DNA of 64,000 nt, taken from NCBI GenBank assembly GCA_041697335.1, contig JBGUGD010000039.1:96001-160000 (forward strand), written 5' to 3'. This stretch comes from Vampirovibrionaceae bacterium NZW_1234. Lineage in GTDB: Bacteria > Cyanobacteriota > Vampirovibrionia > Vampirovibrionales > JAGQHJ01. Positions 1-64,000 of this stretch are shown here, one piece after another. Position 1 is the first letter of the stretch, and each line of letters starts with the position of its first letter. The notes under the pieces were generated by a model, which had not been told where the DNA came from, searched no databases, and worked only from the letters and a program-made list of their open reading frames with translations. Made by a program: the position numbers and the translations under genes.

Positions 1-783
1 CTAGAGGAGTGGGCCATCATCTGCGCCTCGCATTCTGCCTCTGCGATACACCTGAAGCTGGTTCATCGATTATTAGAGCGAGCCCAAGCAACTGAAGCTG
101 ATCTTCAGTGTGGTCCGCACATGCCCACTGATGAGTCCACTTCAAAGCAGCTCATCTGTTCTCAATCAGCCCCAACCAAGATCCATAACAACTGCTCGGG
201 AAAGCATGCCGGCATGTTGTTGGCGTGCCGGTATTACGGCTGGCCTTTGGAAACGTACCTTGACCCTGATCACCCCTTACAGCAGGCCATTCGAAAAATT
301 ATCGAGCATTACAGCGAGACCGACGCCATCATCACCGCCATTGACGGTTGTGGAGCACCGGTATTTGGTCTCCCCCTCGCCTCTATCGCCAAATTATTTC
401 AGAACCTGGCTATACAACCTGAATTAGCGCATCTTTACCGGGCCATGGTCACCCATCCCGAACTCGTGGGTGATGCCCATCGGATTGATTCCAACCTCAT
501 GAAGATCAGCCAAGGCAATATCGTGGCCAAGGTTGGAGCAGAAGGGTTTCTCGGTCTAGCCCATCGCGAGCGAAAAGAGGGCCTTGCCATCAAGATGCAT
601 GACGGCAGCAACGAGATGCGGGATCGACTGGTCATTACGTTATTGGAAAAACTTGACTGGTTGAGCTTCGATCAGGCTGAAGCTCTTCGGCAAATGCCAC
701 AGTTCTCGTCCCACCGCGTGAACACCCAGGGCAAAGTTATCGGCCATTATACCTTTGAGTTCCCTAACAGCGTGCCTGTCTAG
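1..783 (+). CDS. L-asparaginase II family protein (Rhizobium-type), 5'-truncated by window edge
   Basis: Frame is open from base 1 (LEEWAIICASHSA...). Contains the family motifs ASH, NNCSGKH, DGCGAP and AKVGAEG. Confidence 0.85.
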   Translation, partial: LEEWAIICASHSASAIHLKLVHRLLERAQATEADLQCGPHMPTDESTSKQLICSQSAPTKIHNNCSGKHAGMLLACRYYGWPLETYLDPDHPLQQAIRKIIEHYSETDAIITAIDGCGAPVFGLPLASIAKLFQNLAIQPELAHLYRAMVTHPELVGDAHRIDSNLMKISQGNIVAKVGAEGFLGLAHRERKEGLAIKMHDGSNEMRDRLVITLLEKLDWLSFDQAEALRQMPQFSSHRVNTQGKVIGHYTFEFPNSVPV

Positions 784-2663
784 CGCTCCGAGACATGGCT
801 GCTTTGGGACATGGGCGAATCCACATAGGTGTCTTCGTCTTGCATGGTCGAGACAAAGGGCATCGGGCCTTCCAATTGCATTTTGTTAATACGGTGGCCA
901 TCCATTTCCAGGACCGTAAACATTAAGTCTTCAAACGGCACCTGATCGCCTTCCTTGGGTTCCCGGCCCAACAATCCAAAGACAAAGCCCCCAATGGTAT
1001 TGAACTCTTCATCGGGAATGCCCAGTTTAAAACGCTCATTGAGCTCGTCAATATTTATCCGCCCACTCATCACAATGCGGTTGGGCTCAGGCTGATCCAG
1101 AACATCCTGATCTTCATCGTACTCGTCCCAAATTTCACCCACGATCTCTTCTAACAAGTCCTCCAGGGTAACCAGGCCAGCAAAGCCGCCGTGCTCATCA
1201 GCCACCATGGCGATTTGAATTTTCTTGCGCTTGAATTCTTCCAGCAAATCGCTCACCGGTTTATTTTCGGGGTAAATATCAAACTCACGAACCAGTCCCT
1301 GAAGAGGCACGTCCATTTCACCGCGACGCAGGTACTCAAACACATCCTTGGCATGGATTGCACCGATCATATTGTCAATATCTTCCTGATAAACCGGAAT
1401 CCGGGTGTGGCCGGTTTTAACAATAATGTCTACCAAGTCGTTCAAGGACTCCGATACTTCAATACAATCCACATCGGTCCGAGGGATCATAATGTCACTG
1501 ACCACGGCGTGGGTAAATTCATAGACATTTTTGAGGATACGCTCTTCGCGCTGTTTAAGCACATTGCGTTCCCGGCCCTGTTCAATCAACCGATAGAACT
1601 GATCACTCCATTCAACGTTGGTCTCATCGGCCAAAACCTCGATGATAACCTCTTTGACATTAGATACCCGAGCCTGTACCCGATCCCGAATCCGGTCCGT
1701 CAGGTCATCCACATCTTTCACCAGAATGTCCGGGTCAACCTCGACCCGCATGTGAACCACAACCCCGGACATCCCGTAATCAATGGTCTTCAAGTCATGC
1801 ACTTGCGACACACCCGAAAGACTCAAGACAAAGTCGCGAATCTTCTGCTCAACCTGTGGGCTGGCCGAAGAGCCGGTCAAGCCCTTGCTGTTATGCAGGA
1901 ACAAGTAAATCGCCAAACTCAGCAGCATCAAACCGATCAAAATAGAAGCGGAGGCGTCAGGGACATGGGCGTAGGCTTGAGGCAAAATCCCAATTACTGT
2001 TCCCACTTGAGAAATGGTAATTGCCACCAGGGCCACAATCGCACCCAGAAGCGCAATGGTGTCTTCATAGTAAACAAACCGAGTAGTGGGGCTAATAATT
2101 GTGCGTACATGCTTACCTGCCGTCACCACACGACGCCACCACGAGGACTCGGTCAGTTCTTTCTCGTTTAACACAGCCGTCGCGGCAACATTGACAGCCC
2201 CAATCTCAAGAACAATACTGACCAATAGCACAACAGCCGATAACCAATACCCTTCCAGAGGTTGAGGGTGAATAAAGCGGTTGATGCCAATATACATGGA
2301 CATACTGGCCAATATGAGCATTAACAGACTGGCCAGCATCGCCCAAAGCGTGGTCTCCAACCCATACCCAAAGGGATGCGTTTTATCTGGCGCACGGCTG
2401 CCTTTGTAAAGACCAATCAATAAAAAACCGCTGTTTAACGAATCAGCCATCGAGTGCATGGCTTCAGAGAGCATGGCACTCTGGCGCCCAAGGATACCGG
2501 CTATCAGTTTCACCCCACCAATGGACAGGTTGGCGGCCAAAGCCACTAAAACGGCGCGCTTACTGTGCCAAGTGTCTGACTTGGCGGACGAAGGGAGAAC
2601 AACTGTTTCAATACTGCGTTGTGACCGTAAGGGACTACTGTCAGAGGAGTCAGAACTGGCCAT
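780..2663 (-). CDS. Cation diffusion facilitator (CDF) transporter fused to CBS pair + CorC/HlyC domain
   Basis: N-half: CDF TM helices with SEAMHSMADS, HPFGYG and YYED, then the dimerisation domain (VHDLKT...VHMRVEVD). C-half: IMIPRTD, GHTRIPVY, DEHGGFAGLVTLEDLLEEIVGEIWDEYD and TIGGFVFGLLGREP, typical of CorC/HlyC. Confidence 0.88.
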   Translation of the reverse strand: MASSDSSDSSPLRSQRSIETVVLPSSAKSDTWHSKRAVLVALAANLSIGGVKLIAGILGRQSAMLSEAMHSMADSLNSGFLLIGLYKGSRAPDKTHPFGYGLETTLWAMLASLLMLILASMSMYIGINRFIHPQPLEGYWLSAVVLLVSIVLEIGAVNVAATAVLNEKELTESSWWRRVVTAGKHVRTIISPTTRFVYYEDTIALLGAIVALVAITISQVGTVIGILPQAYAHVPDASASILIGLMLLSLAIYLFLHNSKGLTGSSASPQVEQKIRDFVLSLSGVSQVHDLKTIDYGMSGVVVHMRVEVDPDILVKDVDDLTDRIRDRVQARVSNVKEVIIEVLADETNVEWSDQFYRLIEQGRERNVLKQREERILKNVYEFTHAVVSDIMIPRTDVDCIEVSESLNDLVDIIVKTGHTRIPVYQEDIDNMIGAIHAKDVFEYLRRGEMDVPLQGLVREFDIYPENKPVSDLLEEFKRKKIQIAMVADEHGGFAGLVTLEDLLEEIVGEIWDEYDEDQDVLDQPEPNRIVMSGRINIDELNERFKLGIPDEEFNTIGGFVFGLLGREPKEGDQVPFEDLMFTVLEMDGHRINKMQLEGPMPFVSTMQDEDTYVDSPMSQSSHVSER

Positions 2664-2807
2664 GGAACCTCAATGGTTACGGACACATCAAACCTGGATA
2701 AAAGGACAGATTCTGGAGAAGATATCGATCCGGGGCGAAAAAACTTCAATACCCCATCCAGTTTTTCGAAATTTATTTTATAGCTATTCCCCCGAGTTTT
2801 CAAGAGA

Positions 2808-3119
2808 TTAAGGCTGAATATCCTCCAAAAAGGTTTCCTCTCCCGTAACCGGGGCCAAGCCCTCTTTGGCCGAGAGTGTCCCCGCCGGGGATTTCTGAGA
2901 TTTGGAGACATTTCCAAACCACCCGCCACCCGAACGATTTCCTTTAGGATGGGCCAAAATGGCACCTATCCGATACCCAATGACACCGAGAACCACGCTG
3001 GACCCCAGTCCAAAGATCATGGCATGCAATGGATTATCGGTGGTCACATAGGCACGTGTGGCAATGACCAGAAAAGTCAACGAAGCAAAGATACCGGCTA
3101 ATCGAACCTCTTGTTTCAT
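2808..3119 (-). CDS. Small hypothetical membrane protein (2 TM)
   Basis: 103-aa ORF with two hydrophobic segments, co-oriented 17 bp after flhA, AAGG upstream of ATG. Confidence 0.65.
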   Translation of the reverse strand: MKQEVRLAGIFASLTFLVIATRAYVTTDNPLHAMIFGLGSSVVLGVIGYRIGAILAHPKGNRSGGGWFGNVSKSQKSPAGTLSAKEGLAPVTGEETFLEDIQP

Positions 3120-3136
3120 ACCTTAAAACCCGGACT

Positions 3137-5233
3137 TCATGACATAACAGCCGCCTCCACGTGGATGGTTCCTAAGGAAACCGCCCGAACCGTGGGGCCT
3201 ATTTCGTTGTAAGACAATACGGCAACCTGCGAAAGCATCCGCTCAATCAGGCGACGCAGTGGCAAACGCAGCCTGGAGTTACACAGCAGGACAGGTTGCA
3301 AGCCATGATTCATCAATACGGATTCCACCGCTTGATTAATGCTGGTCAACAGGTTCTGGGTGTATACAGGGCTCAAGCCCAACAACTCTCCACTTTCGGT
3401 TAAGCCCGCCGCCAACTTATCTTCAACATCGGGTGCTAAGGTAATCACAGGCAGTTCACCTGTGTTCGGATCCTGATACTGCTTGCAAATGCTCCGAGAC
3501 AAGGCCATCCGGCATTGCTCCATTAAATAATCCTTGTCCTTGGATACCCGGCTATGATATGTCAGAGCCTCCAGGATGCTGGCCAAATCCCGAATGGAGA
3601 CACGCTCCCGAAGCAGATTCTGTAAAATCACATGCAATTCAGCCACGGTCAGTTGATCGGGAATCAGATCCTCAACCAGCGATTCAGCAGATTTTTTGAG
3701 GTTATCCAGAAGCGATTGTACATCCAGACGAGACAGAATGTCGGGCGAGTATTTCTTGATGACTTCAGTCAGGTGCGTTGCAACCACCGCAGAAGCACTC
3801 ACAATGGTATACCCTTTCGCCTCTGCCTCTTCTTTTTGATCCGGGTAAATCCAGATGGCTGGCAGGCCAAAAGCAGGCTCTTTACCGGCAATACCGTTGA
3901 TGGGTTCGGCCATATTATCCGTGTTCATGGCCATCCACATTTCAGGGCGGACTTCGCCACTGTCAATCACCACACCCCGAATCTTGATGTTGTAGCCGTT
4001 GGGAGAGAGTTGCAAGTTGTCACGCACACGCACAGAGGGCAACACCATACCCAGTTCAATTGCTACTTGGCGCCGTATTTGCGAGATCCGATCCAGCAGG
4101 TCACCCCCATTCTCAGGTTCCAGCAATGGAACCAGTCGATAGCCGATTTCCACCTCCAGGGATTCCACCTGTAGCAGATCCATGACGCTTTCCGAGGTAC
4201 TGGCCTTTTTGATCTTGGCCTTGGCCGATTCAGCCGCTTGCTGGCGCTCCTGTTCGGCTAGCTTACGCTTTTGACCCTTGTAAAGGAAATAGCTTCCGGC
4301 CCCCAAAGCAGCCGCAATCAACATAAAGGGCAACGTGGGCAAACCCGGGATCAAGGCCAAAGCCCCCATCAAGGAGCCCACAATACCCAGAATCTTGGGA
4401 TCCATAAACATTTGTGCCTGAATGTCATCGCCCAAGTTCCGCTGATCGGAATCCGAAACACGGGTTACCAAAATACCGGTGGCTGCCGAAATAACCAGGG
4501 CAGGCATTTGTGACACCAAGCCATCCCCAATGGTGAGGATGGTAAAGTGTTGAACTGCATCCTGAATGGACATTCCCTGTTGAAAAACGCCCACAATTAA
4601 ACCCCCAATAATATTCACCACGGTAATCAAAATGGCAGCAAAGGCATCACCCTTAACGAATTTGGAGGCACCGTCCATGGTCCCGTAGAAATCAGCTTCG
4701 CGCTGAATCTGGCTGCGGCGGACCTTGGCTTCTTCTTCGGTAATAATTCCGGCGTTTAAATCAGCATCAATACTTAACTGCTTTCCAGGCATCGCATCCA
4801 AGGTAAAGCGGGCAGCCACCTCGGCAACCCGACCAGCACCGGTGGTAATGACACTGAAGTTAATGATGACGAGAATAATAAAGATAAGAATCCCGACGAG
4901 GTAGTTCCCCCCGACAACGAAACTCCCGAACGCATGAATAACCGCACCAGCCTCCCCATGGGTTAATATCAGTCGTGTGGCGCTCACGTTCAGGCCCAGG
5001 CGAAACAGGGTGGCTACCAGAAGAATAATGGGGAACGTCGAATACTGAAGTGGCTCATGTGTGTACAAGGTCACCATTAAAATCGTTACGGCCAGGGCCA
5101 AATCCACCGTCAGCAAGACATCCAGAAAAAACGACGGCATGGGCAACAGCAGCATACCGATAATCAAGGAAATGCCGACAGCCAGAAAGATGTCGTTGTG
5201 TTTCAGGAGCTTGGATAAACTCAGTTTATTCAT
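3137..5233 (-). CDS. flhA: Flagellar export apparatus protein FlhA
   Basis: FHIPEP motifs RVAEVAARFTLDAMPGKQLSIDADL, FYGTMDGASKFVKGDA and LTIGDGLV. Confidence 0.96.
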   Translation of the reverse strand: MNKLSLSKLLKHNDIFLAVGISLIIGMLLLPMPSFFLDVLLTVDLALAVTILMVTLYTHEPLQYSTFPIILLVATLFRLGLNVSATRLILTHGEAGAVIHAFGSFVVGGNYLVGILIFIILVIINFSVITTGAGRVAEVAARFTLDAMPGKQLSIDADLNAGIITEEEAKVRRSQIQREADFYGTMDGASKFVKGDAFAAILITVVNIIGGLIVGVFQQGMSIQDAVQHFTILTIGDGLVSQMPALVISAATGILVTRVSDSDQRNLGDDIQAQMFMDPKILGIVGSLMGALALIPGLPTLPFMLIAAALGAGSYFLYKGQKRKLAEQERQQAAESAKAKIKKASTSESVMDLLQVESLEVEIGYRLVPLLEPENGGDLLDRISQIRRQVAIELGMVLPSVRVRDNLQLSPNGYNIKIRGVVIDSGEVRPEMWMAMNTDNMAEPINGIAGKEPAFGLPAIWIYPDQKEEAEAKGYTIVSASAVVATHLTEVIKKYSPDILSRLDVQSLLDNLKKSAESLVEDLIPDQLTVAELHVILQNLLRERVSIRDLASILEALTYHSRVSKDKDYLMEQCRMALSRSICKQYQDPNTGELPVITLAPDVEDKLAAGLTESGELLGLSPVYTQNLLTSINQAVESVLMNHGLQPVLLCNSRLRLPLRRLIERMLSQVAVLSYNEIGPTVRAVSLGTIHVEAAVMS

Positions 5234-5255
5234 GCAGCATACCCTGTTCTCTCAC

Positions 5256-6344
5256 TTACTTCACCGTCTGAACCTGGGGACGCCGACGCCCCTTGTTACG
5301 TTTAAACACGAAGGCCAGAACCTCGGCCACGGCAATAAACAGTTCCGGCGGGATTAAGTGATTGACTTCAACCAATGCGTACAAACTTCGAGCCAGAGGC
5401 CGGTTTTCCACAATGGGCACCTTATTCTCCTTAGCAATTTGGCGAATCTTCAAGGCCATATGATCCGTGCCCTTGGCCACCACAATGGGAGCCGGAGCAA
5501 CGTCGGGATCATACTTAATGGCCACAGCAAAGTGGGTCGGGTTGGTTACCACAACATCGGCCTGAGGGATAGCTTTGGCCATTTTAGAGAATGCAATCTC
5601 CTGCCCCTTGGCCCGCACTTTGCCTTTAATCTGTTGGTTCCCCTCGGCGTTCTTCATTTCATCTTTGACTTCCTGCTTGGTCATCTTCAGGTTTTTCATC
5701 AGCTGGCGCTTCTGCCACCAGAGGTCCACCACACCCAACACCAACATAACCAAAGCAATGGAGGAGGCAATCTGAATTACCATCTGGAAAATAAAGCCCC
5801 ACGCCTCGGTAAAGCCCATGGTCGCCATACTCAACAAGTGTCCCTTGTTGGCATTAATAATGGAAAACCCACATGCCCCTACAATCACCATTTTCAAGAG
5901 ATTCTTGGCCAACTCCACCAAAGAGCGGACAGAGACAAAGCGTTTGGCTCCCGCAATCGGGTTCAACTTGGAAAAATTAGGCTTAATCACCTGAAATGAC
6001 ACCATCCACTTGACTTGGAGAATATTAATCAAAATTCCGACCACCATAATGGTCAACATAAAGGGAATTACCAACAAAACAACGTGATACACGATGTCTC
6101 TGAAGAGTTGGCCAAACGTCAATACAGTCAACGTGTGGGCCATACGAAGTTCATGATGCAGGAGTTCTCGGGTCAGGCGGCATAAATAATTGAATAAATA
6201 CGAGCTGTACGTAATCAAGAGAATCCAGGAAGCCACCAGGACCAACGCCGAATTTAATTCATTGCTTTTGGCAACCTGGCCTTTTCGTCTGGCATCGGCC
6301 AGACGTTTACCTGTAGGCTGTTCTGTTTTTTCCTGTCCTGACAT
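5256..6344 (-). CDS. flhB: Flagellar export switch protein FlhB
   Basis: EKTEQPT..RL.DARRKGQV N-terminus, MTKQEVKDE, intact NPTH autocleavage motif. Confidence 0.96.
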   Translation of the reverse strand: MSGQEKTEQPTGKRLADARRKGQVAKSNELNSALVLVASWILLITYSSYLFNYLCRLTRELLHHELRMAHTLTVLTFGQLFRDIVYHVVLLVIPFMLTIMVVGILINILQVKWMVSFQVIKPNFSKLNPIAGAKRFVSVRSLVELAKNLLKMVIVGACGFSIINANKGHLLSMATMGFTEAWGFIFQMVIQIASSIALVMLVLGVVDLWWQKRQLMKNLKMTKQEVKDEMKNAEGNQQIKGKVRAKGQEIAFSKMAKAIPQADVVVTNPTHFAVAIKYDPDVAPAPIVVAKGTDHMALKIRQIAKENKVPIVENRPLARSLYALVEVNHLIPPELFIAVAEVLAFVFKRNKGRRRPQVQTVK

Positions 6345-6353
6345 ACAGCCTCC

Positions 6354-7142
6354 CTAAGTCCTGAACAGTATCATCAAGTGCGAGGTCAACTCCTCATAGG
6401 CCTTGCCCAGGGCCTCAGCCGTGTAGGGCAAGGTAATGGAAATGAGCAACAGACCCAACATAATCTTGCCGGGCAGCGAAACCATCATAATGTTCATTTG
6501 GGGCATTAGCTTGGCCATAAACGCCAGAGCAACCTCTTTTACCAGAATAATACCCATCACGGGCAATACCAGAAGCATGGATAAGACAATGGCGTGTGAG
6601 CCCAAGCCCGTAAAACGTTGAGCCAACAAAGCAAAGGATTCAATCCCTGTTGCCAGCGGCACAAATTCAAAACTCTTGGCAACTGCCATAATCAGACTGT
6701 GATGAATATTCAGGGTCATAAACAGCATCAGCGCCAACATGCTGTAAAACTGACCAATGGCCGGAGAGTTAACCTGGGTTGTTGGGTCCAGGGCTTGTGC
6801 CATATTCAAGCCAATCATCACACTGATATGCCCACCGGCCATCTGAACCGAAGCAAAAACCAGTTGAGCCACAAACCCAAGCATCAAGCCAATGGCCAAC
6901 TCCTGAAACGCCAGCCAGCCAAAGCTCCAAAGGTCCTTCGCCCAGATAGGAGCAGCATTGGTGGAATAAATGGGAAACATCACCATGCCCAACGTAAAGA
7001 TCAGAAAAATACGGACCTGAATCGGAATTCCCAACTGCGTAAAAAACGGTGCCGTCGCCATCATGCCGCTGATGCGCATTAGCATCAGCATAAACACCAT
7101 TACGGTGGCTTCGGAAAAAATGGCTAGCAGATTCGGGTTCAA
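6354..7142 (-). CDS. fliR: Flagellar export gate protein FliR
   Basis: Hydrophobic 262 aa with RISGMMATAPFF and KLMPQMNI; lies between fliQ and flhB; TTG start with AAGGAG. Confidence 0.93.
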   Translation of the reverse strand: MNPNLLAIFSEATVMVFMLMLMRISGMMATAPFFTQLGIPIQVRIFLIFTLGMVMFPIYSTNAAPIWAKDLWSFGWLAFQELAIGLMLGFVAQLVFASVQMAGGHISVMIGLNMAQALDPTTQVNSPAIGQFYSMLALMLFMTLNIHHSLIMAVAKSFEFVPLATGIESFALLAQRFTGLGSHAIVLSMLLVLPVMGIILVKEVALAFMAKLMPQMNIMMVSLPGKIMLGLLLISITLPYTAEALGKAYEELTSHLMILFRT

Positions 7143-7160
7143 TCCAGAAGACTCCTTCGC

Positions 7161-7430
7161 TTATTCCGTAATGGTTACCATGTGATTCAGAATTCGATGC
7201 GTGCGATCGATATACACGCTCAGCATCCAGGGACAGGCAATGACCAGAACCACGAGTGAGACGAGAATCTTCGGCACAAAGGTCAATGTTGCTTCCTGAA
7301 TCTGAGTGACCGCCTGAAACAGGCTGATTAAAATCCCAACGGACATAGCCACAACCAGAACCGGGGCACACAGCATCAGGATTAGCATAATGGTTTCTTG
7401 TAACAAGCCAATAAAGGCCATTTCAGACAT
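7161..7430 (-). CDS. fliQ: Flagellar export gate protein FliQ
   Basis: SLFQAVTQIQEATLTFVPK signature. Start placed at ATG 7430 (GGAG upstream). Confidence 0.95.
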   Translation of the reverse strand: MSEMAFIGLLQETIMLILMLCAPVLVVAMSVGILISLFQAVTQIQEATLTFVPKILVSLVVLVIACPWMLSVYIDRTHRILNHMVTITE

Positions 7431-7457
7431 ATTCTTACGCTCCACTCATCACGGTCA

Positions 7458-8228
7458 TTAATGAAACCCCAGAACCAGAGCTTCGGTAATCAGATGCCAC
7501 CCATCGACCAGAACAAAGAGAACAAGTTTGAAAGGCAAAGAAATGGTCATTGGTGGCAGAAAGACCATCCCCATAGACGTTAGCAAGCTGGCAATAACAA
7601 TGTCGATAACAATAAACGGCAAAAAGACAATAAACCCAAGCTGAAATGCTGTTTTCAACTCACTGATAATAAAGGCAGGCAGCAATACATACGTCGGTAC
7701 ATCATCGGTGGTTTTCGGGGCCTTGAGCTTGGCCAAACGAACAAACAAGCCCACGTCCTTTTCATCCACCTGCTTAAACATAAAGCTGCGTAAGGGGTCC
7801 AGGGCCAGGGTAATAGCCTTTTCCTGGGCCAATTGATGGTGAAGATAAGGTTGAAGTGCCTTGTTGTTAATGGCTGAAAACGTGGGGGACATAACAAAGA
7901 AGGTCAGAATCAGAGCCAACCCAACCACCACTTGATTGGGAGGCAGCGTGGGCGATCCGATGGCATGACGGACCAACGATAAAACAATCACAATCCGGGT
8001 AAAGGCCGTCGTCATAATCAGAAGGGCCGGTGCCAAGGTCAGCACCGTCAACAGGATCATGATCTGGAGGCCTTTGCTGATATCTTCAGGGTTATTCGAT
8101 TGCCCCAGCTTGATATCCAGGGTGGGCAAGCCCCCTGAAATTTGGGCAAACGCATCGGTTGGAAGCCCAATCATGAGCAACACCATTGCAAAGACTATCC
8201 AAAGCGATTTTTCTCTGACCCACCGCAT
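7458..8228 (-). CDS. fliP: Flagellar export gate protein FliP
   Basis: MTTAFTRIVIVL, PPNQV, LPAFIISELKTAF and LPFKLVLFVLVDGW. Start at ATG 8228 gives a signal-peptide-like N-terminus (AFA-Q); the ORF is open to 8324. Confidence 0.95.
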   Translation of the reverse strand: MRWVREKSLWIVFAMVLLMIGLPTDAFAQISGGLPTLDIKLGQSNNPEDISKGLQIMILLTVLTLAPALLIMTTAFTRIVIVLSLVRHAIGSPTLPPNQVVVGLALILTFFVMSPTFSAINNKALQPYLHHQLAQEKAITLALDPLRSFMFKQVDEKDVGLFVRLAKLKAPKTTDDVPTYVLLPAFIISELKTAFQLGFIVFLPFIVIDIVIASLLTSMGMVFLPPMTISLPFKLVLFVLVDGWHLITEALVLGFH

Positions 8229-8383
8229 ACGTGCTCTCGCTCTCTCAGGACCATCGTCCCTGACCGGGACGTTCTCACATACACCTATCCTGATGATGAC
8301 CGATTTTGATGCCCTTGCCATCAACCAAACATAGGAGTCCTCATAAGGGACTTCCTCTAAGCGAATGTGAAGGGATAAATTTC

Positions 8384-9532
8384 TTATTTTCGGGGAGCGT
8401 CTGTGGAGACTCGGGCGAGTTCCTGATAAAGCTCTTTTTCTCTAGCTGACAGACTTTTGGGGGAAACAATGTAGACAGTCACGAACTGATCCCCTGTATT
8501 GTTGTTCAGCTTAACCCCTTGCCCTTTCAAGCGAAAGACCGTTCCCGAGTTGGTCAGGGCAGGAATCACCATTTTGACCTTGCCATGCAGGGTTGGCACA
8601 TCAATTTCGGCCCCAAGCACAGCCTCCGGAATCGTAATGGGTACATCACATGTAACCGTCAGCCCGTCAATCTTCAGGGCCTGCTCTTCCTCAATTTTGA
8701 TCAGCAGGAATAAATCCCCGGGTTCGCCGCCCTGAAGACCCCGCCCACCCTCTTTCGCCACACGAACCTTGGAACCGGCCTTGACGCCTGCCGGAATACG
8801 GACATCAATCTTTCGCACCGTCACCAATTGCTTATCCCCATGGCACACTGAACAAGGCAGACCATTGACCTTGCCTGTGGCCGAGCAGCGCTTGCAAGCT
8901 TCGGTGTGCTGAACACTAACCGTTTTCACAATACCTTGCTGAGACTCGTTGCGAGAGATAACCGTCTCCACCGTCACATCTTCACCTCGAACCGGCTTCG
9001 AGGAGGCCGCCTTGTTGGCGGCCGAATAGGCCCGTTGGGCATCGCGAACAGCCGAAGGCTCCGGACCGGATGAGGCAGCAGTATTGCCATCGGCTCTCTC
9101 GTCCTTGCGAAACAAAGAGTCAAACATATCTTTGAACCCGGCATTCTTGCCATCACCTGCGTCTGCGGAAGTTTGTTTGGTCGAGGACCCTGCTGAGGTT
9201 TTTGTCCGAGGAGGGGGCGGTGCTTTAGCATTTTTTGCCCTCCCACCAGAAGCGGGCTCTCGGGTTGAAGTCGACTGCGCCTGGGTGTTCTTGTCAGTCG
9301 ATGTTTTTCGACGAATGCCAAAACTTAAATCATAGGCCTGGCGTTTTTCAGGTTCAGATAATACGGCATAGGCTTCTCCCACCTGCTTGAACTTGGACTC
9401 GGCAATAGGATTTCCAGGGTTAATGTCCGGGTGGTACTTACGCGCCAGACGTCGGTAAGCACTTTTGATCTCCGCCATATCCGCCGACGGAGTCACTTCC
9501 AGAATGTCATAATACGTTTGACGGTGATCCAC
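8384..9532 (-). CDS. DnaJ-family co-chaperone (J domain, long linker, reduced Zn finger, C-terminal domain)
   Basis: YYDILEV...AYRRLARKYHPD J domain; only two CxxC motifs (CKRC, CSVC); C-terminal GDLFL and EAVLGAEIDVPTL. Confidence 0.9.
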   Translation of the reverse strand: MDHRQTYYDILEVTPSADMAEIKSAYRRLARKYHPDINPGNPIAESKFKQVGEAYAVLSEPEKRQAYDLSFGIRRKTSTDKNTQAQSTSTREPASGGRAKNAKAPPPPRTKTSAGSSTKQTSADAGDGKNAGFKDMFDSLFRKDERADGNTAASSGPEPSAVRDAQRAYSAANKAASSKPVRGEDVTVETVISRNESQQGIVKTVSVQHTEACKRCSATGKVNGLPCSVCHGDKQLVTVRKIDVRIPAGVKAGSKVRVAKEGGRGLQGGEPGDLFLLIKIEEEQALKIDGLTVTCDVPITIPEAVLGAEIDVPTLHGKVKMVIPALTNSGTVFRLKGQGVKLNNNTGDQFVTVYIVSPKSLSAREKELYQELARVSTDAPRK

Positions 9533-9591
9533 CCATAGACCCTCTGTTCAAGTCTATTTCCATGATGGCATTATCTCACAGCCCAGCCCAT

Positions 9592-10707
9592 CTAGCCAAA
9601 GCGTTGTCGCAAGGTCAACAGGACTTTACCGCTGCCCAGTGCTAAAAGAAGCGGTATAAATGCGGCTGCCAGAGGTGGCAAAAAACCAATACTGCCTAAG
9701 GTTGTGCAGACAGGAACCATTACATTATAGAACAGCAGAAAGACAGCCGCATACGTCAACCCTAAGTTCCGTGTGGCGCGAGATCGTTCAACTCCGAGAC
9801 ACGCCCCTAAAACAGCAAATACAATGGGAATGAACGCCAGAAAATACCGTTGGTATAAGCGCACTTTATAAAAACGCTCATCTTCACTCTGCCCACCCAG
9901 GCCCAAAAGACGAACATATTTTTGTAAATCTGCTAATCGGTATTCCGTGGGTCTTCCGGGAGGAAAAGACAAGAAGGCCTGAGCCATATCACTGGTATGG
10001 ACTAGCTTTAACCCAAACGATGCCACGGTTTGGTAAATCCCCTCTTCATTCAGCTGGTAATCAATCCCATCCGACAGGAGCCATCCCTTATCCTGGTCGC
10101 TCCAGCGTCCTTGAGTTGCAGTAATCATTCTCCAAATACGGGTTTCAGGCCCTTTGCCCGTGAAAAAGAGAAAGATAAACTGATTCATATCAGTTTTAGC
10201 CTTGGGGGAAATGACCAAAAACTTGTCCATTGACCCATCCGGGCCCCGTTCGACATAGGTAACCTGATGATGTTCCTCAGCGTTTTCCTCAAACTGGGTC
10301 TGCGCATTTAAGGCATATAAGGCCTTTGAGGCCTCAGGCACGAACCATTCTTGCGTCAAAACAAATAAAAGACTCATGGAAGCCCCAACCATCCCAATGG
10401 GAATCAGAATTCGCCGAAAAGACACTCCACTGGCCATAATAGCAGTCAGTTCAGAGGACAAACTCATCTGGCGAAACAGAAACACACTGGCAAACAACGT
10501 GGCAATGGGCAGACAATAAACCAAAACCGTGGGCACCTGATAGATCAAATAGGCCAAGCCTTGCCAGGGCGTCAATTTATGCTCGGAGACCCCTTGAATG
10601 GCATTGAACATAATTTCCGGCGCCAACCAAAGGACCGTAAAGACGAAAATGGCAAACACAGCAATAAGGGCGTGACGACTGATAATAAACCGATCCAGGA
10701 GTTTCAC
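9592..10707 (-). CDS. LptF/LptG (YjgP/YjgQ) family LPS export permease
   Basis: MKLLDRFI start, SELTAIMASGVS motif, 6-TM layout with periplasmic domain, overlaps lptB. Confidence 0.88.
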   Translation of the reverse strand: MKLLDRFIISRHALIAVFAIFVFTVLWLAPEIMFNAIQGVSEHKLTPWQGLAYLIYQVPTVLVYCLPIATLFASVFLFRQMSLSSELTAIMASGVSFRRILIPIGMVGASMSLLFVLTQEWFVPEASKALYALNAQTQFEENAEEHHQVTYVERGPDGSMDKFLVISPKAKTDMNQFIFLFFTGKGPETRIWRMITATQGRWSDQDKGWLLSDGIDYQLNEEGIYQTVASFGLKLVHTSDMAQAFLSFPPGRPTEYRLADLQKYVRLLGLGGQSEDERFYKVRLYQRYFLAFIPIVFAVLGACLGVERSRATRNLGLTYAAVFLLFYNVMVPVCTTLGSIGFLPPLAAAFIPLLLALGSGKVLLTLRQRFG

Positions 10708-11423
10708 AGTTGAAAATCAGCCCCTAAATAGTAATCTCGTACAATTTGCTCGTTTGCAACGTCCTGAGCGGAGCCCGCATAAATGATTTTACCGTCATGA
10801 ATGATGTACGCCCGGTCCACAATGCTTAAAGTAGCTTTAGGATTGTGATCGGTGAGCAGAATGCCAAGCCCGCGCGATTTTAGCTGCACAATCAGCTTCT
10901 GGATATCTTGAATGGCAATGGGATCAATCCCGGTAAAAGGCTCATCCAATAACAAATACTTGGGGTTTGCGGCAATAGCCCGAGCAATCTCCACCCGCCG
11001 ACGCTCCCCGCCTGACAATTGAATTGCCGGCTTGTGCCGATGCCGTTCAATACCAAACTCCTGAAGCAACTGCTCCAACTGCTCCTGCTTCACCTGAGCC
11101 GGACCTTCCTGAAACTCTTGCACCAGGCGTATATTCTCTTCCACCGTTAAACGGCGAAACACCGAGGTTTCCTGCGGCAAATACCCTACCCCGGCTCGAG
11201 CACGTTCGTGAATAGGCAAGTCGGAAAGGTTTTGCTCGTTTAACCAGATTTCACCTTGATTTGGCTGAACAATACCCACCGTGGAATAAAACGACGTGGT
11301 CTTCCCGGCCCCATTGGGCCCCAGCAAGCCCACCACTTCACCCAGATTCACGTCAAAAGACACATCATTGACGACCGGTCGACCGCCATATTGTTTGAAC
11401 AAGTTTCGAACTTTCAGGGTCAT
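10704..11423 (-). CDS. lptB: LPS export ABC ATPase LptB
   Basis: GPNGAGKTT, YLPQETSVFR, LSGGERRRVEIARA, LLDEPF, TDHN. Confidence 0.95.
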   Translation of the reverse strand: MTLKVRNLFKQYGGRPVVNDVSFDVNLGEVVGLLGPNGAGKTTSFYSTVGIVQPNQGEIWLNEQNLSDLPIHERARAGVGYLPQETSVFRRLTVEENIRLVQEFQEGPAQVKQEQLEQLLQEFGIERHRHKPAIQLSGGERRRVEIARAIAANPKYLLLDEPFTGIDPIAIQDIQKLIVQLKSRGLGILLTDHNPKATLSIVDRAYIIHDGKIIYAGSAQDVANEQIVRDYYLGADFQL

Positions 11424-11429
11424 ACCGGG

Positions 11430-12581
11430 TTAATTTCCGCCTTGTTGCGATGTGGCTTTCTCAATCATCATTTCCTGTTCAAAGGCATCAGCCGAAGAAG
11501 AGGCAGTACTATTTGCCGATGTCTTGGCATGACCCGACGAACCGTTAGTGGCGGCGGGTTTGCCTTTTTCTGTATTCGAGGCCTCTTGATTTTTAGCCTT
11601 AATAAAGGTTGTAACATTACCTTTGGCATTAAATTGCTTGGGGTTCACGGTAATTACAACCGTATCTCCGGTCACACGGCGATCCGGGTCATCAATCATG
11701 GCTCTGCCGGTCATAACAATGCGATTTAACGTGTCATTTTCACGGTAAAAAACCGCTTTGGGTCCCTTGGCCACGTAGTCATCGTAATGGATCAGCGTAT
11801 TGCCATTGGCGATTAAGGTACCCGTCTTGTGATCTAACTCTTGCAAGTGAGATTGAACCTGGATTCGGGTGGTCTTGCCTTCGCTGTCCTTGCTTAAAAC
11901 ACTGCTCTGAGTATTACGTTCAGCAAAAATATCGCCCGTATCCAGCTTAATCGTAATGGTTTCGGCTTTAATCTCTTGGTCTCCCTGGATTAGTTTGGCC
12001 CCTTTAATAAAGACCGCCTTTTCAGCCCCACCTGAGGCTCCCAGAAAAATCAGGGCTTCAGGGCTGGTGATCAAGGCATCACCTTTTTTAACAGTCACAT
12101 GGCCCACGGCTTTCATAACACCGTGTTGCTGATCAAACTCCTGGTGATCGGACTTAATGGAAACATCACCCTCTTTGGCCCCGCTCATCTGGGTCACGAC
12201 ATTGCCTTTCGCTTTCATCGCCCCGTTATCCAACCCCATATTCAGGGTATCCGCCTGAATGGTCTGCTTCACGGAGGTCCCTTGGCGAACCATTTTGGGG
12301 CGATTGGAAAATGTGGCTGAGCTGGCTTTGCCATTTTTATCCATCGAAAAATCAGCCTGGGGTCCTGAAATCTGGGTTCCTTCCATCGCCACCAAAACGT
12401 TTCCTTCAAAATGAGACCGCCCTGTAAACGGTTCAAAGACCTGTGTTCCGGAGCTGACTCGAATATCTGCCGCCTGAGCGCTACTGAGTGAAAACATCAA
12501 GACGACTGGAATGACAAAAACAATCCATTGGCCAAAGCGAGAACCAAATTGGGAGGAGAACGCAAAGAGAGGGTGTACCAT
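11430..12581 (-). CDS. lptA: LptA/OstA-family periplasmic beta-jellyroll protein (multi-repeat)
   Basis: Signal peptide (AQA-A), repeated A.GNV/I.AD.L beta motifs, directly upstream of lptB. Confidence 0.78.
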   Translation of the reverse strand: MVHPLFAFSSQFGSRFGQWIVFVIPVVLMFSLSSAQAADIRVSSGTQVFEPFTGRSHFEGNVLVAMEGTQISGPQADFSMDKNGKASSATFSNRPKMVRQGTSVKQTIQADTLNMGLDNGAMKAKGNVVTQMSGAKEGDVSIKSDHQEFDQQHGVMKAVGHVTVKKGDALITSPEALIFLGASGGAEKAVFIKGAKLIQGDQEIKAETITIKLDTGDIFAERNTQSSVLSKDSEGKTTRIQVQSHLQELDHKTGTLIANGNTLIHYDDYVAKGPKAVFYRENDTLNRIVMTGRAMIDDPDRRVTGDTVVITVNPKQFNAKGNVTTFIKAKNQEASNTEKGKPAATNGSSGHAKTSANSTASSSADAFEQEMMIEKATSQQGGN

Positions 12582-12719
12582 GGGAAGTCTCCTACTTGAG
12601 TACAGAGGGGGTCTACTTTATGATAAATGACTGGTAACAGAAACGAAAGTTCTAATTTTTTAAAGCATAACCGGTCTAACGTTGTGCTTGCTGCAAAAGC
12701 ACCGACCGCAAGGAGAATC

Positions 12720-13331
12720 ATGACCCTATTTCGAAGCTTACAAACCCGTTATGAGCAAAAAGAGGCCTTTACCAAGTCCACGTTCCCGTGGCCGGCCATT
12801 TATCGTGACCCGCTCCCGCATATTGAGCCGAGTCAATATGCTCTGCAGATTCGTATAGAAAATCAACTGCCCAAATCCATGCCCTTAAAACAGCTGGCTA
12901 CCTTGCCCTCGTTTAACGAAAGCCGACGAATCACCAGTAAATCCGGCTGGACCTACTACGGGCACTGGAAAGGTTTGACCTTTCAAACGCTGTTTAACTT
13001 GTTTTCCACCCCCCATCTATACCCCTGGGTGCGGATTGAGTCTTTAAACGGGCAGCATTACCTCATTGACCGCAAAAATCTGATGAACTACCGGGTCATC
13101 ACCGAATCGGATGGGAATCCCTTGTCGGTGCTTTATGGCGGCCCCTTGTGGGTTCACTGCTTTGATTACTATGTGGAGTATGGCATTCCCAATGTCAAAA
13201 GCATTGTCCTGCTTCAAGGTGAACATGAGTACTATCACCCCAACGAGGCCCTGGGCTTTCGCCTGGATCAGGCCCGCGTAATGCCAGGGTCTTATTACGC
13301 CATTCATCACGAAAAAATTGCGACGCTGTAG
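12720..13331 (+). CDS. Molybdopterin-dependent oxidoreductase-like (sulfite oxidase/MsrP-type fold) protein lacking the Mo-ligating Cys
   Basis: RITSKSGWT...WKGLTF and DGNPLSVLYGGPLWV...NVKSIVL match the HCxxGWS...WxGV and GxPLxxxHGxPLR patterns. ATG 12720 has AGGAG upstream. Confidence 0.65.
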   Translation: MTLFRSLQTRYEQKEAFTKSTFPWPAIYRDPLPHIEPSQYALQIRIENQLPKSMPLKQLATLPSFNESRRITSKSGWTYYGHWKGLTFQTLFNLFSTPHLYPWVRIESLNGQHYLIDRKNLMNYRVITESDGNPLSVLYGGPLWVHCFDYYVEYGIPNVKSIVLLQGEHEYYHPNEALGFRLDQARVMPGSYYAIHHEKIATL

Positions 13332-13406
13332 AGTAGGATGGGTGAAAAACCATCGAAACCTCGACGATGACTGGGTTGCTTGTTGAAGAGATTAAGACGA
13401 AAAAAC

Positions 13407-13449
13407 AGATTTTCACCGTGCGGACAAATTGTCCGCACGGTGAAAATCT
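13407..13449. repeat. Perfect 21-bp inverted repeat with 1-nt spacer (possible minus-strand terminator)
   Basis: AGATTTTCACCGTGCGGACAA-A-TTGTCCGCACGGTGAAAATCT, followed by GTTTTTT on the minus strand. Confidence 0.85.
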
Positions 13450-13836
13450 TATGAAAGACCGACTTAACACTGGACTGACAGCAGGTGCAACCGAAAAACA
13501 TAAAGACATCAACCTTTTTTAAGTTATTTTTAGTTATTATTCCCATTCATTTAGATTTTTAAACATATAATCCAGAAAAAACCCCCATATACAGAGAGAA
13601 ATTAGATTTATGCTCAACATAAATGCTTTCATACAGTCATTTTTAAACACAAATAATGACCTTTAACCCTTTGAAATATAGCTTTTACCAAATTTTATCC
13701 CAGCTTTTAAAAAAGCAAGCTGAAGCATGACTGCACGACATTGCCGTGTCAGCGCATTGTTTGAGCCCAGGCTAGCTCGTTTCCGTTTTTTTTGGCACAA
13801 TACGGAAACGGAATCTAAAAAAGGGTGTCATTCTGA

Positions 13837-14736
13837 ATGCTGTCTTTACGCAACCCCCGCTTTTTTGCCACACTGACCCTTGCCTTGGCGGTCTTCTCGA
13901 CAGTTTCTCCGGCACATGCCCTAACTTCCTTCGATGACATTGTCGAGCTTGATAAAACACCTGAAAACACCCGGATTCAAGAAAAAATTCAGCTTTCCAA
14001 ACCCATTGAAACGTTAAACGCCCCCCTCCAGGCCCATATCAAGTCAGCCACAGGCTCTACAGCCGAAGATTTGCGAAATTTGGATCTGTTATGGCAGTCG
14101 GTTATCTCCAAAAATCCTGTCATTCAATACGGCCTGAAGCAGTTGGCAACACCACCAGAGCTGAGAGAAGTTCATTCCAGCATCTTGTCTCGGACCGTTG
14201 GCGGTCTCTTAAGTGGCGCCTCTCTATTGCCGTATATGTTCGGAGCAGATCCTTACACGGTTGGAGCCTCGGCCATCGGCGCCAATATGGTGGACCGGGC
14301 CATGGTCAATTCCAAGAAAATCGACCCGTCGCAACTGCCTTCGGATACGGAATTGGTAGAGCTGGCCAGCTTTGTGCAGAGTCTTCAAAAAGCCCTGGTC
14401 TCGAATTACTTTGATTACAAAAACTGCTTGAGAACCATGGTGCAAATGAATCAAGTTACGGATCGCCTGGAAACCAGCATAACCACAACAAAAACAGAAG
14501 CCGATCCCGTCCGTCAGATTGCTCTAGAGCACCAGAAACAAAGTGCTCTTGCCCAGGCCCGAGCCGCCAAACAAGGTGCCATTCGCCATTACATTGCCCT
14601 AGAGCGTTTGGTTGGCAAAGACAATATGAAACAGCTACGCTTTGGTGACATTACCCCCTCGGAACCCGGCCCGGTCAGCCTGATGCCCAGTAAAGCCCTG
14701 CCTTCAGGAGTCATGTATGATTCGGTTCTTAAATAA
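13837..14736 (+). CDS. Secreted hypothetical protein, paralog of downstream gene
   Basis: Signal peptide (AHA-L); helical; shares LW....(K/R)N..IQ..L..(L/M)A and LV.L......Q..L..N(Y/F)..Y with 14717..15499. Confidence 0.8.
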   Translation: MLSLRNPRFFATLTLALAVFSTVSPAHALTSFDDIVELDKTPENTRIQEKIQLSKPIETLNAPLQAHIKSATGSTAEDLRNLDLLWQSVISKNPVIQYGLKQLATPPELREVHSSILSRTVGGLLSGASLLPYMFGADPYTVGASAIGANMVDRAMVNSKKIDPSQLPSDTELVELASFVQSLQKALVSNYFDYKNCLRTMVQMNQVTDRLETSITTTKTEADPVRQIALEHQKQSALAQARAAKQGAIRHYIALERLVGKDNMKQLRFGDITPSEPGPVSLMPSKALPSGVMYDSVLK

Positions 14737-15499
14737 GCCCGCCCTCGGATTGGTCCTTTTGACCCTGGTTTTGCCGCTGAATCTGGCCTTTGGGTTTAAC
14801 AACGACCCGTTGCAAGGCATGCATCAGGAACTGCTCTCTGAAATTGATGACCTAGAGCCCACCCTCCTGCCTGAACTGGAAATTTTGTGGCGAGGGACCC
14901 TGCAACGCAACTCCAGTATCCAGCTGGCCCTGGAAAAGATGGCCGAAAAAACCGGCCAACTTAAACACAAAGACCGCTCGGCATGGACACAGAACATGCT
15001 TCGAGGCCTGGTTCAAATTGGAGGTTTTGGTGGTGCAGCCCTTGCCGGGAACCCGGCACCTCTTTTAGGCAGCGCCTTTATCACGCGAGCCACCGCCCCA
15101 GACACTGTGGCCAAAGAGCTGACCAAAGTCACCAGCGCCGATCTGGTTATTCTGACCCGTGAAATCGAAGAAACGCAGAGCCAATTGCTCTTGAATTTTT
15201 TATCCTATCGCCAGAGCTGTGAATCCTATAAGCAGCAACTCCAGGCCATAGAACAGCATCATGCCCTGGCCAAGTCTCTGCCTCAAGATAATCCCGACGT
15301 GACGGATTTGTTACGAACCACTTCCCTTCAATCCAGCTTTGAGTTACAACAAATCGAAGGTAAGCTCCAGTCCAACCGACAGGTCCTGGTCCTACTGTCG
15401 GGAGAGAATGCCGTTAAAGAAGTGGACAAACATTTAGAAGAGTTACTGAACGTAAAGTTACCTACCCATGCCCCCATTGAATCACCTACCCAATCCTAA
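14717..15499 (+). CDS. Secreted hypothetical protein, paralog of upstream gene
   Basis: Signal peptide (AFG); AGGAG RBS; overlaps the upstream ORF; shares the motifs listed for it. Confidence 0.8.
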   Translation: MIRFLNKPALGLVLLTLVLPLNLAFGFNNDPLQGMHQELLSEIDDLEPTLLPELEILWRGTLQRNSSIQLALEKMAEKTGQLKHKDRSAWTQNMLRGLVQIGGFGGAALAGNPAPLLGSAFITRATAPDTVAKELTKVTSADLVILTREIEETQSQLLLNFLSYRQSCESYKQQLQAIEQHHALAKSLPQDNPDVTDLLRTTSLQSSFELQQIEGKLQSNRQVLVLLSGENAVKEVDKHLEELLNVKLPTHAPIESPTQS

Positions 15500-16553
15500 T
15501 TCTTCGGATTTTCCACCTGAATCCCCGATTGACATCGTCTCTTTCGGTAGTGCCGTTCAGGATGTTTTTGTGAATATTCCGATTGAGTCCGATCAATCGG
15601 CCTTTATCCGCAGCAATCATTTACTGATGGCCTTGGGCTCCAAGATCAATGTGGATTACCCTTTAACCGAAGTCGGCGGAGGTGGAACCAATACGGCTGT
15701 TAATTTCAGTATCCAAGGCTTAAAATCGGCAATTCTTTCTCGCATTGCCAATGACAAGGGTGGTGAAGAGGTTTTAAGCCGCCTTCGGCAATTTCATGTC
15801 AACACCGAGTTTCTGCAAATCGACAGCAGCACCATGGCCCGGACTGGCATGTCCATCATCCTCAACGTTCCCGGCCATGACCGGACCGTTCTGGTGAACC
15901 GGGGCGTCAGCCACTTGATCAATTTTGATGAGGTCAATTGGAAGCGGGTCAGCCTGGCCAAGTGGATGTACCTGGGGGCCTACGGCAGCCGCAATGAAGA
16001 CGACTTTGACCGTTTGTCCGATGTAGCCAGCAAAAGCAACATTGATATTGCCTTTAATCCAGGACTTGCCCAAATCAAACGGGGCTACGGCGCCTTAAAG
16101 CGCATTATTTCAGAAACCAAAATCCTGGTAATGAACCGCACCGAAGCGGCCATTCTAACCAATTCCTCCAAAACCGAGCGGGTCACCGTCATCTTACAGA
16201 AGCTCAAGGATATGGGGCCTAAGGTGGCCATTATTACTCATGGCCGAAATGGGGTCTTTGCAGCCGACGACAAGGACAATCGCTATTTCATATCCCCCAT
16301 GATGGTAGAAGCCACCTGCACGCTGGGGGCGGGAGACGCCTTTGCCAGTACCTTCACGGCATCCATTATTAAAGACGGCTGGGATATTCCTTTGGGCTTG
16401 AAACGGGCTACCGTCAATGCCGCCAATGTGGTTCAGAACCCCGGGGCCCAGATTGGCCTGGAGCCTATGGAGCGACTGGATGCCTATTTGGAAGAGCTGG
16501 ATCTGGAAGTGGAAGATATCCCCGATCGAAGCTCCAAACACGTCAAAAGTTAG
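15468..16553 (+). CDS. PfkB/ribokinase-family carbohydrate kinase
   Basis: GGGGTNTAV, FNPG, MNRTEA and TLGAGDAF signatures. Confidence 0.92.
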   Translation: MPPLNHLPNPNSSDFPPESPIDIVSFGSAVQDVFVNIPIESDQSAFIRSNHLLMALGSKINVDYPLTEVGGGGTNTAVNFSIQGLKSAILSRIANDKGGEEVLSRLRQFHVNTEFLQIDSSTMARTGMSIILNVPGHDRTVLVNRGVSHLINFDEVNWKRVSLAKWMYLGAYGSRNEDDFDRLSDVASKSNIDIAFNPGLAQIKRGYGALKRIISETKILVMNRTEAAILTNSSKTERVTVILQKLKDMGPKVAIITHGRNGVFAADDKDNRYFISPMMVEATCTLGAGDAFASTFTASIIKDGWDIPLGLKRATVNAANVVQNPGAQIGLEPMERLDAYLEELDLEVEDIPDRSSKHVKS

Positions 16554-16633
16554 ACCGATACCATCGCCGTTTGACACGGCTCTTTGCAAACTCTCTCCTT
16601 AGCGTTACAGTGGGAAAGGAAAGGAGGGTTCCA

Positions 16634-18013
16634 ATGCTGACCGCGTCATTAATGTCCTCATCCTCTCCCACAGCCCAGGAGTTGGAGGCCTTACTGGCAG
16701 TATTAGCCCACACGGATCCAAGTCGGGTGATGACTTACAGTCAAGCAGGCAAACTGGCCTCGATCATTCCCGCTTGGGATCGCCTCACACAAACCGATTG
16801 GAATACCCAACACCAAACCCACCATTACCCGCTGGATGTGCATACCTTTGAAGTCATCAGCCAGACCAAAGCCTCCCCCCATTTTTCACCTTTAACCGCC
16901 TATCAAAAAGAAATTACACTGCTCAGCGCGTTGCTCCATGACATTGATAAAAACACGGGTCCTGCGTGGCTTCGCCCTAAGATCCCAGTGGACAAGCTCC
17001 ACCCCATCAAGTCAGCCGAGATGAGTCGCGAGATTTTAGCCCCTCTCGGGGTATCCTGGGAGGCCCTCCAGCGTATTTATACGTTGATTCATCATCATCA
17101 GGCCATTGGGCGACTGTTTATCTTCTTCCCAGAAGGGGCTCCGCATGCGGTACTGCAGAAAATAGCGTTAAAACTTCGAAGTGTGCCCTTACTCCATTGC
17201 TTGTTGGCCTTGTCTCAAGGCGACATTAGCGGAGTTAAGGAGAACAATGCCCTCTTTACTGAGAATGTGGCCACCCGGATTGTGGCGTATGCTGAAAGCA
17301 TTGGCCAGGAGATTTATCATGCCCGGCATCGAATTGCCTTGCTCCCCCAGAACTGGACATTAGAAGACACCGGTCAAGACCAGCCCAAGCTGACGAACTT
17401 CCAAGGCTTTTTCTTTGAAGCCGACTCCGAAGCGGCCCTACAGCAAAAGCTGACGCAATACGCCTTAGGTGGCACATGCCTGCTTCAATATGCGCGCTCC
17501 AAAGAAGAGCTGGCTTACATGTGGAAAGCACCTTATGCCATGGTGTGCCGGGTTCTTCCCGAAAATATGAGTTACGCAGGCCCTCTGCCAACCCCCAACC
17601 TAAAAGAAACGCTGTCCCTGGCAACAATGCCCCTGTTTTATGCCCTCTGGCTGGGGGAAGTCCATCCCACTATCCCTTTGTCTCAGGCCGAAACACACGC
17701 CTTTGAAACCTTACGTGATACCCAGAACCACTATCAGGACACCCTCATAAAACACCCTGCTTATAGCCAAGCGACATGGCATGCCATGGAAGAAGCACTC
17801 TTTGATCCGCATGTATTTTTCAGCGCGGCTAGCAGTCCCGCTTCATGGCTTCATGGGCCTTACTCACAGGCACAACAGGCAACGTGTGACGCATTATGCC
17901 AAAAGGCCCCCTGCTATACTCTTGCGACCCGGCCACACCCCATCGGCCTTCTCTCGAAAACCCAGGAAAAGGCATTCGGCTTGGCCCCGGACACCTTGTG
18001 TTTAATGCTCTAG
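16634..18013 (+). CDS. HD-domain protein (GlnD/CCA-adding-type HD) with uncharacterised C-terminal region
   Basis: HHYPLDVHT...ALLHDIDK...HPIKSA...LIHHH. ATG 16634 has AAGGAGG upstream. Confidence 0.75.
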   Translation: MLTASLMSSSSPTAQELEALLAVLAHTDPSRVMTYSQAGKLASIIPAWDRLTQTDWNTQHQTHHYPLDVHTFEVISQTKASPHFSPLTAYQKEITLLSALLHDIDKNTGPAWLRPKIPVDKLHPIKSAEMSREILAPLGVSWEALQRIYTLIHHHQAIGRLFIFFPEGAPHAVLQKIALKLRSVPLLHCLLALSQGDISGVKENNALFTENVATRIVAYAESIGQEIYHARHRIALLPQNWTLEDTGQDQPKLTNFQGFFFEADSEAALQQKLTQYALGGTCLLQYARSKEELAYMWKAPYAMVCRVLPENMSYAGPLPTPNLKETLSLATMPLFYALWLGEVHPTIPLSQAETHAFETLRDTQNHYQDTLIKHPAYSQATWHAMEEALFDPHVFFSAASSPASWLHGPYSQAQQATCDALCQKAPCYTLATRPHPIGLLSKTQEKAFGLAPDTLCLML

Positions 18014-18025
18014 GAGCCCTGCTGT

Positions 18026-19336
18026 ATGCCCCCTAACACACCCTTTCAAGCAGAAATCATTGCGGTTGGTACCGAAGTTCTCATGGGAGAAATCATCAAC
18101 AGCAATGCCAGCTATTTGTCCCAAGCCTTAGCCGAACTGGGCGTCAACGTATACTACCATACCGTGGTGGGCGATAATCCCAACCGGATCAAAGCCGTCT
18201 TTGAAACAGCGATGCGCCGGGCCAACCTGATTGTGGTCACCGGCGGTCTGGGCCCCACAGACGATGATTTAACCGTGGCAACGTTGGCCGAACTGTTTGA
18301 AACACCGATGGTCGCTGACCCAGCATCTGAAGAGCGCATTCGACAGTTTTTCATTGCCCGGGGCATGCCCATGAGTTCCACCAACCTGAAACAGGCCATG
18401 CGCCCTGTCGATGCCGAACCTCTCCCAAACCGGACGGGAACGGCCCCAGGCCTTTTCTGGGATGTGTCTACCCACGTTGCCAAGCGCGGGTGGAACACCG
18501 GGCCGTGCTACATCCTGGCCTTTCCCGGGGTTCCTCGGGAAATGAAAACCATGTGGACCGAGGTCGCCATGGCCAAGCTTAAGCCACTCTTGCCGGAATC
18601 TGCCGTTCTGGTCAGCCGTTCGCTCCAATTTTTCGGCATCGGTGAGTCCATGCTGGGTGAGAAACTTCGGGATTTAATGGCCCAAGCCTCACCTACAGTG
18701 TCGCCCTATGTTGGCCAAGCGGAAGTGCGTATTCGGATTGCAGCCAAAGCCCCGAGTGAAGCCGAAGCCCTGACCCTAATCGAGCCCGTGGCCGGTGAAA
18801 TTCAATCCCGATTAGGCACCTACTGCTTTGGCAGTAACGAGGAGCCCATGGAGGCGGTAGTGGCTCAACTCCTCAGAGCCAAACAGAAAACTGTGTCCGT
18901 GGCCGAATCGTGTACCGGCGGTTTGATCAGCTCCAGGCTGACGGACATCAGCGGCAGCTCGGAGTATGTCCTTCTCAACATGGTGACCTACAGCAATCAG
19001 GCTAAAGAAACCCAGCTGGGCGTGTCTTCTGAAACCCTGGCCTCGTTTGGGGCTGTCAGTGGTCAAGTGGCTGCTGAAATGGCCATGGGTATCCGTGAAA
19101 AAGCCCAAACCGATATTGGCCTAGGCATCACCGGCATTGCCGGGCCCACAGGCGGCACGGATAGCAAACCGGTGGGGCTCGCCTATATCGGCCTTGCCGT
19201 GGCGGACCAATGTCCGATTGTGAAAAAAGTGCTGGTGAATGCCCAATATGATCGCCACCAGATCAAACACTGGTTTAGCCAGTACGCGTTGAATACCTTA
19301 CGCCTGTACCTGCTGGATTCACTTGACCCGGACTAA
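18026..19336 (+). CDS. cinA: Competence/damage-inducible protein CinA (MocF-like + PncC NMN deamidase)
   Basis: AEIIAVGTE, GGLGPTDDDLT, FPGVPREM, VAESCTGG, GITGIAGP. Confidence 0.95.
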   Translation: MPPNTPFQAEIIAVGTEVLMGEIINSNASYLSQALAELGVNVYYHTVVGDNPNRIKAVFETAMRRANLIVVTGGLGPTDDDLTVATLAELFETPMVADPASEERIRQFFIARGMPMSSTNLKQAMRPVDAEPLPNRTGTAPGLFWDVSTHVAKRGWNTGPCYILAFPGVPREMKTMWTEVAMAKLKPLLPESAVLVSRSLQFFGIGESMLGEKLRDLMAQASPTVSPYVGQAEVRIRIAAKAPSEAEALTLIEPVAGEIQSRLGTYCFGSNEEPMEAVVAQLLRAKQKTVSVAESCTGGLISSRLTDISGSSEYVLLNMVTYSNQAKETQLGVSSETLASFGAVSGQVAAEMAMGIREKAQTDIGLGITGIAGPTGGTDSKPVGLAYIGLAVADQCPIVKKVLVNAQYDRHQIKHWFSQYALNTLRLYLLDSLDPD

Positions 19337-20182
19337 AACAGCCCCACTGGCAGTGGTTTTGGCCGGTTTCTTCAAAATCCCTCGTAACGCCACAATGCGC
19401 TTTTCGATGAATTCCCGGTTGCGGTAATGGGATTTCATACTCAACAGCTTTTCATAGTAGCGAAGGGCCTCGGCCGGGCGGTTGCCATGATCCAAGGAAA
19501 TAGCCAAGCCCAGATAACCCCGAGAGAAATCCGGAGCCATCTCAATGAGTTGGCGAAACATTTTTTCGGACTGTGTGTACTGCCCCTGGCGCATGTAAAT
19601 GCTGCCCAAATTATTGTAGGCAGGCAAGAAGTCGGGCTCAGCGGCAATGATTTCCTCATACAAGCGGGTCGGCTCGGTGAGTTCGCCCTGCAATTCCAGA
19701 CACAAGGCCAGATTAAACTTGGCTTCCGTGTAGTTGGCATCCAACTTCATGGCTTGGCGGAAATGGTGGATTCCTTTGGCCGGCATACCTGCTTCATTAA
19801 AACATTTGGCGGCCTCCACGTGCACTTCCTTATCGAAGGAATTTAAGGATAAGGCTTTATTAAACGTCGCCATGGCCCGTTTGAGATCGCCTTTTCGCCG
19901 AAAACAGCGTCCCATAGCCACATAGGCCTCCACAAACATGGGGTTCAAGGCAATGGCCTTTTCATAAGCCCGAATGGCCTCTTCCACTTCATCCCGAAGC
20001 CGGTGGGTATCCCCTTGAATCAGGTAGTCATAGGCTTCGCCATACTTTTCCACCATGGGGTGTTTGACTTCAACGGAAATGGCCCCGGCAAATTTATTGA
20101 GGGCGGCCAACAATTTGGATGAATAATTAATTTTGGGTTTCTCAGCGGGTGATCCACTCCGACCACTATCAAACTGCGCCAT
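19319..20182 (-). CDS. Tetratricopeptide repeat protein
   Basis: About six TPRs (e.g. EAIRAYEKAIALNP, AYNNLGSIY); AGGAG RBS. Confidence 0.9.
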   Translation of the reverse strand: MAQFDSGRSGSPAEKPKINYSSKLLAALNKFAGAISVEVKHPMVEKYGEAYDYLIQGDTHRLRDEVEEAIRAYEKAIALNPMFVEAYVAMGRCFRRKGDLKRAMATFNKALSLNSFDKEVHVEAAKCFNEAGMPAKGIHHFRQAMKLDANYTEAKFNLALCLELQGELTEPTRLYEEIIAAEPDFLPAYNNLGSIYMRQGQYTQSEKMFRQLIEMAPDFSRGYLGLAISLDHGNRPAEALRYYEKLLSMKSHYRNREFIEKRIVALRGILKKPAKTTASGAVLVRVK

Positions 20183-20393
20183 ACCACATTACTCCTGCTC
20201 TCTCAGCCCACTCTCAAGGCATATTTTCATTTTAGAAGTGCACTCATGGATGGACCTCATCCATATGGTGTAGACCCTGGGCCAATCTTTAAAAGCCCCC
20301 TATCCAGAGGAGAAAAGCAGGCCTATTAAGCGATCTTCACAAATGTGTCAATGTGGATTTTTGAAGAACCCTATCGTTAACGCCAGCACACAA

Positions 20394-20428
20394 AAAACCA
20401 CCCTTCACGTTCCAGGAAGGGTGGTTTT
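20394..20428. terminator. Intrinsic terminator after the GH9-like gene
   Basis: AAAACCACCCTTC-N9-GAAGGGTGGTTTT, with a U-run on the minus strand. Confidence 0.75.
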
Positions 20429-20465
20429 ATCAAGACTCAGGGCTAAAGCACCAATCTAAGAGAGA

Positions 20466-22361
20466 TTAAAGCGGTTTGGGCCAGTGGCCTTTTTTGATAT
20501 CCGGTTCGTCAAAGCGATCCCGCAAATCCCGCTGCTCTTCTTGCTGTTTATCCCGAATCGGCGCAACCTGCTGGTTCAGAAGCGTCAAGGCATACGCCAA
20601 CTGGGTGCGCTCCAGCAGAGAGTTGAAGGTCAGCTTCTGATAGCCTTTACGCATCCGCTGCCGGGCTTTTGTTTCTGTCTCTTCCAATGCCTTCAGAGAA
20701 TCGGTGCTGATCTTGGCATCCAGGCGCATTATGTTGGAATCTGCGAACTTTTGGCCCATTTTGGTTGCCGCAATCCCGGTTTTTCCAGCCATCCAACCCA
20801 AGGGGTCGGTTAATGCCGAAGCCACTTCATATTTGCCTTCCCGCACGAAGGAAATCTTGTCATACCCATACAAGTTATTGACCCAAGCGGCCAGGGACTG
20901 AATAGCACCGGACTCGCCTTGACGGGCCTGGCTCAGCAACGCCCATACATCCCCAGTGGTGGATTCAGCCGGAGACAACCCTGTACCCTTCGTCATCGAA
21001 CCCAGCAAAAGCGAGTCAAAGGCAGACAAAGACGAGACATGAGATTTCACGGTGTCATAAGCTTTGGCGTACAGCATATCGCTACTGGCCTGACTCATGG
21101 GGGTAGTAGCCAGGTACATCCATTCGGGTTCGGTCTGGGCCGCATGGGCAACCAGATAAGACCAACCCTTTTCAGCCGCACGCAAGAATCGAACCGACAT
21201 ACTCAGATCTTCCTTTTGAAAAGCAAGGGAGGCTGTTGCCAGGGTCATCACCGCGCGAGCCGTAGCTTCTGTGCTTGGAGCCGGTACCAGGGTATAGCGG
21301 GTCACACCACCTTCCGATTGCCGACGGACCCCTTGGGGAAAAGACCCATCCGGTTGCTGGCTGGTCAACAGGTATTGAAGCCCCCAATTGGCTTCATCCA
21401 GAATATCGGGATATTTGCTCTGAGTATAATGCTCACCCACCAATCCCAGGTATTTAAAGGACTTGGGATTAATCAAATAGGTTTGCAGCAGCATTTGAGA
21501 TAGGTTTGCAATATCCACGGTGGATTTTATCAAGTTCTGGTTGTCGTTTTGCGTATACCATCCTCCGGTCACCAATTGCGGCTTGGGACCTTCCGGGGTC
21601 ACTTCGGCCAGCGGATTCACTACATTAAGGTTGTAGCATTGCTGCAGAATGCGAAAGGTGCCATTGTCAGGCGGGCAATGGGCTTTGTTCATATCTTGAA
21701 GCACTGGTTGCAAAGCATCCCAATAAACAGCATCGGAGACATAGATGGGCGCGTCGCTCTTGTGACCACTACCGACTACAGCCAAATCAAAGACACCCTC
21801 AGCCGGGGTCTCGCGAAATTCCACATAAAAGGGAGTGACCGGTGTATCTCCTTGAACCGATTGAATCTTAGAGGGCTCCTTAAACTGCAGACGCTGCTGT
21901 TTTAAGTCATAGAGGTAGAACACACCGCCAATAGGGGTGTTTTTAAACGCTTCCAGTTTGTAATCCGTGATGGCCTTGTTTCGAGCCACGCGCTCGGATT
22001 CGGCCAATTTGCGACGTTCTTCCTTGGTCATGGACTTCTCGTCTTTGAGGGCTTTTTTACGCACCTCGGCCGCAGCTTCCTCCCCTCTCTTCAAGGCTTC
22101 TGCATCAATCTGACTTTGCCAAACCTTCCAAAACGCCTTTTTAGACTCTTTCTCTGCCTCAGATTCCGTTTCAGGAGTTTTTTCGTTCTTTTGACCTTTG
22201 ATGTTGGGCTGTTCACTGAGTTCCAAATAGATTCGCTTGGGCAATAATGGAGAGTACCCCAGGCGCGGCACTAACATCGAATCGGCAAATACCGGCAACG
22301 TATGCGCCAGAATCAAAATGCCCGACATCCCAAGTAAAAACGTTTTACAATAGCGATTCAT
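20466..22361 (-). CDS. Secreted glycoside hydrolase family 9-like protein, catalytic motifs degenerate
   Basis: Signal peptide; RLGYSPLLPKR resembles the GH9 Ig-like N-domain start; VTGGWY; PDILDEANWGLQYLLTSQQPDGSF; FLRAAEKGWSYL. The DAGD motif is replaced by TQND. Start uncertain (22361-22382). Confidence 0.72.
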   Translation of the reverse strand: MNRYCKTFLLGMSGILILAHTLPVFADSMLVPRLGYSPLLPKRIYLELSEQPNIKGQKNEKTPETESEAEKESKKAFWKVWQSQIDAEALKRGEEAAAEVRKKALKDEKSMTKEERRKLAESERVARNKAITDYKLEAFKNTPIGGVFYLYDLKQQRLQFKEPSKIQSVQGDTPVTPFYVEFRETPAEGVFDLAVVGSGHKSDAPIYVSDAVYWDALQPVLQDMNKAHCPPDNGTFRILQQCYNLNVVNPLAEVTPEGPKPQLVTGGWYTQNDNQNLIKSTVDIANLSQMLLQTYLINPKSFKYLGLVGEHYTQSKYPDILDEANWGLQYLLTSQQPDGSFPQGVRRQSEGGVTRYTLVPAPSTEATARAVMTLATASLAFQKEDLSMSVRFLRAAEKGWSYLVAHAAQTEPEWMYLATTPMSQASSDMLYAKAYDTVKSHVSSLSAFDSLLLGSMTKGTGLSPAESTTGDVWALLSQARQGESGAIQSLAAWVNNLYGYDKISFVREGKYEVASALTDPLGWMAGKTGIAATKMGQKFADSNIMRLDAKISTDSLKALEETETKARQRMRKGYQKLTFNSLLERTQLAYALTLLNQQVAPIRDKQQEEQRDLRDRFDEPDIKKGHWPKPL

Positions 22362-22553
22362 AGGTTGACGCATCCTCTCCAAATTCCAGTCTTAAAGAAT
22401 GGGTTGTTTGACTCAACTACGATTAACTACAATTGTCCCAAAGAATCACATTAACGCCAAGAGGCCGTAAAGAAATTCCCGAGGTTGGTCACATTGTACT
22501 AAGAGTATGCGAAACCGACTAGTGCATCCCCGTCGTGTTTGGATGGCGATGTA

Positions 22554-23402
22554 TTAGGCTGCATAGGGATAAGTTGTCGCATAGGCGTGGGCATAAGGAC
22601 TGGAATAAGGCATGCCATGGGCGCCATAAGACATGAAAGACGGATGAGTGTAGCCTGTATAATACCCACCCCAAGGCATCGCAGCATAAGACAGGGGACT
22701 GGACACCGCCCCAAGAGCGAAGGGATTGAAGATTCGATGCGTATGGTTATCCGCCATCGGTTTGGGTTGGGCCGTCACAGGCTCTGTAACCATCTCCGTT
22801 TGCTCAAGCGAAGGAACGTCAACACCCGCTTCCAAGTTGGCAGGTTTAGAAGCCTGTTCAGCCTGAGGCTTCATGAAATCCGGCATCGGATCCGTCGGGC
22901 GTACCGGATCGAAAATCATGTTGGGTTTCAATTCGAAGGCTTTGTGATTAAACCACAGGTTACAAGGATTGCACTTGAGGAAAATACGCTTGGCCCCGCG
23001 TAAGATACCACCCAGAACACCGTACTCGCGAATGGCCTCGGCCGTATAGGTAGAACATGAAGGGTAATAGGGACAGACACATCCCAAAATGTTTCGGGTG
23101 CCACCCTTGCCATCTTCACGACGCGTCCGTTGTTGATACCATTCAATGGCTTTTAAGCACCAGCGCTGCAACCAGCTTCGGTTGGCATCGGCATCGGTGA
23201 AAGCATCGGTAATTCGTTTTTGATCTTCCACCACACCGGCAAATACGGGAGGGCGTTCCGGATCCAGATGAAGGTCAGTTTTGGGATTCAAGACACTCGG
23301 TGCAGAAGACAGAAAAAGAGGAGCCCTGCCAGCAATCGGCCCGGATGAAACAACAAACCCATTGGGGAGAGAGCTGTTCCGATGAATACAGTGGGCGATC
23401 AT
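22554..23402 (-). CDS. YidD-domain protein with long N- and C-terminal extensions
   Basis: AIEWYQ...[23 protein letters not shown]...RIFLKCNP is the YidD signature; Tyr/Pro/Ala-rich tail; GAGGAG RBS. Confidence 0.8.
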
Positions 23403-23512
23403 AGCGAACTCCTCGGTTCAAAATAGGGGGGTTAATTAAGGTTAGTGAGTGGGTGAGTGAATTTCATTTCACTGGTAGAGGAAAGAAGTCTGATTCAGGA
23501 GACATAAACCAT

Positions 23513-24136
23513 CTAGGCAATGCCTAACACCTGTTTAGCCTTATCGAAAGACATCCCGGAAGCTTTTTTGAACTTGCGGCTGAGCTTGGCAATTTCCTTA
23601 GGCTGAGCCCCATTTTCGAGCATAGACAGAATGCTATCAAACATTTTACGAGCTTTGCCAGTCACCCGGGCGCCACCTTTCTGACCGGCAGCGACAGCTT
23701 TACCGACATTTTGGGTAACCTGCTGAACGGCTTCACCATTTTTAAATAAACCCATAACGGCGTCCCAGGTGTATTTCTTCACGAAGCGAGCCACATCCAT
23801 GATGGGATTCCACAGGTATTTAGACAAGAAGCCAGCTTCTTGAGCCGCTTGAGGCAATACTTTGGCACCACCCTTGCCAGCAATTTTACTGCCGGCTTGA
23901 GCGACGGCTTTGGCGGCACCCGCATTGCGGAAGAAATATAACCCGACTCCCGCTAAGGCACCTAAGGCTAAAAACTCAAGACCACCGAACAGAAAATTCG
24001 ATTTCTTGGCCGATTGAGCCGTCTCGAAGCTATCGCCATTGGCCCCGGCAAATTGGATCCCAGAAGCACTGGATTTATTGGATTTTGAAAAACCGGATTG
24101 AGCGTTTTGAATACCATATGCACTAACGTTGTTCAT
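23513..24136 (-). CDS. Orphan membrane-anchored basic protein, tandem paralog 1
   Basis: Shares KKSNFLFGGLEFL and GFLSKY..NPIMDVARF.KKYTWDAVMGLFK.GEAVQ with 24446..25240; GGGGGA RBS. Confidence 0.85.
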   Translation of the reverse strand: MNNVSAYGIQNAQSGFSKSNKSSASGIQFAGANGDSFETAQSAKKSNFLFGGLEFLALGALAGVGLYFFRNAGAAKAVAQAGSKIAGKGGAKVLPQAAQEAGFLSKYLWNPIMDVARFVKKYTWDAVMGLFKNGEAVQQVTQNVGKAVAAGQKGGARVTGKARKMFDSILSMLENGAQPKEIAKLSRKFKKASGMSFDKAKQVLGIA

Positions 24137-24175
24137 AAAATCCCCCTAAAAATCAGACTATTAAGTTCCTCCTGA

Positions 24176-24261
24176 AGCTCAGAGCCAATCTATGGTTGAG
24201 CTGTATACCCTATTAATCACCGTGAAGATTTTTTTGTGACACCTTGTAAACAAATATGAAG
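24176..24261 (-). promoter_or_regulatory. Duplicated upstream element, copy 1 (promoter-like block + 5'UTR hairpin)
   Basis: TATACCCTATTAATCACCGTGAAGATTTTTTTGTGACACCTTGTAAACAAATATGAAG is near-identical to 25315..25372; hairpin AGCTCA...TGAGCT. Confidence 0.75.
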
Positions 24262-24282
24262 ACCTGAATGCGGCCAATACAC

Positions 24283-24316
24283 AAAAAAAAACGCCACCGA
24301 GATAACTCTGTGGCGC
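24283..24316 (-). terminator. Intrinsic terminator of paralog 2
   Basis: Minus strand GCGCCACAGAG-TTAT-CTCGGTGGCGT followed by a U-run. Confidence 0.8.
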
Positions 24317-24445
24317 TACGTCTGTTTGTTTTCGTCCCAAACCCAACGGGGAGTGCTGGGTCAGTTCGAAAGTGCAGATGTGTGAAGTGGGGGGTTGTAG
24401 TGAGTAGGTGAGTGAGTGTGTGTATGGTAGGTAGTAAGCTTTGGA

Positions 24446-25240
24446 CTAGAGGGCAATCTTGAACTTTTCAACAAACTTGGTGAATTTATAGCCTGTTTGC
24501 TGGTGGAATAAGCGGGTCAGGTTGGCCAGTTGACGCTCACCAGCACCGGCTTTGCGTAATTCTGCAATTTGCGTAAAGAGCTGCTTCAATTCCGGGGTCA
24601 AGCTCTCAAACCCTTTCAGAGACTTGGTAAAAGCACGAGTTGCTTTTTGGCCGGCAGCCACAATGGCTTGCTTACCTTCGGTCGTGGCTGTAGCAACCGC
24701 ATTGCCACCCGCTTTTTGAACAGCTTTGGCTACCTGGGCACCCTTTTTCGTCACTTGTGTGGCAACCTGGCTAACCGCTTGCCCCCCACGCCGAGTGGCA
24801 GATTTAACGGCCTGTTTCCCAACTTCCTGAACAGCTTCACCGCTTTTAAACAAGCCCATAACGGCGTCCCAGGTATATTTTTTAATGAAGCGAGCCACAT
24901 CCATGATGGGATTCAGGATGTACTTGGACAGAAAACCAACTTCTTTCCCAGCCACTTGGCCGCCACCTTGCCCCATGAATTTGGAACCGGCTTGGGTAAT
25001 AGACTTTACCGCACCGGAGTTGCGGAAGAAATAAAGCGCCCCGGCAGCCAGGCCACCTAAGACCAAAAACTCCAGGCCACCAAACAGAAAATTGGACTTT
25101 TTAGACGGCTGAGCCGACTGGAACGTATCCTGACCATTGCCGGCAAAGTGAATACCGGAAGAGGCAGTTGAATTGGAAAAAGTAAATCCAGCTTGCGGTT
25201 GTTGAATTCCGTTTTGACCAAACACACGAACGTTACTCAT
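24446..25240 (-). CDS. Orphan membrane-anchored basic protein, tandem paralog 2
   Basis: Paralog of 23513..24136 with an expanded Ala/Gln/Val/Lys-rich middle region. Confidence 0.85.
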   Translation of the reverse strand: MSNVRVFGQNGIQQPQAGFTFSNSTASSGIHFAGNGQDTFQSAQPSKKSNFLFGGLEFLVLGGLAAGALYFFRNSGAVKSITQAGSKFMGQGGGQVAGKEVGFLSKYILNPIMDVARFIKKYTWDAVMGLFKSGEAVQEVGKQAVKSATRRGGQAVSQVATQVTKKGAQVAKAVQKAGGNAVATATTEGKQAIVAAGQKATRAFTKSLKGFESLTPELKQLFTQIAELRKAGAGERQLANLTRLFHQQTGYKFTKFVEKFKIAL

Positions 25241-25279
25241 AAATCCCCCTAATACATTCTTTCTTTGTTGTTTCCCCTG

Positions 25280-25372
25280 AAGTTCAACCGTGCTCTTGGC
25301 TCTTGGTTTGAACTTATACCCTATAAATCACCCTGAAGATTTTTTTGTGACACCTTGTAAACATATATGAAG
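25280..25372 (-). promoter_or_regulatory. Duplicated upstream element, copy 2
   Basis: Near-identical block to 24204..24261; hairpin AAGTTCAA...TTGAACTT. Confidence 0.75.
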
Positions 25373-25396
25373 CAAATGCACTCTCCAATGCTCAAG

Positions 25397-25424
25397 AAAA
25401 AAGCTGCTGTACTGAAACAGCAGC
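25397..25424 (-). terminator. Intrinsic terminator
   Basis: Minus strand GCTGCTGT-TTCAGT-ACAGCAGC-TTTTTT. Confidence 0.75.
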
Positions 25425-25706
25425 CTTGCGTCTGTATGTTTTCGTATTGAATCCCGCAACAAAGTCTAGTGTGTGTACTAAAGGAGAAATCTAAGCATTA
25501 AAGAGGGTACAGGCAGGTTAAAACAAGAACATTGCGCCACATTTTCCTTCGGCGCTCTATCCAAGCGGTTTATTTCGTCCGATGTTCCCATTAAAACCAA
25601 TGTGTTCACTATACGCCCGGGTCCTTACGGAGGATATAGTAAGTAAACTTATGTATCGTTACAGTTTTTAAACGACGATTACGACACCGGACGCACGCTT
25701 ATGAAA

Positions 25707-27176
25707 TCAAGAATTTAAATCCGCAGCTACCCGGCGAATCTCGACCATCAACGCTTCCAGATCCGCAAGCGAGGTAAACGGGTTCATCAGCACACAGCGC
25801 AAATACTGCCCGCGCGGCAAGCGGGTCTGAACAATATAAAATGACTCGTCGGCTAAAATACGCTGTCGAATTTGAAGCTGTAATGCATCCAAATCACCGG
25901 CAAACCCTTGTGGTATATAACGAAAACAAATGATGTTGCTTTCCGGCGCAATCGCAATCTCAAATTCAGGGTCAGCCTGAAGGATGTGAGCAAACTGACG
26001 GGTGCGATCATAGGTTTGGGTAATATACTCATCAAACAAAGCCGTCCCATAGACCTTCAACGCCACATAGAGCTTCAGGCTGAGCATCCGCTTGGTACAC
26101 TCCATGGTGCGATGCGCCAGGTTATACCATTCTTCCTGGGCTTGACGCTCAAATAAATAGCTGGCACGTTGAGAAAAAGCCTCGTAAGAATGCTGACCGT
26201 CCTTGAAAATAACAGCTGTTACCAATCCTGGCATCATCATCATTTTATGCGCATCCCATACGACAGAATCTGCCCGGTCAATACCAGCCAACAAACCTCG
26301 ATATTTTTCGGAAACCAGCGTTGAAGCCCCATGAGCCCCGTCCACATGAAGCCAGAGGTCATAAGTTTGGCAAAAATCGGCGATTTCTGATAATGGATCA
26401 AAGCTTCCTGTAGCCGTCGAGCACCCGTTGGCAACCACGGCAAGGACCTTTTTCCCCTTTTCTTGGGCTCGCCGATAAGCTGCGACAAGTGCTTCTGGCT
26501 GCATTTTAAATGACGCGTCCACGGCAACAGGCATGACGCCTTCGTGACCCCAGCCCATAATTTGAACCGCCCGCTTAACGGAATAGTGGGTCTGCTCGGC
26601 TGCAAGAACACAAAATGGGGAAGCATCACCGGGGCCTTCATCCCAAATATCAAATCCCGCTTTGACTTGGCGTGCGGCCAACAGAGCCGTCAAATTGCCA
26701 ATGGTACCACCCGAGGTCAAAACCCCATCAGCCTGGACACCATAGCCAATTAACCGACTCATCCATTCAATAACTCGGCGCTCCATCGCTGTGCTTGCGG
26801 GGCCCATTTCATAAATCGCCGTACCATTATTCAGCAAGGCCGCCACCATGTCGCACAGCGCAGCCACAGGCAACGGTGCAGAAACTTGGTGCCCGATGTA
26901 GCGTGGGTGATGCAAGTGATTGGACTGAGCCAAAACCAAACGCATCAATTCCTCGAAAGAAGCTGAAGGCCCCTTCTCAAACGATACAGGCCATTTGTCC
27001 AGCATAACCGACGGATGAATCGCAGGCAGCACCGGCATCGATACGTTTGGCTGAGTAACAGCATTTAAATAATCTGCCAACTCATCTACGAGTCGATGTG
27101 CCATGGACCGAAACTGCTCAGGATCATATGCCTGAGCAAGGGCAGTTGCCATGTCCGAAGCCGAGGAATGAACCAT
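25707..27176 (-). CDS. Group II PLP-dependent decarboxylase (aromatic amino acid/L-2,4-diaminobutyrate decarboxylase family)
   Basis: HHPRYIGHQ, TSGGTIGNL, HYSV, WLHVDGAHG and the WDAHK PLP lysine. Confidence 0.92.
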   Translation of the reverse strand: MVHSSASDMATALAQAYDPEQFRSMAHRLVDELADYLNAVTQPNVSMPVLPAIHPSVMLDKWPVSFEKGPSASFEELMRLVLAQSNHLHHPRYIGHQVSAPLPVAALCDMVAALLNNGTAIYEMGPASTAMERRVIEWMSRLIGYGVQADGVLTSGGTIGNLTALLAARQVKAGFDIWDEGPGDASPFCVLAAEQTHYSVKRAVQIMGWGHEGVMPVAVDASFKMQPEALVAAYRRAQEKGKKVLAVVANGCSTATGSFDPLSEIADFCQTYDLWLHVDGAHGASTLVSEKYRGLLAGIDRADSVVWDAHKMMMMPGLVTAVIFKDGQHSYEAFSQRASYLFERQAQEEWYNLAHRTMECTKRMLSLKLYVALKVYGTALFDEYITQTYDRTRQFAHILQADPEFEIAIAPESNIICFRYIPQGFAGDLDALQLQIRQRILADESFYIVQTRLPRGQYLRCVLMNPFTSLADLEALMVEIRRVAADLNS

Positions 27177-27444
27177 ATACCGACCTTTCACTAAGAGCCC
27201 GATTGCAATAGATTAAGAAGCAGCAAGAGACCGCAGAATCCAGTTAGCACAGTAACGTAAAGGGGTATGATTCTCAAGACCTGAAGAAAAACGGTCTCTC
27301 GATAGACCCTTTAAGTTTGTGTCCAGCAGAGCTAGCCAATTCTCGGAAGCTGAAGACTGCCCATGTTGGCAATAACAATCCCGCTGGAAATCCACATAAT
27401 AAATAGTGTGATTCAACTCTTCTACTTCCACTCTTAGGACTTAC

Positions 27445-27478
27445 ACGCCTTAGCAAAAAAGCTAAGGCGTTTTATTTT
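27445..27478 (+). terminator. Terminator-like hairpin with no upstream + strand CDS
   Basis: ACGCCTTAGC-AAAAAA-GCTAAGGCGT-TTTATTTT. Confidence 0.65.
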
Positions 27479-27560
27479 ATATGTAATACTTTCCCCATGC
27501 CCTTCCCGGTATGATTGGAAATTCATGGGCAGCCCCTTCGATACCCTTTTTTAACTTAAA

Positions 27561-28196
27561 ATGCTGTCCTCACCTCGTAAGACACATGGGACGTTTGATG
27601 GGATGACTGATTTACTTGTGCCCCCCCTCTACATCCCCAGCCCTCCGGGCATCCACTATGTCGGCCCTAATGTGCCGGCTTCACCAACCATGTCTTACCC
27701 AACCCCGTACACCCAATCTTACTACTCGTATCACCCAACAGTGGTCACAAATATTCAGTCTCCTGGAGTGTATGGATACCCGCCCCCAGCATACTATACC
27801 CCAATTCAACAACCTTCTTGGCAGCAAACCCGCCCTATGATGGCACAACCGAATGCCCCAATGCCGATGACTGATCAAATGAGCAATCATCCCTTTCCTC
27901 AGCCACCTCCCCCTACTCCGGAAAACAAATCCCAGGAGGCGGATCCAACTTCATTGGAAGCCCTTACACAAAATCCCTTTCGCTATGGCCTCCATGCCTT
28001 TGCAAAAGGCATTAATATGGCCTTTTTCCCCGCATTATTTGCAGGCTTACTCACCTTCCAGTCCAAGAGCGCCCTTGGTTATTCCAAGGCGTTTGGTTAT
28101 GCAGGCGCTTTAACAGGACTCATTACCTTGATGGGAGGAGCCTTTAATACGCTATGGACCTTCAAAAACTCCATCAAGAAGAAACTTCAGCTATAA
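27561..28196 (+). CDS. Orphan protein: Pro/Tyr/Gln-rich N-terminal region + two C-terminal TM helices
   Basis: 211-aa ORF with strong compositional bias then hydrophobic helices and a basic end. Start uncertain (27561 or 27603). Confidence 0.7.
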   Translation: MLSSPRKTHGTFDGMTDLLVPPLYIPSPPGIHYVGPNVPASPTMSYPTPYTQSYYSYHPTVVTNIQSPGVYGYPPPAYYTPIQQPSWQQTRPMMAQPNAPMPMTDQMSNHPFPQPPPPTPENKSQEADPTSLEALTQNPFRYGLHAFAKGINMAFFPALFAGLLTFQSKSALGYSKAFGYAGALTGLITLMGGAFNTLWTFKNSIKKKLQL

Positions 28197-28360
28197 ACTC
28201 ACAACCCAAACAGATCTGAATTATAAAAAAATGTAACAAATTCATCAGGGTAATGCCCGGTAAACGCATTTTCACATGAATGATTGTTTTTATTATGTTG
28301 AGAGAAGCGAAACCTCCCATACACATATAACCTACGAGAAGAAAAGAGAGAACTTAAGAT

Positions 28361-28390
28361 GCCGGCAAGAAATTGCCGGTTTTTCTTTTG
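28361..28390 (+). terminator. Intrinsic terminator
   Basis: GCCGGCAA-GAAA-TTGCCGGT-TTTTCTTTT. Confidence 0.8.
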
Positions 28391-28472
28391 GTGATGATTT
28401 AAGCGGATTTAACGTTGCATCATAAACCTATGCAAACAAAGCCCCGCTTGATTCAAGGAGAGTTAAATTGCC

Positions 28473-29867
28473 TTAAGTCGGTTGTAGGGATTTTCCGGTC
28501 AACTCAGCCTTGAGGTTTTCAAAGCCAGGGCGACCCATCAAGGCGTAGGTGTATTGTTTTGCCAGTTCAACACCAGGCTGATCAAAAGGATCGATGTTGA
28601 GGAGACGTCCCATTAGAGCGGTCTGGACCTCCAGGAAATAAAGCAATTGCCCAAAGTGATAGGCATCCAGTCGGTCTAATGTCAACGTCACGTTGGGACG
28701 CTGGTTTTTGGTGAGACTCGCTCGAGTGGCATCGGCTTCGGCTTGCAGAAGCTCTTCGAAGGTATGATCCCCGAGATAGCTTAGGTCAGGCACGTCAGGA
28801 TAGAGATTCGGAATTGTCAGCTTATTTTCAAAGGACTTTAGGCGCACAAAGGTGAAAATCTTGTCAAAAGGCCCTTCGTTAAACAGTTGCACTTGTGAAT
28901 GTTGATCGGTTACACCAACGGCTTTCAACGGGGTCGGACCTTCATGAACCAGATTATTGTCTAAATCAGTCTTTTTCCCTAACGATTCGGCCCAAAGCTG
29001 GACATACCAATCGGCTACATAGAACAGTTTTGCTGTATAAGGCATCAAAACCGAAATACGTTTACCCTGCTGGTACATTAAATATTGAATCAGAGCGGCT
29101 TGGGCAGCAGGATTTTCCTCAACAGCAGTTGCTTGCAGGTTGGGCATCAAATCCCGAATCCCTTTTAAGAGATCGGCAATCGGAATACCCAAGAGCGCCG
29201 CTGGCAACAAACCAACGGCAGAAAAAACAGAATAACGCCCACCCACATCTTCCGGAACTTCAAAAGCCACCAGACCCTCCTGGTCGACAATCTTGCGCAA
29301 AACGCCTTTTTTAGGGTCCGTGGTCATAACCAAATGCTTCGAAAGGTTTTCCGGCCCAACAGCCTGACTTAAAGCCGCTTTAAGCCATAAATAGCCCGCC
29401 ATGGTTTCAGCCGTAGTGCCGCTCTTGGTAATGACATTGACGAGGGTCCGCTTCAAGTCCAAGATTTCAAACAAGCCCTGCAGCTTATCCGGATCCACAT
29501 TGTCTACAAAGTAATAGCGAGGAAAGCCATTGCGCTGTGCGGCACTCCGCTCATTCCAGTAAGAAGGCAACAAGGCCTCAAACATGGCCATGCCACCTAA
29601 GGAGGACCCACCAATACCGATGACGACTAACTGGTCAAACTGACCTTTAACAGAATTGGCATAGGACATAATGTTGTCAACCATGCCTGTGTTCTGAGCC
29701 AGATTCGCCCAACGCCGCCACCCGCCGGCCTGCTCCGGGTTATCCCAAAGCCACTGAACGGAAGAAGCCACTTTTGAGGCATACTCCTTGAAGGATAGAG
29801 ACAGATCCAGACCTTGAGCGGCCCCTACCGCAGATTGCTGAACGTTGGTCGTATCCAAATGAAGCAT
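28473..29867 (-). CDS. pgi: Glucose-6-phosphate isomerase
   Basis: IGIGGSSLG, TKSGTTAET, VGGRYSV, QLWAESLGK, DQHSQVQL, PFDQPGVE. Confidence 0.96.
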   Translation of the reverse strand: MLHLDTTNVQQSAVGAAQGLDLSLSFKEYASKVASSVQWLWDNPEQAGGWRRWANLAQNTGMVDNIMSYANSVKGQFDQLVVIGIGGSSLGGMAMFEALLPSYWNERSAAQRNGFPRYYFVDNVDPDKLQGLFEILDLKRTLVNVITKSGTTAETMAGYLWLKAALSQAVGPENLSKHLVMTTDPKKGVLRKIVDQEGLVAFEVPEDVGGRYSVFSAVGLLPAALLGIPIADLLKGIRDLMPNLQATAVEENPAAQAALIQYLMYQQGKRISVLMPYTAKLFYVADWYVQLWAESLGKKTDLDNNLVHEGPTPLKAVGVTDQHSQVQLFNEGPFDKIFTFVRLKSFENKLTIPNLYPDVPDLSYLGDHTFEELLQAEADATRASLTKNQRPNVTLTLDRLDAYHFGQLLYFLEVQTALMGRLLNIDPFDQPGVELAKQYTYALMGRPGFENLKAELTGKSLQPT

Positions 29868-30317
29868 GTTTAAGGTCCCTTCCGTCGCTTTCTATTACCC
29901 AATGCCATGGAGAATTGATTTTATTTCTTACTCAGGTGTCAAACAGGTGTCAAGTCGCCATCCTGATGACATTAAATGCAGGGTTAATAATAGCCAAAGG
30001 CCATGAGAATAACAAGAAGGACCATGAAGTTGATGCCAGCTGAAAGTGTCAGCTTTACACCATTCACTGCTTACCCCCCTGGACTTTTAAGACAACATGG
30101 CAAAAAACCTTGCCACACAATTGCCATATTAAAAACGCATTCAGAAAGCTTTATAAACTCTTTATTTTGCCTGCTCACAACCAAAAACCCAAAGAACCAA
30201 GCCAATTCTTCACATCCCCGATTTTTAAAAAGGGGTTGACTTTCATCCCCTTAGTGTCTATACTACACCCAGAAAGTGTAAACACTACACATTCTTTGCA
30301 GGAAAGTAGGTGCCTTG

Positions 30318-30596
30318 ATGTTGCCCTTAACCTCAATCTCCTCCCCTCGCTTTACCTCTGGACAATTTTTCCCCCGAGCCGTTCGGGAAGAACAAGGAAC
30401 AATCCAGGGGCTACTTCGTAAAATCGGGCAACATGTTCTACCCAGCACCTTAAAGGACGACTATTCGCAGGATGTGCTTGATATCTATCCGACAAAAGCA
30501 CCCAAGGTGTTTGTTGATGAGGATGCCTGCACCCGGTATAAAGTCCAATCCACACCCTTCTACCCCTCGTCCTCCGGATTGTACTGGGTAGGGTAG
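30318..30596 (+). CDS. Small orphan protein
   Basis: 92 aa (MLPLTSISSPRFTSG...SSGLYWVG), preceded by a TTGACT-N17-TATACT promoter-like match (30236-30264) and followed by a terminator. Confidence 0.55.
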   Translation: MLPLTSISSPRFTSGQFFPRAVREEQGTIQGLLRKIGQHVLPSTLKDDYSQDVLDIYPTKAPKVFVDEDACTRYKVQSTPFYPSSSGLYWVG

Positions 30597-30705
30597 TCCC
30601 CCAAATTCGAGGTTTTCCTGTATTTTTACTCCTACAACTTAACAATAAACGTATATACCCCCCTTATTTCCCCCTCGACAGATCTTCATGATGAAGAAAT
30701 GTCCT

Positions 30706-30730
30706 AATCCCCGAAAGGGGATTTTTTTTA
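30706..30730 (+). terminator. Intrinsic terminator (GAAA tetraloop)
   Basis: AATCCCC-GAAA-GGGGATT-TTTTTT. Confidence 0.8.
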
Positions 30731-30770
30731 TGCCATCTCAAGGGTACAATAAAGGCGACGGAGTTCGCTT

Positions 30771-33266
30771 GTGGATATTCAGTACGATCGATATAGTTTT
30801 ACGATAGAGGGTCGGCGGCAGTTCATTCGAAGTGGCGCTATGCATTATTTTCGTCTGCCTCATCAACGGTTGTGGCAGGATCGTCTCCAAAAGCTCAAAT
30901 ATGCGGGCTATAACACGGTTGACCTCTATTTCAACTGGGATTACCATAGCAAAGCTCCAGGCGTGTACGATTTCACGGGCATTCGTGATGTAGATCACCT
31001 CCTGGATATGGTAGAAGCTCAGGGCCTATATCTCATTGCACGACCGGGGCCTTATATCAACGCAGAAACTGCTCGAGGCGGCCTACCGGCGTGGCTGCTA
31101 AGCGATCCCGAGGTCATATTACGTAACCGCAAAGAAGGTGCCTTCACTTACTCAGAAAGGTACATGAGCTATGTCCGGCAATGGCTGGATCAAATCCTGC
31201 CGAAGTTTAAAGACCGACCGAACCTGCTGATGGTCCAGGTTGAAAACGAATACAGCACCATTGATATGGAACCGGACTACATGCAGGAGCTGATTGATAT
31301 TTACCGTAGCTACGGCATTCAGGTTCCAACGATGCATAACGATTTCTACGCAGCAGGCCTGTATGCTGATTTAGTCGATATCTATGCCATCGACAACTAT
31401 TCGGTAACCGCCTTTGACATGAATTGGCGAACATTCCCGGATTTGTTTTCGGTTTTAGATCACCTGGAGACAAACATCCGGGACGAGTTTTGCCCCGACC
31501 GCCCGTTAATGATTGCAGAACTCCAGGCCGGCTGGTTTGCTGGCTGGAAAAGTGTCTGCTACGACACCATTCATCAAAGCCTGGGACGTGAACATATCGG
31601 GTTAGTGACCCGCAGCTTTATCGGGCAAGGCGGTACTGCCTTTAACCACTATAAAGCGGTGGGGGGAACGAACTGGGATCACATTGGGGCTACCGATGCC
31701 TACACCTCCTATGATTTTGCTGCCCCCATCAGTGAAGCTGGAGTCCCAACAGAGCGCCTTTTTGAGGCAAAACGCATCAACTTGTTCTTAACCCACTTTG
31801 ATATGACACAAACAGAGCGTGTCGAAAGCAGTGAGATCGGCATCCAGCATAATGAAGGGACGTATGTCGTCCGAAAAGACCTTACAAAAGCTGGCACCTA
31901 TTGGATCATCACTCGAAATATTACGAGCAGTCCTAAGCGAGTAGAGATTAAACCCGGTATTTCTACAGAAGTCCAGCCTTACCGGTCGATGATTTTACCC
32001 TATGAGCTTAAACTCAAGAGTGGCTGGCAGCTCCACGCGCTAACAGCTGAGCCTTTGGTGCAGACAGAACAGATGCTCATTCTGCCGTCGGAGCATCCTG
32101 TTGTCGTGGATTTAACTGCACCTTCCCAAATTTCTATGATGAACTCCGGAACAGGCATTCAGGCCCAAGCTCGAAACGAAAAACTGACTGTATCAGTCCC
32201 CCACCCCATGCCGGCTGATGAATTAACCTATATTCATTTGGGAAGCCTCCATATTTACTTCCTCGGAAGCCATCTGGCCGATCGCATCTGGCCATTGTCA
32301 GATGGCCGATATGTCATTGGCCCGGATCTGGTTATGGGCGATAACGAGTTTTATCTCTCTCAAAACCGCCCTTGCTGGATCACAACTCTGGACGGAAATA
32401 TCCAGCCACTTAACCGTTTCGAGCGTCTCCCCTCGTATCTGTTGCCGATGTTGGAAGATTGGACGCTTCAACCCGGAGGCAAACCCTTAGTTGATTCTCA
32501 GGGCTTCAAACCACTTGCTCCCAAAGGTTGTACCATGGACAGTCACGAACTCTTTGAGGGTGCTGCCTGGTATCGCTACCCATTTGAGGGACCTGCCGAG
32601 CGATTGACTATCTATGCTCAACATATTTGGGCCGTTTTCCTCAACGGCCATGGCCTCATCCAAAACCATACCTTCCATGTCCACCCGGAAGTGGGCAGCC
32701 CGGGCGATGCTGTAAGCATACAACTGCCACAAGACCACTTAAACGAGGAAGGTCTTAACGAGTTGGTCATCTTCACAGAGAGCTTGGGTCATCATAAAGG
32801 CTTTTACGAAGATACCCATGACCCGCGCGGGGTTTTAGGGCTTGTCCTGGATGGAAAAAATATCCATTTAGATGGCAGTATCCAGGTTGCACCGCTAACC
32901 GCTTCCGAAGACACAATCCCCACAGAAAAGGCTCCGAACGAAGCACCCATAGTGTATGCGTCAACAACGTTTCAGCTGAATATCAATGATGATTTTAAAT
33001 TGCCTTTGGGCCTCGAAATAGACTTCTCAAATATTGAGCGGGTGAATATTCGGTTAAATGGGGTTCTCATTGGTAAGTACTGGGAGGCTTGTGGCAACCA
33101 GAAAATGTTCTATCTCCCGGAAGGCGTACTCAACACCAATGGGCCTAACCATTTAGAGTTGGCCCTTATAAACTTTATCCCCCTGTTATCCCTTGAAAAA
33201 CCCTTCCCCAAAGGGTATGGTAGAGTAAGTCTTGTTCCATATCAGGCGTTTTTTAAACTTTCCTAA
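30771..33266 (+). CDS. Glycoside hydrolase family 35 (beta-galactosidase family)
   Basis: SGAMHYFR, YFNWDYH, ARPGPYINAE, QVENEY (acid/base), AELQAGW (nucleophile), TSYDFAAPISE. No signal peptide. Confidence 0.93.
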   Translation: MDIQYDRYSFTIEGRRQFIRSGAMHYFRLPHQRLWQDRLQKLKYAGYNTVDLYFNWDYHSKAPGVYDFTGIRDVDHLLDMVEAQGLYLIARPGPYINAETARGGLPAWLLSDPEVILRNRKEGAFTYSERYMSYVRQWLDQILPKFKDRPNLLMVQVENEYSTIDMEPDYMQELIDIYRSYGIQVPTMHNDFYAAGLYADLVDIYAIDNYSVTAFDMNWRTFPDLFSVLDHLETNIRDEFCPDRPLMIAELQAGWFAGWKSVCYDTIHQSLGREHIGLVTRSFIGQGGTAFNHYKAVGGTNWDHIGATDAYTSYDFAAPISEAGVPTERLFEAKRINLFLTHFDMTQTERVESSEIGIQHNEGTYVVRKDLTKAGTYWIITRNITSSPKRVEIKPGISTEVQPYRSMILPYELKLKSGWQLHALTAEPLVQTEQMLILPSEHPVVVDLTAPSQISMMNSGTGIQAQARNEKLTVSVPHPMPADELTYIHLGSLHIYFLGSHLADRIWPLSDGRYVIGPDLVMGDNEFYLSQNRPCWITTLDGNIQPLNRFERLPSYLLPMLEDWTLQPGGKPLVDSQGFKPLAPKGCTMDSHELFEGAAWYRYPFEGPAERLTIYAQHIWAVFLNGHGLIQNHTFHVHPEVGSPGDAVSIQLPQDHLNEEGLNELVIFTESLGHHKGFYEDTHDPRGVLGLVLDGKNIHLDGSIQVAPLTASEDTIPTEKAPNEAPIVYASTTFQLNINDDFKLPLGLEIDFSNIERVNIRLNGVLIGKYWEACGNQKMFYLPEGVLNTNGPNHLELALINFIPLLSLEKPFPKGYGRVSLVPYQAFFKLS

Positions 33267-33317
33267 AAAATGTTCGATACATGGTCTAACGTAGGATAAC
33301 AACCAACGAGTGAAGGC

Positions 33318-33686
33318 ATGTCAATCATTCCGAAATTTTTGCTTAAACGCGTCTACGTCTCTGGAAGCCTTCGGGAAACCACGGACGGGGTAGCGTTTGA
33401 CTTATTTAATTCTATTGGTCCGGGGATTTTAACACGGCTGAATAATATCAAGCTCAATGATCATAGCTTTTCGCCCCAGCAAATCCTGCTAAAAATCGGC
33501 GATAAAATCTTCCACGGCCATGAAATTTCCGACAGCAATCCGGCGATTTTCTTCCACAACCAAAAAACCACGTGCATTATCCTCGGTGCCAAGTTGGCCC
33601 AAGGGCTTCACACTATAACAGTGGATCTTTTCAGCCGTGAAGCTGGAAAAGTCGTGGTGACCATTCAGGATAATCCTGCAACCTAA
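33318..33686 (+). CDS. Hypothetical beta-rich protein
   Basis: 122-aa ORF with RBS (IPKFLLKRVYVSGSLRET...), co-oriented with the GH35 gene. Confidence 0.7.
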   Translation: MSIIPKFLLKRVYVSGSLRETTDGVAFDLFNSIGPGILTRLNNIKLNDHSFSPQQILLKIGDKIFHGHEISDSNPAIFFHNQKTTCIILGAKLAQGLHTITVDLFSREAGKVVVTIQDNPAT

Positions 33687-33962
33687 CCCATCCGTCTTAT
33701 TTTGTCTTTCGACTCTGTTGCCACCCCCCTCAGCCGAGGTCCTATCTGGGCTGGATTGAAAGGCATTTCAAAGAATTCACGGCTGGTCATTAGATTCGCT
33801 CTGATTCAAAAAACAGCCTTAAAATCCATTCACATCAAGCCAACTGGGGCTTTATCCCTGCTGCGACTTATGTCATTATGAAGAGCCCGCAAAGCGCAAT
33901 TTTTTCCTTTGAGGGTTTTTAAATACTGACAGATGCAGGAATAAGGGATAACGGCAGGTCGG

Positions 33963-35111
33963 GTGTATACCACGTTAAACGGGCGATATCACATCATGCC
34001 TCCACCAGCCTTTGGCTATACCGGTGTAGGTATCCCTGCCATGGCACCACAAATCCCCTCCTATGGATTGCAGCAGCCAAGCCAGCAGCCCAACCCCAAA
34101 GAGGTATTAACAAATCTAGCTCGGATTATCGACGAGAAAAAAGCCTATGATGCCCTTCAACTCCGACGAAAACAAATTCCAACCGATGTTCTGCTCGACT
34201 ACAGTATCTTCGATAAAGTCGCCCATCGTCTTAAAACAACCTTTGTTACCCTGCCCAAAAGTGTCTGGAAAGGCTTAATCGGGTCAAAAGATTTTACCTT
34301 TGCCGATGCCATGTTGGTGGCGAAAGTTCCCTACTATCTGGGTGGCCTGGGTCTTACGCTAAGCCCGTTTATTGGTGGCAATAAAGGGGAAGGTATCCGA
34401 CAAGGTGCTGCCGTCTTACTGTATTTATTGGGTGCCATGGGCACCAATGGTGTCATTAATGGGCTCTACAAGTGGCGCTACGGCATTGATTTGACCATGA
34501 TGTATCGCTCCAAAAACGGCCCCACGGAATACGTCTTTGCCAGCAGCAATTTCCCCCGATTTGACCTGCTTCAGAATAAACACTACCGCGCCCTGGCTGA
34601 AAAAATGGGGATCCCCTTCCACATTCAAGATCCCCAGGATGCCGTAAGAGACCAATTGCGCTATGCCATTGTCACCAGTCGCACCTTGAAACTCATTGTC
34701 GGTAACATCATCAGTGCCATCGGAGCTGGCTATCTGGCCAAAAGCGATCGCTGGGCCGATGTCCCGAAAGCATTCCCGGTTATTCGCCAAATCTGGCAAA
34801 ACCGGGGCTTAGGCGTCTGGGGGAAACTGTCTAATTCGGCTGCCACCTTAGGCGAAGCTTTCCGGGCCGTTCTGATAGAACGCCTGAATGTCGCAAGCGC
34901 CCCTCTCTGGCGAAAAGTGGTGGTTTACGGCGGACTGGCAAGCATTCTGGGCACTATCGGCTTTATTCTGACCCGAGGTGTCCCCCATAAACGCTATGTC
35001 ACCACAACCGAAAAACCCAAAATCCCGTATCTGAACCTGCAACAAAATCCCCAGTTGGAGGCTCTCCTTCAACAATTAACCCAGACTCGAGCCCAAGGAG
35101 GTCAGGTATGA
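33963..35111 (+). CDS. Orphan membrane protein, paralog of downstream gene
   Basis: Pro/Gln-rich N-terminus (PPPAFG), several TM segments, shared block IN....G......Y...NG...D.L...GIP with 35108..36619. Confidence 0.8.
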   Translation: MYTTLNGRYHIMPPPAFGYTGVGIPAMAPQIPSYGLQQPSQQPNPKEVLTNLARIIDEKKAYDALQLRRKQIPTDVLLDYSIFDKVAHRLKTTFVTLPKSVWKGLIGSKDFTFADAMLVAKVPYYLGGLGLTLSPFIGGNKGEGIRQGAAVLLYLLGAMGTNGVINGLYKWRYGIDLTMMYRSKNGPTEYVFASSNFPRFDLLQNKHYRALAEKMGIPFHIQDPQDAVRDQLRYAIVTSRTLKLIVGNIISAIGAGYLAKSDRWADVPKAFPVIRQIWQNRGLGVWGKLSNSAATLGEAFRAVLIERLNVASAPLWRKVVVYGGLASILGTIGFILTRGVPHKRYVTTTEKPKIPYLNLQQNPQLEALLQQLTQTRAQGGQV

Positions 35112-36619
35112 CGAACACCTACCTCCAGAACCATTTGCCTGCCGGCAGTCGTCATGCCGTCTACCTCCCACCGAAGGCACGACTGGCCACATGGCAGGAA
35201 GCTGCCCAGGACAAACTGTGGAAATACCCTGAAGCAGTTAAAACTGCAGCCTGCGGCTTAGCACATGGTCATGCTCAAGACCATGCCCTGGCCCGCCTGG
35301 ATGATGTTAGCCGGACCTTGGGCGTTGCAACCATTGCAGGATTAGGCAGCTTGGGCACGTCTCAAGTCGGTGGTTCTTTGCCCTTATGGCTGGGTGGTGC
35401 AAGCTGGCTAGGCGCCATGGCCATTACCCCCATGCTTATTAATGCAGCCGTATATGCCAAAACGGGCGTCAACCCAGGGCTGAAATACATCAACAGTAAT
35501 GGGCAAATGGTTCGGCTGTACCAAGATCCAAGCTATCTCCCCCTGGACGTACTGTCCCAAAACACCCGGGAATCCATCTCCAATCAAACCGGCATCCCTG
35601 TAAAAGATCCAGATCACGAGACCTTGTTTCAGGACAAAATGAAACAAATTGCCGTGCAAACCCACACCTGGTGGATGTTGATGGCAGGCTTGGCCACGCC
35701 GGTTCTGGCCTCTGTGATTTGCGATCGTTTGGAAGACCCCTTTAAGTCCCTGACCAGTCGCCTACGGCAATGGGCCGCCTACCAGAAACTGACGCCGGCC
35801 CTGAAAACCAAAAATGCAGACAAGATTGCCAAGGCCGTCAGCAACACCATTCAGGCATCCGTGGGCTCCGGCAATGAGGTCACTCTCTTGTCCCGCTGGT
35901 GGAAGGCCCTGCCCGAGGACTTGGTTGAAACGCTGAATCTGAAAAAATTAGCGCAAGCCGATCTCTTACACCCCTCCAGCAACCACCGCTTCAGTAAAGT
36001 GGTCAACCATCTGACCTCAGAACTTCAGCAGACCTCCCAGCGAGCCTCTCTGGAGAACCTGCTTTTCAGGCAGCAAGAGCGTTTAGACAGTATCCTGACA
36101 CCTCTGGAAAAGCTTCTGGAACGCAAGGACGTAAAACGCTTTCTACCCAAAGGGGTTTATGACAAGTTAACGCAACAATTAGGCCTCTATCGCGGGGCTG
36201 CCGAGGGCACCCTACGGCATTTTAACACCTTATTGCAACTGCCGCTAAACAAGCTCCCAAAGGCACAGTCTCAGCAACTCATCCGCAAGCACATGGAATC
36301 GGCAGTGTTAGGCTATGTGGAGCAAGCCAGCCGCTTGGGTGAAATCAGCAAGGCCAGTCGGGCTGCCGGCGGCACTAATGGCCTAAAAAATGTCATGGGT
36401 GCATTTTCCTCCGGACGCTTTGGCCCTGCGTTTGATCAAATGGGAGCCTCTCCCAAGAGCTTCCTGCTGAAAGCGGCCAACAACCTTGGTCTTCGTCGAC
36501 GCTGGTTCCAACGTTTTCCCCTGCTGCTGGGAGCCACAATGGTTATCTCCACGGCAATTTACATGGCGCTGTTCCTGGGGCGTGATTTGGAAGCCCCGAA
36601 GTCCGGAGGAAAAGCCTGA
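35108..36619 (+). CDS. Orphan membrane protein with large helical insert, paralog of upstream gene
   Basis: ATGA overlap and AAGGAGG RBS; Gly-rich hydrophobic hairpin; C-terminal TM helix. Confidence 0.8.
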   Translation: MTNTYLQNHLPAGSRHAVYLPPKARLATWQEAAQDKLWKYPEAVKTAACGLAHGHAQDHALARLDDVSRTLGVATIAGLGSLGTSQVGGSLPLWLGGASWLGAMAITPMLINAAVYAKTGVNPGLKYINSNGQMVRLYQDPSYLPLDVLSQNTRESISNQTGIPVKDPDHETLFQDKMKQIAVQTHTWWMLMAGLATPVLASVICDRLEDPFKSLTSRLRQWAAYQKLTPALKTKNADKIAKAVSNTIQASVGSGNEVTLLSRWWKALPEDLVETLNLKKLAQADLLHPSSNHRFSKVVNHLTSELQQTSQRASLENLLFRQQERLDSILTPLEKLLERKDVKRFLPKGVYDKLTQQLGLYRGAAEGTLRHFNTLLQLPLNKLPKAQSQQLIRKHMESAVLGYVEQASRLGEISKASRAAGGTNGLKNVMGAFSSGRFGPAFDQMGASPKSFLLKAANNLGLRRRWFQRFPLLLGATMVISTAIYMALFLGRDLEAPKSGGKA

Positions 36620-38244
36620 TGTGGAGCCCTGTGAGCTATACTCCCTGGACGGCCTATGCCAGTATGCCTCCCCATGCCCCCCGCTCTGCATATGGCCAGT
36701 GGGCATCGCAACAATACGCCTATATACCTGCACCATGGCAAAGCTATTTTCCGGCCCGTACCACTTGGCTACCCAACCGGCCTTTGATGAAACCTGCTGC
36801 CGTAACAAAAGTCACAACCAAACCAGCTGCGCCTCCCTTTAAAAACCGTTTGAAAGAATTGTTCTTTAACCGGGAAGCCGTCACTTATGCTCTGCATATA
36901 CGGACCTTTGGTGCTCGGGACAAAAATGGGGATATGATCATTGATCCCAACAAAAACGAAAGCGGGACCTTTCTAAAAGCGATTCAGGGCCTACCGGAAC
37001 TAAAGGCTATGGGCATCAATAACATCCACTTGTTGCCCATTCTCCCCGTTGGGAAAAAAGAACGCTTAGGCGACTTTGGTTCTCCGGGCAGTGTGTATGC
37101 TCCGGAGGCCTATGACAGTTTGAACGAAGAATACAAAGAGCCTAACAGCCCGTATACTCTAGTTCAAGAAGCCAGAATGTTTGTGGACGCCGCCCATAAA
37201 CTGGGCATTCATGTGATGGTGGACATCCCCAGTTGTGCTTCGGTAGACTTGGCCGAAACCCGCCCTGACCTGTTGGCGCGAGATGCCCAAGGCAATACTC
37301 TGACCCCAACCAATTGGGTCGACATTCGGATGTTTGTGAAAGATTCCCCCGCATTACGAGATTATTACCAGAAGTTCTTTGATTTGATGATCAATGATGT
37401 CGGCGTTGACGGCTTCCGGGCGGATGTTGCTCGGGCCAGGACCATGGATTTCTGGCGCTACTTCATCGGCAAATACCCGGATAAAGCCTGGCTTGCAGAA
37501 ACCTACACCGAAGAAGACGCCTCTCCCATGAAAAATATTCCCCGAGATGTTCCGGAAGATCTGATGAAAGCCGGTTTCGACAGTATTTACGGACAGTTCC
37601 ACATCTTCCATGATATGGACGCCCACCAATACATCGAATATCTTCAACAGCACCAGGCACTATTCAATCGTATTGGGCCTCAAAAATCGCTGATTGGCAG
37701 TTTCTTAACCCATGATGACCCCAGCACCATGAAGCATGGCGGTGCCCTTTATTGCAAGCTAATTTCGGGCCTAATGGCGACCCAGCCTCACGCAAACCCG
37801 TATATTTTAGACGGTTTTACAACCGGCTACACCCACGAATTTGATATCTTTAACTGGCGTCAGCGCCCAACCGGCCAGCACCCCGATATAGGCGAGTTCC
37901 TAACCAAGATGCTGGCCATCCGCCAAAGCAAAACCTATGGTCCGGTTCTGACCCGAGGGCAATTTATTCCTCTCGAAGTCAGCCAAAACAAAAAAGACCC
38001 GAGTATTATTGCCTTTTTACGCCAACACCAGGGAAAAACCCTCTTAGTGGTGGCCAATAAGAACATGAACAGCATCGCCAAAGGGACTATTGAAGTTCCC
38101 GGCCTCAACCCGCGTCAAAAGCTCTTCAATCTGGCGCCGAGCTACGGCGGCACCAGTACTTTTGTCGTTAACAGCGGCACCATTGAAACCACCATGGCCC
38201 CGGGGCGATTCTATCTCTTTGATCTGACCATGCCGCAACTCTAA
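36619..38244 (+). CDS. GH13 alpha-amylase-family glycosidase with Tyr/Trp/Pro-rich N-terminal extension
   Basis: LKAMGINNIHLLPI, FVDAAHKLGIHVMVD, GVDGFRADVA (nucleophile D), WLAE (acid/base), THDD. TGATG overlap with the upstream gene. Confidence 0.9.
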   Translation: MWSPVSYTPWTAYASMPPHAPRSAYGQWASQQYAYIPAPWQSYFPARTTWLPNRPLMKPAAVTKVTTKPAAPPFKNRLKELFFNREAVTYALHIRTFGARDKNGDMIIDPNKNESGTFLKAIQGLPELKAMGINNIHLLPILPVGKKERLGDFGSPGSVYAPEAYDSLNEEYKEPNSPYTLVQEARMFVDAAHKLGIHVMVDIPSCASVDLAETRPDLLARDAQGNTLTPTNWVDIRMFVKDSPALRDYYQKFFDLMINDVGVDGFRADVARARTMDFWRYFIGKYPDKAWLAETYTEEDASPMKNIPRDVPEDLMKAGFDSIYGQFHIFHDMDAHQYIEYLQQHQALFNRIGPQKSLIGSFLTHDDPSTMKHGGALYCKLISGLMATQPHANPYILDGFTTGYTHEFDIFNWRQRPTGQHPDIGEFLTKMLAIRQSKTYGPVLTRGQFIPLEVSQNKKDPSIIAFLRQHQGKTLLVVANKNMNSIAKGTIEVPGLNPRQKLFNLAPSYGGTSTFVVNSGTIETTMAPGRFYLFDLTMPQL

Positions 38245-38428
38245 CCACTCACGAAACCGGCAATTTACATTTTGTAATAAAAACGATTCTGGAAAACTGC
38301 GCTACGACAGGCTATTGCATGAAATACAGTTGATAGCCTTTCGGGAAGGCGCAAGAACCATAAAAAACCGTTTGTTTCCCTAAACCTTTGAAAGATAATG
38401 ACGGCATCAATTTGAGTTTAGGGGAGAA

Positions 38429-40603
38429 ATGATTGTGGGCAGTATTTCGACTCAAGGAGCGGTATTAACCCAAAGCAAGCCTGTACAGGCATCCAAAATC
38501 AATACAAGATTTAAAGTAAACCATCCTCTACCGCCATTAACAGGCGATAAGCTGGCATTACGTTTTGGATCCTCCGGCTCGTTGCTCTCGCTGAATCCGA
38601 ATTACCGTCACTTTATCGGCGATCTTAAACAAGCCATCAAGCCCTTCAGCCTTTATGACGTTCAACAATGGGACCATTCCTGGACCCCTCCACTGCCTGT
38701 GCTTCATGCGCTGACCCGAGAAGGCAAAAACGTCACCTGTGTGCCGGTCCCGGATCATCGTCCCGGCAAAAGCTATTTGTCCGATCCGGCGGTCATGCAG
38801 AATGTTCCTTCCGACGTCGCGAAATCCCTTCAAAATCTTTTTGTTGACGATACCAAACTGGACACAGCCAACCAATATTTGGCTGAACTTGGCAAAGATG
38901 GCTATGCCAAACCTGCGGCCTTGGCCACGCTGGAAATCACAGAAAGCCTCGGCGTTGGCGTAGGCACCTTCTTAGGGGTCAGTAACGGGCTGGCCGCAGA
39001 ATCCATCTCAAAAATGGGGACGGAAGCCCAGAAGGCCTTTTTTCTCAATGCGGCAAACCACGGCGCGCTGAGCTATGCCTTTGCCCTGACGGAAGAAAAC
39101 ATCGGCTCGGATGCTCGGGGATTGGAAACGACGTATACCGAGACCACGGATGAACGTGGCAATACCCAGTACATTCTCAATGGCAACAAAAAATTTATTG
39201 GCAACGCAGCCCAAGTCACCGATGCCACTGGCAAAATCATCCACCGAGGCGCAGACTTTATTGTCGTGTTTGCCGCCGAAAAGCCCAAGTATGCCCCACC
39301 GGATTGGCACGCCAGTAAAGTTCCCCCGGCCAAGCGAAACTTTAAGGCCTTTTTGGTGCCTCGAACCTTGATTGGGGAAGAAAATATCCGCCACACCGGG
39401 ACCGATGTCGTCACGGGCATTAAATACAACAAAATGGGACTTCGGGAAGTCAACAACGGCGACTTCGATCTCAAGAATGTCAAAGTGCCACAGTCTTTGA
39501 TGCTTGGCGATCCCAAGGACAATATCTATGAAAAATTGATGACCTTACTGGATGAAACCCGTTTACATGTGGCCTGTTTTGGTCAAGGGACCAGCCAGGC
39601 CGCCCTTAATGTGGCTACAAAGTGGGCCACTCAACGCCGACAAGGTGGCAATCTGCTTCAAAAGTATCAGGCTATTGCTGATCCCCTGAAAGATTTGTCT
39701 GCAAAGTCTATGGCAGGCCGTCTTTTAATTATGGAATGTGCCCGACTTGCGGATATTTCGGCTGTAGAGCGAGAAGCCTTTGAAAAAAGTGGTGGTAAAG
39801 GCAAAAAGCCTTTGGTCTTCCGGACCGAAGGTGCCATGGCTAAATATTTCAACACGGAACTGGGCAAAAAATGTGTGGAAGAAGCCATGAGTATCAAAGG
39901 GGGCCGTGGCTACCTGGCCAACGTTCGAGAAGGTGATGGCCTGGAAAAACGTTCCCGGGATGCGGAAGTCACCACCATTTATGAAGGCCAAAGCCGGATT
40001 CAAAAGAACCTCATTGTCGCCGGGGTCCTCATTGAAGAGCGAAAGAAGCATGCATGGCGTATGGGTTTAACCAAGCTCACCAACAGCCGACTCTTTTATC
40101 CCACCCCGTTGTTGCCCATGACCCTGGGCGGCATCCTCAAAGGCAAAGGGAGCCCTCAAGAAACCGTTGAAAAAGCCTTCCAATATGCTCTGTCCACATG
40201 CGTGCCTCCCTATCTGGAGTCCATGAACCGATTGGAAGCCGCGTATAGCAAGCGCAAGGCCCATTGGAAAAAAGAAGGGATCGCCAATCCCTATGAGGGC
40301 TGGGATCGCAAGAGCCTGGAACGGGAGTTTGCGGAAAAGGCGATGCTGCCCATCCAGACCCGCTTACATCATCTGGCGGATATTGCCACCTACCGGAAAC
40401 TCACGCAATTGGTGTCGTCAGAACTAAAACACCTAAAGTCAGCCAGCCATTTAACCGACGAAGAAGCTCTTCGCAAAGAGCAATGCGAGGATTTTCTGAA
40501 AATTGCCGCCAAAGAGGTCCGCAAAACTCTGATCGATATGACCGATCCACTGCTGGTACAGCGTGAAAAAGCTTATTTAAAAACCTATCGGCCTATCGAT
40601 TAG
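38429..40603 (+). CDS. Acyl-CoA dehydrogenase family protein with N- and C-terminal extensions
   Basis: FALTEENIGSDA, YILNGNKKFIGNA, KMGLR, RRQGG, GGRGY, IYEGQSRIQ. Confidence 0.88.
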   Translation: MIVGSISTQGAVLTQSKPVQASKINTRFKVNHPLPPLTGDKLALRFGSSGSLLSLNPNYRHFIGDLKQAIKPFSLYDVQQWDHSWTPPLPVLHALTREGKNVTCVPVPDHRPGKSYLSDPAVMQNVPSDVAKSLQNLFVDDTKLDTANQYLAELGKDGYAKPAALATLEITESLGVGVGTFLGVSNGLAAESISKMGTEAQKAFFLNAANHGALSYAFALTEENIGSDARGLETTYTETTDERGNTQYILNGNKKFIGNAAQVTDATGKIIHRGADFIVVFAAEKPKYAPPDWHASKVPPAKRNFKAFLVPRTLIGEENIRHTGTDVVTGIKYNKMGLREVNNGDFDLKNVKVPQSLMLGDPKDNIYEKLMTLLDETRLHVACFGQGTSQAALNVATKWATQRRQGGNLLQKYQAIADPLKDLSAKSMAGRLLIMECARLADISAVEREAFEKSGGKGKKPLVFRTEGAMAKYFNTELGKKCVEEAMSIKGGRGYLANVREGDGLEKRSRDAEVTTIYEGQSRIQKNLIVAGVLIEERKKHAWRMGLTKLTNSRLFYPTPLLPMTLGGILKGKGSPQETVEKAFQYALSTCVPPYLESMNRLEAAYSKRKAHWKKEGIANPYEGWDRKSLEREFAEKAMLPIQTRLHHLADIATYRKLTQLVSSELKHLKSASHLTDEEALRKEQCEDFLKIAAKEVRKTLIDMTDPLLVQREKAYLKTYRPID

Positions 40604-41325
40604 GACGCCGTTCCCTGGTCGAGTTGTAAAAGTGCTTCTGCCAGGCGACGATCCGCGGCAGTGGTAATTTTAATGTTGCTCGGATCATCCAGGACCATGC
40701 GAACAACAGGTTGCCCTTCAAAATAACGCTCCACCAGCTCGGCATCATCGCGAATGGGGAGCGTTTCATCAATATGACAATGGGCTTTGAACAAAATTTC
40801 GGGCCGGAAGACCTGAGGCGTATGCACTTGCCAAAGGCGCTCTCGATCCAGCGTCATTTCCACCCATGGCGGATCACCGGGAGCTACTTGCTTCACCGTA
40901 TTCTGACACGGAACCCCTAAACTGGCCCCAACCGCTTCGCCTGCCAGAATTGGTGCCAAAGCGGCCTCAATATGCTTCGGCTTTACCAACGGACGAGCAG
41001 CATCATGCACAATGACGGCATTCACCGTTGACGGCATAACTTGGAGCCCCTGCATCACAGAGCCCCGTCGGGTTTCACCACCAATCACCCAGATCAGGGG
41101 AAGTTGGTACTGAAAGGGTTCTAAACACTCGCGATAGGCTTCTTCCCATTGGGGATGGTACACAATCGACACACCACACATATTGGGAACAGCCACCAAG
41201 GCCTCCATGCTTCGGACAATGACGGGCTTTCCTGCAATGGGCTCAAGTAGTTTGGATTGCAAAGGGCTGTAGCGTTGTCCAGAACCCCCGGCCACCAGAA
41301 TGGCCCAGACCACCGGTAATGTCAT
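40600..41325 (-). CDS. ispD: 2-C-methyl-D-erythritol 4-phosphate cytidylyltransferase
   Basis: AGGSGQR, GGETRRGSV, VHDAARP, HTPQVF, DDA, NIKITT. Confidence 0.93.
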   Translation of the reverse strand: MTLPVVWAILVAGGSGQRYSPLQSKLLEPIAGKPVIVRSMEALVAVPNMCGVSIVYHPQWEEAYRECLEPFQYQLPLIWVIGGETRRGSVMQGLQVMPSTVNAVIVHDAARPLVKPKHIEAALAPILAGEAVGASLGVPCQNTVKQVAPGDPPWVEMTLDRERLWQVHTPQVFRPEILFKAHCHIDETLPIRDDAELVERYFEGQPVVRMVLDDPSNIKITTAADRRLAEALLQLDQGTAS

Positions 41326-42338
41326 GACATTAGGTGAGACTCAATGGCATCATCCGACGGCCACGGATGCGCTCCCTCTTGGGGTGCCGGAGACTCTGCA
41401 AAATGCTGAAAGAGTTTTTCGGGCTCCAAAGGACGCACGGTCCCGTCCACATGTTTCAACAAAGCATTTCCGGGACCCGGCCGGTTCTTGGGCAGCACAT
41501 ACCCCACGGGCTTTAATTCCGGAAACAAAACCAGTGTTTCTGGCGGCAAGGAGACCACCAATTCAAAATCTTCGCCACCATACAGCAGCCATTCCTTCGG
41601 ATCGATACCCATACGCTCGGCGACCTGCTGAACTTCCAGGTGTGGTACCAGACGTTTATCTTCCAGGACAATGTCTACCCCACTGGCTTCGGCAAACCTC
41701 ACCATGGCATCAGCCAAGCCATCACTGGAGTCCATCATGGCAAAATGAGGTAAAACCTTGGCCACACGCTGCCCCAGCGACAATCTCGGAATCGGGCGCA
41801 AGTGAGCCTGCTTTGCAACATTAAAGCCGGAGATATTATTCTTCAGGACCTCAAATCCTGCCCGACTCAGGCCATGATCCCCGCTCACAGCAATAACATC
41901 ACCAGGTTGAGCGGTGTGACGCCGACCGGGCAAGCTGCCTGAAGGCAACAGCCCCATAATGGTAATCGACAAGGTCGTTTTATCGGACCGCACTGTATCG
42001 CCTCCGACAACGACACATTGAAATTCCTGACAAATGGCTTCAATCCCTTCATAAATGCCTTCAAGCCTGTCCATTTGAACGTGCTCGGGCATCCCCATGC
42101 TGATGAGAATCCAGCGAGCAACACCCCCAGTTGCCGCAATATCACTGAGACTGGCCGCAATGCTTCGCCAGCCCAAGTCTTGGGGCTGAAAATAATCCCA
42201 GCAGAAATGGACGTCCTCCACCAACATATCGGTGGTTAAAATCGCCCGAGAACTCGGGTCATAAAAGGTATCGTGCCGCAAATCCACTTGAGGCAAGCGG
42301 GATTGTAGACGATTCAGCCATGTGCGTTCCATATTCAT
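41322..42338 (-). CDS. thiL: Thiamine-monophosphate kinase
   Basis: TTDMLVEDVHF, LSDIAATGG, VGGDTV, MDSSDGLA, GGEDFELV. Start placed at ATG 42338. Confidence 0.92.
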   Translation of the reverse strand: MNMERTWLNRLQSRLPQVDLRHDTFYDPSSRAILTTDMLVEDVHFCWDYFQPQDLGWRSIAASLSDIAATGGVARWILISMGMPEHVQMDRLEGIYEGIEAICQEFQCVVVGGDTVRSDKTTLSITIMGLLPSGSLPGRRHTAQPGDVIAVSGDHGLSRAGFEVLKNNISGFNVAKQAHLRPIPRLSLGQRVAKVLPHFAMMDSSDGLADAMVRFAEASGVDIVLEDKRLVPHLEVQQVAERMGIDPKEWLLYGGEDFELVVSLPPETLVLFPELKPVGYVLPKNRPGPGNALLKHVDGTVRPLEPEKLFQHFAESPAPQEGAHPWPSDDAIESHLMS

Positions 42339-42358
42339 ACCGATTACCTTATGGCAAA

Positions 42359-42393
42359 CAATGGGGTGATGCAATGCCGCACCACCCCATTGT
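42359..42393 (-). terminator. Hairpin downstream of the small orphan gene
   Basis: Minus strand CAATGGGGTGGTGC-GGCATT-GCATCACCCCATTG then TTT. Confidence 0.55.
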
Positions 42394-42414
42394 GGAATCT
42401 TTTATGGAGAATTT

Positions 42415-42621
42415 CTAGGCCGAAATGTTGAGCCGGTTGCCAGCCGCACCCGGGTACCCGCCCTGTTGAGGCATATTTAGGTTACCGGCAACTTGAAAAG
42501 GATTGCCCGCACCCTGAGGGGCCTTCATTTGCGGCATTCCGCCACCAAATTCCGGTCCGCCCGCATTGGCCGGGGGCTTTTTGAACATGGCCTGCATGTC
42601 GAAATTTTGTCCAATCTTCAT
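42415..42621 (-). CDS. Small Gly/Pro/Gln-rich orphan protein
   Basis: 68 aa; GGAGG RBS and TATAAT upstream; ends GAAGNRLNISA. Confidence 0.72.
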   Translation of the reverse strand: MKIGQNFDMQAMFKKPPANAGGPEFGGGMPQMKAPQGAGNPFQVAGNLNMPQQGGYPGAAGNRLNISA

Positions 42622-42865
42622 CCCGTGAACAACCTCCAGGTTTCTGTCCCAAATATCTGTCGTAGTCGATATAAAGCATTATACTCTCACTTCGCCTGCC
42701 CTGCCTAGCTGCTTGGCCTAGAAATAAGGTTTTTTTAAGATTCCAAGCCAAACAAAAGGCTTGAAATTTCTTCGCCTTCTTCCTATGCTTCCTAATACGT
42801 AAAAATGGGTTACATACAGTCATACCAGTCATCGTGCAATTGAAATAGAAGGAGTGCATAGACTC

Positions 42866-43384
42866 ATGATTCAAATTGGCAAACCCGCTCCCGAGTTTAC
42901 CGCCCAAGCGGTTGTTGACGGGCAAATCAAAGACGTTTCCTTGAGAGACTACCGTGGCAAATGGGTGGTCCTGTTCTTCTACCCCTTGGACTTCACCTTC
43001 GTGTGCCCCACCGAAATCACCGGCTTCAACGACAAGCTGAACGAATTCGAAAAAATCAATTGCCAAGTGTTGGGCGCTAGTGTTGACAGCGTTTACTCTC
43101 ACTTGGATTGGATGAAAGACTTGGGCCAACTGCGCTTCCCGCTGTTGAGCGACTTGACCAAGCGCATCAGCCGTGACTATGGCATCTTGAGCGAAGAAAA
43201 AGGCATCAGCTTCCGCGGCGCCTTCATCATCGACCCCGATGGCAACCTCAGAAGCTACGTCGTTAACGACTTGTCCGTGGGCCGCAACGTAGATGAAATT
43301 CTGCGTAACGTCCAAGCCTTCCAAACCGGCGAACTCTGCCCGGTTGGCTGGAAGCCCGGCGAAAAAACCTTGGGTAAAGCCTAG
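42866..43384 (+). CDS. ahpC: Typical 2-Cys peroxiredoxin (AhpC/Prx1)
   Basis: [14 protein letters not shown] peroxidatic Cys, [19 protein letters not shown] resolving Cys. Confidence 0.95.
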
Positions 43385-43413
43385 TCACCCAAGCGCACAG
43401 GGTATTAACCCTT

Positions 43414-43452
43414 AACGAAAACGAGACAGTCATTGACTGTCTCGTTTTCGTT
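43414..43452. terminator. Perfect 19-bp inverted repeat between convergent genes (bidirectional terminator)
   Basis: AACGAAAACGAGACAGTCA-T-TGACTGTCTCGTTTTCGTT. Confidence 0.8.
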
Positions 43453-43478
43453 TAAAGCTTGTTTTGGTTAGCAGTTAC

Positions 43479-43853
43479 TTAGCCAACCACGTTTAATTGG
43501 CTTCCAGCAACGCCCATCTGACCAAAGCGACGGGCAAACTGCTCACCATCGGTCCCGCTTTCTAAGGGGCCACGGGAATTAATGCCAGCATACAACTCGT
43601 TAACGCCACCGGCTTGACCAACGCCTTGGGTTCTACCGACTTGGCCAACACCAAAAGGATTACTACCGCCCTGGACACCAGAGGTTCCAGCGCCAGCGCC
43701 AGAAGCACCATCAACGCCACCGGCAAAGCGGGTGGGATTGGCGCCGTTGGAGCCAAATGGATTGGCAGAACCAGACTGGGCGTTTAAGGACGCAGCATAC
43801 TCTGCGGCTTTCCGCCAACTATCTAATCCTGATGCGCCACCGATAGGTGCCAT
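43479..43853 (-). CDS. Gly-rich low-complexity orphan protein
   Basis: ATG 43853 with GGAG 7 nt upstream; two NPF motifs, RFAGG, ends GVAGSQLNVVG. Confidence 0.75.
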   Translation of the reverse strand: MAPIGGASGLDSWRKAAEYAASLNAQSGSANPFGSNGANPTRFAGGVDGASGAGAGTSGVQGGSNPFGVGQVGRTQGVGQAGGVNELYAGINSRGPLESGTDGEQFARRFGQMGVAGSQLNVVG

Positions 43854-44026
43854 GTTGTACTCCATGCGTATCCAACTATATATATGAATAAAAACAATGT
43901 CATGGCAAATCTTGCTACGACACAGATCACAAACCCACAAAATTCAACCACCCAAAATCAAGCCTGGTGGGAACTTCTGGGAATTCTTAAAACATCCTTA
44001 AGGTTTACAATCCGCGACAAAATCCC

Positions 44027-44473
44027 TTAAATGTGAATGCTTTTGTTTTCACACAAGGGGTCGCATTGCTCATCTTTATGCTGTTTGCAGACGGCACACT
44101 CGTCTAAAATCCTCAACGATATGTCCACTTCCCGGTTCATATCGGCCATCTCAATGAGTTTTTGGGTAATTTTCTCTTTTTTAATCAACAAGGCCTGCCG
44201 TGTACGCTCAATAACGTCTTTATCGGACTGGAGCGTATCGGACGTTCCAATGATTTCCCGGATCTCTTCCAGGGAGAAATCCAGCTTTTTGAGCGAATTG
44301 ATGAACTGAACCCGGCGAATAACCGAGGGATGGTAGAGCCGGAAATTACCCTTGGTCCGATTATCCGGCTCAATCAGACTCAGCTCTTCATAGTAGCGCA
44401 GCGTGCGCAAGGTAATGCCAGTTTGCTTGGCAACGTCTCCAATTTTGAGCAATTGCGGCTCTGTGGTCGTCAT
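44027..44473 (-). CDS. MerR-family transcriptional regulator with C-terminal Cys cluster
   Basis: KIGDVAKQTGITLRTLRYYEELSLI...RTKGNFRLY; C-terminal CAVC...CDPLC. Confidence 0.93.
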   Translation of the reverse strand: MTTTEPQLLKIGDVAKQTGITLRTLRYYEELSLIEPDNRTKGNFRLYHPSVIRRVQFINSLKKLDFSLEEIREIIGTSDTLQSDKDVIERTRQALLIKKEKITQKLIEMADMNREVDISLRILDECAVCKQHKDEQCDPLCENKSIHI

Positions 44474-44600
44474 CGGGTTCAGTGGCCTGTGTCACGGGAC
44501 ATCACACGTTTCAGTATAGCACACAAGCAGTTGCCCTTCAGGGGGAAAGAACCCAGAGGTCCCGTTTTCAACCCCATTCGTTAAGGCTTTGTAATATCAG

Positions 44601-44626
44601 GTTTTATCCCGGACCCCGGAGGGAAT
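44601..44626 (+). promoter_or_regulatory. Putative SigB/SigF-type promoter upstream of flp
   Basis: GTTT-N16-GGGAAT about 110 nt upstream of the pilin ATG. Confidence 0.4.
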
Positions 44627-44737
44627 AAGGGGGTTAAAGGGTTGATTCTCTTACCCAAGGCATCTCACGGAAGAGACGCTTTACCATAACTGAGTACGGT
44701 TTACTGCAAATTTAAAAGAATTAAAGGAGTGCTGTCA

Positions 44738-44935
44738 ATGCAAGACTGGATGAAACGCATGCCTCTGCAAAAACAGGCTGGACAAGGTGTTATCGAGTAC
44801 GCAGGCGCCATGATTGTTGCTGCCTTAATTGTTGCGGCCGTATTGGTCATTGGCCAGCAAGGGATGGGCAACGTCTATAACAGTATCTTTGGTGGTGTTC
44901 AAAGCTTCTTCACCACCCAGTCAGGTAACTTATAA
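44738..44935 (+). CDS. flp: Flp (type IVb/c) prepilin
   Basis: Basic leader, then G/QGVIEY (E+5, Y+6) and a hydrophobic helix; AAAGGAG RBS. Confidence 0.9.
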   Translation: MQDWMKRMPLQKQAGQGVIEYAGAMIVAALIVAAVLVIGQQGMGNVYNSIFGGVQSFFTTQSGNL

Positions 44936-44953
44936 AGAATTTGTTCCTTTGCA

Positions 44954-44989
44954 GCAGAGAGAGAGAGTGGCGTGCCCATCTCTCTCTGC
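44954..44989 (+). other. Stem-loop after the pilin gene (mRNA stabiliser/attenuator candidate)
   Basis: GCAGAGAGAGAGAGTGG-CGTGC-CCATCTCTCTCTGC, with no clear U-tract. Confidence 0.55.
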
Positions 44990-45070
44990 GCTCTCCTATA
45001 TTTCATTTCAGACCGAATGTATCCCCCTAGAACGCCAACCATCCCATCAAGAATAAAGAGGCAACCTTTC

Positions 45071-45556
45071 ATGGCACCGTGTTTCAGGTATTTCAAGAGT
45101 TTTCATCGTTCCAAAAAGCAAGGGCAGGGCACCGTGGAAATGGTCATGTCCATGTTGCTGTTTACGGCCATGATTGGCGCCCTGGTGAGTTTGAGTTTAT
45201 ACCTTTACATCAATCACTCCTTCCTCACAGCGGCCAAAGAAGGTGCTCGGGTAGCTGCAGCCGACAGTAACTTTGCCAATACGGCAACCATCAATACCGG
45301 CATTACTAATGTTCGAAATTGGGTGCGTACCTTTGTATCGAACAGCACGGGCATTCAGCTATCAAACAGCAATATCAACGTCACGGGACCGACCGGGAGC
45401 TCAACCGGAAACCGCCGTATGACGGTGACGATTACCTATCAGTTTCAAAATCCGGTGCAAATCCGCACTTTTCTGAATCGTTTAAGTGGAGGATCCGCGA
45501 CCGGATTGGATACCTTTACGATTACCAATACGGCAACAATGCGCTACGAGGAGTAG
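45071..45556 (+). CDS. tadE: TadE-like pseudopilin
   Basis: G/QGTVEM prepilin motif, hydrophobic helix, AAKEGARVAA. Confidence 0.88.
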   Translation: MAPCFRYFKSFHRSKKQGQGTVEMVMSMLLFTAMIGALVSLSLYLYINHSFLTAAKEGARVAAADSNFANTATINTGITNVRNWVRTFVSNSTGIQLSNSNINVTGPTGSSTGNRRMTVTITYQFQNPVQIRTFLNRLSGGSATGLDTFTITNTATMRYEE

Positions 45557-45565
45557 GATCACACA

Positions 45566-46672
45566 ATGAGTTCCAAGCCAGGATCAGGCGGCCCCAAGCT
45601 GCGTCGTCTTAATATGGGTCAGGTGTTTATCATTTTGGCCGTGGTCAGTGCCGTATTGACCATGGTGGTTTTCAAAAGCATCATGAGCGGCCCTGCTCCG
45701 CAAAAGGCCGAAAAGGTCAAAACAAAGCCCTTGGTGGTTGCGGCGCAACAGCTATACTCGGGAGAAGTCTTACAAGCTAACAGTTTAAAAGTAATTGAAT
45801 GGCCTGCCGATCATTATCCAGAAGGAGAAAACGTATTTGATTCACCTCAAAAGCTTATTGGCCGTGCCCTTAAACGAGACATTTATCCCGGTGAGCCCCT
45901 TTTCAAAATGAGCTTGGCCAATGAATCATCCAATGGCGGTATGCCTGTGGTCATTCCACCCGGCCATCGAGCCATGACCATATTGGTTCGGGAAGACAAA
46001 GGTGTTGGCGGCTTCATCAAACCCGGTGATCACGTGGATGTGCTGGGGACCTTTAACCTCAAGCTGTCTCAAACCAGTGAAAAAGCAGTGGCTGAAAACA
46101 CCGGTGTCTTGTTGGAAGACAGCATCGATGTTTCCCAAACCGTCTTACAGGATGTCTTGGTTCTGGCGATCGCCCAGGAAATGTATGACAAGAAAAATGT
46201 CATCGAAGAAGGCTTAGAAGGGTCAAATTCAGGCAATCCCCCCGCCGAGACCAATGGCAATGGCACCACCCCGGCAAATAACAACAACGCCCCCAAAGGC
46301 GATGTGACTAAAGGTAAAGTGGTTTCCTCCATTACCTTGGCTGTAACACCGGAAGAAGCTGAAAAGCTGGCCTTTGCCGATACTCGTGGCCAACTCCGCC
46401 TGGCTTTACGCCCGGAAAACGAGCACGAAGAAGTCAGTCTGCTTGGGGCTTTCAGTCAGGACATGCTGCCTTTTAACAAAATGATGGAAAAGCTGGCCCA
46501 GATGACCGCCGGAATGGATCCATCCCTGTTTGGCCCCAAGCCCTCGGCCGCATCCTCCGAGTCCATGCCGCCCGCTCCCATGGCAGCCGCATCGGCCCCC
46601 CCGCCGGTCTTTACCAGCGGAAAAGAAATTCAACTGATTGAAGGAACCTCAAAAAGCAGTATCAGTTTCTAA
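45566..46672 (+). CDS. cpaB: Flp pilus assembly protein CpaB/RcpC
   Basis: SAF domain (VVAAQQL..GEVL), IPPGHRAMTI, VGGFIKPGDHVDVL, VLQDVLVLA, ITLAVTPEEAEKL. Confidence 0.92.
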   Translation: MSSKPGSGGPKLRRLNMGQVFIILAVVSAVLTMVVFKSIMSGPAPQKAEKVKTKPLVVAAQQLYSGEVLQANSLKVIEWPADHYPEGENVFDSPQKLIGRALKRDIYPGEPLFKMSLANESSNGGMPVVIPPGHRAMTILVREDKGVGGFIKPGDHVDVLGTFNLKLSQTSEKAVAENTGVLLEDSIDVSQTVLQDVLVLAIAQEMYDKKNVIEEGLEGSNSGNPPAETNGNGTTPANNNNAPKGDVTKGKVVSSITLAVTPEEAEKLAFADTRGQLRLALRPENEHEEVSLLGAFSQDMLPFNKMMEKLAQMTAGMDPSLFGPKPSAASSESMPPAPMAAASAPPPVFTSGKEIQLIEGTSKSSISF

Positions 46673-46803
46673 TAAAGAAGAAAGAACACACGTTCACAAC
46701 AAACACAACCGTAAACCCAATCGACCCCTAGAATAAAAGGTGTGCTTATTTTTTAGACAAACAGAGCAGAGTTGGAGACAAGGCGAGGAGTTCGTTTTTT
46801 ACA

Positions 46804-49350
46804 ATGAAGACTAAGTTAATGGCACTGGCCCTGACCATGGCCTTATGCAACAGCAGCACACTGGCTCCGCTGGCACTGGCCGCAGCCACAAAAGCACCGC
46901 AAAGTCCGGTTATTCGAAGCACCATTAGCCAAAATACAACCCAATTGGAACTCACCATGGGCAAAGCCCAGGTTATCCGACTCAGTAGCCCTGCTAGCCG
47001 TGTCTCTATAAGCGATCCCCAAGTTGTGGGTGTTGTCCTCATCAGTCCCACCGAAGTCGAGCTAATCGGTAAAGCCGTCGGAGTAGCAAACCTGCTTATC
47101 TGGAACGAAAACAGCGGCTCAAACTACACCACCATCGACTTATCCGTTCATCGTGACGTATCAACCCTTGCCAACAAGATTCAAATGATTGACCCCGGCA
47201 TCAATATCCTGCCGGTCGCTGCGGAAGATTCCGTTATTTTGACCGGTGTCGCCGAGTCCCAGGACAAAGCCCAACTGGCGTATGATTTAGCCAAAGCTTT
47301 CTTCTCCGAAGATCGTGCTGGACAAGGGCAGGCCAATGAAGTCAGCAGTAACTCCCCAGGCAGTGCACTGCAGGCCCAGAGTTCAACAAAAATCATTAAC
47401 CTGATTCGCGTGATGGGCCAGCCCACCACCAAAGCCGAAATGGTTCAGGAGCAGCTGAAGAACATTGATCCCAACATCAAACTCAGCATCGTTCCAGGCT
47501 TTGGCGGCAAGGAGAAAGCCATTTTAATGGGTCGGGTGAAAAACAGCAGTGCCGTCTCCAAGGCCATCAACCTGGCCGGTGTGTTCTATGGCACACCGGG
47601 CATTAAAATTCTTGCCGGCCAAGGTGGAAACCTGGTCAAAGAAGAGGGCGGCAGCAGCTCTTCTTCAAACGACAGCAGCTTTACAGCAGGCAGTGGCGGC
47701 GATCTGGTCAGCAATTTTGCCGGTAACATCCTCCATGGCTCCATTATGACCGATGCCTCTGGCAACGTGGTCAGTATGCTGGAAGTGGAAGAGCGCCCCC
47801 AGATCAAATGCACCATCAAGTTCCTGGAAGTCCAGAAAACCAACGTCAATAATTACACCATTTCTCATTTCCTCGCCGGTGAAACCGCCCGGTTTGCCTC
47901 CTATCAAGGTGGCCTGGGCCAAGGTGTCGTTGCCGGGACCACCACCAATGTCTTGTTTACCACCATCGAAAGCTTTTTTAACCAGGTCAACGGGGCCAAC
48001 AACGCAACATTGGGGATCCGCTATGGTGGAGACTTCTCCAGCGTCTTAAACGGTCTGGTTAGCAACGGTGTGGCCAAGGTCCTGGCGGAGCCAACGCTGA
48101 CCAGTATCAGCGGTGAGCCTGCCTCCTTCCTCGCTGGCGGTGAGTTTCCCATTCCCTTAATCAACAGTACCGGTGGGGTCAGTATTATCTTTAAAGAGTT
48201 CGGTATTCGCCTCAACATGTTGGCCACCGTCACCGACCGCGGCACCGTCCACATGCAGGTCAGCCCTGAAGTCAGTGCTTTGGACGCAAACTCCTCCGTA
48301 AACATCAGCGGGTTCCGGGTTCCCGGCTTAAGCACCCGCCGCAGTCAAAGCGTTCTGGAGATGAACAATGGCGACTATTTCGTCTTAAGCGGGCTCTATA
48401 ATGACAGTTCGACCCGAAACCTGATTAAAACCCCCTTACTGGGACAGCTCCCGATTTTAGGAACCTTGTTCCGCAGCAAAGCTTTCCAGGAAGCCAAAAC
48501 GGAGATTGTCATTGTGGTTCACCCTGAGATCCAATCTCAAATGAATCTCAGTGCCGTGGAATCCCGCAGAGATGCCAATGCCCCTAAAATTAGCGCCGAT
48601 GCCGAAGCCGTTTTGAAGGCCTATCAAATCCCGGGAAGCACCACAACCGCCTCCGAAGGCAAGCCTGAAACCAAGGCCGATACAAAAATCCTGGCCAGCA
48701 CCGATCCCAAGGCTGAGCTGAAAGCGGCAGCCGGGTCGGGAACCACTTCGGACGGCAAACCCACCCGAGAATTCAAACGTGCTTTGAAAAAAGCACAAAA
48801 AGAAGCACAACGGCTTGCCAAAGAAGCCCAAGAGGCAAAAGCTGCTGAACCCCAACCAACTGCCAAGCCCGATTCGACAGCAACAGCCCCATCAACAGAT
48901 TTAGGGACAGTTAGTGGCGCTGCAGGCCAGGTCATCCTTCCCGCAGGTCTGGAAGATTACCTTAGCACTCAAAAGCAAGAACTAACCAACCTGCTAGGGC
49001 GTCTCGAGGCATCCGTAACCCCAGAAGTGGTTGAATCCAGCCCGAAGCCAAGTCCCCAGACCCCAACTGCCAAAGCCCCCCAAGCTACGGCTCCGGCAGC
49101 GGCCCAGAAAGCACTCCCCTCGGCAAAGCCTGGCCAGACCAGTGCCAAAGTGAGTGACATTCCGGCTAAAAGTCTCAATAAGGCAACCACCAGCGGTAAA
49201 CCACTGGCGCCAAAAACCAAAGCCACAAACGTTCCCAAACGTGTAAAACCCACAACCACTGGGGTTCTTCCTCCCCGTAAACCGGATGTGGCCGTACATG
49301 TCAACAAAATCCGACAAAGCCTCACCCAATTGTTAAGTTTCAATCCTTAA
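46804..49350 (+). CDS. cpaC: Tad secretin CpaC/RcpA with two BON-like domains and a long low-complexity tail
   Basis: Signal peptide, pilus-formation N-domain, LAEPTLTSISGEPASFLAGGEFPIP, FKEFGIRL, P.LGQLPILGTLFRS. Confidence 0.92.
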   Translation: MKTKLMALALTMALCNSSTLAPLALAAATKAPQSPVIRSTISQNTTQLELTMGKAQVIRLSSPASRVSISDPQVVGVVLISPTEVELIGKAVGVANLLIWNENSGSNYTTIDLSVHRDVSTLANKIQMIDPGINILPVAAEDSVILTGVAESQDKAQLAYDLAKAFFSEDRAGQGQANEVSSNSPGSALQAQSSTKIINLIRVMGQPTTKAEMVQEQLKNIDPNIKLSIVPGFGGKEKAILMGRVKNSSAVSKAINLAGVFYGTPGIKILAGQGGNLVKEEGGSSSSSNDSSFTAGSGGDLVSNFAGNILHGSIMTDASGNVVSMLEVEERPQIKCTIKFLEVQKTNVNNYTISHFLAGETARFASYQGGLGQGVVAGTTTNVLFTTIESFFNQVNGANNATLGIRYGGDFSSVLNGLVSNGVAKVLAEPTLTSISGEPASFLAGGEFPIPLINSTGGVSIIFKEFGIRLNMLATVTDRGTVHMQVSPEVSALDANSSVNISGFRVPGLSTRRSQSVLEMNNGDYFVLSGLYNDSSTRNLIKTPLLGQLPILGTLFRSKAFQEAKTEIVIVVHPEIQSQMNLSAVESRRDANAPKISADAEAVLKAYQIPGSTTTASEGKPETKADTKILASTDPKAELKAAAGSGTTSDGKPTREFKRALKKAQKEAQRLAKEAQEAKAAEPQPTAKPDSTATAPSTDLGTVSGAAGQVILPAGLEDYLSTQKQELTNLLGRLEASVTPEVVESSPKPSPQTPTAKAPQATAPAAAQKALPSAKPGQTSAKVSDIPAKSLNKATTSGKPLAPKTKATNVPKRVKPTTTGVLPPRKPDVAVHVNKIRQSLTQLLSFNP

Positions 49351-49359
49351 AGGAAACAC

Positions 49360-49388
49360 ATCGCCATCCCAAAAATCGGGATGGCGAT
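49360..49388 (+). other. Stem-loop after cpaC
   Basis: ATCGCCATCCC-AAAAATC-GGGATGGCGAT. Confidence 0.6.
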
Positions 49389-49650
49389 CCCCCCCTGGAT
49401 CTGTCAACCTCAACTCCCTGCGCTCTATTGGCCCCTATCCGATGAGAAGGTCAAAGACGTGATAGCGAAGGTGCATCTCCTTCAGGTGAGCGACCGCCAT
49501 AAAGAAAATGACAGCTTGGTCGATACCTTCAGTGTATGAGGAAGTTCATCGCCAACGCTCAGAGACGACTGTGAAACCGATGGGTCATATGAACCGACAG
49601 CCCGATAGCTTGGACACCTCAGGCCCCATGACACTTGAGACACTATACCT

Positions 49651-50886
49651 ATGAGAGTAATTGCTGTCGCCAGCACCGAAGAAACCCGAAATATGCTTAC
49701 TAAGCAGCTCCAGCAGCTTAGTTTCATTAAGTTCGACGGTGTTGTGACAGAGCTTTCCGACGCCCAATCGTTGTGGCAAAAGCAAAAGCCCGATTTGCTC
49801 ATTATCGACCTGACCGACCGAGAGCTCGATGCCTGTCTCTTTATCGAAGTCATCAACTACAACGTCGAGAGCAAAACCGTGGTGTTCGGTCTGCACCGGG
49901 AACTGGATCCCAACATCATTGTCAAAGCCGTCTCCAGTGGTGTGAAAGAGTTTATTCAATACCCCAAAGACCCAGCAGCCCTGGAAGCTGCTATCGAAAA
50001 GCATTGGAACTTCCATCAAAAGCTGGCCTTGAAACAAAAAGGCGAAACAGAGCGCGACTACGGCAAAGTCATCCCAGTCTTTGGCAGTAAAGGTGGGGTC
50101 GGGGCCTCCACGGTGGCCGTTAACCTGGCTCACCAGCTACGCTTAGTGACCCGAAAACCGGTTCTCATCTTTGATATGGACCAGGTTTTTGGCAATACAG
50201 CCGTCATGCTCAACTTTAAGGCCAGCTATGCCCTGTCCGATCTGGTGAATGAAAACCCCAACGACATTGATGATGCCGTCTTGGATAAAATCATCGTCCA
50301 CCACGAAACCGGCATCGACCTGATTGTGGCTTGTAAAAGCGTGTTGGATGAAAACCCGCTCATCCCTCCCGAGCTTCTCGAGCGGGTCATGACCTACATC
50401 AAATCCCGGTATGAGTTCATCATCATCGATTTACCCACCCATGTCGTGGATCCGTACCACCAGTACTTTGTGGAAAGTGCCGATGATATTCTCCTGGTGT
50501 CGTCCTTGGACATTCCCGGCCTCTATCGGACCCGCCAGTACATCGAACTGGTGAAGCGCCACCTGGACACCAACAAGGTCAAGCTGATCCTCAACCGCTG
50601 CGACCTCAAAGCTGCGGTAGGAATGTCAAACGAAAGCATTGAAGAAGAGTTTAAATACCCGATCTACTTCCGTCTGCCCAACAATTGGCCGTTAAACGTG
50701 GAAGCCATGAGCCTGGGCCAGGCTCTGGGGATGGTATCTCCCCAGGCGGATTTGGTAAAGGCCTTTCAGGAACTGGCCACCAAGTTGTCCGGCATTGCCA
50801 CATCCTTGGAACCTGAGCGCCAGTCGGAAAAATCCACCGGATTCTTTGGACGATTAACACGGAGAAGCAGTCATGTCGCTGGTTAG
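49651..50886 (+). CDS. cpaE: CpaE/TadZ (receiver-like + MinD/ParA-like ATPase)
   Basis: N-terminal receiver-like domain (PDLLIIDL); deviant Walker A GSKGGVGAST; IIIDLP. Confidence 0.9.
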   Translation: MRVIAVASTEETRNMLTKQLQQLSFIKFDGVVTELSDAQSLWQKQKPDLLIIDLTDRELDACLFIEVINYNVESKTVVFGLHRELDPNIIVKAVSSGVKEFIQYPKDPAALEAAIEKHWNFHQKLALKQKGETERDYGKVIPVFGSKGGVGASTVAVNLAHQLRLVTRKPVLIFDMDQVFGNTAVMLNFKASYALSDLVNENPNDIDDAVLDKIIVHHETGIDLIVACKSVLDENPLIPPELLERVMTYIKSRYEFIIIDLPTHVVDPYHQYFVESADDILLVSSLDIPGLYRTRQYIELVKRHLDTNKVKLILNRCDLKAAVGMSNESIEEEFKYPIYFRLPNNWPLNVEAMSLGQALGMVSPQADLVKAFQELATKLSGIATSLEPERQSEKSTGFFGRLTRRSSHVAG

Positions 50887-52294
50887 ACAAGGTTGGGGCG
50901 GGTTCAACAAAAAACCCGGTGAATCGGGCCCAGGCCAAGAGCCTGAAACCCCGCATACCGAAGAAACGGCAAGTGAACTGACGGCAAAAAAAGACCAATC
51001 GGCAACAGCCTTGGCTGTAAAAACCGAAAAAGAGAGTGAATCCGAGCAACTGCGGGTCCGGATTCATCGCAGATTGATTGAAGAAATGGATACCACGCAG
51101 CTCAACGATATTAATCCCACAGAGCTGCGTAAACAAATCCGCCAGGCCGTCAATGAACTCCTGTTGGAAGAAAATGCCTTGCTAACCCAAATCGAGCGGG
51201 ATCGGCTGGTCGATGAAATTCTGGACGAAACCATGGGCTTGGGTCCCTTGGAGCCGTTACTGCGGGACAAAACCATCAGCGAAGTCATGGTCAACGGCGC
51301 CAAACACGTCTACGTGGAGCGCAAGGGCAAGCTCGTACTCACCGATGTGCAGTTCAAAGATGACGGCCACTTGATGCAAATCATCGATCGCATTGTCTCT
51401 CGCATCGGTCGCCGGGTCGATGAAAGCACCCCTCTCTGTGACGCCCGTCTTCAGGATGGCTCAAGGGTCAACGTTATCATTCCGCCCCTGGCCATTGATG
51501 GCCCGGCGCTGACCATTCGGAAGTTTTCGGCAGACCCCTACAAGGTCCAGGATCTGATTAATTTCGGCTCCCTCTCGCCTATGGCGGCCGAGGTCCTAAA
51601 AGCCTGTGTTTATGGCCGATTGAATATCATCATCTCCGGCGGTACGGGCTCCGGGAAAACCACGCTCCTTAACGTGGTCTCCAGCTTTATCCCCGATGAC
51701 GAGCGGATTGTCACCATTGAGGACGCCGCCGAGCTACAACTGCAACAGGAGCACGTGGTGCGCCTGGAAACCCGACCACCCAACATTGAAGGCAAAGGCC
51801 AGATTACCATGCGAGATCTGGTCAAAAACTCCCTTCGGATGCGCCCCGAGCGGATTGTTGTCGGGGAGGTCCGGGCCGGAGAAGCCCTGGACATGCTTCA
51901 AGCCATGAACACCGGTCACGATGGCTCTTTGACAACGCTTCACGCCAACACCCCTCGAGACGCCCTTCGTCGCCTTGAGACGCTGGTGATGATGGCAGGC
52001 TTTGACCTGCCGCAACGCGCCATTCGGGAGCAGATTGCCTCGGCCGTCGACTTGATTGTTCAGGCTTGCCGCCTGAGTGACGGAAGCCGCAAGGTCATGA
52101 GCATTACGGAAATCGTCGGCATGGAAGGCGACGTGGTGTTACTGCAGGATATCTTCCTCTTTCGCCAGGAAGGTGTGGATGAAAATGGCAAAATCATTGG
52201 CGAATTCAAATACACCGGTGTCCGACCCAAGTTCCTCGAACGAGTGCTGGCGTCGGGGGCCAAGCTGGATGTCTCGATGTTTGAGCAATTCTAG
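50873..52294 (+). CDS. cpaF: Tad pilus assembly ATPase CpaF/TadA
   Basis: [51 protein letters not shown]. Confidence 0.96.
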
Positions 52295-52324
52295 ACATCA
52301 AAGTGATGGAGGCACGTAGGCGCG

Positions 52325-53266
52325 ATGGATCCCTTGTATATTGTACCGGTCATCCCCATTCTCTTTGCCTTTGCGGGGGTGTACTACCTGTTCTTTGCCA
52401 AAAAAGACCAGGCCCGTGAGTTTGTTCATCAGCTCTTCAACGAAGAAGACCGCGCAGAGCAGATGCGGCGGATGCAGCAACAACATTACATCCTCAAAAA
52501 GCGCAACAAAGATCAAAGCAAGTTTCTCCAACGCCTGGATATGGATTTAGAGCGGGCCAACCTGATGATCAAACCCAACGAATTCATCATGTTGGCCGTT
52601 GGCGCCGCTTTTTTCTGCGGCCTGATTACTCTGGCCATGGGAAAAGGCCTTTTCCTGACCATTCTCGCTGGCACGGGCGGTTTCTTTTTACCCCAAATGT
52701 ACCTTAAAATCCGCATCATGATGCGGATGAGCAAAGCCCGGGCCCAGTTTGCCGATGTTCTGGACATGATGGTCAGCTGTTTCAAGTCCGGCTACGGCTT
52801 TGCTCGCGCCGTGCAAGTGGTGGCCGAAAACTTTACCGACCCCTGGTCCACGGAACTGAGTAAAGTGGCGGCAGAAATGAATTTCGGCTCTACCCAGGAA
52901 GATGCCCTATTGGCCCTGGCCAAACGGATTCCGAACCCGGATGTGGCCTTATTTGTGACCGCTGTTTTGATTCAGAAAGAAACCGGCGGCAACCTGGCAG
53001 AATTGCTGAGCAATCTGAGCCACACCATCCGGGATCGCTACAAGCTCCTCAGCAAAGTCAGCGCCTTATCGGCACAAGGCAAGCTTTCGGCCATTATTGT
53101 ATTTCTGATTCCCTTTGGTCTGGCCGGGGTATTTACCTTGATTATGCCCGAAATGATGAACAACTTTGCCCATAACCCCATTGGCATCTGTCTTATCGGG
53201 TTTGCCCTGGTGATGCAGGCCATTGGTGGCGTTGTACTCAAGAAAATCGTCTCATTGGAGGTGTAG
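52325..53266 (+). CDS. tadB: TadB inner-membrane platform protein
   Basis: T2SSF domain: IQKETGGNLAELL, ALSAQGKLSA. Confidence 0.92.
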   Translation: MDPLYIVPVIPILFAFAGVYYLFFAKKDQAREFVHQLFNEEDRAEQMRRMQQQHYILKKRNKDQSKFLQRLDMDLERANLMIKPNEFIMLAVGAAFFCGLITLAMGKGLFLTILAGTGGFFLPQMYLKIRIMMRMSKARAQFADVLDMMVSCFKSGYGFARAVQVVAENFTDPWSTELSKVAAEMNFGSTQEDALLALAKRIPNPDVALFVTAVLIQKETGGNLAELLSNLSHTIRDRYKLLSKVSALSAQGKLSAIIVFLIPFGLAGVFTLIMPEMMNNFAHNPIGICLIGFALVMQAIGGVVLKKIVSLEV

Positions 53267-53270
53267 TGCC

Positions 53271-54242
53271 ATGGAAATGATTATTCTCGGTGCGCTCATC
53301 TTCTTCACCTTGGCCATGGCCGCCTTCGGGGTCATCCAGTCGAAAAACGAAAGCCAGGTCAAAGCCCGCGTATCAAACCTGAACCCAGGTGCGGCACCGA
53401 GCAAAGCCCTGACGGGCCGCCAGAAAAATTTTGATGACAGCTTCACCCAGCGGGTCATTATTCCCTTTGCCCAAAACCTGTCGGATAAAATCCAAACCCT
53501 CATTCCTTTGTCCGGCAAATCCTGGATTCGAATGAAGCTGATGCAGGCCGGATACTTGCGCCCGCAGTACCAGCGAACCTTCATGGGCGTTCACTGTATT
53601 ACCACCGTGGCCCCGTTGTTGTTTGTGGCCTTTCTGGTCCTCATTACCCACTCGGTATCAGGCCTGGTCGCGACGCTTCTGTTTGTCATGTTTGGCGGAA
53701 TGGGCTTCTTTATGCCCATCCTGTGGCTCATTCAGCAAGCGTCCAAACGGCAAAACAGCATCCGAAAAGCCCTGCCGGATTTTCTCGATCTCCTGGTCAT
53801 CTGCGTGGAGGCTGGCTTGGGCTTGGATGTGGCCATTGCCAAGATTTCCAAGATCGAGTCCGTACAGACCTCTGAGTATTTAAGAGAGGAACTGCTGCGG
53901 TATTCCAAAGACATCAGCTTTGGCAAGCCTCGTAAGGATGCGTTGATGGATTTGGCCAACCGGACCGGGATTGACGACCTCAATGCCATCGTCAACGCCT
54001 TGATTCAGGCTTATGAAATGGGCACCGGCGTGGTTCAGGCCTTGAAAGTCCAGTCGGAAGGTCTTCGCCAGAAGCGCCTTCACCGGGCCGAAGCGGCTGC
54101 CAACAAGATTTCGGTCAAAATGGTGCTGCCCATCTACATGTTCTTCTTTCCGGGCATCTTTATCGTGATTCTCGGCCCCTTAATCCTGCATGCCTTCCAG
54201 CAGATTACGCAAACCATGCACCAGACCGGCGGTGGCCCTTAA
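53271..54242 (+). CDS. tadC: TadC inner-membrane platform protein
   Basis: LPDFLDLLVICVEAGLGLD, KISVKMVLP; ATG 53271 with GGAGG upstream. Confidence 0.92.
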   Translation: MEMIILGALIFFTLAMAAFGVIQSKNESQVKARVSNLNPGAAPSKALTGRQKNFDDSFTQRVIIPFAQNLSDKIQTLIPLSGKSWIRMKLMQAGYLRPQYQRTFMGVHCITTVAPLLFVAFLVLITHSVSGLVATLLFVMFGGMGFFMPILWLIQQASKRQNSIRKALPDFLDLLVICVEAGLGLDVAIAKISKIESVQTSEYLREELLRYSKDISFGKPRKDALMDLANRTGIDDLNAIVNALIQAYEMGTGVVQALKVQSEGLRQKRLHRAEAAANKISVKMVLPIYMFFFPGIFIVILGPLILHAFQQITQTMHQTGGGP

Positions 54243-54256
54243 AGCCGTCCACCCTG

Positions 54257-55015
54257 TCAGAGCGCATCTGCGCCGTTGCTTTGCGCCTCATCCTCATCAA
54301 CAGGTTGATCCATGCAAATCAAGGCCATCTTGGCCGCCATTTGCTGGGCTTCTTTTTTGGATTTTCCCTGGCCACAGCCCATCACTTCGCCATTAATGAC
54401 CACTTCCACGTGAAACGTCCGGGAATGGGCGGGGCCTTCTTCCAGTACCGTCACATATTCCGGCAGACCAAAGCCGTCCCCTTGGGTCAATTCCTGAAGG
54501 GCCGCCTTGTAATTATCCTTGGTCTTGCTCAAATCCACTTTGGTGACTTCGTCTTCCACCAGGTCCTCGATAAATTGCGTGGCAAAGGCCATTTGGCCAT
54601 TCAGAAACAGCGCTCCCAAAAAGGCTTCCAGGGCACAAGCCAGGTTGGATACCTTGTTCCGTCCCCCACTTTTAGCCTCACAGGGGCCGAAAATCATATA
54701 CTCGCCAATCTGAATGCGACGGGCAAAATTGGCCAGAACAGCATCACTCACAATCACGGAGCGTATCTTCGTGAGTTCGCCTTCCCGGTAATGGGGAAAG
54801 CGCTCGAACAGATATTGGCTGATGATGATCTTGAGAACGGCATCTCCCAAAAACTCAAGCCGTTCATAGTTTTTCAGGGATGACATCTTGAATTCGTAAG
54901 TATAGGAACTATGCGTCAGCGCCTGTTGGTACAAGGGCAAAGCGTCGTCCGTGTACTCAACACCTAACGACTCTAGAAAAGCCTGAATCTGTTGTAACTC
55001 AGAGTCCTTCATCAT
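54257..55015 (-). CDS. rnc: Ribonuclease III
   Basis: ALTHSS, ERLEFLGDAVL, EAFLGA; dsRBD YKAALQE...GKSKKEAQQMAA. Confidence 0.96.
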   Translation of the reverse strand: MMKDSELQQIQAFLESLGVEYTDDALPLYQQALTHSSYTYEFKMSSLKNYERLEFLGDAVLKIIISQYLFERFPHYREGELTKIRSVIVSDAVLANFARRIQIGEYMIFGPCEAKSGGRNKVSNLACALEAFLGALFLNGQMAFATQFIEDLVEDEVTKVDLSKTKDNYKAALQELTQGDGFGLPEYVTVLEEGPAHSRTFHVEVVINGEVMGCGQGKSKKEAQQMAAKMALICMDQPVDEDEAQSNGADAL

Positions 55016-55887
55016 CGGAACAATTCAATGACCTCATGGGCCAAGCCCTGATGCAACACAAACCAGATAATATAATAATACCCGACCGCCCCAGAGAAAA
55101 TATAGCTGTCGGTTCGATCCAACAGTCCCCCATGCCCGGGGATAACACTCCCGGAATCTTTCAACCCGGCATCTCGCTTAATCAGCGACTCGGACAAATC
55201 CCCCATCTGCCCCACCAGCGAAATCAAGGCGGCAAAAATCAGGCCATGATACCACGGCAGGTGGAACGCCAAGGCCGCCACCAGCCCCACCAAAACGGCG
55301 GCAGAGGTCCCCACCACAGAGCCTTCGACAGTCTTTTTCGGACTGATTTGGGGGGAGAGCAGGTTTTTCCCGAAGCGCTTTCCGCCGTAATAGGCAAAAA
55401 TGTCGGAAGCACTGACAACCAACAGGATAAGCATCAGGTAAAAGACCCCGGACTGTTGCCAAACAGGCAAATGACTGTCATGGCCCAGCTGCCGGATGAG
55501 AATGAAGTGGGCTGGCAGGAAGCCCAGGTAGAAAAACATCATAATGGTCCCCCCGATATCGGAGATGGACGCGGGTTTCTTGCGCAGAAGCAGCCAGGCA
55601 AAGGTAAAAATAAGGCCCACCGTCACGGCCACCTGAAAATGGCGCTCCCACCCCATATAGGCCATCAGATAAAAAATGGGGCTAAACACACAGACGGTTA
55701 ACCGAGACGGCCGAATCCCCTTGGCCGTCATCAAGGCCAGCATTTCCTTGTAGGCAATGGGATAAAAGCCGACGGTAATCAATAATGCCCAGACCCCGCC
55801 ACCTAAAACGGCGCCAAGGGTCACCAGGGCTCCCATCAGGATCCCGGAAACCACGCGTGAATTCTTGGGGCGTTGTGCCGTCATCAT
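55012..55887 (-). CDS. cdsA: Phosphatidate cytidylyltransferase
   Basis: SDIFAYYGG, ISPKKTVEG, GDLSESLIKRDAGLKDSGSVIPGHGGLLDRTDS. Confidence 0.95.
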   Translation of the reverse strand: MMTAQRPKNSRVVSGILMGALVTLGAVLGGGVWALLITVGFYPIAYKEMLALMTAKGIRPSRLTVCVFSPIFYLMAYMGWERHFQVAVTVGLIFTFAWLLLRKKPASISDIGGTIMMFFYLGFLPAHFILIRQLGHDSHLPVWQQSGVFYLMLILLVVSASDIFAYYGGKRFGKNLLSPQISPKKTVEGSVVGTSAAVLVGLVAALAFHLPWYHGLIFAALISLVGQMGDLSESLIKRDAGLKDSGSVIPGHGGLLDRTDSYIFSGAVGYYYIIWFVLHQGLAHEVIELFR

Positions 55888-56080
55888 CCGCTCATGCCAA
55901 ACGATGCCCACCAAAGGCGTTCTTTCATCATAGCAAAAAGCCAGTCATCACGAAATGAGAACACACCCTCGCCAAGACCGGTACCTGCGGCATCACCGCT
56001 TAAGGCGTTGCCAAAACCAGCACGAGAAAGGCCCTCTCTGGCCAGGCAGACGGCTTGTAAAGGCGGATTGAGAAAAAAGC

Positions 56081-56524
56081 TTACTCGGCGGCAGCTTCTT
56101 CAGCAGCTGGGGCTTCTTCAGCGGCAGGGGCCGGCTCTTCGGCAGGAGCAGCAGCGGCAGCTTCTGCTGCAGCTTTTTGGGCTTCAGCAGCTTCAGCGGC
56201 GGCGGCTTTCGCCTCTTCCTGTTCCTTCAAGCGCGCTTGGGCTTTCTTGGAAAGGCGCTCTTTTTGCGCTTTTTCCAGAACAATCAATTCACCGGTTTCA
56301 GGAGCTTGCTTAATCAGGCGAACCACAACCTCGGTCGGCACAGCACCTTTACCCAACCAGTCGTTGGCAGCTTGCTTATCCAATTTCAGCTCGCGGGACA
56401 AGGGGTTGAAATATCCCAGTTCTGCCAAGGGAGCGCCGTTACGACGAGCCCGAATGTCCATCACCACGATACGGTAAAACGGTCTTTTCTTTCTGCCTAA
56501 ACGCTTTAAACGAATTTTAACCAT
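56081..56524 (-). CDS. rpsP: 30S ribosomal protein S16 with Ala/Glu-rich C-terminal extension
   Basis: MVKIRLKRLGRKKRPFYRIVV...ELGYFNP...WLGKGAVPT. Confidence 0.97.
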   Translation of the reverse strand: MVKIRLKRLGRKKRPFYRIVVMDIRARRNGAPLAELGYFNPLSRELKLDKQAANDWLGKGAVPTEVVVRLIKQAPETGELIVLEKAQKERLSKKAQARLKEQEEAKAAAAEAAEAQKAAAEAAAAAPAEEPAPAAEEAPAAEEAAAE

Positions 56525-56711
56525 TCCTAAAGTAATCTCCTAGTTCACATGTGAAGTTTTATCTATATAGCACAAAGCCCAAAGGGACTCAAGACAAGCT
56601 CAGGTCTGGAAACACCTCAAAACGGGCCCCGGTCATAAACCGGTCAGGGGTATTATAGAACAAAGGCATCGAAAGATCTTGTCTTTGTGCCCCACGCCCC
56701 CGAAAACCCAG

Positions 56712-56742
56712 AAAACAGCTCCCGTCAGTGGCGGGAGCTGTA
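56712..56742 (-). terminator. Intrinsic terminator
   Basis: Minus strand ACAGCTCCCG-CCACTGA-CGGGAGCTGT-TTT. Confidence 0.7.
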
Positions 56743-56765
56743 AAATGATAACTCAGATTCTGCGT

Positions 56766-57245
56766 TTAGAAAAAGCGAGGGGGCTGAGCGCCTTGATTCT
56801 GCCCGGCAAAAATTTGGCTGAACAAGAACACCAACAAGAACTTGAGGATCTCATCCAGTTTGTCATTTTTCGGGGGCTTCGGTGGTTTGGGCGGCTCGGG
56901 TTGACTGACGCCAAAGTCAGACAACTCAATGAGTCGGTTCCTGCCGGCCAGATCATCCAGTTCCGTCCGGTTCGATGACGAGAACATCCCGCGCATGATC
57001 AAGAGCTTACCGTCGCTGTTGGAATCCACCAGGCGGTCGCCGGACTCTAATCCAATGGCCAAATTTTCCAACACATTGGCCAGGTTGCGATCGGCAACCA
57101 ACGAGGCCTTATCACGTAAATCCTTGGCACTGACGTTTAAATCCCGTATCGGCGCACCGGCAAGGGGTGAAATAAATAAACCACGTACACGATCCACCTC
57201 AACAGGAGTGATTTGACGATACTGTGGCCGGGGTCGAATCATCAT
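56766..57245 (-). CDS. Orphan protein (EF-hand-like DSNSDG motif, Pro/Lys linker, C-terminal hydrophobic segment)
   Basis: AGGAGGA RBS; own terminator; 159 aa. Confidence 0.72.
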   Translation of the reverse strand: MMIRPRPQYRQITPVEVDRVRGLFISPLAGAPIRDLNVSAKDLRDKASLVADRNLANVLENLAIGLESGDRLVDSNSDGKLLIMRGMFSSSNRTELDDLAGRNRLIELSDFGVSQPEPPKPPKPPKNDKLDEILKFLLVFLFSQIFAGQNQGAQPPRFF

Positions 57246-57428
57246 GTCTCAATTCCTCCTAAAATCCAAAGGAGCACCTAATTTAACTCTCTTGCATGCA
57301 TTAAAACAAACATTAGATATTTTTTGATATCTATCTTCATACTTATTTAATATTTCGCAAGGATGCCTCAAAACCGAGAAACCGCTGAATACAGGCACCC
57401 GCAGGAATAATAAGACTATCCAGCACGA

Positions 57429-58214
57429 TTAATCCAGAATCAAAGGCGCATTACGCTCGTGAGGCAAGCGGTACAGCCCCGGCGGCGGGGCTGCCTGCTG
57501 GCCTTGGGTTCTTGTCAGATCCAACGGCACATTAAGGCGCACCACCAGATTATGATTCAGCTGATTGCGACCGGGGCTGGCCACATCCACAAACTGCAGC
57601 ATATATCCGGCCTCGACAAAGGACTTGTTCTTAAACGTCCGACGAAACCCCGTAAACACCCGCTCCTGGTTAAACCCTGAATCAATGTGAGGCGTATCAT
57701 TAAGGTTCATCAGCAGCTCATTACTGGCCACCCAGGACCAGGGTCCTTTACGAAGGGGCACGAGTGCCCGAATCAAATAACGTCCCCGGACCGACACCTC
57801 GGCCTGATCCTCGATAAACCGTTGCTCCAGGCGAAACTGATGATTAAACCGGACCTTTTTAACGGCATGATTAATCATCGCCTGCTGCCACACCCGTTGC
57901 TCAAACTGCACACTTGAATCCCCAGCATCATCGGTCGGAAAAATGGGGGACCATAAATAACCGGCGGTCAGGCTCAGATGCGTGTTCACATCATAGGTCA
58001 CAGACGGGCGCACCCGGACCAAGGCCAAATGGGTGACGTTCTCTGAAATACGAGGCTGCACCTCCACCGACAACCGGAATTTCTTGACCGGAACCTCCAG
58101 GGTTACCGGCAGCCAAAGCTGCAAATCGTCTTCTAGAGCCCATGCGCTTAGCCCGCTCTGGGCAATCAGCAGCACCCCAAGCAGCAACCCCATCCCCCAC
58201 CTGAAAAAAATCAT
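57429..58214 (-). CDS. DUF2490-like outer-membrane beta-barrel protein
   Basis: Signal peptide; EQRVWQQ, RLEQRF, FNQERVFTG, VEAGYM alternating beta strands. Confidence 0.8.
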   Translation of the reverse strand: MIFFRWGMGLLLGVLLIAQSGLSAWALEDDLQLWLPVTLEVPVKKFRLSVEVQPRISENVTHLALVRVRPSVTYDVNTHLSLTAGYLWSPIFPTDDAGDSSVQFEQRVWQQAMINHAVKKVRFNHQFRLEQRFIEDQAEVSVRGRYLIRALVPLRKGPWSWVASNELLMNLNDTPHIDSGFNQERVFTGFRRTFKNKSFVEAGYMLQFVDVASPGRNQLNHNLVVRLNVPLDLTRTQGQQAAPPPGLYRLPHERNAPLILD

Positions 58215-58522
58215 TTCTATAGACCTGAGTTCAATGACACACAAGGAAGAGAAATCTGCCGCAGCAATCCACTCCGGGGCACCAGATCACCGCTTAGACC
58301 TTCATCGACTCTGGAACCAAGGTTCCCAATCCGGAAAAATACTGAACAAAGACAAATTGAGACACGTGAGCGTTTCATAAAAGATGCTCCCGACTATGCT
58401 ACTGGAATCTCAAACATCCACTCAGGCAGAAACAGCTACCTTACCGAGAATCAACCCGAAGAATCCGATTTCGCTCGGCCTGCGGGAATCCCAAGCCCCT
58501 ATGCCGTGGGCTCAACGTCTGT

Positions 58523-58741
58523 TTAGGATTTTTTGTGGCCCTTGCCCAGAAACACCGAATACAGCAGCAAGGCCATACAAATTCCCAGAATAATGACAAT
58601 GGACCAGAGCACCAGGCTGCTACTCAGGAAGAGGGTGGGCAAGAACAAGGTCATCAGGAAGAACAACCCAAAAAAGAACAGCACCCAGTGTTCATCAACA
58701 AATTCGGTGAACGTCATATGATCATGATCGTGATCGGACAT
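58523..58741 (-). CDS. Small 2-TM protein with His/Asp-rich N-terminus, end of respiratory operon
   Basis: MSDHDHDH..., GAGGGAG RBS. Confidence 0.7.
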   Translation of the reverse strand: MSDHDHDHMTFTEFVDEHWVLFFFGLFFLMTLFLPTLFLSSSLVLWSIVIILGICMALLLYSVFLGKGHKKS

Positions 58742-58762
58742 AATGTGTGATGCTCCCTCTGA

Positions 58763-58891
58763 TTACGCTTCTGCAATGAGACCGAAACTGGCAATCATCA
58801 ACAGCAGGAAAAAGAAAAAGGAATAAAACCAGATATATCTCATAAAGAGACCGATTTCTTGCTGTGAATCGACTTTGGCGGCTCGAACCAT
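58763..58891 (-). CDS. 42-aa single-TM protein not in the ORF track
   Basis: MVRAAKVDSQQEIGLFMRYIWFYSFFFFLLLMIASFGLIAEA*; AAGGAG upstream; fills the gap between neighbouring genes. Confidence 0.65.
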   Translation of the reverse strand: MVRAAKVDSQQEIGLFMRYIWFYSFFFFLLLMIASFGLIAEA

Positions 58892-58917
58892 GGTGTCAGC
58901 GACTCCTTCTATCTATC

Positions 58918-59331
58918 TTACGACTTTGCGCCAGCGCCGGCGTCATACGTATTGAGGAAGCTGACAAACTCCGTTGCCATTTCCCCAAAGCGGCTGTACT
59001 CCAGAGCCGATAACCAGTAGGCCTGAATGCGCTTACGATCGATGCTGGCACGCAGTTTGGGCTGACGCTCACCTTCCAGGCGAGCCTTGAGAAACTTGTT
59101 GCCTTCGCGGTAATAGCAATCACCAATACGGCAACCCGTGGTAATAACGCCTTCGGCGCCCTGTTTCAAGGCCGACTCAATCATGGCCGGTTGAATATGG
59201 CCACTGCATGGGACCTGAATGACATGGACATCAGGGCATTCAGACAGACAGCGATTGTTATCGAGTCTGTTTTTGAAATCAACACTCCGTTCGCAAACCA
59301 GAGCGATTACTTTAACTTTTTTGGCATTCAC
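58918..59331 (-). CDS. MvhD/FlpD-like [2Fe-2S] protein (hydrogenase iron-sulfur subunit family)
   Basis: ALVC, QVPCSGHI, GAEGV..TGCRIGDCYYREGN; GTGA overlap with the upstream gene. Confidence 0.88.
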   Translation of the reverse strand: MNAKKVKVIALVCERSVDFKNRLDNNRCLSECPDVHVIQVPCSGHIQPAMIESALKQGAEGVITTGCRIGDCYYREGNKFLKARLEGERQPKLRASIDRKRIQAYWLSALEYSRFGEMATEFVSFLNTYDAGAGAKS

Positions 59332-60536
59332 GATTGGGTGCTCCCTGCTAAAGCAACTTGTATCTCTTTCAGTACAACATCCGTAGTCATGCGGGGAATT
59401 TCAATGGCCTTAAAGGCACAGGCCCCAACGCAAAGACCACAGTTGGAACAGCGATCGGCGTTCACCACAGCCAAGCGCTTGAATCGGCTGTCATCATCCC
59501 GATCGACCATCTCAATGGCTTCGTAAGGACAGTCGTGGTAGCACAAGGAGCAACCGGTACAGTTGTCGGTCACCACCTGAGCAAACTGGCCCTGGAACTG
59601 TTTCTTTTGAATATAGGGCAAGAGTAACATTGCGACCGGGATGCCCAGGGTCACAGCCCATGCGGCCTGGAGACTGGCACCATTGGCAATCAGGCCATGG
59701 GGCAGCATGTAAAGCCAGTCAATCTCCAGTACACCACCCGGATTGGTCAGGTTCGGCGGGGCACCGACTTTAATCGGCATCAGGCCACAGGCCACCAACA
59801 AGCCACCGAACATCATCAGGTTCAACACCAAGGGGGCATTGGTCACCGGGCGGGTAATGCGCAGGTAATGCCACCAGAGGAAGAAGAGCATGGAGGTGGG
59901 GATAGCCAGGTGGAGAAACAGATAGCGGGTCAGCGTGAAATCGGTGACGATGCTGCCGCCAATCAACAGCTCTGCCAAGGCCTTTCCGCCAAAGGGAAAC
60001 GCTTGGAGGAAGTTGGTGGTGACATAGGTCAGGGTCACGGAGTTGTCATCCCAAATCAGCATGTACCCGGTCAAACCGGCCAAAAAGAGAATCGTAAACA
60101 GGATGACCCCGGTGATCCACGGTAAAATCCGATACTCCCGGTAGCGATCCGTAAACCAGACGCGGAAGAAGTGCAGCAGCACGAAGATCATCATCCCATC
60201 GGCCGCATACCGGTGCATGGCCCGAAACAGCGCCCCGGACGGAATCTGATTGGTCATATAGAGAATCGACGGGTAGGCCCGTTCCAAGGTGGGGTTGTAG
60301 TAGGCAAACAACAGCAGCCCGGAAATGAACAACACCCATAAAAAGAAGTTGGGCAACGCACCATGGTAATAGAACGGATTGAACTTTTGTGAAAACACGA
60401 CGTTCAACAAACGCTCAATACCCAGCGTCAGCCGTTGCAATTGAGAGATCAACCCTCGATAAGCATCAGAAATGGCTTGGCGTACCACCTTGTTTAATCT
60501 CCTATGATCTATCCGCTTCAGACTTGGTGACGACAT
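59328..60536 (-). CDS. Cytochrome b (four His retained) fused to a 2x[4Fe-4S] ferredoxin domain
   Basis: RAMHRYAADGMMIFVLLH, TGYMLIWD, FLHLAIPTSMLFFLWWH; C-terminal CTGCSLCYHDCP and CSNCGLCVGAC. Confidence 0.9.
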   Translation of the reverse strand: MSSPSLKRIDHRRLNKVVRQAISDAYRGLISQLQRLTLGIERLLNVVFSQKFNPFYYHGALPNFFLWVLFISGLLLFAYYNPTLERAYPSILYMTNQIPSGALFRAMHRYAADGMMIFVLLHFFRVWFTDRYREYRILPWITGVILFTILFLAGLTGYMLIWDDNSVTLTYVTTNFLQAFPFGGKALAELLIGGSIVTDFTLTRYLFLHLAIPTSMLFFLWWHYLRITRPVTNAPLVLNLMMFGGLLVACGLMPIKVGAPPNLTNPGGVLEIDWLYMLPHGLIANGASLQAAWAVTLGIPVAMLLLPYIQKKQFQGQFAQVVTDNCTGCSLCYHDCPYEAIEMVDRDDDSRFKRLAVVNADRCSNCGLCVGACAFKAIEIPRMTTDVVLKEIQVALAGSTQS

Positions 60537-60732
60537 TATCCTCTTTGTCCAAAGCGGTCAGTGCGGCCCCAATGGCAACAAAGACCAACCCGGCACCCAA
60601 CGCCCAGCGAAAATATTCGTGGGGATTGTTGGCTGTCAGTGTTTCGGCATTGAACATGAGATAAAGCCCGACGAAGCCTAGCGCGGAAAAAACGACGGCA
60701 ACTGCGACTTTCAGAACTTGAAGAACAGGCAT
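60502..60732 (-). CDS. Small 2-TM protein in respiratory operon
   Basis: 76 aa, two hydrophobic helices, TAATG overlap with the upstream gene. Confidence 0.7.
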   Translation of the reverse strand: MPVLQVLKVAVAVVFSALGFVGLYLMFNAETLTANNPHEYFRWALGAGLVFVAIGAALTALDKEDNVVTKSEADRS

Positions 60733-61010
60733 TATTGGCTTTTCTCCCGATGTCGTAATTTACAATACTGATGATCGATCCATTCAAACAACCCGACCTG
60801 GCGGACCAGTTTATCTTCGCGCTTGGCCTTCATATAGGCGTCATGACCGAGGATAATCAGGGTGAGGACCAGAATGCTCAACCACAAAATGAAGTTCGGC
60901 ACACTGGCCTCGGGCGACTCGGACGTCAAGAGGCGCGAAGCGGCAAAGACCTTGGACAGAGCAAAGGTCGATACCAGAAACCAGGTCCACCATAGCAGTC
61001 GTTGGATCAT
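60732..61010 (-). CDS. Small 2-TM protein in respiratory operon
   Basis: MIQRLLWWTW...; ATGA overlap with the cytochrome b stop; GGAGG upstream. Confidence 0.7.
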   Translation of the reverse strand: MIQRLLWWTWFLVSTFALSKVFAASRLLTSESPEASVPNFILWLSILVLTLIILGHDAYMKAKREDKLVRQVGLFEWIDHQYCKLRHREKSQ

Positions 61011-62437
61011 GCGGCTTTGGCCTCCTGTGCCACTTGGCGCTTGGAGCCGGTGGCCATAAAGATCAGGCTTAAGCCCAAGAGCAGCAACGAGTAAATGAAC
61101 CACATCGTAAAGTAGGGATGTTTGGCAAATTCAAAGGTGTTGTGAACGATGCTCGGATGATCGGCATACAAGAGATTCATAAACCCTTGCGGTGCCGGTT
61201 TGGGCATCACGTACAGGAAGAAGTACCAGCCGCTCAGCAACAGGTTGGGAACCACAAAGAACAACCAAACATGGATTTGACGGTAGATGGCGTAATGCCA
61301 CAATTCGGCAACGGTCATCATCACGATCATTTGGGCATACCAGATTGGCGGATCCCGGTTAATGTCGGCCACGTTCATGATGATCAGGATGGAGAACAGG
61401 ATAAAATCGATCAGACCGATAATGGCCGCCACGGTAAAGATGGGCCGTTTCCAGGGATCCCGCTCGGGACCGAAATCCAGAAACATTAAGGCAATGGTAA
61501 TAAACGGAATACCCACGGTCCAAATGGTTGCCCAGTAAGGATCCATGTACTTCAGCAATTGGTACAGCGCCAGGAAGTACCAGTCCGAAAGAATCGGCAG
61601 GGGAGTAACCTCCGGGTTGGCCCGGCTGCCCATTTCCGCGGGCAACACAATGGTGGTCAACAGCAGCATCCCGATAAAGGTCAGCACTGACCAGCGGGGC
61701 AGGTTAATACGCTTGTACCGGTTTTTGTAGAAATACAGTTCGGAAATCACCAGGGCAATCAGGGAGATCCCAAAGTGCAGGGAGAAGAAGCGAGTCATCG
61801 TCGCCTGACCGATGGAGGCCCCTCCCAGAAGCATCTGGGAAACGTTGTTGCCTTGATTGGTGTATTGGCCTAACAGAAACGTGGTCGTCCCCACAAGCTT
61901 GGGGAAGAACCAGTATTCTGTAGGGGCTTTCACATCGAGGTAGGTGGGGAAGGTTCCGAAGATCTTGGTCGCCCAGAAGGCCCGTTGGTTCCAGATCAAC
62001 AGGTACCCGGTCAGACCGGAGTACATGGCGGCCACCAGGATGATCATCGCAAGAATAAAGGCAAATTCACCTTTATTCTTGTACTCGGCCCGGAACCACA
62101 TCCGATAAACCTTCAGGGTGGAGGCAATGATAATGGCGTCGCCACCATACTTGTGCATCCCCCGGATGATTCCCAGAATCAGGTTTTCCTTGATGGCAAT
62201 AATGGAATCATAGGCCTGAAAGGTACTGGGAATGTAAAACGCCACCAGAATCAGACCGGTAATCACCGTAATGATCCAGTACAAATAGGCGATACTGCCC
62301 AGTTGATACCAGGGGGAACTGGCTTGAAGGTCCGTTTTGGTTTCGTCAAAGACGTCGATTTTAGCAAACCGATCGGAGACGTAGCGAAACGCCTTGTCCA
62401 GCATCTGAGGGGGGTTAAAGGGTAAATTAACGCCCAC
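61007..62437 (-). CDS. Cytochrome b (unsplit b6 + subunit IV type) lacking both heme bH His ligands
   Basis: TGLILVAFY.PS..AYDS, RGMHKY, TGYLLIWNQRAFWA, TRFFSLH, ANPEVTP..ILSDWYFL, RDPWKRP. Confidence 0.9.
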   Translation of the reverse strand: MGVNLPFNPPQMLDKAFRYVSDRFAKIDVFDETKTDLQASSPWYQLGSIAYLYWIITVITGLILVAFYIPSTFQAYDSIIAIKENLILGIIRGMHKYGGDAIIIASTLKVYRMWFRAEYKNKGEFAFILAMIILVAAMYSGLTGYLLIWNQRAFWATKIFGTFPTYLDVKAPTEYWFFPKLVGTTTFLLGQYTNQGNNVSQMLLGGASIGQATMTRFFSLHFGISLIALVISELYFYKNRYKRINLPRWSVLTFIGMLLLTTIVLPAEMGSRANPEVTPLPILSDWYFLALYQLLKYMDPYWATIWTVGIPFITIALMFLDFGPERDPWKRPIFTVAAIIGLIDFILFSILIIMNVADINRDPPIWYAQMIVMMTVAELWHYAIYRQIHVWLFFVVPNLLLSGWYFFLYVMPKPAPQGFMNLLYADHPSIVHNTFEFAKHPYFTMWFIYSLLLLGLSLIFMATGSKRQVAQEAKAA

Positions 62438-63052
62438 TTATGCAATACCTCCTCGTTCTAAATCCGTAATAACCAGCGTCTTGGACGCCTCATCCAAGTG
62501 GAAGGCAAATTGCCGGGGCGGACGAGGTGCAGGACCACTGACCACCTTACCGGACATGGATTTTCCATCCACGTTTTGATCCTGCAAGGGGTCATAAACG
62601 CTTAAGTGGCAAGGACAGCCAAAAACAGGCAACCCTTGCGGGGGCTTATAGTTAAAACTGGCGGCCGACTCTGCCGGATCCGGCAGGTAGCGGAAGATAC
62701 ACCCCATGTGCGGGCAGATGCGGCTGTAGGCCACAAACTGATAATCATCGGGGCTCTTGCCGGGAATCCGAAGGACGTAACCGGGAATTTTACTGATTTG
62801 GGCCCCTTGCCGGGTGTACTCCGGCGCTTTTTGCTCGTAGACGAATTCCTGAACCACCCAGGGTTCAGGGAATGCCGACAGAGGGAAGGTAATGGGCTTC
62901 ACACTGGAGGGCATATCGGGCTTGGAAACCATCCCATGGGGGAAGGGTCCGGCCGTGGGCTTCAGGTACCGGAACAAGGGTGACACAAACAGCAGGAGCG
63001 CTCCAAAAAGCGGGACGCTCAGCGCAAATTTCAAAAATAAACGTCGATTCAT
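62438..63052 (-). CDS. Rieske [2Fe-2S] protein with Tat signal
   Basis: MNRRLFLK; box 1 CPHMGC; box 2 CPCHLSVYD; GPAPRP. Confidence 0.93.
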   Translation of the reverse strand: MNRRLFLKFALSVPLFGALLLFVSPLFRYLKPTAGPFPHGMVSKPDMPSSVKPITFPLSAFPEPWVVQEFVYEQKAPEYTRQGAQISKIPGYVLRIPGKSPDDYQFVAYSRICPHMGCIFRYLPDPAESAASFNYKPPQGLPVFGCPCHLSVYDPLQDQNVDGKSMSGKVVSGPAPRPPRQFAFHLDEASKTLVITDLERGGIA

Positions 63053-63915
63053 CGGATACGATTCTCCCCGGATTCAGGCATCAGGGCACTGACTTCACGC
63101 ACAGGCTTTTTGGGCAAGGCGGAGGTCTTGGGTGCCTCTTTGGCTGGCGCAGCCTCTAAGTCATAGTCATAGGCAAACCCGCGGATGTATTTCACCAGGT
63201 CCGTAATGGTGGCCCGATCAAACACCACGTTCTTGTCCCGATCCGCTCGGCCTTTCCAGCTTGGCATGGCCGACGGATAGAGGCCTTCTTCAATAAACTT
63301 GATCAATTCGTTATTGGTCCGGTTGTACATCCGGGCATAGCTGTGGAAGTTGGCCGGCGGCGGGTTAAATTGGTTTTTCACCGGCGCCATGCCCAACTCG
63401 TGAGCCGACCCGTGGCCCGAATGCAGCGGACCGTCGGCAAAGCCTTTGGCCCCGTGGCAAACGGCACAGTTTCCACCAAACACGGCCGCAATGTCCTTGT
63501 TGGCAATCTGGGATTCACCGGCCAGGTGACGGGCATAGAAAACCGCTTCCCAACGCTGGTCTCGGGTCAATTGACGAAAAGCCGGGTGCTTGCCCCCATC
63601 GCCCTTGGTCAGAAACAGGTAGGTATCAATGGGGCGAGAGGCCATCATTTTTTCCGTGGCCATAGCCTTACCGGCGTGGCAGGAAGCACAGTTTTGCTCA
63701 AACACCACTTTGCCGCGGCTTAAGCGAGGCGGGCGCTCGGGGAAGGCAAAATCTTCCTCAACCAGCTTCTTGTTCAGCTCCGGAACAGCCACCAGAGTCT
63801 TGGCATTTTTAATCTGCTTTTCTTGCGTCGCACACCCGGCCAAGGTTCCCACCATCAGGACCCCGGCCAGAAGGGAGGCAAAAAGCGTTTGAAACGTCAG
63901 TGTCGTTTTGTACAT
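63049..63915 (-). CDS. Diheme c-type cytochrome lipoprotein
   Basis: Lipobox LAG-C; CASCH and CAVCH; distal SAMPSW. Confidence 0.88.
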   Translation of the reverse strand: MYKTTLTFQTLFASLLAGVLMVGTLAGCATQEKQIKNAKTLVAVPELNKKLVEEDFAFPERPPRLSRGKVVFEQNCASCHAGKAMATEKMMASRPIDTYLFLTKGDGGKHPAFRQLTRDQRWEAVFYARHLAGESQIANKDIAAVFGGNCAVCHGAKGFADGPLHSGHGSAHELGMAPVKNQFNPPPANFHSYARMYNRTNNELIKFIEEGLYPSAMPSWKGRADRDKNVVFDRATITDLVKYIRGFAYDYDLEAAPAKEAPKTSALPKKPVREVSALMPESGENRIR

Positions 63916-63926
63916 GGGTCTATCAC

Positions 63927-64000
63927 CTAGTAACCAAAAAACTTAATCCACGAAATGGAGGCCCAGCTAATGATGATGGCAAAAAAGACCCACAAAAACC
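63927..64000 (-). CDS. 3' end of an upstream membrane protein (partial)
   Basis: Minus frame reads FLWVFFAIIISWASISWIKFFGY* and ends 11 nt before the cytochrome c start. Confidence 0.5.
   Translation of the reverse strand, partial: FLWVFFAIIISWASISWIKFFGY

Follow-up and report, generated by a model that had tools for sequence, protein, structure and literature searches.

A respiratory gene cluster lies on the minus strand of the window (the whole stretch of DNA that was analysed, 64,000 nucleotides), and all features given below are on that strand. Its order is ccoN, ccoO-cytochrome c, a dihaem cytochrome c, a Rieske protein, cytochrome b-1 and two small hydrophobic ORFs, followed on the 3' side by a cytochrome b-2-ferredoxin gene, an MvhD gene and two further small ORFs. 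The ccoO-cytochrome c and ccoN genes are found upstream, just beyond the window (G000:C2:160299-162740). The dihaem cytochrome c (63049..63915) has two CxxCH motifs and a lipoprotein-like N-terminus, and the Rieske protein (62438..63052) has the cluster motifs CPHMGC and CPCH, the second within CPCHLSVY, with the S-Y signature. Cytochrome b-1 (61007..62437) keeps the haem bL ligands (His95 and His221), a cd1 helix and a Qo-type SDWY motif, and both of its haem bH ligands are gone, with Lys at position 109 and no His at 235/236. The bH ligands were missing from all 25 b-1 rows, in which Lys or Arg and a hydrophobic residue stood instead, and among 120 further b-1 homologues position 109 was Arg or Lys in 119 and SDWY was present in all. 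One of these 120 homologues carries a helix D His, but in a non-canonical position. No cytochrome b gene other than those of b-1 and b-2 was found in the genome.

The small hydrophobic ORFs of 92 aa (60732..61010, with an ATGA overlap with cytochrome b-1) and 76 aa (60502..60732, with homologues in the three closest loci) are likely accessory subunits, and neither was assigned to an NCBIfam family. Another likely accessory subunit is a 42-aa single-helix ORF (58763..58891) that is kept directly 3' of MvhD in relatives, and beyond it a 72-aa His-rich membrane ORF (58523..58741) is present in a few close relatives. A promoter/terminator scan gave results at chance level.

The cytochrome b-2-ferredoxin and MvhD genes

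The cytochrome b-2 gene (59328..60536, PF00033) encodes 402 aa, although its true start may lie some codons inside the annotated ORF. All four haem ligands are present (His108, His122, His209 and His223) and are kept in 53/53 b-2-type rows. In the alignment, the Qo motif was not found in b-2, which has IDWLY there, and b-2-type chains have neither a conserved Qo motif nor a cd1 helix. The haem cn Cys is absent from b-2, with Tyr at that position, and a Cys at the b6 Cys35 position occurs in neither b-1 nor b-2. Thr228, five residues after the bH ligand His223, occupies the position of b6 Arg207, and His58, at the Qi/cn pocket, is invariant (26/26 rows). The C-terminal ferredoxin domain (about 59331-59600) has two CxxCxxCxxxC motifs for two [4Fe-4S] clusters, C326-336 and C363-373.

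The MvhD/FlpD-like gene (58918..59331), of a type known from methanogen enzymes, encodes 137 aa from a GTG start, with GGGAG 9 nt 5' of it. The GTG (59331-59329) overlaps the TGA (59330-59328) of the cytochrome b-2-ferredoxin gene as GTGA, exactly as an earlier note made from the sequence had read it. That note's assignment by Cys pattern also held: the PF02662 FlpD profile scored 83.9 bits against the ORF (curated cut-off 22.3), solved MvhD chains (PDB, chains E) matched it at E 6e-16, and the candidate ligands of its predicted [2Fe-2S] cluster (Cys13, Cys42, Cys67 and Cys72) aligned with the Cys of Hdr-linked MvhD in 10/10 rows. The four Cys are kept in all 27 MvhD rows of this operon type, and all 12 cluster Cys of the two proteins, together with nearby surface residues, are invariant in this lineage. 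Arg75, Glu76 and Arg89 are lineage residues absent from the aligned Hdr-linked MvhD, and the Arg75/Glu76 loop is predicted to face cytochrome b-2. The window locus holds the only FlpD gene found in the genome (94.75 % complete).

Comparison of the ferredoxin domain with HdrA C-termini, which the earlier note had proposed, gave a continuous match to the NCBIfam HdrA2 model (an HdrA-MvhD fusion), b-2 residues 313-397 corresponding to model positions 566-642 and MvhD to 648-770. The best single PDB stretch spanning the whole domain and its last helix was the HdrA C-terminus (7bkb_A 588-670), with polyferredoxins outscoring HdrA only through summed repeats, and the HdrA of a relative matched the domain at 35 % over 84 residues, up to the very end of HdrA. 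These matches assign the ferredoxin domain to the HdrA C-terminal type, with MvhD as its continuation. The idea of an HdrA-C-terminal/MvhD module grafted onto complex III is supported as to the type of domain, and a direct transfer from HdrA is at most a possibility, given the widespread fused family beside NOR-like haem-copper enzymes described below and a tree that is weak at that node. An MvhD tree of 61 rows, none excluded, resolved three groups and placed Vampirovibrionia beside the Hdr-linked sequences at only 89/72 and on long branches; as the tree is unrooted, no donor is claimed, and it does not tell the order of events.

Conservation, fused relatives and covariation

The nearest named loci belong to Vampirovibrionales, at 77-78 % identity, and the window therefore probably comes from that group of non-photosynthetic relatives of cyanobacteria. 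Linkage of MvhD to b-2, on which the earlier note had staked its claim, is near universal: MvhD directly follows b-2 in 26/27 loci of this operon type, the remaining locus ending inside b-2. Among 80 metagenome b-1 loci, 44 had at least 3.6 kb downstream and 43 of these carried b-2 and MvhD; the single exception, which breaks into unrelated sequence inside b-2, may be a misassembly. Contigs of high GC content also carry the operon. Co-occurrence pointed the same way. In 201 genomes of the class, with a strong b-1 match set at E below 1e-100, b-1 was found in 115, FlpD in 115, both in 113 and neither in 84, counts to which no statistical test is attached, kin genomes not being independent. The two occurred together in 113 of the 117 genomes with either, and of the four exceptions three lie at contig ends. 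COX1 was found in 118 of the 201 and follows FlpD no less closely than b-1 does. In a sample of the phylum FlpD was found in 5/201, and the two of these five that lie outside the class adjoin HdrA-like ORFs.

Cytochrome b, ferredoxin and MvhD form one polypeptide in 22/23 loci from other phyla, and the window b-2 and MvhD are 27-35 % identical to these fused proteins. The four haem His are kept in at least 173 of 174 fused-family rows and the fourth MvhD Cys in 142/174. An AlphaFold2 fold of one fused protein (L066:5653-7254) had a pLDDT of 88.3 and a pTM of 0.86. Foldseek and VIA-align searches with the 534-residue fused model found no solved chain spanning this architecture, the best TM by query being 0.43, and the top 50 rows were cytochrome b and ferredoxin chains with no MvhD. 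The contiguous HdrA2 match and the one-protein fusions make it near certain that b-2-ferredoxin is coupled to MvhD, and the natural fusions, with the confident fold of one of them, also support the docking of MvhD on the ferredoxin domain, which the earlier note had carried over from HdrA.

At E 1e-30 or better the fused family numbers 1070 clusters (50 % identity), although ordinary cytochromes b may be counted among them. In 20/23 fused-type loci a haem-copper subunit I was found that has H-x-x-Q-Q and lacks the active-site Tyr at that position; these loci often also hold CuA-type subunit II, SCO and UbiA/CtaA-type genes; tyrosine-less B-family-like enzymes have been proposed or shown to be NO reductases, by the portion of PMC11214002 available. 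No Rieske motif was found in the fused-type loci beside these NOR-like enzymes, none of the 23 fused-type genomes gave a b-1-type match, and in 8/23 the fused protein was the only cytochrome b match (completeness of these genomes is not given). The wire would therefore need no such complex III, and so in the fused family the module appears to work with neither a Rieske complex III nor a Q cycle. No longer fusion that might name a partner was found: one search gave 0 of 6476 candidates and another 2 of 8000, both of the latter plain fusions, and Pfam annotation of 12 long or odd fused representatives gave only one SCO-joined ORF of doubtful reality.

Mean-field covariation was computed on 174 fused-family rows (Neff 167, 486 columns). 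The pair ranked fourth joins window Arg229, six residues after the bH ligand His223, with MvhD Glu76, four after Cys72. The basic/acidic counts at this pair were 119, 32, 2 and 21, with a nominal p of 8e-11 that is inflated by relatedness; the next best p was 3e-4 over the 38 cytochrome b columns compared and 0.014 over the 74 ferredoxin/MvhD columns. The sequences are related, the majority of the remaining inter-domain pairs resemble noise, and in the metagenome loci Thr replaces Glu76 in 12/49 MvhD motifs. The pair suggests that the MvhD cluster loop touches the haem-bH end of the cytochrome, MvhD providing the cluster next to haem bH. In Hdr, as given in the accessible text of PMC12350162, electrons pass from the donor through [4Fe-4S] clusters and the MvhD-type [2Fe-2S] cluster to FAD. 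From the covariation and this cluster order, the exposed port is more likely to be the ferredoxin [4Fe-4S] clusters than MvhD.

Redox partners and direction of electron flow

Family searches of the genome (94.75 % complete) found no NiFe hydrogenase (PF00374), FeFe hydrogenase (PF02906) or NuoF (PF01512). Six HdrA/MvhD-type proteins taken from loci of relatives had no matches in the genome beyond this locus, a further ferredoxin stretch and two short pieces, and in the genome search the CCG domains of HdrBC appeared in one unrelated-looking protein only. The earlier report of no HdrA or hydrogenase nearby therefore extends to the genome searched, formate-dehydrogenase-like genes being not wholly absent: another contig encodes one FdhF/YdeP-family molybdoprotein, next to which no Fe-S partner subunit was seen. 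A hydrogenase as the partner of MvhD, which had been suggested, found no candidate in either hydrogenase family. The operon has no linked acceptor gene. Candidate partners elsewhere in the genome are a PetH-like FNR and two small ferredoxin-like ORFs, typical ferredoxins having potentials of about -400 mV; a KorABC-type 2-oxoacid:ferredoxin oxidoreductase and an 11-subunit complex I, in which no NuoF was found, are also present, and all of these fit either direction of electron flow. The genome also has a separate CcoG/NapH-like gene.

By its gene content, the genome makes menaquinone through the futalosine route (two PF02621 proteins of the MqnA/D family, MqnC over its cut-off and one MqnP-like prenyltransferase), and no MenD over the cut-off was found in the genome. 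The Rieske signature is S-Y in 19/23 loci and S-F in 4/23, and one or the other was found in all 75 motifs from metagenome loci. According to PMC4122944, in the text available, the S-Y signature goes with potentials above 260 mV, xDWY/menaquinone complexes are of low potential, and some menaquinone users have Rieske proteins spanning all potentials. The same mismatch of high-potential Rieske and menaquinone in anammox is argued, in the accessible part of PMC12954380, to give a very low bL and formation of NAD(P)H. The symmetry rule of that paper gives estimates here of about -420 to -440 mV for bL and about -290 to -310 mV for bH. For NAD(P)+ such a bH would be marginal, and the reduction of typical ferredoxins would be uphill, before any membrane potential is counted.

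By the logic of the Q cycle, a b-1 that has no bH offers no exit for the second electron. As b-1 alone cannot dispose of it, we infer a heterodimer of b-1 and b-2, and the missing bH ligands of b-1 would make the Fe-S arm necessary. In the proposed mechanism b-1 would oxidise menaquinol at Qo, the first electron passing through the Rieske protein and the dihaem cytochrome c to cbb3 and O2. The second would pass from bL of b-1 to bL and then bH of b-2, on to the MvhD [2Fe-2S] cluster, the [4Fe-4S] pair and a soluble carrier, and so reach the cytoplasm and not a quinone at Qi. Haem bH would then stand where HdrA has FAD, and candidate acceptors present are the small ferredoxins, the PetH-like FNR and NADP+. 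The cytoplasmic electron port that the earlier note had envisaged is still the best reading, and the finding of a high-potential Rieske signature together with menaquinone favours export as the direction. A fixed place for MvhD in an asymmetric complex III that exports a low-potential electron is given a probability of roughly 45 %. A fuller version, in which a heterodimeric complex III of aerobic Vampirovibrionia uses O2 to drive menaquinol bifurcation to ferredoxin or NAD(P)+ through the Hdr arm, with bH replacing FAD, is put forward tentatively.

Several points count against export. The estimated bH is marginal and the electron would move against the membrane potential; menaquinone users with Rieske proteins of all potentials exist, so far as the consulted part of PMC4122944 goes; and the invariant His58 of b-2 could serve quinone reduction. 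The geometry draws on related sequences at a Neff of 167 and on a Glu76 that is not constant, and no acceptor gene linked to the operon was found. The flow in Hdr, from the donor through the ferredoxin domain to MvhD, runs towards the place that bH would take. This last point leads to the same heterodimer run in reverse, in which ferredoxin reduced by the 2-oxoacid:ferredoxin oxidoreductase or FNR would pass electrons through the [4Fe-4S] pair and MvhD to bH of b-2 and reduce quinone at a non-canonical Qi site, a ferredoxin:quinone cycle like that of b6f. Reversed flow would be downhill and would agree in direction with Hdr as described in the available text of PMC12350162, the KorABC-type genes and PetH-like FNR could supply it, and His58 is at the Qi/cn pocket. 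It is nevertheless rather unlikely, as b-2 has neither the Qi His/Arg nor the cn Cys, the high-potential Rieske signature with menaquinone is left unexplained, and the route would bypass the 11-subunit complex I, which would presumably give a better energy yield from the same ferredoxin (compare the accessible part of PMC12954380).

The fused family, mostly found beside NOR-like oxidases and with no Rieske motif, also weighs against export, as no Q cycle is needed there, and it fits a reading in which b-2-ferredoxin-MvhD is not half of a complex III. It would instead be a stand-alone wire from cytoplasm to periplasm for a haem-copper oxidase, kept in the operon on account of ccoNO, and would serve electron supply or copper/haem maturation. 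The tyrosine-less subunit I with its frequent CuA-type, SCO and UbiA/CtaA-type neighbours, the fused-type genomes with no b-1-type match or with the fused protein as sole cytochrome b, and the close tracking of FlpD by COX1 all fit this role. Against it, b-1 would be left with no electron exit in a genome that has no other cytochrome b, b-2 sits among complex III genes, a separate CcoG/NapH-like gene is already present, and the window operon was not seen to have the additional, membrane-anchored domain that typifies the fused family; such a wire is improbable here. If the arm were a redox or oxygen sensor, regulator or primer with little steady flux, and b-2 completed an ordinary Q cycle, the lack of a linked partner gene and the variable fourth MvhD Cys of the fused family would be accommodated, but not the invariance of the 12 cluster Cys and surrounding surface residues in the lineage or the failure to find a Qi signature in b-2, and this explanation is very improbable. 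Least credible is the docking of a hydrogenase or formate dehydrogenase on MvhD, as in the Mvh/Fdh-Hdr complexes where MvhD has that known role (PMC12350162, in the text available): no NiFe or FeFe hydrogenase was found, and the one molybdoprotein that might be cited in its favour is unlinked and has no Fe-S partner beside it.

Significance and relation to known systems

If the arm of the asymmetric complex III exports electrons, a lineage that includes culturable members would offer a model for quinol bifurcation to NAD(P)H or reduced ferredoxin, a still unproven idea from anammox. With the work of complex III shared out between two cytochromes b, the lineage would also put inter-monomer bL-bL transfer to a natural test. 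The respiratory chain in question belongs to the sister group of oxygenic cyanobacteria, and a large, uncharacterised family found beside NOR-like oxidases bears the same wire. In the textbook view, complex III is homodimeric and returns the low-potential electron to quinone. Compared with bc1 and b6f, the window has a Rieske protein with both cluster motifs, a c-type cytochrome acceptor and two cytochrome b folds, b-1 having the Qo-type motif and cd1 helix, and the best PDB sequence matches were to cytochrome b6 (2zt9_A/1vf5_A). It differs in that the two cytochromes b are unlike, b-1 having no bH ligands and b-2 no Qo motif, Qi signature or cn Cys, and in the added cytoplasmic Fe-S arm. A canonical complex was rejected, as the Qo motif, bL and bH do not occur in one cytochrome b and the canonical Qi-site residues and haem cn Cys are absent, a non-canonical site being possible.

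The arm resembles the mobile arm of the Mvh-, Fdh- and Elp-Hdr complexes (PDB 5ODC, 7BKB and 8RVU) in sequence and order, with two [4Fe-4S] clusters, a C-terminal helix and a four-Cys MvhD, and differs in being placed on a cytochrome b. A full Hdr/Mvh system was likewise rejected, since the 94.75 % complete genome yielded no HdrA flavin domain, no HdrBC and neither a hydrogenase nor an FdhAB partner.

The operon and the cytochrome b-FlpD fusion are already in print, as judged from the accessible text of the papers concerned. Kao and Hunte (2014, PMC4122944) noted a 'PDWF-FeS clade' of cytochrome b with 4Fe-4S plus the delta domain of a methyl-viologen-reducing hydrogenase, of which a flavin-reductase-fused variant also exists, and the part of that paper available gives no mechanism for it. 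The window has the same three elements as two overlapping genes with a Rieske protein and a bH-less b-1, whereas the clade is there described as one polypeptide with no Rieske protein in the cluster. The complex III-IV operon of Melainabacteria/Vampirovibrionia, with an oxygen reductase of the C family and two genes related to cytochrome bc, has been described (bioRxiv 10.1101/531145; PMC6349859) and is credited in the former to Soo et al. 2017; the accessible text of these accounts is silent on the fused ferredoxin, on MvhD and on the loss of bH, and that of PMC5600118 does not mention Melainabacteria. No description of a bH-less partner/MvhD design or of its biochemistry was found in the literature, and subscription papers or preprint supplements may hold one. 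What is new is thus a conserved Rieske/cytochrome b complex, as encoded, with an Hdr-type Fe-S arm, a composition from which the heterodimer, geometry, direction and partner proposed above are drawn.

In an eNOR operon of Ferrigenium, genes for cytochrome b-[Fe-S] and for cytochrome b-[Fe-S]-FAD-NADH lie beside eNOR; they have been detected in a proteome and proposed to encode a quinol:NAD+ oxidoreductase (bioRxiv 10.64898/2026.01.22.701106, accessible text). Its layout is that of one of our fused-type loci (L055); loci of this type differ from the window in having no Rieske protein and no bH-less partner, and the preprint, in the same text, names no MvhD/FlpD. The anammox Rieske/cytochrome b complexes with NAD(P) oxidoreductase are alike in their high-potential Rieske protein with menaquinone and in a proposed cytoplasmic Fe-S route for the export of electrons of low potential; as presented in the portion of PMC12954380 available, they are modelled with homodimeric membrane cores, haem cn and a dedicated flavoprotein. 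The window, with no linked flavoprotein, differs from them in its two unequal cytochromes b and its Hdr-type arm.

Occurrence of the operon and of cytochromes b in the class

The same operon type was found on nine metagenome contigs of 67-69% GC (L177, L194, L196, L199-L201, L212, L216 and L219), which carry a distinct helix D in cytochrome b-1 and probably belong to another lineage. On a close relative's contig (L149:8949-9761), b-2 changes at residue 283 into unrelated sequence, a break that is possibly a misassembly. The survey of Vampirovibrionia also revealed a further cytochrome b family of approximately 365-375 aa, which many members of the class carry, among them the genomes that lack the operon, and which is missing from the genome under study (G000); one example of this family (in L140) contains PEWY.

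Fused cytochrome b-ferredoxin-MvhD loci of other phyla

In five loci of other phyla, the NOR-like oxidase is adjoined by a second, degenerate COX1-like ORF without the HH copper ligands (L051:2956-4455, L055:9687-11516, L056:2880-4445, L066:7726-9144 and L072:728-2275). A membrane-anchored domain of approximately 170 aa, for which neither a Pfam family nor a named look-alike was found, either follows the cytochrome b-ferredoxin-MvhD protein (L049:7717-8244) or is fused to it, forming the C-termini of fusions of approximately 700 aa. The cytochrome b pair of L055 (2163-4247 and 7902-9533) consists of a b-[2Fe-2S]-FNR and a b-ferredoxin-MvhD protein, and L066 (4028-7257) encodes b-ferredoxin-MvhD in two tandem copies; both pairs may be heterodimers without a Rieske protein.

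Other genes of the window and genome

Downstream of the operon, a minus-strand gene (57429-58244) encodes a DUF2490 protein that has two paralogues elsewhere in G000 and was not detected in the relatives' loci compared. A plus-strand run of ORFs (44972-54242), named from their translations alone as TadE-like, CpaB, secretin, CpaE, ATPase and two membrane proteins, reads like a Tad/Flp pilus cluster. A CcoG/NapH-like membrane ferredoxin (G000 contig C9:39815-40789), scoring under both family cut-offs, is unlinked to the oxidase operon.

An invariant histidine in b-2

His58 of b-2 (window 59328-60536) is invariant (26 of 26) and is also kept in the high-GC contigs, within NPLYFHGA. This residue lies where b6 has its Qi/haem cn pocket and could be a ligand for quinone or an extra haem.

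Follow-up and report, generated by a model that had tools for sequence, protein, structure and literature searches.

Two unlike cytochromes b as the likely heterodimeric core of a Rieske/cytochrome b complex in a non-photosynthetic relative of cyanobacteria

The 64,000-nucleotide window analysed here comes from a non-photosynthetic relative of cyanobacteria (Vampirovibrionaceae bacterium NZW_1234, contig JBGUGD010000039.1, genome completeness 94.75%). Its respiratory gene cluster encodes two unlike cytochromes b, here called b1 and b2. The locus raises the question of whether these proteins form the two halves of a single complex and, if so, by which route electrons would pass through it. Melainabacteria operons with two cytochrome b genes beside a C-family oxygen reductase were reportedly described by Soo et al. 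in Science in 2017. A complex III-IV fusion beside the C-family oxidase is restated in passages of two later papers.

The operon and its two cytochromes b

The genes of the cluster located in the window lie on the minus strand. The dihaem cytochrome c (63049..63915; Pfam Cytochrome_CBB3 and Cytochrom_C) has a LAGC lipoprotein-type signal, one N-terminal hydrophobic segment and two CxxCH motifs (residues 76 and 150). It occupied the same position in the gene order in 71/80 related loci and is predicted to be the acceptor of the Rieske protein and the donor to the cbb3-type oxidase, whose CcoO/P-like (FixO family, L001:6300-7253) and CcoN (COX1 family, L001:7311-8741) subunits are encoded just upstream, outside the window. 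The start of the Rieske [2Fe-2S] protein gene (62438..63052; Pfam Rieske) overlaps the cytochrome c stop (ATGA); the protein has a twin-arginine N-terminus (MNRRLFLK), and the boxes CPH[L/M]GC and CPCH[L/F]SV[Y/F] were present in 73/73 orthologs. Next comes b1 (61007..62437, 476 aa; Pfam Cytochrome_B and Cytochrom_B_C), separated from b2 by two small membrane proteins. The first, called as an ORF with one predicted helix (60732..61010), has its likely start at the ATG at 61010, overlapping the stop of b1 (ATGA); the longest ORF extends to 61103. An ORF with one or two predicted helices was found at its place in nearly all related loci, with detectable sequence similarity in 21/80. The second (60502..60732, 76 aa, two predicted helices, TAATG overlap) has a two-helix counterpart directly before b2 in nearly all of these loci.

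The b2 gene (59328..60536, 402 aa; Pfam Cytochrome_B and Fer4 dicluster families) is followed by a gene for an MvhD/FlpD-type protein, a predicted [2Fe-2S] electron connector (58918..59331; Pfam FlpD, E 1.2e-23), whose GTG start overlaps the b2 stop by 4 nt (GTGA). A further small membrane protein of 72 aa (58523..58741, ORF call and helix prediction), similar to sequences in just 3/80 loci, is possibly, though uncertainly, an operon member; in Vampirovibrionales an ORF of about 150 aa with four predicted helices is found in its place. From cytochrome c through MvhD, starts and stops overlap or abut, and the gene order reads CcoN-CcoO/P-cyt c-Rieske-b1-TM-TM-b2Fd-MvhD. The b1 and b2 genes are thus translationally coupled and belong to one operon with the Rieske protein, the dihaem cytochrome c and the C-family oxidase. 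Among the 80 related loci, b2 was present in 80, MvhD (after b2) in 78, a separate b1 in 75 and the Rieske protein in 73.

The b1 protein is a long cytochrome b of the b6 plus subunit IV type with extra C-terminal helices. The earlier note had proposed that it keeps the ligands of the outer haem bL and has lost those of the inner haem bH, and a codon check and HMMER alignment upheld the residues given for both proteins at all coordinates. In b1, His95 (62153-62155) is followed 14 residues later by Lys109 (62111-62113), and His221 (61775-61777) at the same distance by Tyr235 (61733-61735). Aligned with the solved cytochrome b6 chains 1q90_B, 7r0w_I and 2zt9_A, His95 and His221 correspond to the first His of helices B and D, and Lys109 and Tyr235 stand at the second His positions, so that the four His needed for bL and bH read H95, K109, H221 and Y235. 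The quinol-site (Qo) motif is SDWY (residues 284-287), with Ser in place of the usual first Pro.

The same replacements were found in orthologs, as the note had asked to be checked. The comparison covered 75 species genomes from three Vampirovibrionia orders and 80 metagenome contigs; the counted genomes are kin and the collections overlap, so the counts overstate independence. At the helix-B position of bH, the 120 aligned rows contained R 98 and K 21 with one gap (R/K in 119/120, that is, in every non-gapped row). R/K was found in 74/75 species loci (the remaining one gapped; Arg 72/75), 80/80 metagenome loci (Arg 77/80) and 95/95 relatives of a divergent member; in these relatives, named Armatimonadota, the helix-B His was kept in 0/95. 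At the helix-D position, Tyr occupied 119 rows and Trp one, with Tyr in 74/75 species loci. The relatives of the divergent member had F 36, L 23, H 17, Y 16, R 2 and Q 1 there, a subgroup of 16 metagenome loci had Arg, and His occurred solely in the divergent group (17/95; 1/80 metagenome loci). SDWY was invariant throughout (120/120 as LSDWY, 75/75, 80/80 and 95/95), and the long invariant stretches of b1 lie in the cd and ef (Qo) loops. A search of the 75 species loci for another conserved His that could serve the bH site gave none, His381 being Gln in 49/75. Judged from these alignments, the b1 residue pattern is a conserved trait, far beyond chance or a strain-specific lesion. Gly47 was also invariant, including 80/80 metagenome loci, and the cytoplasmic-side loops were strongly conserved (D28, F30-E32, E233, Y237, R243 and N245); therefore, that side of b1 should have some function. 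A glycine at the position equivalent to Gly47 is said, in the part of Dibrova 2017 consulted (PMC5600118), to make room for haem bn.

The b2 protein is collinear with b1 through helix F. In BLASTP the two shared 26% identity over 315 residues (E 2e-23), SDWY being aligned with IDWL of b2 (residues 272-275), and the best solved matches of both were cytochrome b6 chains. The four His, the IDWL and the C-terminal pair of CxxCxxCxxxC motifs noted earlier in b2 were all confirmed by the codon check, alignment and Pfam. His108, His122, His209 and His223 align with all four His of b6, and b2 retains the complete set in 80/80 loci and 120-121/121 rows; His58 was invariant as well. Five residues after His223, b2 has Thr; bc1 has His at this place, and b6 has Arg. 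The Qo-motif position is degenerate in relatives (IDWF, FDLL, VDWF and others), and invariant residues in the ef region are merely scattered. The eight Cys of the two motifs (residues 326-336 and 363-373) were kept in 121/121 rows. This domain, predicted from six helices and known cytochrome b topology to lie on the N-terminal, cytoplasmic side as a 2x[4Fe-4S] arm, matched the C-terminal ferredoxin domain of HdrA (7bkb_A 583-670, 5odc_A 574-647). On the HdrA2 model, the b2 ferredoxin domain (566-642) and MvhD (648-770) matched consecutive segments. MvhD matched solved MvhD chains with E about 6e-16, and its Cys13, Cys42, Cys67 and Cys72 were kept in 78, 78, 78 and 77 of 78 orthologs. Cytochrome b + Fer4 clusters in the atlas were commonest in Pseudomonadota and Armatimonadota.

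Pairing of b1 and b2

A PF00033 profile search of the genome retrieved b1 and b2 only, and the single haem-copper oxidase lies within their operon. Among 251 sampled genomes of the class, b1 was found in 143 and b2 in 140; as counted from the two lists, 138 of the 145 genomes with either had both, and all seven mismatches were genomes less than 90% complete. Two genomes have b2-MvhD, preceded by one membrane ORF, at a distance from b1, which they nevertheless retain.

Fold modelling of b1 with b2, suggested in the earlier note, gave an ipSAE of 0.61 (0.61, 0.62 and 0.61 in three runs; best control 0.00), a pass of a mark reached by 116/157 solved complexes and 2/215 mismatched pairs, although only the heterodimer was modelled and the score cannot discriminate a heterodimer from two homodimers. 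Contacts agreed 100% between runs, and partner pLDDT was at least 76. The modelled interface (b1 58-74 and 211-237 against b2 70-90 and 199-224) is the canonical cytochrome b dimer interface, formed by those parts of helices A and D that surround the bL ligands. As homodimeric bc1 and b6f structures have been solved, the pass may mirror likeness to proteins of known structure.

Taken together, these observations suggest that b1 and b2 probably dimerise with each other to form the core of the one Rieske/cytochrome b complex in this organism, which would hold three b haems. The pair is probably an obligate heterodimer with forced crossing of electrons from bL to bL. If so, electrons would have to pass from one half of complex III to the other, a step whose natural role is still debated. 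In section 3.3 of PMC7908018, the bL haems of the dimer are described as near enough for transfer, and a cross-inactivated engineered bc1 as working on a catalytic time scale. No description of the b1/b2 haem-ligand asymmetry was found in a literature search.

Electron routes through the complex

In the proposed mechanism, menaquinol would be oxidised at the SDWY site of b1 only, the first electron reaching the cbb3-type oxidase by way of the Rieske protein and the dihaem cytochrome c, and the second going from bL of b1 to bL and then bH of b2. More tentatively, bH of b2 may serve a single cytoplasmic-side quinone-reduction site on b2, giving a one-lane Q cycle, and a wire of bH, two [4Fe-4S] clusters and the [2Fe-2S] cluster of MvhD may link this site to a cytoplasmic redox partner. 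The favoured direction in the arm would be net input, with ferredoxin or another low-potential donor feeding menaquinone, since this is downhill and has the same polarity as the module in Hdr complexes, in which the ferredoxin domain sits next to the catalytic centre and MvhD farther out. According to the part consulted of preprint 10.1101/2024.07.27.605408, the class has the menaquinone (mqn) pathway. The model as a whole (heterodimer, crossing, one-lane Q cycle and electron input through the arm) is offered at slightly less than an even chance. The strong conservation of Gly47 and of the cytoplasmic-side loops in b1 counts against it. A donor search in the 94.75% complete genome found no [NiFe] hydrogenase (PF00374), HdrA or NuoF; the HdrA2 model gave domain-sized matches only, the HdrA flavin domain not being found, and no soluble gene is conserved after MvhD across the orders.

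The input direction gives no selective reason for the universal loss of bH in b1, which an output role explains better. It is possible, though we consider it less likely, that the same heterodimer with the same crossing uses the arm as an exit, having no working quinone-reduction site and making reductant. Bifurcation at Qo would drive the low-potential electron through b2 (bH, then both [4Fe-4S] clusters) and MvhD to a cytoplasmic acceptor, the other electron going to oxygen. This would explain why bH, with any quinone-reduction site, is missing from b1 in every member, because the energetic electron would otherwise be lost to the quinone pool by a short circuit through a second inner haem. 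The failure to find NuoF in the genome is consistent with a ferredoxin-type carrier pool being central to the organism. From about -75 mV for menaquinone and about +150 mV for a low-potential Rieske protein, however, we estimate that the second electron could get no lower than about -300 mV, even in the absence of a membrane potential, which would reduce its reach further, so ferredoxin (about -400 mV) would be out of reach and only milder acceptors would be served; nor is any acceptor gene conserved beside the operon. In favour of an exit, relatives of b2 elsewhere carry fused FAD/NAD(P)H domains and are read as quinol:NAD+ oxidoreductases in the parts consulted of Kao & Hunte 2014 (PMC4122944) and the Ferrigenium preprint (10.64898/2026.01.22.701106), and anammox Rieske/cytochrome b complexes are proposed as NAD(P)H makers in the abstract of PMC12954380. 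If the arm were an exit, aerobic respiration itself would make reductant, by a form of electron bifurcation that is based on quinone and has a soluble output, in the sister lineage of cyanobacteria and in Armatimonadota.

It is unlikely that the operon encodes two separate machines, namely a homodimeric b2-ferredoxin/MvhD quinone-linked or transmembrane module and a b1/Rieske homodimer without inner haem. Such a division would suit the two genomes with b2-MvhD and one membrane ORF away from b1, the Pseudomonadota and Armatimonadota clusters mentioned above, and the Rieske-less cytochrome b-4Fe-4S-MvhD proteins of other bacteria ('PDWF-FeS' clade, in the part consulted of Kao & Hunte 2014). In a b1 homodimer, however, Qo sites and bL haems would be present while the second electron had nowhere to go, and b2 has invariant bL ligands yet no conserved site to feed that haem. 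The near-complete co-occurrence, translational coupling and canonical modelled interface also speak for the b1/b2 heterodimer.

A less asymmetric complex, in which unusual ligands (Tyr235 or Lys109) still bind the inner haem of b1, seems very improbable. Haem ligation by Tyr or Lys is known from other proteins, the helix-D Tyr is nearly constant within Vampirovibrionia (119/120 and 74/75) and Gly47 is invariant. Against this, the helix-B residue is mostly Arg, which is no haem ligand (98/120, 72/75, 77/80), and the helix-D residue varies in the divergent relatives (F 36, L 23, Y 16, H 17, R 2 and Q 1 of 95) and is Arg in the 16 metagenome loci; hence, no ligand is conserved. Intact frames and identical residues, seen in hundreds of independently assembled relatives, refute a pseudogene, decay or sequencing error in one assembly.

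Comparison with known systems

Canonical bc1, b6f and Gram-positive menaquinol:cytochrome c reductases share with this system the Rieske protein, a cytochrome b fold with bL ligands and a quinol site of the P/SxWY type; their acceptor is likewise a c-type cytochrome, and their gene cluster is also joined to an oxidase. They are homodimers of one four-His cytochrome b, whereas here two 26%-identical paralogs divide the work, b1 lacking the bH ligands and b2 lacking the quinol site and carrying iron-sulfur domains. Unlike in b6f, b1 is a single 476-aa chain spanning both Pfam halves rather than a split b6 and subunit IV, and the haem-cn cysteine of CxGG is replaced by Gln (b1) or Tyr (b2).

In architecture alone (cytochrome b, 2x[4Fe-4S] and MvhD), b2 resembles the 'PDWF-FeS' clade, for which the consulted part of Kao & Hunte 2014 (PMC4122944) describes fusions of cytochrome b with a 4Fe-4S domain and MvhD in Magnetospirillum magneticum and Turneriella parva, and with ferredoxin and flavin reductase in Alicycliphilus. 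As described there, those clusters keep PDWF and have no Rieske protein, whereas b2 has IDWL/FDLL with a Rieske protein in 73/80 loci; here MvhD is a separate gene, and b2 stands beside a one-haem partner. Cytochrome b-[Fe-S] proteins beside eNOR are described in a part of the Ferrigenium preprint (10.64898/2026.01.22.701106). Natural losses of an inner-haem His also appear in the consulted parts of two surveys: the fourth His in Pyrobaculum (Kao & Hunte 2014, PMC4122944) and the helix-2 His, replaced by Glu/Gln, in cyanobacterial subfamily K (Dibrova et al. 2017, PMC5600118). In those, one ligand is lost and those parts mention no complementary second cytochrome b, whereas b1 has lost both. 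By its own account there, the Kao & Hunte 2014 survey (PMC4122944) dropped sequences missing any of the four His; a b1-like family would thus be excluded.

In the Mvh/Fdh-Hdr complexes (5odc, 7bkb), the b2 ferredoxin domain corresponds to that of HdrA and MvhD matches 5odc_D and 7bkb_F, the input module of a four-Cys MvhD beside a 2x[4Fe-4S] domain being present here too. Unlike in those complexes, the MvhAG hydrogenase and the HdrA flavoprotein were not found in the 94.75% complete genome, and the module sits on a membrane haem protein. The cross-inactivated bc1, as described in the part of PMC7908018 consulted, has a single working Qo site, located in one monomer, while the other monomer holds the only working inner branch, which makes the bL-bL bridge obligatory, as is proposed for b1/b2. 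The likeness would be one of function; that enzyme is a laboratory construct built to show that the bridge operates, whereas b1/b2 would be a natural, conserved counterpart with an added iron-sulfur arm.

Operon and haem-ligand positions of the two cytochromes b

The two cytochromes b, b1 (61007–62437, minus strand, 476 aa) and b2 (59328–60536, minus strand, 402 aa), are encoded in one operon. Open reading frames with Pfam/NCBIfam matches on the same strand specify a dihaem cytochrome c (63049–63915), a Rieske protein (62438–63052), b1, b2 with its C-terminal ferredoxin domain and an MvhD/FlpD protein (58918–59331). Two small membrane proteins, called as ORFs on the minus strand, separate b1 from b2 (60732–61010 or 61103, and 60502–60732), and a further small membrane ORF of 72 aa is located at 58523–58741 (minus strand). 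A FixO plus cytochrome c protein and a COX1-family CcoN, together a C-family oxidase, lie on the same strand just past the window end. From cytochrome c to MvhD, stop and start codons overlap or abut (ATGA, TAA-GTG, ATGA, TAATG and GTGA), and the ATG start of b2 at 60536 is placed 35 nt within the preceding ORF.

A codon check showed all residue coordinates of the earlier note to be correct. It had described b1 as deprived of the ligands of the inner haem (bH) and b2 as deprived of the motif of the quinol-oxidation site (Qo), and both descriptions held. In b1, His95 and His221 are present and Lys109 and Tyr235 follow each 14 residues further on; in the alignment with solved cytochrome b6 chains, these four residues occupy the positions of the four haem-ligand His of b6. 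The same alignment placed His108, His122, His209 and His223 of b2 at all four ligand positions. The Qo motif position reads SDWY in b1 and is aligned with IDWL in b2, the C-terminal end of which carries two CxxCxxCxxxC motifs. The haem cn cysteine of b6 is replaced by Gln in b1 and Tyr in b2, and His58 of b2, one residue past this Tyr, is invariant.

The surroundings of the operon were also inspected. The minus-strand spacer between MvhD and the 72-aa ORF (58745–58900) can be read as a further small ORF, some 42 codons long and with a single hydrophobic stretch (MVRAAKV...LIAEA). In Vampirovibrionales, MvhD is followed not by small ORFs but by one of about 150 aa with four predicted helices, of which the small ORFs found here may be remnants or separated pieces. 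A DUF2490 protein is encoded after the operon at 57429–58244 (minus strand; Pfam E 4.9e-43); with the query of the 80-locus comparison, no such protein was detected at that place in the other loci. Three plus-strand ORFs at 50873–54242, upstream of RNase III-like and CdsA-like genes, resemble a pilus-assembly ATPase and two polytopic membrane partners (Tad/Flp-like), judged by eye from the translations.

Conservation of the ligand losses and of the gene pair

The earlier note had asked whether the His-to-Lys and His-to-Tyr losses recur in orthologs, and the helix-B loss does so in all collections aligned and the helix-D loss in all but a divergent minority of members; the counts are not independent, as the collections overlap and the genomes are kin. 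The ligand losses in b1 are thus a conserved trait and the observation is confirmed. Among 119 database homologs and the query, the helix-B position of b1 was Arg in 98 rows, Lys in 21 and a gap in 1, the helix-D position was Tyr in 119 and Trp in 1, and LSDWY was present in 120/120. With regard to alternative histidines, which the note had named as a possible refutation, the only other frequent one, His381, was Gln in 20 of these 120 rows. The four His of b2, its His58 and all eight Cys were each retained in 120–121 of 121 rows (120 homologs and the query), with a variable Qo-motif position (FDLL, IDWL, VDWF and others).

A species scan with one genome per species returned 80 loci, assigned by their titles to Vampirovibrionales (including Vampirovibrio chlorellavorus NCIMB 11383), Obscuribacterales (including Ca. 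Obscuribacter phosphatis) and Caenarcanales. The 75 b1 orthologs from these loci had His95 in 74 cases (1 gap), helix-B Arg in 72 and Lys in 2 (1 gap), helix-D Tyr in 74 and Phe in 1, and His221, Glu233 and SDWY in all 75; His381 was found in just 26. The five His of b2 occurred in 80/80 orthologs. In b1 from 80 metagenome contigs, His95, His221 and SDWY were invariant (80 each), the helix-B position was Arg in 77 and Lys in 3, and the helix-D position was Tyr in 62, Arg in 16, Phe in 1 and His in 1. The 16 loci with Arg (within L128–L169) read ELRVY versus ELYFY, with Arg at the helix-D ligand position and Tyr two residues on. The b1 of the Obscuribacterales loci L060–L101 is 596–699 aa long, versus 476 aa here, owing to a long extra C-terminal part.

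The single metagenome member with helix-D His, L175, was used as a query and retrieved 95 further proteins, many of them named Armatimonadota by NCBI. All 95 had helix-B Arg/Lys and SDWY, and their helix-D position was Phe in 36, Leu in 23, His in 17, Tyr in 16, Arg in 2 and Gln in 1. Since the former two features hold in all collections and the helix-D residue varies, SDWY together with the helix-B ligand loss was considered a family trait. Judged from these alignments, Tyr at helix D appears to be a class-level habit of Vampirovibrionia and not a ligand; Tyr235 was rejected as a haem ligand, this Tyr not being conserved beyond the class. The b1 family also extends to Armatimonadota-labelled proteins; for the b1/b2 pairing in that phylum, a protein atlas cluster provides a lead. 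A divergent b1 group (L175, P0241–P0253, P0262 and P0263), some members of which NCBI labels Armatimonadota or Chloroflexi, has retained helix-D His together with helix-B Arg/Lys and may represent an intermediate state of haem loss. A protein atlas search with b1 yielded archaeal cytochrome b clusters at 0.91–0.92 and was uninformative. When genomes were searched with b2 at phylum level, PetB from photosynthetic cyanobacteria dominated the matches and only genomes G153 and G165 were true relatives; class-level genome searches with b1 and b2 were used in place of this search.

The recurrent gene order was CcoN–CcoO/P–cytochrome c–Rieske–b1–(two small membrane ORFs)–b2–MvhD. Among the 80 species loci, b2 was present in 80, MvhD in 78, a separate b1 in 75, Rieske in 73, cytochrome c and CcoO/P in 71 each and CcoN in 69. 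A separate b1 is missing from five loci, three of which are cut within 407–1275 bases upstream of b2. The other two, L026 and L027 from two Vampirovibrionales MAGs, comprise b2–MvhD and one upstream membrane ORF behind rpoC, and both genomes carry b1 on another contig. In this split operon, an ORF of 241–250 aa without a Pfam family precedes b2 and MvhD, behind rpoC or an ABC transporter gene. Among the 48 metagenome contigs that extend 3.2 kb or more beyond b1, 47 contain both b2 and MvhD; in the 48th, L106, the b2 match ends at residue 283 though the contig continues. L106 is the closest metagenome relative (75% identity in b1), and the early end could be a genuine truncation or stem from a frameshift or a break in the assembly.

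Among 251 sampled genomes from the class (b1 cut-off E ≤ 1e-40), b1 was detected in 143 and b2 in 140, with both in 138 as counted by comparing the two lists. The mismatched genomes, five with b1 only and two with b2 only, were all 56–87% complete, and in high-quality genomes each gene was found in 84/182. Whole families in the sample had neither gene, e.g., 0/74 in family f2. In the window's own genome (94.75% complete), b1 and b2 are the only members of the cytochrome b family found, MvhD and COX1 were found only in the operon, and a cytochrome bd oxidase is encoded elsewhere. A search of the same genome for the [NiFe] hydrogenase large subunit, full HdrA and NuoF found none. A second Rieske-domain match (G000:C13:192322–192585, 66.7 bits) falls within an open frame of 417 aa that is not part of the operon and probably encodes an unrelated enzyme of the Rieske type.

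Predicted b1/b2 heterodimer

The decay of the two proteins is complementary at the sequence level: b1 has a strongly constrained quinol-oxidation side, without inner-haem ligands, and b2 both haems, without a quinol site. The long invariant runs of b1 cover residues 141–164 and 266–304. Acting alone, b1 could not pass on the second electron released from quinol, and b2 alone would lack an electron source for its outer haem (bL). According to a review (PMC7908018), the bL haems of the two halves of a bc1 dimer lie close enough for electron transfer, and bc1 engineered to be cross-inactivated is still catalytically active. Because of the complementary decay, this bL–bL distance and the working cross-inactivated bc1, a b1/b2 heterodimer with obligatory crossing is the simplest reading, and it is considered likely.

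The fold model of b1 with b2 scored 0.61 (best control 0.00), with a run agreement of 100% and a partner pLDDT of at least 76. The mark applied was reached by 116/157 solved complexes and 2/215 mismatches; since homodimeric relatives have been solved, the pass indicates likeness, not proof, and is also compatible with homodimers. The modelled interface surrounds His221 and His209, with helices A and D of one chain packed against helices D and A, respectively, of its partner.

Iron–sulfur arm, electron direction and known systems

The b1 versus b2 alignment is collinear as far as helix F, and about 10 residues later b2 continues into the 2x[4Fe-4S] domain, predicted to be cytoplasmic from the count of six predicted helices and the N-in topology known for such proteins. 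In HdrA, the region matched by this domain is the ferredoxin domain at the C-terminus. MvhD has its four Cys conserved and is matched by solved MvhD chains, and the domain and MvhD together match consecutive HdrA2 segments. Therefore, a known three-cluster wire is predicted to adjoin the inner haem of b2. No soluble gene downstream of MvhD was conserved across orders in the related loci compared.

By an estimate from redox potentials, the electron from Qo bifurcation could reach about −300 mV at best, and less against the membrane potential, so that ferredoxin seems too low in potential to be reduced via the arm, leaving milder acceptors only. This bears on the main rival, in which the same heterodimer would use the arm as an exit for the electron. 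Such an exit would better explain the universal removal of bH from b1, if a second inner branch were a harmful leak; this rival is regarded as the less probable reading. Electrons entering the arm from a low-potential donor and moving on via bH of b2 to quinone would run downhill, and input would also be the polarity of the same module in Hdr complexes. On these two grounds, we favour by inference a one-lane Q cycle with cytoplasmic electron entry. Menaquinone has been reported for the class in a preprint (10.1101/2024.07.27.605408).

If the heterodimer with forced crossing is true, it would be a conserved natural complex with its sole quinol site and sole inner haem on different subunits, making the crossing obligatory. 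To our knowledge, all studied bc1/b6f complexes are symmetric dimers. The meaning of the bL–bL bridge and of the 'H-shaped' electron system is called 'unclear but intriguing' in the review (PMC7908018), and the b1/b2 system should be of high interest for bioenergetics. The same operon is present in the cultivable V. chlorellavorus NCIMB 11383 (L043), in which the reading is testable.

For aerobic Melainabacteria, the complex III–IV fusion involving a C-family oxidase has already been published (PMC6349859; preprint 10.1101/531145), with both texts citing Soo et al. 2017. The earlier note had left open whether the ligand asymmetry has been described; no description of it or of an SDWY cytochrome b was found in the full-text literature searched, the scope of which left out most subscription journals. 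Likewise, the part of Dibrova et al. 2017 covered (PMC5600118) contains no mention of Melainabacteria. Kao & Hunte 2014 (PMC4122944) report Rieske-less cytochrome b–4Fe-4S–MvhD fusions and, in Pyrobaculum, a cytochrome b in which one bH ligand is missing. Their survey removed sequences lacking any of the four His, a requirement that discards b1-type sequences and constitutes a blind spot.

In the nearest relatives of cyanobacteria that lack photosynthesis, the fused arm would thus equip a b6-like cytochrome with a ferredoxin-like wire on its cytoplasmic side. It bears on the question of whether Rieske/cytochrome b complexes can exchange electrons with cytoplasmic carriers and on the ferredoxin-to-b6f route, which is debated for cyclic electron flow. 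In function, the favoured input route would resemble the path from ferredoxin to haem cn proposed for b6f, to which Dibrova et al. 2017 (PMC5600118) refer.
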